Source: a virus (taxonomy: Duplodnaviria > Heunggongvirae > Uroviricota > Caudoviricetes). Taken from it: a stretch of 5,712 nt of DNA. Positions within the stretch are counted from its first letter, which is position 1; the number at the start of each line of letters is the position of its first letter. Below, piece after piece: positions 1-5,712 of the stretch. Location: the IMG/VR virus record IMGVR_UViG_2541047691_000020, positions 1-5,712 of that record. One strand, written 5' to 3'. Under the pieces are notes generated by a model. It saw only the letters and a program-made list of their open reading frames with translations, had not been told where the DNA came from and made no database searches. The position numbers and the translations under genes are program-made.

Positions 1-537
1 ATGATGCTTACCCTAGACGAGATAGGTCAATCTGTACGTAACAATATCCAGTTGATTATTGATCATGTCGGCTTACCTCTTGCTGTTGGTCCGCTCAGTG
101 ATGATGATTACAAGATTCTGTGTGGTGGCTATGGTGAGCTTGAATGGGACTATGCGTTAAGCACCTATGGCAACTCCAGAGAAAAGTATGAGTTCTGCAT
201 AAAACTTGTTCAGCAAGGTCGGGTTCAGGGAATACCATCAGGAGCAGCAATTTGTGTTTATGGGGTTGAAGAAAACATCTTTCGTATCCATATGATCGAA
301 AGGTTTTCTAGAGAAGATGAATCTCACCCATTGAAAGGGCGCATGGTTTTACTCACTCTTATGAGTGCTTTTATATTTTGTAAAGCTGTTGAATGTAAAG
401 TTGTCCACATTGTAGAGCCAGTACCAGAACTGGTGCAGTATTACGAGTCTTTTGGTTTCCGCATGGAACAGTGCGGTTATGTGATGTCTGCAGTCATTGA
501 TGAGCTGCAGGATATCTTTCTTAAATTTGCTCAGTAG
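1..537 (+). CDS. Hypothetical protein with GNAT-fold-like (N-acyltransferase superfamily) motifs; N-terminus coincides with the window edge, so the true start is unverified
   Basis: 178-codon ORF from ATGATG at 1-6 to TAG at 535-537. The C-terminal half shows a GNAT-like pattern read by eye: 'HPLKGRMVLLTLMSAF' (P-loop-like turn then helix), 'KVVHIV' (strand), 'PELVQYYESFGFR' (helix ending in GF). It is on the opposite strand to the prophage operon and looks AT-richer (roughly 37-42% GC sampled by eye). No homology search was possible. Confidence 0.55.
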   Translation: MMLTLDEIGQSVRNNIQLIIDHVGLPLAVGPLSDDDYKILCGGYGELEWDYALSTYGNSREKYEFCIKLVQQGRVQGIPSGAAICVYGVEENIFRIHMIERFSREDESHPLKGRMVLLTLMSAFIFCKAVECKVVHIVEPVPELVQYYESFGFRMEQCGYVMSAVIDELQDIFLKFAQ

Positions 538-550
538 GTATAGACGAGAA

Positions 551-574
551 GGGTCTACAAATTGTAGGATACCC
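551..574. repeat. Imperfect palindrome with a perfect 13-bp core, ctacaaAttgtag (555-567), flanked by gggt/accc
   Basis: Base-by-base check: 555-560 ctacaa pairs with 562-567 ttgtag around centre A561; the outer gggt (551-554) pairs with accc (571-574). Confidence 0.6.
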
Positions 575-642
575 GTCCAGATTACCTTAAAGGTACATCT
601 ATGGCAGTCGTTTTGTGCTTAAACTACTAAGAAACGATGTCA

Positions 643-663
643 CCAATCGACATGATCGATTGG
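643..663. repeat. Perfect 8-bp inverted repeat with 5-nt spacer (ccaatcga-catga-tcgattgg); contains a GATC site
   Basis: 643-650 ccaatcga is the exact reverse complement of 656-663 tcgattgg. No T-tract follows, so it is not a terminator. Confidence 0.6.
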
Positions 664-679
664 CATAAGTTAGCTAAAC

Positions 680-689
680 AAGCTAGCTT
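680..689. repeat. Perfect 10-bp palindrome aagctagctt, with a nearby ttagct partial copy at 670-675
   Basis: The sequence is self-complementary over 680-689; it lies 45 bp upstream of the small-ORF start. Confidence 0.5.
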
Positions 690-733
690 TAAAGAGAGGG
701 TTAGAGACGCCTTTACTGTCTCGGGAGTTTTCT

Positions 734-907
734 ATGAAAGATCAAAAAGCAACCAAGCCACAGGTTAAGTTCGACACAATGAAAGCATTCGCAGGTATGG
801 GTGCTGCTGTTGAAGTTCTGATGAAGGCTGCTCCTAATGCGTTCACTCACGCTACTGTCTCTGGTAAAGAGCAGCAGGGTAAGCTTCGTCGTCGCAAAGC
901 AGCATGA
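734..907 (+). CDS. Small hypothetical protein, 57 aa (MKDQKATKPQVKFDTMKAFAGMGAAVEVLMKAAPNAFTHATVSGKEQQGKLRRRKAA); below the ORF-track length cut-off
   Basis: ATG at 734 is preceded by GGGAG (723-727) with a 6-nt spacer. The frame is open to TGA at 905-907 and is followed 20 nt later by a strong intrinsic terminator. It has an amphipathic central segment and a basic C-terminal tail (KLRRRK). No family recognised. Confidence 0.5.
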   Translation: MKDQKATKPQVKFDTMKAFAGMGAAVEVLMKAAPNAFTHATVSGKEQQGKLRRRKAA

Positions 908-926
908 TCATAGCTGGTGCTTTTTG

Positions 927-956
927 AAAACCCGCCTTTAGGCGGGTTTTTTCTTT
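927..956. terminator. Rho-independent terminator at the convergence point of the plus-strand cassette and the minus-strand prophage operon
   Basis: Perfect 10-bp stem aaaacccgcc (927-936) / ggcgggtttt (941-950) with loop ttta. On the plus strand it is followed by ttcttt, giving a U-rich run of about 10. On the minus strand the same hairpin is followed by only the 4 U of the stem, so it is weaker there. The stop codon of the minus-strand gene (955-957) sits in the T-tract. Confidence 0.8.
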
Positions 957-1236
957 AGTGATGTTCTTTGCCCTTCTGTTTGCCTGTTCTGACCTGTTCC
1001 CACTCGATACGTCCTTCTTCTCGTCTTTTGTCTATGTATTCCGCAAGATCCTGAATATTGATGCAACGTTTTGCTTTTTGTGATGTGCCGATGCGATATG
1101 TTGGAACGGGCAACTTACAAGCGTTTGCTTTTGCTTCTGCCGTGGCTGGACTCATGCCAAAGTACTTTTGGCTAACTGCTGAGAGTTCAATGTTAGGGGT
1201 ATTGAATTCAGCCATCAGTAAAAACAAGGTGTTCAT
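955..1236 (-). CDS. PrtN / excisionase-like small DNA-binding protein (putative recombination directionality factor or regulator), 93 aa from the ATG at 1236
   Basis: The track ORF 955..1263 begins with GTG at 1263. The in-frame ATG at 1236 is preceded by GGAG with a 6-nt spacer, so it is preferred. The sequence 'LLMAEFNTPNIELSAVSQKYFGMSPATAEAKANACKLPVPTYRIGTSQ' resembles the PrtN/phage excisionase-like HTH family as far as I recall. It is the last gene of the leftward operon, directly before the terminator. Confidence 0.6.
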   Translation of the reverse strand: MNTLFLLMAEFNTPNIELSAVSQKYFGMSPATAEAKANACKLPVPTYRIGTSQKAKRCINIQDLAEYIDKRREEGRIEWEQVRTGKQKGKEHH

Positions 1237-1272
1237 AATTTTCTCCATCAAAACCGGCTGCACCCGGGAAAA

Positions 1273-1845
1273 TCATAATTCTGTGCTGGTGGCAGGAATT
1301 AATTTCTGCCAGATAGCGGAAACATATTTTGCCTGATGACGAGCATCAGCCAGGGCGTTGTGCCGTTCGCCATCGAAAGGCATGTCCATTTTGGGGTCGA
1401 ATCCGATGGAACGCCCAAGCGTAACGATCGTGCGTACATCGTGGTCATTCCAGTATGCCCACGGGCAGATTTGTCCTGCTCGCTCATAAGCTCCACGTAA
1501 AATTACGTTGTCGAAGGTGGCCCCGTTACCCCAGACTTTTAAATATTTCGTATTGGCTGCGTGCCGGTTAATGAAATGATTTAGTTCTGAGAGAGCATCG
1601 CTGATCGACAAAGTATCATCAATACAGATTGCAGCTCGTGCTTCAGGGCTTTGTTTCAACCACCACAGGATGGTATCGCCGTCAGGTGTAGCTCCTTGCC
1701 CCATAGCACTTTCCAGGCTAACAACCGTATAGAATTCTTGTCCGATGTCTCCGGTTTCTGGAGTGAAGAACACCGCGCCAATGGAAACGATCGGTGCATC
1801 CTTATTTTTCCCCATCGTCTCAAGGTCGATCATTAAGTTGTTCAT
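1273..1845 (-). CDS. DEDDh-type (DnaQ-like) 3'-5' exonuclease, phage accessory type; 190 aa from the ATG at 1845
   Basis: Exo I motif 'MIDLETMG', Exo II-like 'WGNGATFD', Exo III 'HNALADARHQAKY' (H-x4-D). The track start at 1848 is GTG; the adjacent ATG (1843-1845) has AGGAGG 7 nt upstream. The start overlaps the upstream stop as TGATG. Confidence 0.85.
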   Translation of the reverse strand: MNNLMIDLETMGKNKDAPIVSIGAVFFTPETGDIGQEFYTVVSLESAMGQGATPDGDTILWWLKQSPEARAAICIDDTLSISDALSELNHFINRHAANTKYLKVWGNGATFDNVILRGAYERAGQICPWAYWNDHDVRTIVTLGRSIGFDPKMDMPFDGERHNALADARHQAKYVSAIWQKLIPATSTEL

Positions 1846-2417
1846 CACTTCACCTCCTGCGGTGGTTCCGGTAATTTCATCCAGTGGGTTGCCTGCTCAA
1901 TACCATTACCCGGCTTAATCGTTGCATCTCCGCGCCGAAAGGTGCTTCCGGTATAGCGTGCGGAGCATATTAGCGGTTCAACCAGAGAGCTATCGAAATT
2001 CACCGAAATAAGCACGTTCTGATTCTTTTCCGGCATTCGCTCACTACAGCTTATCCAACTATCCGGAATTACCGGAGAGTTGCCCGATAGCGCGTTCTGC
2101 AGTCGCTCCAGTTTCACGTATTCCTGAACCCTGTTTCCGTCGCATGCCCGAAGCCATTGCGCAGCCTTTTGCGCATCAGTATGAAAGGCACAAGTGCGTC
2201 CGTCATCAAATTGCATTTCGTAAAGGTCAGCAACCTGTTCAAAGTGCGTTTGTGGCAAGTTGTAAGTTTGGCTTACAGGTTCTGCTTCCAGCGATGCCAG
2301 AGCAATTCGTGCCAGTTCTTCCGCTTCTTCTGCTGGCAGTACAACGTTGCTACCAGGTCCGTATGTTTCGCGCCACTGCCTGATTGTCAGCAGTCGCTCT
2401 TTGGTAATAGTGGTCAT
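1845..2417 (-). CDS. Phage protein with C-terminal DUF551-like domain (Ead/Ea22-region family)
   Basis: 190-aa ORF with an ATG start and AAGGA about 9 nt upstream. The C-terminal 'WISCSERMPE...WMKLPEPP' matches the DUF551 pattern (W-I-S-x-x-x-R-L/M-P-E ... W-x-x-L-P-x-P) from memory. The N-terminal half is acidic and helical. Confidence 0.75.
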   Translation of the reverse strand: MTTITKERLLTIRQWRETYGPGSNVVLPAEEAEELARIALASLEAEPVSQTYNLPQTHFEQVADLYEMQFDDGRTCAFHTDAQKAAQWLRACDGNRVQEYVKLERLQNALSGNSPVIPDSWISCSERMPEKNQNVLISVNFDSSLVEPLICSARYTGSTFRRGDATIKPGNGIEQATHWMKLPEPPQEVK

Positions 2418-2427
2418 GTGTTAGTCC

Positions 2428-2691
2428 TTATCCTGCTGTACTTTCAACTGATGAGGGGAATAAAATCTTTTCATCAAATCCGGCATTCATATCATGAACA
2501 GCAACACACCAATCCATTGACGAACGATTATCAAGAGCCTCCATGATTTCATCCATGCGGCGCAGGTCATACAGGTAAATGCTTTTATCGCCAATGGTGT
2601 AAAAACCAATTTTTTTCGGTGATGGGCAGCGATCAAGAACGTCCTGTAATTCGCTCAACCATGCTTGTTCTTTTTTTGTCAAAGTTGCCAT
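2428..2691 (-). CDS. Hypothetical phage protein, 87 aa (MATLTKKEQAWLSELQDVLDRCPSPKKIGFYTIGDKSIYLYDLRRMDEIMEALDNRSSMDWCVAVHDMNAGFDEKILFPSSVESTAG)
   Basis: The ORF-track start at 2745 would overlap the upstream gene by 53 nt. The ATG at 2691 has AAGGAG 7 nt upstream and starts 1 nt after the upstream stop (TGA-T-ATG). Confidence 0.7.
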   Translation of the reverse strand: MATLTKKEQAWLSELQDVLDRCPSPKKIGFYTIGDKSIYLYDLRRMDEIMEALDNRSSMDWCVAVHDMNAGFDEKILFPSSVESTAG

Positions 2692-2692
2692 A

Positions 2693-3229
2693 TCACTCTC
2701 CTTTGATGCGAATGTCAGCGACGCGTAATGCGTGTTCCAGGTCAATCAGGTAAAGCCAACTGCCATTTTCTTTAGGTATCATGACATGTCGCTCATCTGC
2801 ATTTATCGGGTGTCCATATCGAAGGTCGTAGCGAGTCGGTAATTGAACTTCCCGCGCTTCCAGTTCAGCAATACGCTTGCACCCATCAGAGATAACTCCC
2901 TCGTAATACTCGCGCTGCTCGTTGAGTTTTGATTTTGCTGCTTCAAGCTCAACGAGCAGCTTCCCAACCGTAAGCGCAATATCCTCGTTCTCCTGGTCAC
3001 GGCGTTTGATGTATTGCTGGTTTCTTTCCCGTTCATCCAGCAGTGCCAGCACGGTTTCTGGTCCGTTCAGAAATTTGAAGGCGTTGAGCGCATCAATATC
3101 CACACCGTAATCTTTAAGTTCCTGTTCACTTAACAAATCATCATCAGCTGGCAACATTAACAGGCGTTCCATTGCCGGAATTGCACGTTCTGCCGCCTCA
3201 CGCAGTGCCTGATAGTCAATATTGCTCAT
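2693..3229 (-). CDS. Ea22-like coiled-coil protein (lambdoid 'ea' region)
   Basis: 178 aa with an ATG start. The central region is rich in heptad-like E/K/L/R runs ('ENEDIALTVGKLLVELEAAKSKLNEQREYYEGV...IAELEAREVQL'). The N-terminal 'MSNIDYQALREAAE' resembles Ea22-like prophage proteins from memory. The ORF is flanked by tight stop-start junctions. Confidence 0.7.
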   Translation of the reverse strand: MSNIDYQALREAAERAIPAMERLLMLPADDDLLSEQELKDYGVDIDALNAFKFLNGPETVLALLDERERNQQYIKRRDQENEDIALTVGKLLVELEAAKSKLNEQREYYEGVISDGCKRIAELEAREVQLPTRYDLRYGHPINADERHVMIPKENGSWLYLIDLEHALRVADIRIKGE

Positions 3230-3230
3230 G

Positions 3231-3530
3231 TCACATCACCCTGAATCCGTTGCATTTACGTAAGAAATCGCAGATATAGCTCTTCATTTTTTCATGCCAA
3301 TCCCGATCATTCCCATTGCACCAACCATCAGGTGGAGTCCAGTTTTCTATCAGAGCAGCCATTTTCTTTGCTTTCGCCGGAGTAGCTGTTGCGGTATCGC
3401 AGTAATGACGAGTGTCGATCAACGTATCCATACCATCGATATCAAGTACGCAAAACCATGTGTGATTCGGCATTTCAACAGATGGTATTTGTTGCCCACG
3501 TCGACGTTTATCAATAAGACATACAGTCAC
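3231..3530 (-). CDS. Small Cys/His-containing hypothetical phage protein, 99 aa, GTG start (positional equivalent of yfdT)
   Basis: GTG at 3528-3530 is preceded by AAGGAGG with a 6-nt spacer and overlaps the upstream stop as GTGA. Length and position after the yfdR-like gene are close to K-12 YfdT (about 101 aa as I recall), but the sequence identity is unverified. Confidence 0.65.
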   Translation of the reverse strand: MTVCLIDKRRRGQQIPSVEMPNHTWFCVLDIDGMDTLIDTRHYCDTATATPAKAKKMAALIENWTPPDGWCNGNDRDWHEKMKSYICDFLRKCNGFRVM

Positions 3531-3943
3531 TGGTTGCCTCCTTTACGAAGCTGGGCGGCGAACTCGTCGCATACGTGCGTTAAAGAGCAAATCTGGATAG
3601 CAGGATGCTCGCGCAACAATTCAACACCCTGCGCACGTACTTCAGCCAGGAAAGCGTCGGTGGCTGACATATTTCCTGTTGCCTTCATGGCCTCCAAAAT
3701 AACCAGAACGCCATCTCGCCCAACCAACACGGAGATAATCTCAGTGTTGTCGCCAACAACCTCACAGAATGCCTGAACAGCTTTACGAGCCAGCTCATTC
3801 TCCGCCGCCAGCGCCGCGCACTTGGCCTCCGCTTCAGCAAATTTACGCACCAGATACTCAGCATTTGTTTCATTCACTTTCAGATCTCGTGGTACACATT
3901 TCCCGCGAAGAAACCCTTCCATTTCGAAAACATTCATGCGCAT
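3527..3943 (-). CDS. Hypothetical phage protein, 138 aa (positional equivalent of yfdS)
   Basis: ATG at 3941-3943 has GGAG 8 nt upstream; a second in-frame ATG at 3935-3937 forms an ATGA overlap with the stop of the HD-domain gene. The protein is Ala/Glu-rich and helical. The length differs from K-12 YfdS (about 120 aa as I recall), so no symbol is given. Confidence 0.65.
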   Translation of the reverse strand: MRMNVFEMEGFLRGKCVPRDLKVNETNAEYLVRKFAEAEAKCAALAAENELARKAVQAFCEVVGDNTEIISVLVGRDGVLVILEAMKATGNMSATDAFLAEVRAQGVELLREHPAIQICSLTHVCDEFAAQLRKGGNQ

Positions 3944-4470
3944 TTGCGTAACTCCGATAACTCGTTAAAACGTTCCATAAACATCCCGTAGGCATGGCTC
4001 GGAGCCAGTGGAATCACGTTGAACATCTCTGTTGCCGGGATGCCTTCCAGTACAGGCCAGAAAGAGCCATCATCAAGCCCGAGATCGCGACGTTCGGTTG
4101 CCAGCATGATGAGATCGGCATATTTCACGGGTGTACTCATAACTGGTGGTAACCCGTATTTCTCACGGATTACGGCGTCTATTTTTTCTTCCATCCGTTT
4201 ATAGTCAGGAAGAAGGCGTTTCAGTGGCGCCGGGATGTCCTGGCAATACGCTTCTGTTGCATCATGCATTAACGCTTCAAAAGCAAATTCCTGCGGTACC
4301 AGTTGGCTGCAAAGCACCGCATGTTGGGCGACGCTGTAGAAATGTGAAAGATGTCCTGCAAAGCGACAGATATTTGAAAGAGAAACCGCGATATCGTTAA
4401 TAACGATGTCGTCTTTATTTATCCTGTCATAATAAAAATGCTTCCCGGAAAAAGTTTTAATAAATGACAT
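3934..4470 (-). CDS. yfdR: HD-domain phosphohydrolase, YfdR-like (5'-nucleotidase-type HD protein of KplE1/CPS-53-type prophages), 178 aa
   Basis: HD signature: 'SVAQHAVLCSQL' (first His), 'EALMHDATEAYCQD' (HD dyad plus downstream Asp). The track start (4497) is GTG; the ATG at 4468-4470 has GGAG 7 nt upstream and gives 178 aa, which matches the length I recall for E. coli K-12 YfdR. A YfdQ-like 274-aa gene is immediately upstream. Confidence 0.8.
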   Translation of the reverse strand: MSFIKTFSGKHFYYDRINKDDIVINDIAVSLSNICRFAGHLSHFYSVAQHAVLCSQLVPQEFAFEALMHDATEAYCQDIPAPLKRLLPDYKRMEEKIDAVIREKYGLPPVMSTPVKYADLIMLATERRDLGLDDGSFWPVLEGIPATEMFNVIPLAPSHAYGMFMERFNELSELRKCA

Positions 4471-4563
4471 TTTGTTCTCCACGTATATGCGCTGCACCGC
4501 GCTGAATTCTGGTAAAAGGAAGCCCTCACCATCTGGCGATTATTGAGTCAATTACGTTTCCAT

Positions 4564-4585
4564 AAATGCCCCCGCAGGGGCATTT
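4564..4585. other. Perfect GC-rich stem-loop (9-bp stem aaatgcccc/ggggcattt, loop cgca) in the 100-nt gap between the yfdQ-like and yfdR-like genes
   Basis: Checked base by base. On the minus-strand transcript it is followed by only UUU then AUGG, so it is not a canonical intrinsic terminator. Confidence 0.5.
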
Positions 4586-4597
4586 GCAGTAATGAAA

Positions 4598-5422
4598 TCA
4601 GGCGGTGAAAGTACCAATAAAGGTTTCTACTTTGCTGTCTTTGAATTTCTCAACAAGCAGATCACGAAATTCGTTAGCCATTTCTTCCTGCACCGCTTCC
4701 AGCTGAATAATGCGCAGAACCAGTACAGGACGATCACCAGTGATAATGCTGAGGCGTAATTTAAACGGACGTTCTTTCAGGCCTTCAAACGGAACGCATT
4801 TAAACTCAAATGCTACTGGCATAATGTCTTTGGTTTTCGCTTCGACAGACTCCATCAAAGAGCGTTTGCCGCTGAAGTCATTATCTTCAAAATCAGCGGT
4901 CTGGTTTGCTTCAATCGTGATTTTACGGACTGCCGCAGCCGCTTTTGTTGCCTTAATAGCGTCACCATTAGCATCAAAGCCCACAAGATAGTCGGCCCAG
5001 TCTTCAATCCATTCTGCCAGTGACTTCTGGGAGTTACGCTCGCCATTAACAGACAGCAGGGCAGAGAACGGTGCTGTCTTTTTCAGTTTGAGAGTGGCGG
5101 TGTTATCTGCGTGACCTGGTTCATCAATAGTACCCAGGTTAAGCACACTGATGGCTCGCATATTATCGGCATCGATAAAGCAGCGGGTGCCTTCATCTGC
5201 AAGATCTTTAGAATAACGGGTAAAGTCATCGATGCTGGCAGTGGAAAGCGCACCACGGAAACGGAAGCGATTTAAATTAAATTTTTCCAGATCATGAATG
5301 CGGAAATTCTCAGGCAATGCCACAGCATCGGCACCAATCTTACTGATAATTTCATTAACACCCTGAGCAGAAATAAGGGCATGGATTTGATTAATTGCGG
5401 TTGCGTCTAAGTTCTGAGACAT
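4598..5422 (-). CDS. yfdQ: YfdQ-like uncharacterised prophage protein, 274 aa
   Basis: ATG at 5420-5422 with GAGGA about 7 nt upstream. The 274-aa length and the immediate downstream 178-aa HD-domain gene match the yfdQ-yfdR arrangement of E. coli K-12 CPS-53 as I recall it. No catalytic motif recognised. Confidence 0.75.
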
Positions 5423-5487
5423 AATAAGTCCTCACTATATTAAGATATTCAGTGATGAGATAAATAATCAGTTAATTAAGAACGATA

Positions 5488-5712
5488 TTAATGACCTGCT
5501 GCGCGGAGTTTTCCGTCAGGTTCACCGGCAAGAGTCAGTAATTGTCCCTGGTCTTCCTGCAGAATAGTCAGGCGACCACCGCGATTGACATACATCGGCG
5601 TTTCGGTGGTGTCTTCTTCGGAAATTTTCCCGCGGTTAGTCGGGCGAACATATGAGAGTTTGTGTTTGATTTTCACACGGTTCTCATCAAATGGTTCGAT
5701 TTCCAGGTTGAG
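5488..5712 (-). CDS. 3' end of an upstream phage CDS that continues beyond the right window edge (partial)
   Basis: The reading frame is open from the window edge (5712) to TAA at 5488-5490. The ORF-track start at 5676 is GTG with no convincing SD, and the internal ATG at 5595 also lacks an SD. A 65-nt AT-rich gap separates it from the yfdQ-like start. Confidence 0.45.
   Translation of the reverse strand, partial: LNLEIEPFDENRVKIKHKLSYVRPTNRGKISEEDTTETPMYVNRGGRLTILQEDQGQLLTLAGEPDGKLRAAGH

Follow-up and report, generated by a model that had tools for sequence, protein, structure and literature searches.

The window analysed here, a stretch of 5,712 nucleotides from a tailed-phage (Caudoviricetes) record, matches DNA of E. 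coli PMV-1 at 100% identity and phage mEp460 at 98.7%. Its first 907 nucleotides hold two open reading frames on the plus strand, at 1–537 (178 aa; RefSeq chooses the second ATG, at position 4, as the start) and at 734–907 (57 aa), and a terminator-like hairpin follows at 926–951. Between 955 and 5422 the longer open reading frames that match annotated prophage genes all lie on the minus strand and abut or overlap. The original prediction of two plus-strand genes ending at a strong terminator, set beside tightly coupled prophage genes all on the minus strand, thus holds, its second part for the longer reading frames of annotated type. The lower GC content of the two-gene cassette, first judged by eye, is true (42.8% for 1–907 against 47.1% for 955–5422, where no 907-nucleotide stretch falls below 44.5%), but the effect is small. 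It is due to the gene for the larger protein (41.7%) and the intergenic spacer (41.3%); the small gene has 47.7% GC, and some minus-strand genes, at 42.5–44.0%, are as low as the cassette. The AT-richness of the cassette is real and modest.

The prophage is mEp460-like and integrates in dusA, and its early genes, on the minus strand, run against the cassette. The neighbour of the cassette at 955–1263 (minus strand), a PrtN-family, excisionase-like gene (Pfam PF11112, E 4e-23) annotated as the excisionase in mEp460, heads the early operon and forms the fixed right border of a variable cargo slot, being kept in phages that have other cargo there. On the other side the prophage joins the chromosome within the 5' end of dusA: in both PMV-1 and O157:H7 TW14359 a piece of the dusA 5' end, terminating in ...ATGCT[CT]GAT, runs into phage sequence that is the same in the two strains, and the SKA5 record has a short tRNA-dihydrouridine synthase fragment annotated between int and the cargo slot. 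Integration at the 5' end and a displaced dusA fragment are the marks of dusA-integrating prophages, which use a DusA-associated integrase family (PMC4482086); here the integrase gene lies beyond the window. In free mEp460 int is followed by the attP gap, gp23, gp24 and xis, gp23 and gp24 being the two genes of the cassette, and in the related phages Lys8385Vzw, SKA5 and phiSTEC1575 the same slot is filled by Panacea-domain modules. The comparison of homologous prophages that had been proposed therefore bears out the view of the cassette as cargo at a prophage end. An origin in the host flank was rejected, because the cassette is present in the free mEp460 genome and 93% of complete E. coli genomes lack its larger gene; so was a core phage function, because related phages carry other cargo and occupancy is variable.

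Of 5426 complete E. coli genomes, 358 (about 7%) have the larger gene, 562 the small gene and 741 the xis flank. The cassette occurs in O157:H7, O145, O111 and ST95 strains, and also in prophages of Salmonella, Enterobacter, Edwardsiella, Photorhabdus and Shewanella, yet both proteins are annotated only as hypothetical. It occupies at least four distinct prophage positions: besides the slot described above, it sits between late-gene regulators and lysis genes in Enterobacter and Edwardsiella, and within the tail module in Photorhabdus, and a divergent copy lies between gpA and gpQ of a P2-like prophage, a known hotspot for anti-phage genes (PMC9122126). In every context an upstream terminator is found together with a TAtAAT-like box about 35 nucleotides 5' of the ATG. 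In the present case the cassette promoter must lie outside the window, since the first base of the window is that of the ATG of the larger gene. An autonomous unit, variable occupancy and several positions, the attributes of a moron, were all found, the promoter being a candidate recognised from the -10-like box. Neither protein matched the defence models of PADLOC-DB 2.0 at E <= 1. Nothing on the cassette was found in the literature under both protein accessions and their PHROG numbers, it is not addressed in the titles and abstracts of the papers listed for GNAT morons or prophage GNAT defence, and a published accessory-gene screen does not mention it.

The product of 1–537 (plus strand; PHROG 4350; mEp460 gp23; WP_000956557) is an acidic protein (pI 4.8; 4.3–5.5 across homologues) of 178 aa, predicted to be a GNAT-fold, acyltransferase-like enzyme. 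A dN/dS of 0.05–0.26 across homologues marks the gene as real. That the large protein is GNAT-like, as first read from C-terminal motifs, is supported by structure prediction and fold search, and only by these: the predicted structure has the core β1-α1-α2-β2-β3-β4-α3-β5-α4-β6 with the V-shaped split between β4 and β5. The solved folds nearest to it include the tRNA-acetylating GNAT toxins TacT3 (rank 3), 7byy (rank 5) and TacT2, with AtaT also among the matches; the N-terminal acetyltransferases of basic proteins NatD, RimI and Ard1; and the polyamine and streptothricin acetyltransferases SpeG and OrfE. The profile-HMM search suggested alongside that reading went the other way, as no curated GNAT profile in Pfam or NCBIfam matched the enzyme at E <= 1, and a profile search of PDB sequences returned no GNAT, only chance matches (gp41 constructs, armadillo repeats). 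The family is small: when 1.84 billion representative proteins were searched exhaustively with a profile, 94 clusters were found at E <= 0.001. Ten of its distant members were likewise without a Pfam match at E <= 0.01, and so offer no sequence bridge to classical GNATs.

The candidate catalytic residues E100 (in β4) and Y148 (in α4, within YYxxFGF) are invariant and are kept in distant relatives, and the motifs IHM[IL]E.F and YY..GF are retained even in relatives at E 1e-13 to 1e-17. Y148 stands near the start of helix α4, a position that we take to be like that of the catalytic tyrosine of GNAT toxins. The region of motif A consists of an invariant H109-P-L-x-G113-[RK]-M behind an unusually long loop of 13 residues, with a single glycine, which is absent in the distant relative P0132. 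CoA is contacted through the protein backbone, so that this sequence speaks neither for nor against binding. Use of acyl-CoA by the enzyme is not assured, because its loop HPLKGR is non-canonical when set against Q/R-x-x-G-x-G/A.

The second gene, at 734–907 (plus strand; PHROG 2741; mEp460 gp24; WP_000654815), encodes a basic (pI 10.5), largely disordered protein of 57 aa. Its PHROG match (E 8e-36) is to a family of unknown function, and no profile of Pfam, NCBIfam or PADLOC matched it; the early impression that the large protein belongs to no characterised family has therefore proved right, and the same goes for the small one, across Pfam, NCBIfam and PADLOC, the PHROGs being of unknown function. 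The gene is real, with dN/dS of 0.05–0.31 across homologues and a frame that stays open in 32 distinct alleles. The protein has one central helix (residues 15–32) bearing the motif MGAAVEVLMKAAP, and its pI of 10.1–10.8 across homologues gives it a charge opposite to that of the enzyme. The AlphaFold2 model contains this single helix at pLDDT 60.8, too poor for a fold search to be meaningful. The C-terminal end, ...GKLRRRKAA, resembles in sequence the C-motif-2 ClpX degron of MuA, CILEQNRRKKAI (PMC12723719). Conservation within the Enterobacteriaceae is much higher for the small protein (dN 0.02–0.11) than for the enzyme (dN 0.18–0.27).

The 196 nucleotides between the genes (538–733, plus strand) form a covarying structured RNA. 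Their minimum free energy is -60.9 kcal/mol, compared with -45.0 +/- 4.3 for shuffled sequences (z -3.74), and hairpins are found at about 541–557, 583–595, 643–663, 667–689 and 704–722, the last abutting the Shine-Dalgarno sequence GGGAG (723–727) of the small gene. Across 18 homologous spacers 88.5% of cells were paired, against 23–43% with partners slid; the covariation score was 0.245, against at most 0.10, and changes on both sides were seen in 27 cells, against at most 9. Many of the pairs are G-U and compatible with the plus strand only. Rfam gave nothing within the spacer at E <= 1; its only sub-threshold matches were terminator-like ones at 856–1081 and snoR12 (E 0.29, chance) inside the enzyme gene. 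A separate promoter for the small gene was dropped from consideration because a scan of the spacer found no sigma-70-like promoter there. The spacer was also considered as the published sRNA-17 of mEp460-type prophages, and this was rejected because the sequence of sRNA-17 (PMC7719688) falls between yfdP and the repressor gene, beyond the window. An alternative 43-aa reading frame at 637–768 had no match in Pfam, NCBIfam or PADLOC.

Downstream of the small gene, a conserved 3' untranslated stretch, TCATAGCTGGTGCTTTTTGAAAA, and the intrinsic terminator together occupy 908–951 (plus strand). About 20 nucleotides between stop codon and terminator are nearly invariant. The hairpin at 926–951, with 11 pairs (6 of them G-C) and then a T run, closes the cassette just past the 3' end of the convergent xis-like gene. 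Stretch and hairpin are conserved in 15 Enterobacteriaceae homologues, with changes in loop and stem, and other terminator hairpins substitute for it in Xenorhabdus, Edwardsiella and Shewanella.

The enzyme and the small protein are inherited together as an obligate pair. At all 101 enzyme-homologue loci, across at least four prophage positions, the small gene lies 93–250 nucleotides downstream, and the small gene is likewise covered in each of the 361 E. coli records that have the enzyme gene; the pair persists even where the enzyme is 42% identical and the small protein 34%. The enzyme is never seen alone. The small protein is tolerated alone and then decays. Among copies of the cargo that replaces the enzyme gene, only the 99–100% identical ones (65 loci) are followed by the small gene, and none of the 14 divergent ones is. 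The lineage with an orphaned small gene is common (about 200 genomes). Substitutions in linked small genes are mostly synonymous (30 nonsynonymous and 45 synonymous) and in orphaned ones mostly nonsynonymous (15 and 3; Fisher p = 0.0013), and selection at the protein level on the small gene therefore depends on the enzyme. Several of the orphan variants hit otherwise invariant or nearly invariant residues, and each of the 68 orphaned copies carries one or more amino-acid changes relative to the common linked protein, among them K2E in 67 and A33V in the other. A sharp mosaic boundary at about 721, used also by Panacea cargo, separates the small gene and terminator (85–92% DNA identity) from the enzyme gene and spacer (62–70%). 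On the question whether the two genes are a functional pair, as had been suggested, the linkage at every locus and the constraint lost on orphaning answer in the affirmative.

Taken together, positions 1–951 very probably represent the body of an autonomous phage moron, comprising the GNAT-fold gene, the RNA spacer, the 57-aa gene and the terminator, with its promoter just upstream, lodged in the cargo slot that an mEp460-like prophage has between xis and attP (in dusA) and moving as one unit with its obligate pair. What the pair does is less certain. It may be a module of enzyme and antidote, of the kind known from toxin-antitoxin or abortive-infection systems, a reading that we prefer tentatively and hold at somewhat below an even chance. 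A stable acidic GNAT enzyme would then acylate a basic target of the cell or of a phage by means of the conserved H97 and E100 on strand β4 and Y148 on helix α4. The basic small protein would bind and block the enzyme, folding upon binding by its central helix, its basic tail or both, and would be turned over through its MuA-like C-terminal ClpX degron, so that when its synthesis halted, for example on infection by another phage or on loss of the prophage, the enzyme would be freed. The structured spacer could fix the ratio of the two products on a single transcript.

Disorder, a charge opposite to that of the enzyme, the MuA-like degron and toleration alone may all be counted as antidote-like traits of the small protein, and the presence of tRNA-acetylating toxins among the nearest folds also speaks for the enzyme-and-antidote model. 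Against that model, no toxin-antitoxin signature was found in PADLOC or Pfam; the genes are 196 nucleotides apart and do not overlap, with no promoter for the small gene found in the spacer scan; the enzyme is acidic, whereas known GNAT toxins bind tRNA; and its pyrophosphate-binding loop is non-canonical. Tight physical linkage alone could also explain why a lone enzyme is not seen. The small protein is more conserved than the enzyme, unlike most antitoxins, and this stronger conservation would suit contact with a conserved host component. The asymmetry of the pair and the genomic company of the cassette would both be compatible with a role in defence or with a toxin-antitoxin pair in reversed order, and the cassette is a reasonable candidate for a new toxin-antidote or anti-phage module.

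The same observations allow other readings. The GNAT protein might be an enzyme with a dedicated substrate or adaptor serving lysogenic conversion, neither protein being harmful alone; we consider this doubtful, though worth keeping in view. In one version the enzyme would acetylate the small protein at its N-terminus or on a lysine, making or switching an effector, and in another the small protein would direct it to a cationic compound or to a basic target in the host, for instance a protein of the ribosome or the nucleoid. Obligate co-occurrence and the constraint lost in orphans fit such co-function equally well. An acidic enzyme with a basic partner, nearest folds that include NatD, RimI, Ard1, SpeG and OrfE, and the higher conservation of the small protein, expected upon contact with a conserved host component, also speak for it. 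The cassette, however, occupies sites of toxin-antitoxin and exclusion genes (the Panacea slot and the P2 gpA-gpQ hotspot), and a degron-like tail with disorder is more like a regulator than a product. Nor can the conserved lysines K31 and K50 be obligatory acetyl acceptors, because each is arginine in some homologues. Much less probable is a reversal of roles on the model of TopAI (YjhX)-YjhQ, in which the small protein would harm a conserved host target and the GNAT protein neutralise it by binding or acetylation. Reportedly, the GNAT protein YjhQ of E. coli is coupled to a small toxin, TopAI (YjhX), and serves as its antidote, so that there is precedent, and the small protein is the one under stronger constraint; alteration of every orphan (K2E or A33V) could mean that inactivation was required once the GNAT was lost. 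Yet an active toxin left without its antidote should kill, and the orphan lineage is common; a harmless antidote should sometimes persist alone, and it never does. Moreover, in being hydrophilic and disordered the small protein departs from known small toxins, the gene order is opposite to that of yjhX-yjhQ, and a Pfam match to that family is absent. Finally, the two genes might be functionally unrelated members of a shared transcription unit, with the GNAT protein an independent accessory enzyme and with the small gene plus terminator serving as a flank for recombination at the slot, or a 3' end encoding a regulatory RNA. The mosaic boundary near 721, its sharing by Panacea cargo and the nearly invariant nucleotides before the terminator would agree with this, but it is already disfavoured, and we think it very unlikely, given a pair that persists at four or more unrelated prophage positions and even at low identity, a small gene that is missing beside divergent copies of the alternative cargo, and its enzyme-dependent pattern of substitution.

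A bolder form of the enzyme-and-antidote reading, which we put forward as an unlikely but interesting prospect, is that the cassette represents a new family of phage two-component immunity or addiction modules. A sequence-orphan acidic GNAT would be silenced by a ClpXP-labile, disordered microprotein, the ratio being fixed by a multi-hairpin RNA spacer; once freed by infection or prophage loss, the enzyme would acylate a basic target other than tRNA, and distant relatives of the enzyme would have other small partners instead. Should the pair prove to be an enzyme-antidote or exclusion module, the immunity systems that phages carry would gain a GNAT effector whose partner is of a new kind and whose target is probably new as well, and the cassette would be a compact test case for control of an enzyme by a structured intercistronic RNA and a degron-tagged microprotein. 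If it instead modifies host proteins, it would be a new lysogenic-conversion function in pathogenic lineages. Either way the two genes form a system open to direct test, for which residues to mutate have been named.

Among known systems, the GNAT/RHH type II modules (TacAT, AtaRT, KacAT, ItaRT) resemble the cassette in joining a GNAT-fold enzyme of about 175 aa to a small, partly disordered partner on mobile DNA, and TacT3, TacT2 and 7byy are among the nearest solved folds. They differ in that their antitoxin is a DUF1778 ribbon-helix-helix protein encoded immediately upstream and usually overlapping, whereas the 57-aa partner here lies downstream by 196 nucleotides, has no Pfam match and is predicted to consist of one helix and disorder. 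The region upstream of the enzyme gene contains the att junction and the promoter region and no open reading frame of the DUF1778-antitoxin type. No relationship exists at the sequence level, as the enzyme lacks a match to the Acetyltransf HMM and the partner one to DUF1778; the enzyme is acidic rather than suited to tRNA, and its loop for the CoA pyrophosphate is non-canonical. The pair does not belong to the known GNAT/RHH toxin-antitoxin family. TopAI (YjhX)-YjhQ is alike in the genetic coupling of a GNAT-family protein to a small protein and unlike in its reversed gene order, and neither of its members is homologous by Pfam. NatD/Naa40, Ard1 and RimI also count among the closest known systems, as N-terminal and ribosomal-protein acetyltransferases with folds near that of the enzyme. 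With the morons and cargo hotspots of phages (lambda-type morons, the P2 old/tin gpA-gpQ hotspot, Panacea-domain PanAT modules) the cassette shares a self-contained unit of promoter, genes and terminator, a lower GC content, a presence that varies among collinear phages and a slot in which it can be swapped with Panacea modules; it differs from them in being an undescribed pair of proteins, absent from PADLOC, with a structured RNA between their genes.

The window starts exactly at the start codon of a gene for a 178-aa protein (1-537, plus strand), here called the enzyme, so its promoter must lie outside. As originally predicted, this gene and a second plus-strand gene, for a 57-aa small protein (734-907), end at a terminator and face minus-strand prophage genes: the ORF listing gives a continuous minus-strand run from 955 to 5422, and a consensus scan places a terminator-like hairpin of 11 pairs plus a T run at 926-951 (plus strand). 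The lower GC content suspected for 1-907 is genuine yet small (42.8%, against 47.1% for 955-5422, where every 907-nt stretch has at least 44.5%), and is traced to the larger gene and the spacer that follows it. Within the minus-strand run, an ead/Ea22-like gene (2858-3229) is annotated in Escherichia coli PMV-1 as a pseudogene without its C-terminus; the mechanical ORF there (2693-3229) extends past it, into the following ORF (2428-2745).

E. coli PMV-1, like further ExPEC and STEC chromosomes, matches positions 1-1300 at 100% identity; phage mEp460 does so at 98.7%. The free phage has the order integrase (minus), 340-nt gap, gp23 (plus), gp24 (plus), PrtN-family excisionase (minus) and exonuclease, in which gp23 and gp24 are the 178-aa and 57-aa genes and attP sits between int and the cassette. 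In lysogens a displaced 5' fragment of dusA directly precedes the cassette on the same strand, and the prophage is of the dusA-integrating type described in PMC4482086. The cassette is therefore phage cargo, as had been proposed, and not host flank. The dusA fragment, with its promoter region, lies just upstream of window position 1 (7796-7870 in compared record L001; 5029-5145 in L012), so that after integration the host promoter faces into the cassette and may therefore drive the cargo alongside its own TATAAT box, which lies about 35 nt 5' of the enzyme ATG. Strains AH02 and CT01 have the identical region in the chromosome and again on a 43.7-kb record that is labelled a plasmid and is probably the excised circular phage; a further copy lies within a 205-kb F-type plasmid, adjoining psiA and hok (record L014). 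The published sRNA-17, an ArcA-regulated sRNA of E. coli K1 (PMC7719688), was considered for the window and rejected: it maps to 13995-14015 of L001, a stretch of the same prophage that is flanked by yfdP and the cI-like repressor gene and lies about 280 nt to the right of the window.

Related prophages carry other cargo at this site in some cases. Across complete E. coli genomes (n = 5426) the counts are 741 for the flank bearing the excisionase gene xis (955-1263, minus strand), 562 for the small gene and 358 for the enzyme gene. In phages Lys8385Vzw and SKA5 and strain ST648, a Panacea-domain protein and a 128-139-aa protein replace the enzyme gene and the small gene is kept; phiSTEC1575-Stx2k has another Panacea-domain protein with a 182-aa protein, without the small gene. 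These arrangements, a Panacea (SocA) domain protein followed by a small protein (2986-3974, 2982-3970 and 308-1352 in records L003, L013 and L005), are likely PanA-type toxin-antitoxin pairs. Homology with the Lys8385Vzw group breaks at about 721, 13 nt before the small-gene ATG. Within Enterobacteriaceae, DNA identity is 85-92% over about 721-951, comprising the small gene and terminator (dS 0.3-0.7), against 62-70% over 1-720, comprising the enzyme gene and spacer (dS saturated), and sequence comparison thus marks about 721 as a sharp mosaic boundary. The nearly invariant stretch of about 20 nt between the small-gene stop codon and the terminator could mark a flank used in recombination, or an RNA derived from the 3' end.

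The two genes had been suggested as a possible pair, and they occur as one at every locus sampled: targeted look-ups, together with genomes and viral contigs, gave 101 loci with an enzyme homologue, and all 101 have a small-gene homologue 93-250 nt downstream. The unit occupies at least four types of location: in E. coli and Salmonella, the attP-xis slot; in Enterobacter hormaechei and Edwardsiella, a position between late regulators and lysis genes; in Photorhabdus, the inside of a tail-gene module; and in a P2-like prophage of Edwardsiella tarda, the interval from gpA to the portal gene, a site known as the old/tin anti-phage hotspot (PMC9122126). A terminator and a -10-like box precede every copy, as is classic for a phage moron, and the cassette falls within that definition. 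The small gene follows the 139-aa Panacea-cargo gene in 65 copies at 99-100% identity and in none of 14 copies at 70-86%, so it is no partner of that cargo. Distinct variants number 15 nonsynonymous and 3 synonymous in small genes orphaned by replacement of the enzyme gene, against 30 and 45 in copies still linked to it (Fisher exact p = 0.0013). Several orphan variants (L29M, A33V, P34H, K50E, A57V) alter residues that never or scarcely change elsewhere, and K2E removes a lysine retained in nearly all linked homologues. How selection acts on the small protein therefore depends on whether the enzyme is there.

Neither protein matches a characterised family, and none had been recognised at the outset for the larger one; they fall into PHROGs 4350 (enzyme) and 2741 (small protein), both of unknown function. 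The proposed GNAT character of the enzyme stands as regards fold and finds no counterpart in sequence profiles: Pfam, NCBIfam and PADLOC searches gave no match even at E = 1, to the GNAT clan or otherwise, and distant family members have no Pfam match either. Homologues of 42-99% identity occur across Enterobacterales and in Shewanella, the family making up just 94 clusters at 50% identity among 1.84 billion representative proteins. An AlphaFold2 model from a 37-sequence alignment (pLDDT 93.4, pTM 0.90) has the element order of the GNAT core, plus one additional helix at each terminus. Foldseek returned 311 PDB matches at E <= 0.001, the best 50 of which are GNAT-type acetyltransferases throughout; these scores establish a predicted GNAT fold and are too unspecific for subfamily assignment. 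Among the invariant residues are H97 and E100, both in strand b4, the stretch H109-P-L-x-G113 that precedes helix a3, and Y148, part of the YYxxFGF motif of a4; relatives at E 1e-13 to 1e-17 still keep the b4 and a4 motifs. With the usual Q/R-x-x-G-x-G/A loop in a non-canonical form, use of acyl-CoA is at best likely. Members of the enzyme family are uniformly acidic (pI 4.3-5.5). Beside the more distant relatives, a short ORF of another kind than the 57-aa gene lies 67-110 nt downstream (loci 3001-3839 in record L199 and 3001-3921 in L202), one encoding an acidic 52-aa protein ending PKAA and the other an acidic 92-aa protein, which suggests that a conserved enzyme has exchanged partners.

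The small protein and its homologues are basic (pI 10.1-10.8). Its gene is truly coding, with 32 distinct open alleles and dN/dS of 0.05-0.31. A low-confidence prediction (pLDDT 61) gives one helix, residues 15-32, with disorder on either side. The C-terminus, ...QQGKLRRRKAA with variant endings RKAAA, KKAVA and QRIAA, resembles the MuA C-motif-2 ClpX degron CILEQNRRKKAI (PMC12723719) and may likewise act as a degron.

The 196-nt spacer (538-733, plus strand), which formed no part of the original prediction, is by folding and covariation a conserved multi-hairpin RNA. It folds at -60.9 kcal/mol, against -45.0 for shuffled sequence (z -3.74). Over 18 homologous spacers its four hairpins are 88.5% paired, against 23-43% with partners slid, and changes on both sides number 27 cells against at most 9; the numerous G-U pairs are sensible on the plus strand only. 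The last hairpin adjoins the Shine-Dalgarno sequence of the small gene, with an analogous arrangement in Xenorhabdus. No Rfam family matches the spacer, and no promoter was found within it. In our reading the spacer is a structured element between two cistrons of a single transcript, and it would act in processing, stability or translational ratio.

The evidence establishes how the cassette is built and that its small gene depends on the enzyme gene; beyond this we infer, tentatively, an enzyme-antidote module. A stable GNAT enzyme, harmful if unbound, would be blocked by a degron-tailed microprotein that is disordered and of opposite charge, and would be released once the blocker is no longer made. 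This model is favoured because the enzyme always comes with its partner, while a small gene left by itself is tolerated and then decays; because the small protein has antidote-like properties; and because the slot is also used by toxin-antitoxin-type cargo and one cassette copy lies in a defence hotspot. Against it count the large gap separating the genes, the acidity of the enzyme, its non-canonical CoA loop, and the greater conservation of the small protein than of the enzyme within Enterobacteriaceae. The main rival, somewhat less likely, is that the enzyme acts with a protein dedicated to it as substrate or adaptor. A reversal of roles, in a TopAI-YjhQ-like arrangement, is improbable; that the genes are unrelated and only co-transcribed is very improbable indeed.

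The cassette is not represented in PADLOC, and no paper on it came up among the literature records listed. This two-gene cargo module is real, widespread and uncharacterised; the comparative evidence for joint action of its genes is good, and the structured RNA that separates them was unexpected. The upstream DUF1778 antitoxin that defines the GNAT/RHH family was looked for and is absent, as are the sequence signatures tested, so the cassette is not a member of that family. Predicted structure alone places the enzyme in the GNAT fold superfamily, and the likeness of the cassette to GNAT toxin-antitoxin pairs would lie, if anything, in its way of working.

Follow-up and report, generated by a model that had tools for sequence, protein, structure and literature searches.

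A probable RdfN-type recombination directionality factor in the att-proximal arm of a dusA-associated lambdoid prophage

In lambda-type modules, int and xis stay together in the prophage. A leftward operon that ends in a small excisionase-like gene with no integrase beside it raises the question of where the integrase and the attachment site of the element lie. Both parts of this picture, put forward in the original prediction, held. In the window, by which we mean the whole 5,712-nt stretch of DNA analyzed here, neither the list of open reading frames (ORFs) nor a Pfam search revealed an integrase, and the genes that follow the excisionase-like gene (734-907 and 1-537) are on the opposite, plus strand. 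The window matches the E. coli PMV-1 chromosome at every one of its 5712 nt (0 mismatches, 100% identity) and is 97.7% identical to phage mEp460 (NC_019716) over the 69% of its length that aligns. Among 5426 complete E. coli genomes, 741 match at least part of window positions 1-1400, and 358 cover at least 80% of that interval.

We conclude, with high confidence, that the window is the left, att-proximal arm of a mEp460-type lambdoid prophage, that a tyrosine integrase specific for dusA inserted this prophage in the 5′ end of that gene, and that the 93-aa PrtN-domain gene of the window encodes the RdfN-type recombination directionality factor (RDF) of this prophage. The arrangement of dusA elements with RdfN has already been described, and mEp460 is already annotated with int and an "excisionase"; neither is new here.

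The PrtN-domain gene and its family

The minus-strand gene block runs unbroken from 5422 down to 955 and ends, as had been proposed, in a small excisionase-like gene (PF11112, PHROG 1300). The features of the window that bear on the argument are as follows.

1..537, plus strand: cargo gene, 178 aa (177 from the second ATG), PHROG 4350, function unknown
538..733, plus strand: spacer of the cargo cassette, 196 nt, intergenic
734..907, plus strand: 57-aa cargo ORF, PHROG 2741, with a GGAG Shine-Dalgarno motif
926..951: GC-rich hairpin with an 11-bp stem between the convergent genes
955..1236, minus strand: rdfN-type gene, 93 aa, PrtN domain, final gene of the early-left operon
1273..1848, minus strand: 3′-5′ exonuclease gene (Rv2179c-like), PF16473 at E=4e-75
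within 5422-955, minus strand: DUF2303/YfdQ gene
within 5422-955, minus strand: HD-type 5′-deoxynucleotidase (YfdR-like) gene
within 5422-955, minus strand: Ea22-like and DUF551 genes

Within the leftward operon, the exonuclease gene directly precedes rdfN, with a 36-nt gap to the rdfN ATG. Further upstream, an ead/Ea22-like gene (2693-3229, minus strand) is annotated by PGAP in PMV-1 as a pseudogene that lacks its C terminus, yet in the window it is an open ORF of 178 aa. It overlaps the next ORF (2428-2745) by 53 nt, and this overlap is probably a mosaic junction. Minus-strand positions 3934-5422 and 5488-5712 hold homologues of yfdR, yfdQ, and yfdP of KplE1/CPS-53.

The terminal ORF (955-1263, minus strand) could encode 102 aa from a GTG at 1263 or 93 aa from an ATG at 1236. 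Judged from sequence, the ATG is almost certainly the true start, since a GGAG motif lies 6 nt upstream, PGAP chose this codon, and nearly all homologues, drawn from several genera, begin MNT.FLLMA; the upstream GTG is probably not used. The 93-aa protein matches Pfam PF11112 (PrtN) above the gathering score, with 81.7 bits (cutoff 24.2) and E=4e-23 over positions 1-73 of the 74 in the profile, and matches PHROG 1300, "excisionase", at E=1e-39. Searches of NCBIfam and PADLOC returned no match. With P0027, an RdfN-type protein of 76 aa from V. cholerae, the window protein shares 61% identity (E=4e-33). On its contig, the gene for the V. cholerae protein lies between a FUR-family (zur-like) gene and an MpsA-like relaxase, and the contig sequence indicates a putative SGI1-like dusA island.

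Searching the sequences of solved structures with the 93-aa protein gave no match even at E=10. We therefore turned to an AlphaFold2 model built from 19 homologues (pLDDT 89.4), which shows a small helix/strand DNA-binding core and, C-terminal to it, a long helix (residues 61-91). When this model was used in a Foldseek search, P2 Cox ranked first with a weak E value of 0.077. The predicted fold thus appears nearest to P2 Cox, RdfS, and other excisionases or Xis proteins, which agrees, together with the kinship to RdfN, with the excisionase-type identity first assigned to the gene.

In Vibrio, the PrtN-domain ORF was named rdfN by Rivard et al. (2021; PMC8409611), who found that its deletion abolishes excision and that Int and RdfN alone are enough to excise a mini-element inserted in E. 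coli dusA. The 93-aa protein shares with RdfN the PF11112 domain, homology to the RdfN of Vibrio SGI1-like dusA islands and, in PMV-1, a place in an element at the dusA 5′ end that has a dusA-specific integrase and carries rdfN apart from int. By analogy with Vibrio RdfN, these features support a role for the 93-aa protein in excision as an RDF.

A different role is suggested by the name of the family, which comes from the pyocin activator PrtN of Pseudomonas: the protein could be mainly a transcriptional activator, with some other factor serving as the RDF. Farrugia et al. (2015) left the role of the PrtN homologue open (PMC4482086), and several RDFs, among them P2 Cox and TorI, also regulate transcription. 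We nevertheless regard this reading as improbable. RdfN is required to excise a dusA element, and Int is the only other protein needed (PMC8409611); the 93-aa gene occupies the xis position of lambdoid phages; mEp460 has a Q-type antiterminator for its late genes; and no other excisionase-like gene is annotated at either prophage end in mEp460 or PMV-1. A dual role, as both RDF and transcriptional regulator, is possible. With the protein taken as an RDF, "PrtN family" labels at the end of early-left operons in E. coli lambdoid phages should read "excisionase/RdfN".

Position of the integrase and the junction in dusA

In mEp460, the genes are ordered tail fibre, dinI (minus strand), integrase (minus strand), a 340-bp gap, gp23, gp24, and "excisionase", where gp23 corresponds to window positions 1-537 and gp24 to 734-907. 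In the PMV-1 chromosome, the left neighbor of the gp23 equivalent is the host gene zur, and the dinI-integrase pair lies ~40 kb to the right, beside dusA. The integrase there is a 365-aa tyrosine recombinase (PF00589, E=1e-20) that adjoins dusA and is divergent from it, with its start 88 bp from the annotated dusA start. From its target site and architecture, we infer that it belongs to the dusA-specific (DAI) family. Integrase and RDF genes thus sit at opposite prophage ends, the layout reported for IntS and TorI of KplE1 (PMC2951348) and the one that the original prediction had favored.

The same dinI-int ... cargo-rdfN layout is present in Lys8385Vzw and phiSTEC1575-Stx2k, and PhiR40_1 has the same cargo-rdfN end. 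A DinI-like gene (locus L003, 15449-15697, minus strand) was directly downstream of int wherever that end was inspected (mEp460, PMV-1, Lys8385Vzw, the Stx2k phage, and the AH02 replicon), and the two genes may be co-transcribed.

Three strains, AH02, CT01, and CX04, contain both a chromosomal copy and a circular replicon deposited as a "plasmid" (NZ_CP081704.1, NZ_CP081794.1, and NZ_CP081716.1). The replicons are 43.7 kb in AH02 and CT01 and 37.7 kb in CX04, and are probably excised or replicating phage genomes caught by assembly. In the AH02 replicon, dinI is followed by int, a dusA 5′ fragment, cargo, and the PrtN-family gene, which is the predicted attP configuration. The circular forms show that excision or circularization happens in related E. 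coli prophages, not which protein directs it.

To locate the prophage edge, we aligned the flanks with prophage-free E. coli, as had been suggested, and the junction fell at a single coordinate in dusA. Left of attL, 217 nt match the empty site without a difference, as do 900 nt right of attR, and the two flanks abut there. A genome-wide search with the junction region gave the same result: prophage-free genomes match up to the same break and then run into dusA. The four attachment sites are as follows.

attB, prophage-free strain FDAARGOS_1301: ...ATTGCCCCGATGCTTGAC TGGACG...
attP, mEp460 and a circular replicon: ...ATTGCTCCTATGCTCGAT AGGATG...
attL, PMV-1: left side host, right side phage
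attR, PMV-1: left side phage, right side host

An imperfect 17-bp core, ATTGCyCCkATGCTTGA, is present at attL and attR over the dusA codons for IAPMLD. At the mismatched positions the host type is kept in attL and the phage type in attR, confining strand exchange to the shared segment ATGCTTGA. This crossover segment lies 145-152 bp left of window position 1 (locus L002, 8849-8856), so that the window is placed exactly, as the left arm of a dusA-integrating lambdoid prophage whose edge is ~150 bp beyond it; inward from attL, the first phage gene is the 178-aa gene at 1-537. The phage arm provides dusA with a new 5′ end, MPEKTGAYWSSRFSIAPMLD, joined in frame to host WTDRH..., and the native dusA 5′ end, displaced, remains beside zur in PMV-1. 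Of the landmarks sought in the flanks, the direct repeat was found in the form of the imperfect core and the integrase at the far end; a tRNA scan around the junction found none. Insertion is in a protein-coding gene, dusA, rather than in a tRNA.

These features are those of the elements surveyed by Farrugia et al. (2015), whose integrases insert prophages and islands in the dusA 5′ end, between 21-bp semiconserved att repeats and with an element-borne replacement for the dusA 5′ end (PMC4482086). In that survey, 60 of 94 dusA islands (64%) carried a prtN homologue (PMC4482086). Here, too, semiconserved direct repeats lie in the dusA 5′ region and the element supplies the new 5′ end.

The phage-borne dusA 5′ end is 88% identical to that of K-12 dusA (L003 16945-17048; L002 8795-8857; L006 3170-3280; L010 1656-1717). 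Its native counterpart, displaced in PMV-1, is a different and shorter allele. In strains with the PMV-1-type allele, zur and dusA are adjacent, without the K-12 genes yjbL and yjbM. We considered whether yjbL/yjbM might be what is left of a dusA element; K-12 has no displaced B2-type dusA fragment next to zur.

The position of the integrase also bears on whether the plus-strand cassette was inserted into a lambda-like attP-int-xis module, in which case the prophage would have int immediately left of the window. In linear mEp460 and in the circular replicons, int is indeed found on the minus strand 340 bp left of the cassette, so that the cassette does separate it from the excisionase gene in the circular or virion genome. 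The left end of the PMV-1 prophage, however, is flanked by zur and the displaced dusA 5′ fragment, int occupies the opposite end, and joining the flanks restores the empty site exactly, which places attP between int and the cassette. An integrase directly left of the window on the minus strand is therefore a feature of the excised form only, and reflects this position of attP rather than a lambda-like int-xis unit. We give the inserted-cassette reading very little credence. Should the window derive from a phage genome that had not integrated, which is possible, the gene order would still be int-attP-cargo-rdfN. That the att site or prophage boundary falls inside 538-955, an interval with non-coding DNA and hairpins adjoining the last gene of the phage operon, has next to no probability, since 538-955 is made up of the spacer, the 57-aa gene, and the terminator, positions 1-955 are phage DNA present in mEp460 and the circular forms, and host homology stops 145 bp left of position 1 with no tRNA; it was the other location initially considered, just left of the window, that proved correct.

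The dusA-integrated arrangement, with attP between int and the cargo and rdfN genes, has the consequence that integration separates int from rdfN.

Terminator and cargo between attP and rdfN

The excisionase-like gene had been described as abutting a terminator. The hairpin at 926-951 is real. Read on the plus strand, it has an 11-bp stem, a ΔG of -19 kcal/mol, and a U6 tail, and 0 of 200 shuffled sequences folded as well (z -4.3; about -4.3 to -4.6 over the two strands). On the minus strand, the ΔG is -16.2 and the stem is followed only by UUUUC and then AAAAAG. Since the U-tract (UUUUUUCUUU) is on the plus strand, the hairpin would be primarily a canonical intrinsic terminator for the convergent plus-strand cargo genes; for the leftward operon, to which it was first assigned, it would be a weak terminator at most. 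In sister phages with other cargo, a different hairpin and T-run occupy the equivalent position in each, facing the rdfN stop codon. The spacer at 538-733 also folds better than shuffled controls (z -3.96) and contains a perfect palindrome, CCAATCGA-N5-TCGATTGG, at 643-663. An Rfam search matched no family in the whole window, the spacer included.

The content of the interval between attP and rdfN differs among related phages.

Window: 178-aa protein and 57-aa gene
Lys8385Vzw: Panacea-domain protein, 139-aa partner, and the same 57-aa gene
phiSTEC1575-Stx2k: DUF4065 protein and 182-aa protein
PhiR40_1: YafO-toxin pair

As judged by these comparisons, the slot appears to be a variable site of cargo exchange. 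Mosaic break points map to ~721 and ~985 of the window. Homology with Lys8385Vzw and SKA5 begins at ~721-724, just upstream of the 57-aa ORF, and the break at ~985 falls inside the last ten or so rdfN codons, where the C-terminal tail differs between variants (93 vs 90 aa). In mEp460, the 57-aa ORF (734-907), the hairpin, and rdfN are conserved together.

Neither cargo protein matched NCBIfam, PADLOC, or Pfam (Pfam to E<=5). Homologues of the 178-aa protein are present in many genera of Enterobacterales. Its AlphaFold2 model (pLDDT 93.5) had 320 matches in the PDB at E<=1e-3, and the best 50 of the 320 were almost all GNAT acetyltransferases, suggesting that the protein is a divergent acetyltransferase with the GNAT fold. 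The GNAT toxins AtaT, TacT3, and KacT were among the top 20, indistinguishable from ordinary acetyltransferases. One could propose that the slot serves as a swap site for accessory cassettes, with toxin-antitoxin-like pairs in the sister phages and, in the window, an undescribed, prophage-expressed protein that acts as a solitary GNAT toxin or as an effector in defence or anti-defence; we consider this specific proposal doubtful. As a variable cargo site, the slot may nonetheless be a useful place to seek prophage-borne accessory genes.

Regulation and comparison with known systems

The layout suggests how excision might be controlled. Integration leaves rdfN and the two plus-strand cargo genes at the zur-side junction and puts dinI and int ~40 kb away on the dusA side, where dusA also receives its substitute 5′ end from the phage. 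Since the leftward block lies downstream of a gene for an HTH+Peptidase_S24 repressor, inactivation of the repressor should result in transcription of the early-left operon, with RdfN as its last product. RdfN would bind and bend arm DNA and, together with Int, drive attL x attR excision while blocking re-integration. Transcription of the cargo genes, which converges on rdfN, would stop at the hairpin at 926-951 and so not enter rdfN in antisense. As int is absent from the leftward transcript in the prophage, Int would be made from its own att-proximal promoter, which must lie in the ~180-bp phage arm between the start codon and the attR core. We found no sigma-70 consensus promoter for int in the attR arm and none for the cargo genes left of the window, and pL was not located. 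Both the SOS/repressor control of rdfN and the int promoter are thus what we infer.

Within the ~180-bp phage arm of attR, the heptamer GGGAACC occurs three times within 50 bp of the int start, and the attL arm has one copy and a degenerate one, 89-100 bp left of the window (clusters: L001 8685-8917; L003 16877-16911; L002 8900-8917). All 4 exact copies in the 23.9-kb mEp460 locus fall within attP. Over the whole locus the count of 4 is not above chance (mean 2.3), and only the clustering in attP is suggestive. We consider GGGAACC a candidate Int arm-type site, which is more likely than a site for RdfN. The candidate sites overlap the stretch that has to contain the int promoter. Autoregulation of int by Int and/or the RDF, as for intS of KplE1 (PMC2951348), is a speculative possibility.

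The closest comparison is with the RdfN of IMEVchUSA3 from V. cholerae, also a small protein with a PrtN domain (PF11112), encoded far from int in an element at the dusA 5′ end. The two differ in expression and size: rdfN of IMEVchUSA3 is behind an AcaCD-responsive promoter, whereas the window gene comes last in a lambdoid early-left operon, and the window protein, at 93 aa, has a 17-aa basic C-terminal extension. Rivard et al., who noted that dusA elements lack xis next to int, asked what drives rdfN in prophage-like members (PMC8409611). The position of rdfN as the last cistron of a repressor-controlled early-left operon would be a plausible answer. From the DAI elements and mEp460 there is no essential difference; all have the dusA 5′ site, semiconserved repeats, a new 5′ end, and the prtN homologue, and the cargo between attP and rdfN varies among members.

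KplE1 (CPS-53), like HK620 and Sf6, also has its integrase and RDF genes at opposite ends. As in the prophage described here, the int start faces the att site, so that the int promoter region must overlap the recombination arm, and int and the RDF gene are not co-transcribed from one induced promoter. The early-region genes yfdR, yfdQ, and yfdP, as well as the split int/RDF topology, are common to both prophages. KplE1 differs in its target and RDF, the argW tRNA and TorI, in place of dusA and PrtN/RdfN; of the IntS/TorI module, only the split topology is shared. From the winged-helix RDFs of the lambda Xis and P2 Cox class, the window protein is set apart in having no detectable sequence similarity to any solved structure. 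Finally, in lambda-type modules xis overlaps or adjoins int, and attP lies beyond int. The window rdfN differs: it does not overlap int, attP lies between the two genes, and the protein ends in a long helix.

What the first reader, a model, noticed from the sequence alone, without database searches (positions are those of the whole stretch)
551..689. Three perfect palindromes packed into the 196-bp spacer between the two plus-strand genes
A 13-bp palindrome (555-567, with extended flanks), an 8/5/8 inverted repeat (643-663) and a 10-bp palindrome (680-689) occur within 140 bp. These are candidate operator sites or recombination-protein binding sites. Given the adjacent xis-like gene, they could also be part of an attachment-site arm. 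I could not find a convincing sigma-70 promoter in this spacer, so the small ORF is probably co-transcribed with the upstream gene, and these elements may regulate read-through or message stability.
Basis: seen in the sequence. Interest (0 to 1): 0.45.

Follow-up and report, generated by a model that had tools for sequence, protein, structure and literature searches.

The report
Structured RNA leader in a prophage moron
The palindromes are real, but they are mostly the DNA image of a conserved chain of RNA hairpins, preceded by a likely internal promoter, between the two genes of a small mobile prophage cassette; they are not integration-site arms or repressor sites.

Summary
All three palindromes are at the stated coordinates. 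A fourth lies at 583-595. The 196-bp spacer holds far more short inverted repeats than chance gives (8 vs 1.6 in shuffles).

The window is a mEp460-like lambdoid prophage. The attP core lies about 165 bp upstream of window position 1, so the spacer is more than 700 bp from it. The same spacer also travels with its two flanking genes, a GNAT-fold protein and a 57-aa protein, to quite different prophage positions in other genera. It is therefore not an att arm.

Comparison of 42 distinct spacers shows two things:
- **A promoter-like motif.** TAGACG-N16-18-TA(G/C)GAT (window 541-570) is invariant. The 13-bp palindrome lies inside it, and its left arm is poorly conserved.
- **Five consecutive hairpins.** The 8/5/8 repeat is hairpin H4. 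The 10-bp palindrome is only the 3' arm of hairpin H5. The stems are kept through compensatory and G·U changes, which points to plus-strand RNA.

Rfam has no match. Best reading: an unannotated structured 5' leader or intercistronic RNA, plus an internal promoter, that sets expression of the small gene. The promoter and the function are inferred, not shown.

The parts
1..537 (+). Upstream gene of the cassette: a 178-aa GNAT-fold protein (RefSeq starts it at position 4)
   Evidence: ORF. No Pfam, NCBIfam or PADLOC hit; matches phrog_4350. AlphaFold2 pLDDT 94; Foldseek against PDB gives probability 1.0 and TM about 0.55 to many GNATs, including AtaT, TacT, SpeG and RimI. 51 homologues across Enterobacterales.
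541..546 (+). -35-like hexamer TAGACG of the inferred internal promoter P2
   Evidence: Invariant in 35 aligned distinct sequences. Found once per locus in 136 of 147 loci, always just after the GNAT stop codon. 0.01 expected per mEp460 genome.
541..557 (.). Inverted repeat TAGAC-N7-GTCTA overlapping the -35 hexamer (here called H1)
   Evidence: Other lineages have a different palindrome at the same place: ACGGGATCCCGT in Enterobacter-like sequences and AGTAG-N4-CTACT in Hafnia.
555..567 (.). It lies in the P2 spacer and overlaps the first three bases of the -10 hexamer.
   Evidence: The right arm is conserved as part of TTGTAGGAT. The left arm is kept only partly: TACA-N3-TGTA in several lineages and one compensated TACAG-C-CTGTA. 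It is absent from the Salmonella, L086, L006, L007 and Serratia types.
565..570 (+). -10-like hexamer TAGGAT of P2. The inferred transcription start is near 575-579.
   Evidence: T, A, A and T are invariant and the two middle bases vary: TAGGAT, TACGAT, TAGTAT. Distant relatives have TGA-TAGGAT (an extended -10) with a 16-nt spacer.
582..596 (+). Hairpin H2: TTACC-N5-GGTA(A/C). The perfect 6/1/6 palindrome is 583-595. In the window's minimum-free-energy fold the stem extends to 579-600.
   Evidence: Stem bases are invariant, the loop is always 5 nt with variable sequence, and one lineage has a C-to-U change that gives U·G.
602..642 (+). Hairpin H3, with variable sequence
   Evidence: Folds. 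Every lineage except the L007 type (where H3 is deleted) forms a stem of -7 to -17 kcal/mol here from unrelated sequence.
643..663 (+).
   Evidence: Pairing is kept in all lineages. The innermost pair changes A-U to G-C. The L097 type has three G·U pairs (ACUGAUUG pairing with CGAUUGGU). In the tabulation the loop is 5-7 nt in most lineages.
667..689 (+). Hairpin H5: AAGTTAGCT-AAACA-AGCTAGCTT.
   Evidence: Four of 8 pairs show changes on both sides; for example the stem is GAGTAG/CTACTC, AGTAGTGG/CCACTACT or GGATAG/CTATCC in other lineages. In L075 and L070 a G-to-A change breaks the DNA palindrome but turns a U·G into U-A.
704..722 (+). Hairpin H6: GAGAC-N9-GTCTC, ending one base before the Shine-Dalgarno sequence
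   Evidence: GTCTC is invariant. The 5' arm is GAGAC or GAGGC (the latter gives G·U). The loop is 6-10 nt, and 5 of 5 pairs form in every lineage. The window's own minimum-free-energy fold prefers a longer variant, 694-722.
723..727 (+). Shine-Dalgarno sequence GGGAG of the small ORF
   Evidence: Read from the sequence. GGAG or GAGG is conserved in the alignment.
734..907 (+). Downstream gene of the cassette: a 57-aa protein (phrog_2741)
   Evidence: A GNAT homologue lies upstream in every context inspected except the Lys8385Vzw and SKA5 phages. The substitution pattern indicates coding sequence. AlphaFold2 gives one helix (residues 15-32) and a disordered rest, pLDDT 61.
926..951 (.). Intrinsic terminator closing the cassette. 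It has an A-tract and a T-tract, so it is bidirectional and faces the convergent xis gene.
   Evidence: 11-bp stem, 6 G-C pairs, T-run. An equivalent terminator follows the small ORF in all other lineages.

Best explanation
The spacer is the internal control region of a mobile two-gene prophage cassette (a 'moron'). The cassette reads: own promoter, GNAT-fold gene, spacer, 57-aa gene, terminator.

**What the spacer contains.** First comes an inferred sigma-70-type promoter P2, with -35 TAGACG at 541-546, an 18-nt spacer and -10 TAGGAT at 565-570. About 155 nt of leader follows and folds on the plus-strand RNA into five consecutive stem-loops: H2 (582-596), H3 (602-642), H4 (643-663), H5 (667-689) and H6 (704-722). 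H6 ends one base before the Shine-Dalgarno sequence of the small gene.

The 8/5/8 repeat is H4. The 10-bp palindrome is mostly the 3' arm of H5. The 13-bp palindrome sits inside P2, between -35 and -10.

**Most likely mechanism.** The hairpins act in RNA, both in the read-through transcript from the GNAT gene and in the P2 transcript. They probably stabilise or process the message and tune translation, and possibly cause partial termination, upstream of the small gene. The small protein would then be made at a level independent of the GNAT protein, as with the second gene of toxin-first toxin-antitoxin operons.

**Shown:** the repeats exist and are non-random. The promoter-like motif and the hairpins are conserved with the cassette. 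Pairing is maintained by compensatory and wobble changes.

**Inferred:** that P2 fires, where transcripts start and end, and what the hairpins do to expression.
For: **Conserved promoter-like motif.** TAGACG and TA(G/C)GAT are invariant in 35 distinct sequences, while the 17-18 nt between them vary freely. Distant relatives keep TAGACG-N16-TGATAGGAT or TGATAGTAT, or TGGACT-N16-TGATAGGAT. The motif occurs exactly once per locus, at the same place, in 136 of 147 loci.

**Structure conservation.**
- On the model-guided alignment, 90.1% of cells are paired, against 18-44% when the 3' partners are slid by 1-3 columns.
- 37 cells carry a change on both sides, against 14.8 in shuffles (0 of 500 reach it).
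- The covariation score is 0.208 against 0.155 (0 of 500).
- H3 and H5 keep a hairpin with unrelated or strongly changed sequence in each lineage.

**Strand.** There are 87 G·U cells against 36 A·C cells. The H4 of the L097 type pairs only through three G·U pairs. The plus-strand fold is more stable than the minus-strand fold in 7 of 8 representatives.

**The DNA palindrome is not what is conserved.** In L075 and L070, AAGCTAGCTT becomes AAGCTAACTT, which breaks the palindrome but improves the H5 stem.

**The hairpins belong to the cassette, not to the site.** The full leader is found only next to GNAT plus small-ORF pairs, whether these sit at int/xis junctions, before lysis genes or elsewhere. 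In viral contigs the H4 motif hit 36 loci. Only the 6 that carry the cassette have the whole leader.

**Leaders fold unusually well.** Relatives give z = -3.7 (L006), -4.5 (L009), -5.0 (L007) and -3.6 (Serratia). The Brenneria leader contains a terminator-like hairpin followed by a T-rich tail (T5 before an interruption).

**No terminator between the two genes** in the window.
Against: - There are no transcript data. P2 matches the sigma-70 consensus at only 8 of 12 positions and is not called by the scan.
- In the L086 and L089 types only 3 nt separate the -10 from H2, so a P2 transcript there would lack part of H2.
- The stems of H2, H4 and H6 are largely invariant in sequence. Their support therefore rests on wobble changes and a few double changes. 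The sequences come from roughly ten related lineages, and the alignment was fitted to the model, which favours the structure (caveats).
- Two whole-structure measures were not above the shuffles: pairs with a double change (6 vs 5.5) and further pair types (20 vs 20.1).
- z-scores do not separate the strands cleanly. L006 and L009 have more negative z-scores on the minus strand (-5.16 vs -3.66 and -4.67 vs -4.47), and L007 is essentially equal (-5.06 vs -5.02).
- The covariance model does not recognise the Serratia, Edwardsiella, Photorhabdus, Brenneria or Hafnia spacers. Some of these leaders fold no better than shuffles.
- Lys8385Vzw and SKA5 express the small ORF with no leader at all, so the leader is not essential to that gene.
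Confidence: 0.6

Rival explanations
1. DNA operators. The palindromes, especially 555-567 inside P2 and the TTACC-N5-GGTAA element just downstream of it, are binding sites for a dimeric regulator that represses the internal promoter. The regulator could be a cassette protein, as in toxin-antitoxin autoregulation, or a host or phage factor.
For: - 555-567 and a second inverted repeat overlap the -35 and -10 hexamers, and a palindrome at these positions recurs in most lineages.
- H2 has invariant half-sites and a fixed 5-bp spacing. In L086 and L089 it sits at the inferred start site.
- Both strands fold about equally well in some lineages.
Against: - The palindromes over P2 differ in sequence between lineages: TAGAC..GTCTA, ACGGGATCCCGT and AGTAG..CTACT. 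Yet the small protein is 89-98% identical across them.
- The Salmonella and Serratia types lack the 555-567 palindrome.
- H4 loop length varies. Its L097 form has three arm changes that fit RNA wobble pairing but not a symmetric DNA site.
- H3 and H5 keep pairing but not sequence.
- None of the motifs recurs elsewhere in the phage.
- The small protein shows no recognisable DNA-binding fold, though the model is of low confidence.
Confidence: 0.15
2. A discrete small RNA. P2 drives a roughly 115-nt non-coding RNA (H2-H5) that ends at H5 and its U/A-rich tail. This RNA would act on its own, in trans or as an RNA partner or antidote of the GNAT protein, rather than as a leader of the small gene.
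For: - A promoter followed by several hairpins is typical small-RNA architecture.
- H5 is flanked by an A-tract and CTTTAATTT-like sequence in many lineages.
- The Brenneria spacer has a terminator-like hairpin with a T-rich tail about 60 nt after the -10.
- A different small RNA, sRNA-17, has been found experimentally elsewhere in this prophage type (PMC7719688).
Against: - H5 in the window has no real U-run and is not called as a terminator.
- H6 and the Shine-Dalgarno sequence are part of the same conserved block.
- No Rfam family matches, and no target is known.
Confidence: 0.12
3. Attachment-site arm or recombination-protein binding sites for Int or the PrtN-like Xis.
For: Only proximity: the spacer lies between attP/int and xis in this phage.
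Against: - The core is about 720 bp away.
- Lys8385Vzw has the same int and attP but lacks the spacer.
- The spacer accompanies the cassette to Q-lysis, tail and cI-proximal positions in other prophages.
- The motifs are not repeated elsewhere in the phage genome.
Confidence: 0.01
4. Chance clustering of short palindromes in AT-rich intergenic DNA, with no function.
For: Each single palindrome is short. 10-bp and 13-bp palindromes are individually expected at about 1 per phage genome when one or two mismatches are allowed.
Against: The cluster is never reached in 5000 shuffles. It is conserved with compensatory changes across genera whose flanking GNAT gene is only 65-72% identical.
Confidence: 0.02

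Closest known systems
Structured 5' leaders and intercistronic stem-loops that set differential expression within bacterial operons (for example REP/BIME hairpins in malEFG, and the pap and puf intercistronic hairpins; from general knowledge)
   Same: A run of stable hairpins between two co-oriented cistrons with no terminator in between. The likely effect is on mRNA stability, processing or translation of the neighbouring cistron.
   Different: These hairpins are not a genome-wide repeat. The set is unique to this cassette. It is conserved in order with covariation, and it is preceded by its own promoter-like motif.
Toxin-first type II toxin-antitoxin operons in which the downstream antitoxin has extra internal promoters (for example mqsRA and higBA; from general knowledge), and GNAT toxins AtaT, TacT and KacT
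   Same: A two-gene mobile cassette in prophages. The first gene has a GNAT fold that resembles AtaT and TacT among many other GNATs. The small, largely disordered second protein has a basic tail. The second gene appears to have its own promoter.
   Different: Known GNAT toxins pair with an upstream RHH/DUF1778 antitoxin. Here there is no DUF1778, no PADLOC, Pfam or NCBIfam hit, and toxicity and neutralisation are untested. The fold match is generic to GNATs (TM about 0.55).
Long structured 5' UTRs of type I toxin mRNAs (hok, tisB, zorO; from general knowledge)
   Same: A small ORF of under 60 aa preceded by a highly structured leader of about 150 nt, with a hairpin abutting the ribosome-binding site.
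   Different: No antisense RNA gene or promoter was identified. The 57-aa protein is not a hydrophobic membrane peptide. A protein-coding partner gene lies upstream.
Phage lambda attP arm-type sites and sib retroregulation
   Same: Location in the int-xis neighbourhood of a lambdoid phage; sib is also an RNA hairpin.
   Different: Wrong distance and wrong side for attP arms. The element moves with the cassette to non-att locations, and it does not lie downstream of int.
sRNA-17 of E. coli K1 RS218 (Sun et al. 2020, PMC7719688)
   Same: A non-coding RNA reported from a mEp460-like prophage and absent from Rfam.
   Different: It is a different locus. Its sequence maps to mEp460 position 30,958-30,987 and has no match in the window.

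Membership tests
attP arm-type / recombination directionality factor binding sites | Lie within roughly 150-200 bp of the crossover core | tested here: not met
   The core is about 165 bp upstream of window position 1, so the palindromes are 720-850 bp away.
attP arm-type / recombination directionality factor binding sites | Travel with the integrase and att site, and recur as repeated consensus sites | tested here: not met
   Lys8385Vzw has the same int and attP without the spacer. The spacer is found at non-att positions in other prophages. No second copy of any motif occurs in mEp460.
Intrinsic (rho-independent) terminator | G+C-rich stem followed directly by a U-run | tested here: not met
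   The scan finds only 926-951 downstream of the small ORF and nothing in 538-733. A Brenneria relative does have one in its leader.
Sigma-70 promoter | -35 and -10 hexamers close to TTGACA and TATAAT, spaced 16-18 nt apart | tested here: inconclusive
   TAGACG-N18-TAGGAT matches 8 of 12 positions and falls below the scan threshold. Both hexamers are invariant across lineages, the spacer sequence varies, the spacing is 16-18 nt, and distant relatives have a TGn extended -10.
Sigma-70 promoter | A mapped primary transcript 5' end downstream of the -10 | not testable with these tools
   No transcriptome data are available here.
Known RNA families (Rfam 15) | Covariance-model match at or near the gathering score | tested here: not met
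   No hit with E of 1 or below inside 538-733. The only hits are weak matches to the terminator at 926-951. No tRNA or tmRNA.
Conserved structured cis-regulatory RNA (generic class) | Secondary structure conserved across diverged homologues with compensatory changes | tested here: met
   90.1% of cells paired vs 18-44% when slid; 37 double-change cells vs 14.8 in shuffles (0 of 500); H3 and H5 keep hairpins with different sequences. Caveats: related sequences and a model-fitted alignment.
Conserved structured cis-regulatory RNA (generic class) | Demonstrated effect on expression of the adjacent gene | not testable with these tools
   Requires reporter fusions and mutagenesis.
Palindromic repressor operator | Conserved half-site sequence at fixed spacing | tested here: inconclusive
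   Met by H2 (TTACC-N5-GGTAA). Not met by H3 and H5, where sequence is not conserved, by H4, where loop length varies and the L097-type arm pairs only by wobble, or by 555-567, which several lineages lack.
Palindromic repressor operator | A cognate DNA-binding protein encoded nearby | tested here: not met
   No HTH or RHH domain in either cassette protein. The small protein model is one helix plus disorder, at low confidence.
GNAT-type toxin-antitoxin module | GNAT-fold toxin | tested here: met
   AlphaFold2 pLDDT 94; Foldseek probability 1.0 to GNATs including AtaT and TacT3. The fold alone does not show toxicity.
GNAT-type toxin-antitoxin module | Upstream RHH/DUF1778 antitoxin, with toxicity and neutralisation demonstrated | tested here: not met
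   There is no upstream partner. The downstream 57-aa protein has no Pfam, NCBIfam or PADLOC family. Toxicity cannot be tested here.

The most novel reading that the evidence does not exclude
The five-hairpin RNA is a new regulatory RNA class specific to an uncharacterised GNAT-based two-gene prophage cassette. It could be a ligand- or protein-sensing attenuator that gates the small protein. It could also be an RNA that the GNAT enzyme itself binds or modifies, with the RNA and the 57-aa protein acting as its control or antidote. That would define a new kind of toxin-antitoxin or phage-defence module with a dedicated structured RNA.
Probability: 0.12. Interest if true: 0.75.

Novelty: new member of a known kind. 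Interest (0 to 1): 0.45.

Why it matters
This cassette is common. It is in 358 of 5426 complete E. coli genomes at 80% coverage or more. The index lists its small protein in well over a thousand blocks of Salmonella and Enterobacter assemblies. Both of its genes are annotated only as hypothetical proteins.

Its intergenic region appears to be a conserved, structured RNA with its own promoter-like motif. That gives a concrete handle for working out how the cassette is regulated, and it adds a candidate family to RNA catalogues that currently miss it.

The result also corrects a tempting misreading. Palindromes next to int and xis look like recombination sites, and here they are not. If the GNAT protein proves to be a toxin or a defence effector, the leader would be the switch that sets the ratio of the two proteins.

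Tried and rejected
- **Rfam.** A scan of the whole window at E of 1 or below found nothing in the spacer. The only hits were weak matches to the terminator at 926-951.
- **ARAGORN.** No tRNA or tmRNA.
- **Consensus promoter and terminator scan.** Nothing in 538-733.
- **Protein family searches.** Pfam, NCBIfam and PADLOC gave no family for either cassette protein. PHROGs gave only families of unknown function.
- **43-aa ORF 637-768 across the hairpins.** Not conserved; in L006 it stops after 9 codons (read). No family hit.
- **sRNA-17.** This published small RNA from mEp460-like prophages looked like a possible identity for the spacer. Its sequence maps to mEp460 30,958-30,987 and is absent from the window. 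RS218 itself could not be fetched.
- **att-arm idea.** Rejected by the junction alignment and by the mobility of the cassette.
- **Operator regulon idea.** None of the four palindromes recurs in the mEp460 genome.
- **H4 motif in viral contigs.** 36 hits, of which 30 are isolated palindromes in unrelated contigs without the leader or the cassette.
- **Covariance model R1.** It does not reach the Serratia, Edwardsiella, Photorhabdus, Brenneria or Hafnia spacers. A common structure for the whole family could therefore not be established.
- **RNAalifold on the raw MAFFT alignment.** It recovered only H2, H4 and a non-covarying long-range AGAC/GUCU pairing. H5 and H6 needed model-guided or anchored alignment.
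- **CsrA-type GGA loop motifs and a cloverleaf or tRNA-like reading.** Looked for by eye and not consistent across lineages.
- **Literature search on GNAT, prophage and internal promoters.** Nothing specific.
Full report
**1. The observation**

- 555-567 is CTACAA-A-TTGTAG.
- 643-663 is CCAATCGA-CATGA-TCGATTGG.
- 680-689 is AAGCTAGCTT.

The spacer between ORF 1-537 and ORF 734-907 is 196 bp.
- a fourth perfect 6/1/6 palindrome, TACCTT-A-AAGGTA, at 583-595;
- an inverted repeat TAGAC-N7-GTCTA at 541-557;
- the fact that 680-689 is part of a longer 9-bp stem (667-675 pairing with 681-689).

The clustering is not chance.
- The spacer has eight hairpin-type inverted repeats with stems of at least 5 bp. 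The mean in 5000 dinucleotide-preserving shuffles is 1.56, and none of the shuffles reached eight.
- This spacer is the extreme stretch of the whole window.
- As RNA, the plus strand folds at -58.8 kcal/mol (z = -3.96). The minus strand folds at -50.4 kcal/mol (z = -2.85).

**2. Where the window comes from, and the attachment site**

The window is 100% identical to a prophage of E. coli PMV-1 and 98.7% identical to lambdoid phage mEp460. In the free phage the gene order is:
- int (minus strand), then attP;
- gp23, the 178-aa gene (plus strand);
- gp24, the 57-aa gene (plus strand);
- a PrtN-family excisionase (minus strand).

In PMV-1 the prophage abuts zur. Aligning the phage with the prophage junction shows that homology begins about 165 bp upstream of window position 1. 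The palindromes therefore lie 720-850 bp from the crossover core.

Phages Lys8385Vzw and SKA5 share int and attP with mEp460 but diverge about 85 bp past the core. They carry two unrelated genes instead and rejoin the window only at about position 721, right at the ribosome-binding site of the small ORF. None of the palindromes occurs anywhere else in the 44.5-kb mEp460 genome. The att-arm idea is not tenable.

**3. The spacer belongs to a mobile two-gene cassette**

The 178-aa protein has no Pfam, NCBIfam or PADLOC family. It does have 51 homologues across Enterobacterales at 43-99% identity. A confident AlphaFold2 model (pLDDT 94) matches GNAT acetyltransferases in general, including the toxins AtaT and TacT, at TM about 0.55.

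The 57-aa protein (phrog_2741) is predicted to be one helix plus disordered regions with a basic tail.

In every genomic context inspected, the small gene is preceded by a GNAT homologue and followed by an intrinsic terminator. The cassette's position within the prophage, however, differs:
- at the int/xis junction in E. coli and Salmonella;
- between the Q/DUF968 region and the lysis genes in Serratia, Edwardsiella and Enterobacter hormaechei, and in Hafnia just after a RelA_SpoT gene;
- inside a tail-gene cluster in Photorhabdus;
- next to a cI-like repressor in Brenneria.

This is the behaviour of a moron with its own signals. It shows that the spacer's features belong to the cassette and not to integration or excision.

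**4. Comparative anatomy of the spacer**

From 129 loci that carry both genes I extracted 42 distinct spacers. Two kinds of conservation stand out.

*A promoter-like motif.* TAGACG and TA(G/C)GAT are invariant in all 35 alignable distinct sequences, while the 17-18 nt between them vary freely.
- More distant relatives have TAGACG-N16-TGATAGGAT (Serratia), TAGACG-N16-TGATAGTAT (Hafnia-type) or TGGACT-N16-TGATAGGAT (Brenneria). These have an extended -10.
- The pattern occurs exactly once, at the same place, in 136 of 147 loci held. 0.01 occurrences are expected per phage genome.
- In the -10 hexamer T, A, A and T are invariant and the two middle bases vary. The hexamers are held while the spacer sequence drifts, and 16-18 nt spacing is tolerated. 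This is what a sigma-70 promoter looks like under selection.
- In the window it is -35 at 541-546 and -10 at 565-570, which implies a start near 575-579.

*Five hairpins downstream of the motif.*
- **H2 (582-596).** TTACC-N5-GGTA(A/C). The stem is invariant and the 5-nt loop is free. One lineage has a C-to-U change that gives U·G.
- **H3 (602-642).** Unrelated sequence in each lineage, yet it always forms a stem of -7 to -17 kcal/mol. It is deleted in one lineage.
- **H4 (643-663).** The innermost pair switches A-U to G-C. One lineage's 5' arm is ACUGAUUG, which still pairs with CGAUUGGU through three G·U pairs.
- **H5 (667-689).** The stem is AAGUUAGCU/AGCUAGCUU in the window. It is GAGUAG/CUACUC, AGUAGUGG/CCACUACU, GGAUAG/CUAUCC or GGGUAGUGG/CUACUACUC elsewhere.
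- **H6 (704-722).** GAGAC or GAGGC pairing with an invariant GUCUC, loop 6-10 nt. It ends one base before the Shine-Dalgarno sequence.

A covariance model built on H2, H4, H5 and H6 finds the full leader in all Enterobacteriaceae-type loci at 91-155 bits. On the resulting alignment:
- 90.1% of cells are paired, against 18-44% when partners are slid by 1-3 columns;
- 37 cells have changes on both sides, against 14.8 in shuffles (0 of 500);
- the covariation score is 0.208 against 0.155 (0 of 500).

Two pair-count measures were not above the shuffles. The sequences represent perhaps ten related lineages, and the alignment is fitted to the model. I therefore treat this as good but not conclusive support.

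**5. RNA or DNA, and which strand**

Several observations favour plus-strand RNA.
- G·U cells outnumber A·C cells 87 to 36. A·C would be the wobble on the other strand, and 15 of the 36 come from one terminal pair.
- The wobble-only H4 of the L097 type would be three mismatches in a symmetric DNA site.
- H3 and H5 conserve pairing, not sequence, which no sequence-specific DNA-binding protein would select for.
- In two E. coli variants, AAGCTAGCTT becomes AAGCTAACTT.
- Plus-strand folds are more stable than minus-strand folds in 7 of 8 representatives, although the z-scores are mixed.

Both flanking genes and the downstream terminator are on the plus strand, and no terminator separates the two genes. 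This RNA is therefore certainly made at least as read-through.

**6.

- **643-663** is hairpin H4.
- **680-689** is mostly the 3' arm of H5. Its self-complementarity is incidental.
- **555-567** lies inside the promoter-like element. Its right arm is conserved because it is part of TTGTAGGAT.
  - Its left arm is kept only in part: TACA-N3-TGTA in several lineages, and one compensated TACAG-C-CTGTA.
  - It is missing in the Salmonella, Serratia and several Enterobacter-like types.
  - A second inverted repeat overlaps the -35 hexamer in most lineages but with different partner sequences.

These two upstream repeats could be an extra RNA hairpin in the read-through transcript or a lineage-specific operator. 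I cannot decide between these.

**7. Mechanism**

My best reading (confidence about 0.6) is that the spacer is the control region of the cassette. An internal promoter gives the small gene its own transcript. A structured leader of about 155 nt is also present as an intercistronic structure in read-through mRNA. It acts in RNA to set stability, processing, translation initiation and perhaps partial termination ahead of the small gene.

The hairpin abutting the ribosome-binding site recurs in distant relatives. A terminator-like hairpin in the Brenneria leader fits a regulatory leader. The arrangement resembles toxin-first toxin-antitoxin operons, where the downstream gene needs independent and higher expression. 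However, toxicity of this GNAT protein is untested, and the cassette fails the defining features of known GNAT toxin-antitoxin modules.

The rivals are:
- DNA operators at P2 and H2 (0.15);
- a discrete small RNA ending at H5 (0.12);
- att arms (0.01);
- chance (0.02).

**8. Comparison with what is known, and novelty**

Rfam 15 has no family for this region. The one small RNA published from this prophage type, sRNA-17, maps about 5 kb away in mEp460 and is absent from the window. In isolated phages the spacer is annotated as empty.

The full leader occurs only beside the cassette. Of 36 viral contigs with the H4 motif, only the six that carry the cassette have it.

I therefore class it as a new, unannotated member of a familiar kind: a structured leader or intercistronic RNA with an internal promoter. 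It sits in a widespread but uncharacterised prophage cassette that is present in 358 of 5426 complete E. coli genomes. It is moderately interesting. It would become more so if the RNA turns out to sense something or to interact with the GNAT enzyme.

**9. Limits**

- No transcript or structure-probing data were available.
- P2 is inferred from conservation only.
- In the L086 and L089 types the -10 is only 3 nt from H2.
- The model does not extend to the most distant relatives, some of whose leaders fold no better than shuffles.
- Lys8385Vzw-type phages express the small ORF without any leader.

Noticed in passing
window 734-907 compared with 1-537: The small ORF diverges much more slowly than the GNAT gene in the same loci, including at synonymous sites. 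Codons with an unchanged amino acid but a changed nucleotide make up 0.05-0.26 of the total in the small ORF (comparisons with the Enterobacteriaceae-type loci) and 0.39-0.63 in the GNAT gene; E. coli vs Salmonella is 98% vs 82% nucleotide identity. Either this end of the cassette is a recombination 'linker', or the ORF overlaps another RNA-level function.
   Followed up: partly
L003 1986-2974 and L004 (phages Lys8385Vzw, SKA5); joint at window ~721: At the same int-xis site these phages carry a different two-gene insert: a 190-aa protein with a weak SocA/Panacea-like antitoxin hit (E = 0.02) and a 139-aa protein. The same 57-aa ORF follows. Homology to the window resumes exactly at the 3' arm of H6 and the Shine-Dalgarno sequence, so this looks like a cargo-swapping hotspot.
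   Followed up: partly
mEp460 (L147) 30958-30987, about 0.5 kb beyond the window's right end: The published ArcA-regulated sRNA-17 of E. coli K1 (PMC7719688) maps here, between gp35 and gp37 of the same prophage type. It is not in the window.
   Followed up: yes
about 165 bp upstream of window position 1 (L001 ~3835; L002 junction): The attP core and prophage junction lie here, next to zur in E. coli PMV-1. SKA5 annotates a tRNA-dihydrouridine synthase fragment by its attP, which suggests a dusA-targeting integrase. A TATAAT box upstream of the GNAT gene (outside the window) looks like the cassette's own first promoter.
   Followed up: partly
window 926-951: A strong intrinsic terminator with both an A-tract and a T-tract lies between the convergent small ORF and the PrtN-like xis gene (955-1263, minus strand). 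It probably terminates both directions. It also accounts for all the weak Rfam hits in this region.
   Followed up: partly
window 1290-1311: A 22-nt near-perfect palindrome TGGCAGGAATT/AATTTCTGCCA (91% complementary, no gap) lies in the 3' end of the exonuclease gene, just upstream of xis on the minus strand. A terminator-like call overlaps it at 1303-1322.
   Followed up: no
L144-L146 (Hafnia) 650-1609: In Hafnia the cassette sits immediately downstream of a RelA_SpoT-domain gene, a possible small alarmone synthetase toxin, and upstream of the holin. This is another hint that the cassette lives among toxin or defence cargo.
   Followed up: no
L018 (Brenneria) 3616-3643: The Brenneria version of the leader contains a 10-bp stem followed by a T-rich tail (TTTTTACACT), a terminator-like site about 60 nt after the -10 box. 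This suggests attenuation or a short RNA in that lineage.
   Followed up: partly
window 3934-5422: The rest of the window is a typical early-left region of SfV/KplE1-like prophages: YfdQ-family DUF2303, YfdR 5'-deoxynucleotidase, Ead/Ea22-like, DUF551 and an Rv2179c-like 3'-5' exonuclease. Nothing unusual was seen.
   Followed up: no

Follow-up and report, generated by a model that had tools for sequence, protein, structure and literature searches.

The yfdP-yfdQ-yfdR early block of a lambda-like Escherichia coli prophage and its possible part in dampening host replication initiation

Genes of the CPS-53 (KplE1) prophage remnant of Escherichia coli K-12 are known to interfere with chromosome replication: multicopy yfdQ and yfdR together with either yfdS or yfdT inhibit initiation at oriC, and the YfdR protein binds DnaA (Noguchi & Katayama 2016, PMC4776307). 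The first-pass annotation of a viral sequence from IMG/VR (the window, a stretch of 5,712 nucleotides) described this literature accurately, and on the basis of gene lengths and order it read positions 3231 to 5422 as an intact yfdQ-yfdR-yfdS-yfdT cluster with a function in host takeover or superinfection. This locus raises the questions of whether the replication-inhibiting gene set is in fact present, which of its genes form a conserved unit, and what that unit might do in the phage cycle. An ORF check recovered four close-packed minus-strand ORFs in 3231 to 5422, as previously annotated, and these belong to the following array:

5488..5712, minus strand: 3' part of yfdP (full length 120 aa, continuing past the window end)
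4598..5422, minus strand: yfdQ, 274 aa, DUF2303 / YfdQ family
4564..4585, minus strand: GC-rich hairpin of 9 bp, AAAUGCCCC-UGCG-GGGGCAUUU, in the 127-nt yfdQ-yfdR spacer
3934..4470, minus strand: yfdR, 178 aa from ATG, HD-domain protein named 5'-deoxynucleotidase by PGAP/PHROG
3527..3943, minus strand: gene 3, 138 aa, a chimera with the N-terminal residues of YfdS
3808, no strand: mosaic junction at which the DNA stops matching K-12 CPS-53 (blastn)
3231..3530, minus strand: gene 4, 99 aa, DUF7739 / phrog_1239
955..3229, minus strand: rest of the same early-left operon (Pfam and PHROG, PGAP of the identical PMV-1 locus), with the five genes that follow, each from Pfam/PHROG/PGAP
3229-2693, minus strand: Ea22-like gene
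2691-2428, minus strand: 87-aa gene
2417-1845, minus strand: DUF551 protein, 190 aa
1848-1273, minus strand: DEDDh 3'-5' exonuclease
1263-955, minus strand: PrtN/excisionase-like gene

In ExPEC/APEC strains, PMV-1 for example, the prophage adjoins zur. The identical PMV-1 locus runs from an XRE/cI-like repressor through yfdP (named 'protein YfdP' by PGAP), yfdQ and yfdR to the exonuclease gene, the PrtN/excisionase-like gene and host zur. All genes between the repressor and the excisionase-like gene at the prophage end lie on the same strand, which identifies the array as a lambdoid early-left operon. In a lambda-like prophage, the segment makes up the promoter-proximal portion of this operon, and separable units are joined in it as a mosaic. 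Downstream, the Ea22-like, DUF551 and exonuclease genes named in the first-pass annotation are indeed present by Pfam/PHROG. Translational coupling, which had been proposed for the operon, stood for yfdR and gene 3 (overlap of 10 nt), for gene 3 and gene 4 (overlap of 4 nt, GTGA) and for gene 4 and the Ea22-like gene (gap of 1 nt), but not for yfdQ and yfdR, whose 127-nt spacer carries the hairpin and whose stop and start codons do not overlap; the length of this spacer is the same in K-12. The gap between yfdP and yfdQ is 65 nt, and their start and stop codons neither overlap nor abut. The hairpin was seen in both MFE and centroid folds and was not called by a consensus terminator scan; it is possibly a weak terminator or an RNA-processing element. 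When the 720-nt leader that separates the repressor gene from yfdP was scanned by consensus, no convincing promoter for the operon emerged, and a search for hidden RNA genes returned no tRNAs and two sub-threshold Rfam matches, both outside the segment.

The match to the K-12 cluster holds for its first two genes. The window's YfdQ is identical to K-12 YfdQ at 270 of 274 residues (99%) and matches PF10065 (DUF2303) over residues 7-272 of 274 with 306.9 bits and an E value of 1.4e-91, against a gathering cut-off of 26.6 bits; it also matches phrog_210. YfdR is identical to its K-12 counterpart (b2361) at 175 of 178 residues (98%), and its gene lies directly downstream of yfdQ as in K-12, which marks it as the orthologue. 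This protein matches phrog_318 (E 4e-111) and the structure PDB 2gz4 (E 4.5e-14). Its HD residues, predicted earlier to be conserved, are so: H50, H69, D70, E73, D78 and D119 are each conserved in at least 98% of 94 homologues of 49-100% identity, and they align to the HD segments of YfbR and 2gz4, placing YfdR in the HD phosphohydrolase superfamily. YfdR stays just below the gathering cut-off of Pfam YfbR-like (PF12917; 24.2 bits against 25.9) and below the cut-off of HD_3 (16.8 bits against 22.5); it is a sister group of the curated YfbR family and does not belong to it. Comparison with K-12 gives a dN/dS of 0.07 (yfdQ) and 0.03 (yfdR); with open genes throughout, a compact early layout and such purifying selection, the operon can be regarded as intact, as the first-pass annotation had held.

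Genes 3 and 4, on the other hand, are not YfdS and YfdT. Residues 1-35 of the gene 3 product are identical to YfdS, and all similarity is gone after about residue 46. The protein joins these 35-46 N-terminal YfdS residues through a coiled-coil-like linker to a C-terminal domain common to some Ea22-like families, in line with its PHROG matches (phrog_583 over 1-46, phrog_492 and phrog_368 over 29/34-138); it has no Pfam match and the DUF551 domain is absent from it. Gene 4 matches PF24881 (DUF7739) at E 3.9e-21 and phrog_1239 at E 3.7e-55, and was rejected as a YfdT candidate (E 0.32, no similarity); blastp and tblastn searches of the window with YfdT as the query likewise gave no match. The near-equal lengths of gene 3 and YfdS (138 and 120 aa) and of gene 4 and YfdT (99 and 101 aa) are a coincidence. 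Homology to CPS-53 DNA consists of a single HSP over window positions 3808-5712 (96.1% in blastn against MG1655 2466000-2482000) that ends inside gene 3, and because it stops at about codon 46 of this third gene, neither the DUF551 part of YfdS nor YfdT is found here. Both halves of YfdS do occur in the window on separate proteins, the N-terminus in gene 3 and DUF551 in the 190-aa protein at 2417-1845. The window thus holds intact yfdQ and yfdR; it lacks yfdT and any yfdS that combines the N-terminal region with DUF551. Since genes 3 and 4 are other genes, the minimal replication-inhibiting set of yfdQ, yfdR and yfdS or yfdT is not reproduced in this prophage. The yfdS and yfdT genes of K-12 are local mosaic cargo and do not belong to a conserved module of four genes, and it is therefore unsafe to carry the published "yfdQRST" phenotype over to other prophages.

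The distribution of the genes locates the conserved unit elsewhere. The first-pass annotation had paired the HD enzyme with its large partner YfdQ, but it is yfdP that invariably accompanies yfdQ, lying directly upstream in 79/79 species-level loci and in 79/79 IMG/VR loci, a linkage that reaches as far as YfdQ proteins of 39% identity (in Marinobacter and Photobacterium). In Xanthomonas phage MET23-P3 a 38%-identical YfdP homologue likewise precedes the YfdQ homologue, and the pair sits beside recombinase, exonuclease and SSB genes. By contrast, yfdR follows yfdQ in 51 of 77 species-level loci and is missing beside it in the other 26; it never follows a yfdQ of less than 50% identity (0 of 8 distant loci), although the adjacency is constant in close E. 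coli relatives (78/78). Where yfdR is missing, the slot downstream of yfdQ holds unrelated genes (SSB, DEDD exonucleases, repeat proteins). The conserved evolutionary unit is thus yfdP-yfdQ, two obligately linked genes. Two apparent natural YfdP-YfdQ fusions, P0011 and P0074, proved to be singleton in-frame deletion products. Nor is the arrangement unusual: of 5426 complete E. coli genomes, 2454 (45%) have yfdQ and yfdR in one contiguous block. The block is also carried by the viable phages mEp460, SfII, SfIV and ST64B and by Stx phages, and mEp460 aligns to 69% of the window with 97.7% identity. The early-left yfdP-yfdQ-yfdR cluster of lambdoid phages has been described as fairly common (PMC12315714). 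The segment is an ordinary, already described example of this well-known block in lambda-like E. coli prophages, and with the genes annotated by name and the cluster discussed in the literature, the window adds little of its own.

What the block does during the phage cycle can be argued in several ways. The account that we favour, tentatively and with a confidence just short of even, is that YfdR acts early on DnaA, alongside YfdQ and a small third protein, and thereby dampens initiation at oriC. Upon prophage induction or infection the operon would be transcribed early; YfdR would then occupy DnaA domain I around Phe46, competing with DiaA and DnaB, and together with YfdQ and the third protein it would lower host initiation to the advantage of phage replication, while its putative phosphatase activity could act on the dNMP pool. 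This account assumes that the DnaA mechanism is at work in the phage cycle and that YfdS or YfdT can be replaced by some other product of the same operon; the small genes downstream, translationally coupled to yfdR, are exchangeable. We favour it because the proteins are 98-99% identical to those of K-12, for which a multicopy phenotype is published, and because the same block is found in viable phages; further reasons are the early-operon position in PMV-1, the start/stop overlaps from yfdR on, the conserved HD residues, the low dN/dS and the presence of both YfdS halves on different proteins of the window. It is weakened, in turn, by features of the K-12 work and of the locus. The K-12 phenotype is seen with multicopy plasmids only, deletion is without effect, the authors themselves allow that the phenotype may be an artefact, and pull-downs gave no strong affinity of YfdQ, YfdS or YfdT for YfdR or DnaA (PMC4776307). 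Intact YfdS and YfdT are lacking here, yfdR is absent beside yfdQ in a third of the species-level loci, and the leader scan gave no convincing promoter. Homologues of YfdR also occur in phages of Bacillus, Caulobacter and Rhizobium; as an E. coli-specific contact with DnaA domain I is unlikely in such phages, the ancestral role of YfdR is probably enzymatic.

In a reading centred on the enzyme, YfdR would mainly be a dNMP phosphatase made early by the phage to alter the deoxynucleotide pool and possibly to starve nucleotide-based host immunity; DnaA binding would then be a mere consequence of overexpression, and yfdQ no more than a neighbour. We consider this reading somewhat unlikely. Homologues of YfdR occur in 337 phage records, with many lytic and jumbo phages among them, and in phages of Bacillus, Caulobacter and Rhizobium, groups outside the top YfdQ organism tally. 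Conservation of the catalytic residues and the dN/dS of yfdR agree with the enzymatic reading, as does the name 5'-deoxynucleotidase given by PGAP and PHROG, although the activity is putative here, based on that naming and on the citation of Zimmerman 2008 in PMC4776307. A precedent exists in T5 Dmp, a dNMP phosphatase proven to act as an anti-Kongming factor through removal of dAMP (bioRxiv 10.1101/2024.12.20.629578). T5, however, is neither among the 60 tblastn matches listed for YfdR nor in the top organism tallies, and the likeness is kept as one of analogy only. Degradation of host DNA occurs in T5 infection and is not known from lambdoid phages, nor is its breakdown to dNMPs, and a deoxynucleotide kinase was not seen in the examined stretch of the PMV-1 prophage. 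YfdR's affinities for nucleotides are moreover given as far below those of YfbR, and its function as elusive, in a passage of the K-12 study that draws on earlier work (PMC4776307 citing Zimmerman 2008).

The invariant gene pair suggests another possibility, which we also rate as rather less likely than not: yfdP and yfdQ alone could be the functional module, a two-protein early device built around a large YfdQ oligomer and serving in the metabolism of phage DNA, in protecting DNA or in taking over the host, with yfdR and the downstream genes as independent accessory cargo that shares no function. Its linkage across distant species, the unrelated genes that fill the yfdR slot and the company that the pair keeps argue for it; besides the recombination genes of MET23-P3, the DUF2303 gene gp10 of phage JC1 lies close to RecT and YqaJ genes. 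The JC1 protein was found to be virion-associated by mass spectrometry (PMC9144972), and K-12 yfdQ deletion mutants show a weak sensitivity to MMS and to H2O2 according to work cited within PMC4776307. A homologue of YfdQ is present as 36 chains in PDB 9o7m. This entry was considered as a virion map, which would have suited the JC1 finding, and rejected as such: the major capsid protein of the near-identical Xanthomonas phage MET23-P3 and 15 of its structural proteins, concatenated, match other phage structures and never 9o7m, and YfdP homologues likewise give no match to it. A homo-oligomer is for these reasons the likelier reading of 9o7m, and YfdQ probably forms a large one. The code was not found mentioned in the literature; the structure is solved and apparently unpublished, and it may soon clarify the yfdP-yfdQ pair. 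Against an independent pair stand the K-12 phenotype, which needs yfdQ along with yfdR and for which yfdP is dispensable (PMC4776307), and the adjacency of yfdQ and yfdR, above random both in close relatives and across species. A Genome Research survey also argues that hidden recombination proteins are unlikely for these genes, and YfdQ has no informative structural relative, its fold and family matches giving no biochemical lead. The bolder form of the proposal, that yfdP-yfdQ is a new kind of machine acting early in the phage cycle, perhaps a large oligomer which would handle or shield phage DNA or disable a host system, with YfdR an optional add-on of enterobacterial phages, draws on the invariant linkage, the front-of-operon position, the lack of an informative relative for YfdQ and the 36-chain homologue; we regard it as unlikely.

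Far less probable is a role of the prophage genes in anti-phage defence or superinfection exclusion, with YfdQ as sensor or partner and YfdR as an HD nuclease-like effector. The idea goes back to a general analogy with nucleotide-targeting defence modules in the first-pass annotation, and it finds an echo in the observation that production of CPS-53 YfdQ or YfdM altered the production of another phage in K-12 (bioRxiv 10.1101/413146). The defence models of PADLOC-DB 2.0 match none of YfdP, YfdQ, YfdR, gene 3 and gene 4 (E <= 0.01). By the lambda paradigm, genes of a lytic early-left operon such as these would normally be repressed in a lysogen. The pairing of YfdQ with YfdR is also facultative, and YfdR is a small single-domain homologue of dNMP phosphatases and not an HD effector of the nuclease type.

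Among known systems, K-12 CPS-53 (yfdP-yfdQ-yfdR-yfdS-yfdT) is the closest: the order, spacing and strand of yfdP, yfdQ and yfdR are equal and the DNA is 96% identical over 3808-5712, but CPS-53 is a remnant, whereas here the genes belong to a largely complete prophage with DUF7739, Ea22-like, DUF551, exonuclease and excisionase-like genes. From the lambdoid early-left clusters of ST64B (gp35-37), LLS (gp37-39), SfV/SfII/SfIV and mEp460 the locus differs only in its downstream mosaic cargo. At the level of the protein, YfdR aligns with YfbR and Agrobacterium Atu1052 (PDB 2gz4) over the metal-binding motif H...HD...D and over the HDAxE...D segment, yet its similarity to E. coli YfbR is confined to about 40 residues, and YfdR, in K-12, additionally binds DnaA. 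The deoxyribonucleotide 5'-monophosphatase Dmp of T5, which is expressed very early, has the same stated activity and a PHROG-style annotation like that of YfdR, with no sequence relationship found among the matches listed. Finally, the K-12 authors compare YfdR with lambda P, a DnaA-binding early phage protein that reduces initiation in the host (PMC4776307); the two are not homologous, P being a helicase loader that binds DnaA domain III and YfdR an HD hydrolase that binds domain I.

The minus strand of the window reads as one long array of genes, and the segment under study (3231-5422) comprises four of them, in transcription order:

Gene 1 (yfdQ), 5422-4598, minus strand, ORF of 274 aa
Gene 2 (yfdR), 4470-3934, minus strand, 178 aa counted from the ATG used in K-12
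Gene 3, 3943-3527, minus strand, ORF of 138 aa
Gene 4, 3530-3231, minus strand, ORF of 99 aa

An alternative GTG start at 4497 would lengthen gene 2 by 9 residues. The first-pass annotation took these ORFs for the yfdQ-yfdR-yfdS-yfdT cluster of CPS-53, a cryptic prophage of E. coli K-12, and for the first two genes it was right: gene 1, a full-length DUF2303 protein (PF10065, 306.9 bits), is identical to K-12 YfdQ at 270 of 274 residues, and gene 2 to K-12 YfdR at 175 of 178. It was wrong about yfdS and yfdT. Gene 3 resembles K-12 YfdS at the N-terminus only (identity is complete across residues 1-35, and past residue ~46 the resemblance is gone); in K-12 YfdS this N-terminus precedes a DUF551 domain, whereas in gene 3 it precedes a region that PHROG ties to the C-terminal part of certain Ea22-like families (phrog_492, phrog_368). 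Gene 4 belongs to DUF7739 (phrog_1239), and sequence comparison revealed no relationship to K-12 YfdT. Window 3808-5712 matches CPS-53 DNA in one 1908-bp alignment (96.1% identity), and because this homology stops within gene 3, at 3808, the agreement in lengths and order with yfdS and yfdT is coincidental.

All 5712 nt of the window recur at 100% identity in the E. coli PMV-1 chromosome and 4 further complete genomes, and a sixth is essentially identical. In PMV-1, the window sits at the left end of a lambda-like prophage whose insertion adjoins zur, and PGAP names genes 1-4 "YfdQ family protein", "yfdR: 5'-deoxynucleotidase", "hypothetical protein" and "DUF7739 domain-containing protein". 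Upstream come the remainder of yfdP, then a leader of ~720 nt and a cI-like repressor; 3' of gene 4, Pfam and PHROG identify in order an Ea22-like gene, an 87-aa gene, a DUF551 protein, a DEDDh 3'-5' exonuclease and a PrtN/excisionase-like gene, the Ea22-like, DUF551 and exonuclease genes sharing the operon as had been proposed. In lambdoid phages, the early-left operon occupies this position. The translational coupling claimed for the operon holds for yfdR/gene 3 (10-nt overlap), gene 3/gene 4 (GTGA overlap) and gene 4/Ea22-like (1-nt gap), but not for yfdQ/yfdR, between which a 127-nt spacer with a 9-bp GC hairpin (4564-4585, minus strand) intervenes. The corresponding spacer ranges from 15 to 143 nt across species, and that between yfdP and yfdQ is 65 nt. 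Barring antitermination, the hairpin might set yfdP-yfdQ expression apart from expression of yfdR and the genes after it. The PMV-1 prophage locus carries no recombination module (Beta, Erf, RecT, Sak4) and thus joins LLS and ST64B in the "no Rec module" group (PMC12315714). The segment is an ordinary prophage stretch, already described.

Several other features of this prophage deserve mention. The Ea22-like gene (2693-3229, minus strand) is called a truncated pseudogene by PGAP in PMV-1 (prophage locus L001, 19628-19999), yet its 178-aa ORF is open; the C-terminal third of its product is unlike typical Ea22 proteins, and gene 3 has the C-terminal domain of a different Ea22-like family (phrog_368), which suggests domain shuffling via the coiled-coil region. 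At window 1-537 (plus strand), a 178-aa ORF of low GC (~41%) finds a match in phrog_4350 and none in Pfam, NCBIfam or PADLOC. It is flanked by host zur and the excisionase-like gene, integrase being absent from that prophage end, and may be a cargo or moron gene. A strong 11-bp hairpin at 926-951 with A- and T-runs on either side (GAAAACCCGCC-TTTA-GGCGGGTTTTT) separates a 57-aa ORF (734-907, plus strand) from the convergent PrtN/excisionase-like gene (955-1263, minus strand) and looks like a bidirectional terminator. Beyond the window, directly past the Q antiterminator, lies an AB5-toxin pair (a subtilase-family B subunit and a scabin-related ADP-ribosyltransferase), and the major capsid gene is frameshifted (L001 30650-31824 and 38678-39894 for the two observations), which may leave the PMV-1 prophage defective.

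For each gene of the window, homologues were located in 160 loci with a YfdQ homologue, 80 of them species-level genomic loci and 80 from IMG/VR. Where flanks sufficed, yfdP lies immediately upstream of yfdQ in 79 of 79 loci in each set, including the most distant (39-46% identity: Marinobacter, Photobacterium, Kistimonas), and the pair recurs in Xanthomonas phage MET23-P3. Immediately downstream, yfdR is present in 78/78 near-identical E. coli prophages, in 51 of 77 loci across species and in none of the 8 where YfdQ is <50% identical; where it is missing, its place is taken by unrelated genes, among them those for SSB, DEDD exonucleases and repeat proteins. A total of 337 phage records contain YfdR homologues, and many of these are Bacillus, Caulobacter and Rhizobium phages, groups absent from the top organism tally for YfdQ. 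DUF7739 was found in 0 of the 160 yfdQ loci. Among 5426 complete E. coli genomes, the yfdQ-yfdR block is contiguous in 2454, the non-K-12 part (gene 3 C-terminus plus gene 4) in 57 and the whole four-gene arrangement in 32. By these counts, the "HD enzyme plus large partner" envisaged earlier is not the module; instead, yfdP-yfdQ forms the core, yfdR is often added to it, and the small cargo genes are freely swapped. In five species (L096, L097, L098, L112, L136), a tandem-repeat protein (GTGITSLPEGLSVGGxLxL, 175-369 aa) intervenes between yfdQ and yfdR. Three database proteins (P0011, P0074, P0161) combine DUF2303 with PF27127, a recent Pfam family that is apparently the YfdP family; by sequence, P0011 and P0074 are singletons in which an in-frame deletion has fused yfdP to yfdQ, and such fusions are probably decay products in cryptic copies.

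YfdR aligns with the HD segment of YfbR and with PDB 2gz4, and H50, H69, D70, E73, D78 and D119 each show conservation of 98% or more among 94 distinct homologues (49-100% identical) drawn from the 160 loci. Its score against the Pfam YfbR-like family (24.2) falls slightly under the cut-off of 25.9, so that by sequence it is related to the curated family without belonging to it. The dN/dS values against the K-12 copies, 0.07 for yfdQ and 0.03 for yfdR, indicate that these genes are kept by selection and, as first proposed, are not decaying. What the first-pass annotation said of published work on the K-12 cluster also proved accurate: multicopy yfdQ and yfdR with either yfdS or yfdT suppresses hda-185 and inhibits oriC initiation, yfdP being dispensable; deletion of the cluster has no effect, and the authors allow for the overexpression phenotype being an artefact (Noguchi & Katayama, PMC4776307).

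For YfdP and YfdQ, fold searches with AF2 models gave no informative structural neighbours. The sole database lead is PDB 9o7m, whose 36 chains, called "YfdQ Protein", match YfdQ at E 1.6e-44; it was not among the returns of the fold search against PDB, and a literature search found no mention of it. Its sequence shares 98.8% identity with a protein of MET23-P3, a CP2-like phage (L004 27837-28661), whose gene again lies 3' of a yfdP homologue, in an early operon beside recombinase, exonuclease and SSB genes. A virion map was considered and rejected: no MET23-P3 capsid, portal or tail protein is in the entry, so that a homo-oligomer is the probable reading. In Burkholderia phage JC1, a DUF2303 protein is reported to be virion-associated (PMC9144972), and K-12 yfdQ mutants show a weak sensitivity towards both MMS and H2O2, as cited in PMC4776307. 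These leads fix no mechanism.

Gene identities and operon layout are observed directly; DnaA binding and initiation inhibition are established solely for K-12 proteins under overexpression. The best-supported reading, held with low to moderate confidence, is that the segment dampens host initiation through YfdR acting on DnaA, with an added dNMP activity. Expressed early after prophage induction, YfdR, aided by YfdQ and a small third protein, would occupy DnaA domain I and so dampen initiation, while its conserved active site would act on dNMPs; the part of YfdS or YfdT might be played by gene 3, by gene 4 or by the DUF551 protein encoded further downstream. A defence system, as the first-pass annotation had also entertained, finds no support, PADLOC models matching no segment protein. 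Two alternatives to DnaA-directed dampening remain. The yfdP-yfdQ pair may be an independent machine and the other genes unrelated cargo, in line with its adjacency at 79 of 79 loci in each set. Or YfdR may be purely enzymatic: although tblastn of YfdR found no homology to T5 Dmp among the matches listed, a pool-editing or counter-defence role would be analogous to that of T5 Dmp against Kongming.

Follow-up and report, generated by a model that had tools for sequence, protein, structure and literature searches.

A conserved three-hairpin untranslated leader upstream of yfdR in the early-left operon of lambdoid prophages

Several kinds of RNA hairpin are known from positions between genes or ahead of them in polycistronic transcripts. 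Lambdoid early operons carry terminators such as lambda tL1 and tR1. Phage early mRNAs also contain hairpins processed by RNase III, among them the T7 intercistronic sites (R1.1, for example) and the lambda N-leader site, and an RNase III processing site is double-stranded over about two helical turns, roughly 20 positions or more. Other intercistronic stem-loops stabilize mRNA, as do REP in malE-malF and the hairpins of the puf and pap operons. The leader that we describe here, between the yfdQ-like and yfdR-like genes of a lambdoid prophage, is an uncatalogued addition to this known class of RNA structures, which act in cis from leaders or from between cistrons. Rfam 15 gave no match in positions 4471-4597 at E values up to 10, and no match to the leader in 12 diverged loci (E up to 1) or in the ST64B, phiNP and VT2phi_272 loci (E up to 0.1); scans that also took in the rest of the window, the region from cI to yfdP and 15 diverged loci in all gave only STnc100 matches, below threshold and outside the leader. 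The spacer is not discussed in the literature naming yfdQ or yfdR. This structured RNA is present, uncatalogued, in some of the best-studied genomes, and is directly testable in K-12.

The window, the whole 5,712-nt stretch of viral DNA analysed (IMG/VR record IMGVR_UViG_2541047691_000020), is the early-left region of a lambdoid prophage with its operon running leftward, and positions 4400-4700 are 100% identical to the E. coli PMV-1 prophage over the compared stretch. The leftward gene order is yfdP (outside the window), yfdQ and yfdR; 3′ of yfdR comes a compact block with ead/Ea22-like genes and then genes of the DUF551, exonuclease and prtN-like types. The features are collected in Table 1. 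An earlier note on this DNA, made from the sequence alone, described a gap of 100 nt (4498-4597) between yfdQ and yfdR, a figure that arose because the GTG at 4497 proposed by the ORF finder was taken as the yfdR start. The gap is in fact 127 nt, since yfdR starts at the ATG at 4470, a start backed by the RefSeq annotation of PMV-1, by a GGAG Shine-Dalgarno sequence (SD) and by the homologue alignment; the yfdQ stop codon is TGA (4600-4598, - strand). It is true that most junctions of the leftward operon are overlaps, as the same note had it, but two further gaps exist, 66 nt between yfdP and yfdQ and 35 nt upstream of the prtN-like gene. At the far end of the window (1-537, + strand; L004 3725-5508) the prophage adjoins zur in PMV-1, and this zur-side end has two hypothetical + strand genes and no integrase. 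The ead/Ea22-like gene at about window positions 2858-3229 is annotated in PMV-1 as a truncated pseudogene.

Table 1. Coordinates of the genes, leader elements and hexaloop hairpins (window positions unless L004 is given)
Feature	Position	Strand	Basis
yfdQ-like gene (DUF2303/YfdQ family)	4598..5422	-	ORF list; RefSeq annotation of PMV-1 prophage
Untranslated leader between yfdQ and yfdR, 127 nt	4471..4597	-	gap lengths in relatives; covariance model R1
Possible lower extension of H1	4551..4597	-	MFE fold; pair counts on A4; walk on A7
H1 hairpin (5′ arm 4585-4577, loop 4576-4573, 3′ arm 4572-4564)	4564..4585	-	inverted repeat; covariation and G·U pairs in relatives
H2 hairpin (UCGCC 4539-4535, loop AGAU 4534-4531, GGUGA 4530-4526)	4526..4539	-	CG/UA/UG and GC/GU/AU exchanges
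H3 hairpin (CGCG 4501-4498, GUGCAG hexaloop 4497-4492, CGCA 4491-4488)	4488..4501	-	covariation; conserved loop
yfdR translation start (SD GGAG 4480-4477, AUG 4470-4468)	4468..4480	-	GGAGAA invariant in alignment; annotation
yfdR-like gene (HD-domain 5′-deoxynucleotidase)	3934..4470	-	ORF list; PMV-1 annotation; homologue alignment
Hexaloop hairpin before prtN-like gene	1254-1267	-	
Hexaloop hairpin before yfdR (H3)	4488-4501	-	
Hexaloop hairpin H0, just upstream of yfdP	L004 10472-10487	-	
Hexaloop hairpin of the repeated family	L004 15934-15949	+	

The first hairpin of the leader, which we call H1, starts 12 nt past the yfdQ stop and reads AAAUGCCCC-UGCG-GGGGCAUUU on the transcribed (-) strand. 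The perfect 9-bp stem-loop reported in the earlier note is present, with arms complementary at 9/9 positions around a loop of 4 nt. Its description as GC-rich holds for the core, while the whole stem consists of five G-C and four A-U pairs; the statement that a U-tract is lacking agrees with the failed rule of the terminator scan, but a weak tract follows the GC core, namely AUUUAUGG with 4 U in 8. An intrinsic terminator has a GC-rich stem of about 5-14 bp with a short loop and, directly 3′ of it, a U-rich tract; the stem of H1, with 9 bp, five G-C pairs and the UGCG tetraloop, agrees with this, and the tract does not. H1 by itself is only weakly above chance: three perfect hairpins with a stem of 9 bp or more and a loop of 3-8 occur in the window, whereas 300 dinucleotide shuffles averaged 0.15, with one or more in 13% of them, and folding of the whole gap was unexceptional (z = -1.18). 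Since the hairpin alone is weak evidence, the case rests on conservation and covariation in relatives.

The check proposed earlier, whether the stem covaries in homologous prophages, came out clearly positive: H1 is 95-98% paired, and both partners have changed in 4-8 of the nine pairs. In a MAFFT alignment of 29 distinct leaders (A4), H1 was 97.7% paired and 4/9 pairs had changed on both sides, with AU/UA/GC exchanges and 17 G·U cells at two H1 positions; the closing pair of H3 in the same alignment was GC in 14 cases, AU in 6, UA in 4 and CG in 1. Two further alignments were fitted to the covariance model and are thus biased towards the modelled structure: A6 (38 sequences), in which H1 was 97.6% paired with 8/9 pairs changed on both sides (97.8% and 14/18 pairs overall), and A7 (83 distinct viral sequences), in which H1 was 95.5% paired with 5/9 pairs changed and about 80 G·U cells within H1, and in which H2 is invariant by construction because the sequences were picked by an exact match to its 3′ arm. 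The sequences also share descent. H1 was recovered by RNAalifold on A4, each measure was reached by only 0-1 of 500 shuffles of A4, and slid controls were 33-63% paired (33-50% on A4). Compensatory changes were present in all three hairpins described below. Because G·U pairs are A·C mismatches on the opposite strand, many of the pairs are valid only on the mRNA strand, and of 124 distinct regions 93 folded more stably as the sense strand; on both grounds we rejected the terminator of an antisense sRNA. Comparison of these sequences thus shows that H1 is an RNA structure under selection, formed on the mRNA strand where the operon has a genuine break.

The leader is widely distributed. A 301-nt query comprising the leader and its flanks matched 2,990 of 5,426 complete E. 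coli genomes as well as 57 phage records, including SfV, SfIV, cdtI, mEp460, Stx2c phages and Ayreon; the genomes include K-12-derived strains and O157:H7, and the leader is also found in Shigella, Salmonella, Klebsiella, Citrobacter and other prophages. Among 50 distinct versions (84 loci) H1 was almost invariant and the remaining spacer more variable, with CGCC/GGCG to CACC/GGUG exchanges in the small second hairpin. Scanning the YfdR alignment against one genome per species gave 79 loci of more distant relatives, from Escherichia, Shigella, Atlantibacter, Phytobacter, Buttiauxella, Leclercia, Enterobacter, Citrobacter, Klebsiella, Kluyvera, Mixta, Erwinia, Izhakiella, Serratia, Yersinia, Ewingella, Morganella, Gilliamella and others. 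In all loci with yfdQ next upstream (40 loci) the gap is kept, at lengths of 80-143 nt that do not differ in multiples of 3, and it is conserved across more than 15 genera in which the flanking proteins are just 55-70% identical. The gaps of these distant relatives fold into H1, H2 and H3 on the mRNA strand, with H1 arms that vary by lineage (AAAUGCCCC/GGGGCAUUU; AAAUCCCCGG/CCGGGGAUUU; AAUUGCCCUG/CGGGGCAAUU; AAUAGCCCCCG/CGGGGGUUAUU; AAGUGCCCUC/GGGGGUACUU). The covariance model R1 matched only the sense strand and only the leader, once per locus (100 matches in 100 loci, 934 kb; one match in the 18-kb PMV-1 locus spanning cI to Q). In E. coli MFDS1016424 (L292 1586-1901) an IS1 remnant 15 nt upstream of the yfdR AUG removes H1-H3, which explains an E. 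coli junction that retains the SD alone; this strain is a natural deletion of the leader that could be used for comparison.

H1 is the first of three conserved stem-loops, arranged in the untranslated leader as H1-H2-H3-SD, a unit that is kept in prophages of many Enterobacterales. H2 is followed directly on its 3′ side by a conserved GGG (4525-4523, - strand); across lineages it reads AUCGCC-N3-4-GGCGA and then GGGAUUCG..CAACC.AAAA. H2 and its AGGGAUUCG..CAACC.AAAA tail are kept even in Serratia, Ewingella and Pantoea, with a conservation on par with that of coding sequence. H3, the hairpin closest to the start, is separated from the yfdR AUG by 18 nt; its stem in the window has three base pairs and, at its foot, a C·A mismatch, and no U residues come after it. 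Its general form is a GC stem of 4-6 bp with a GUGCAG hexaloop, followed by a GGAGAA SD, and the loop is conserved as far as Gilliamella while the stem covaries. An outer stem around H2 (GCGUAAUUCC with GGGAUUCGU) was 81.6% paired with almost no covariation, and we did not adopt it; it competes with the lower stem of H1 and could be part of a switch. We also noted that GAGGG(C/A)U 3′ of H2 (4523-4530) and the A(U/C)GGAGAA of the SD (4477-4482) place two GGA motifs about 45 nt apart on the - strand, a pair which resembles paired CsrA binding sites. Other contents of the gap were considered and rejected. A small ORF is not supported, the ORFs being of chance type, the gap lengths not varying in multiples of 3 and the substitutions compensatory; no sigma-70 promoter was found in the gap by scan, TTGACT at 4551-4546 lacking a -10 element and not being conserved; and a sigma-54-like match, seen by eye in Ewingella-type sequences, fails in most lineages.

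The loop of H1 varies both in sequence and in length (3-11 nt), so that H1 is a structural rather than a loop-specific element. In most relatives it tops an irregular helix, predicted to be 13-22 bp, whose strands begin with UAAUUGC at the yfdQ stop codon and end with GCGUAAUU. That stop codon covaries with the opposite strand at its second base (AU 16, GU 5, GC 3 in A4), and where yfdQ is absent an unrelated sequence, CGCUUCA, forms the lower 5′ strand and pairs with UGAAGCG. Walking outward below H1 on A7, we found positions 1-5 to be 97.6%, 12% (a conserved mismatch), 89%, 62% and 50% paired and positions 6-9 to be 97.6%, 100%, 60% and 97.6% paired, position 7 being made up of CG 42, UA 32 and UG 8. 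The two outermost A-U pairs of H1 and the U-U-A that follows are invariant. The candidates for the lower stem in the window are UUUCAU (4597-4592) with AUGGAA (4563-4558) or AUUAC (4593-4589) with GUAAU (4555-4551); in this E. coli lineage the lower stem is weak, with few variants and those uncompensated, leaving 9 solid base pairs and a doubtful further 5-6.

The leader, including H1, is linked to the downstream gene slot and not to yfdQ. In SfII-type prophages yfdQ is swapped for a GC-rich, seemingly non-coding stretch, while the H1 core and everything downstream are kept, the homology breaking just 5′ of the H1 core. In Stx2a phages the yfdQ homologue is followed by a different gene, after a 76-nt gap without an H1-like hairpin. 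These two arrangements rule out that H1 is a 3′ appendage of yfdQ. We scanned IMG/VR with an exact pattern for the H2 tail and obtained 120 loci, with yfdR downstream in about 65 and the same H1-H2-H3-SD leader before other genes in about 50; the translated non-yfdR genes resemble the ead/Ea22-like ORFs that lie 3′ of yfdR in the window. In the phages without yfdR, the leader comes directly after a hairpin H0 (GGCGG-UGGCAG-CCGCC) and the 3′ end of a non-coding, STnc100/PasD-like stretch downstream of cI. Because H0 stands just upstream of yfdP in the prophage of the window (L004), yfdP and yfdQ lie between H0 and H1. Conserved RNA hairpins thus mark the joints between gene modules in these early operons, a point of relevance to the assembly of mosaic phage genomes. 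The GC-rich stretch downstream of cI (SfII, L002 3227-3600, - strand; L004 10470-11135, - strand; L169 1227-1345) contains only implausible ORFs and gives sub-threshold STnc100 scores of 39.5 and 35.1 bits against a gathering threshold of 47; SfII-type prophages have this stretch in place of yfdP-yfdQ, directly next to H1. Both STnc100 and PasD have been described as sRNAs of prophages (bioRxiv 10.64898/2026.05.13.724894).

The function that the anatomy of the leader fits best is that of an RNase processing or stabilizer element, one of three proposed in the earlier note, which computation does not separate; we give a boundary of mRNA processing or stability a probability of about one in three (0.35). 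H1, the apical stem of the first leader hairpin, would then be a functional element of the leftward polycistronic mRNA, and its helix, extended in most relatives to the predicted 13-22 bp from the upstream stop codon, would serve as a boundary after transcription. The helix could be cut by a double-strand-specific RNase of the RNase III type, or it could block exonucleases and the 5′-end-dependent RNase E; in both cases the mRNA of yfdP-yfdQ would have one lifetime and that of yfdR and the genes downstream another, and yfdR would be translated independently from its own strong SD, beside the hexaloop hairpin H3. Cutting or protection, and the consequence for expression, are our inference; the structure, its strand, its conservation, its link to the downstream slot and the lack of a family-wide U-tract are what the sequences show. 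By analogy, the leader may be likened to the RNase III sites of T7 and lambda N in having an irregular helix of about 20 positions, between cistrons or in a leader before a start, on a polycistronic phage early transcript, although H1 in the window has just 9 solid base pairs, which alone is short for RNase III, and the 13-22 bp of the relatives are predicted. Base-pair preferences of E. coli RNase III substrates have been described (PMC6212723). The leader may also be compared with REP and the puf and pap stabilizers as a stable intercistronic stem-loop that could set differing mRNA lifetimes; unlike these, H1 is not dispersed, with one copy per phage, and goes with the downstream slot, not with the 3′ end of the gene before it. 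The invariant AA...UU base would be superfluous in a plain stability hairpin and resembles the A-tract and U-tract flanks of a terminator. A table of RNase III sites has none in the yfdQ-yfdR spacer among the entries listed, those for yfdR, yfdP and yfdS being coding positions only, with floor-value ratios.

The terminator-like base of H1 leads to an alternative that we hold only somewhat less likely, namely that H1 is a leaky intrinsic terminator of the early-left operon, comparable with the tL-type terminators of lambda, which would lower read-through into yfdR and the genes downstream unless RNA polymerase were termination-resistant. H1 shares with tL1 and tR1 a GC-rich stem with A/U-rich flanks between early genes; it has a stable UNCG loop, an A-rich 5′ and a U-rich 3′ flank with AUUUAUGG after the core, and an AA...UU stem base, followed by A, that is invariant. 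The depositors of the phage Ayreon record annotate H1 as a terminator, and in L093, L099 and L110 canonical terminator-like hairpins with U5-6 occupy its position. The yfdR product binds DnaA, overexpression of YfdR interferes with DnaA and overexpression of the gene cluster blocks replication initiation (PMC4776307), so control of yfdR expression plausibly matters to the lysogen and insulating the gene would be sensible. Against termination, besides the failed U-tract rule of the scan and the weak tract of E. coli (4/8), most lineages have the flank AAUUAGUGAAG and a longer helix, and the 8 nt after the full helix contain at most two U in 63 of 92 distinct sequences; moreover, H1, unlike tL1 and tR1, always precedes two more conserved hairpins. 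No N-like gene or ORF and no nut-like site were found between cI and yfdP, and the K-12 3′-end table has no yfdQ or yfdR entry, which is uninformative if expression is low; our guess is that the cryptic prophage is too weakly expressed for K-12 end tables. The internal attenuator of the earlier note is the least favoured of its three functions. H1 is the 5′-most element of the leader, and the family has no U-tract after the full helix, so a classical attenuator is unlikely; nor does the leader have the 3′-end terminator with a competing upstream structure that defines attenuators and riboswitches. Should H1 be a plain stability hairpin or a weak terminator, the finding would be routine, with the leader and the hexaloop family keeping their value for the catalogue.

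The H1-H2-H3 leader as a whole could instead be a regulatory RNA bound by a protein or by the polymerase, acting on translation of the next gene as an operator or enhancer, or else serving as an RNA signal for antitermination, with H1 as the scaffold and the conserved sequences as recognition elements; we regard this as less likely than the two readings above, though still a live rival. A protein-binding site, the remaining function of the earlier note, fits H3, with its conserved loop and varying stem, better than H1, whose loop is not conserved. Binding would account for the GUGCAG loop kept to Gilliamella, for the recurrence of H3-type hairpins directly upstream of many SD sites and for H2 and its tail being as conserved as coding sequence, and in SfII-type phages the leader is located where lambda nutL and HK022 putL sit, between the early-left promoter region and the first gene, with no N-like ORF seen. 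It is at odds, however, with the single copy per phage, there being none in the rightward operon where the two-promoter arrangement of nut and put would place a second; boxA/boxB-like consensus sequences were not seen by eye, and no candidate binding protein was found. The leader hairpins are also spaced unlike the two adjacent put stems of HK022 (PMC9378689). R1 gave no match in the HK022 region of nun, cI and cro even with filters off, and we rejected a put-like element for lack of sequence or structure similarity to that region. Very improbable, finally, is that the gap is only a linker or a scar left by recombination at a mosaic boundary, its junction DNA conserved but without function as RNA. 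The homology breakpoints of SfII-type prophages at the edge of H1, the different genes joined on either side of the leader and the IS1 insertion truncating it in one strain are all consistent with such a boundary, but a DNA linker does not explain the compensatory changes, the strand-specific G·U pairs or a lower stem upheld by unrelated sequences.

H3 is one member of a repeated family of hairpins, each consisting of a GC stem with a [G/U][G/U]GCAG hexaloop followed, after 5-10 nt, by an SD and AUG. In the prophage of the window such hairpins stand before yfdP, yfdR, the prtN-like gene and, in the rightward operon, a KilA-N gene, and the 18.3-kb prophage has 5 copies against 0.145 expected. 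Related loci, 1.9 Mb in all, yielded 236 distinct contexts, and in 166 there is an SD and a start codon within 30 nt. The hairpins thus precede several unrelated early genes in both operons, with SDs of the GGAGAA type. Because stems vary and the loop is conserved, the loop is suggested to be the recognized part. No description of the family was found in Rfam or the literature, where a search on GUGCAG hairpins in phage gave nothing relevant. Whether the H1-H2-H3 leader and the hexaloop hairpins together form a previously undescribed phage system controlling early gene expression is quite doubtful; if they do, the reader of the hairpins would be RNA polymerase, the ribosome or an RNA-binding factor of phage or host origin, and each gene would have its translation, processing or read-through set individually, in lambdoid prophages where we found no N-like gene.

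Two other hairpins in the window lie outside the leader. At 926-951, on both strands, a terminator-like hairpin that is strong and symmetrical, GAAAACCCGCC-TTTA-GGCGGGTTTTT flanked by T-runs on either side, separates the + strand ORF 734-907 from the convergent prtN-like gene on the - strand, and explains weak Rfam matches to leaders and sRNAs there. At 4388-4412 (+ strand), within the yfdR coding region, an 11-pair inverted repeat (GCGATATCGTTAATAACGATGTCGT) was flagged by the scan as terminator-like on the antisense strand, with a weak STnc310 match nearby (E = 0.94); this repeat is probably due to chance.
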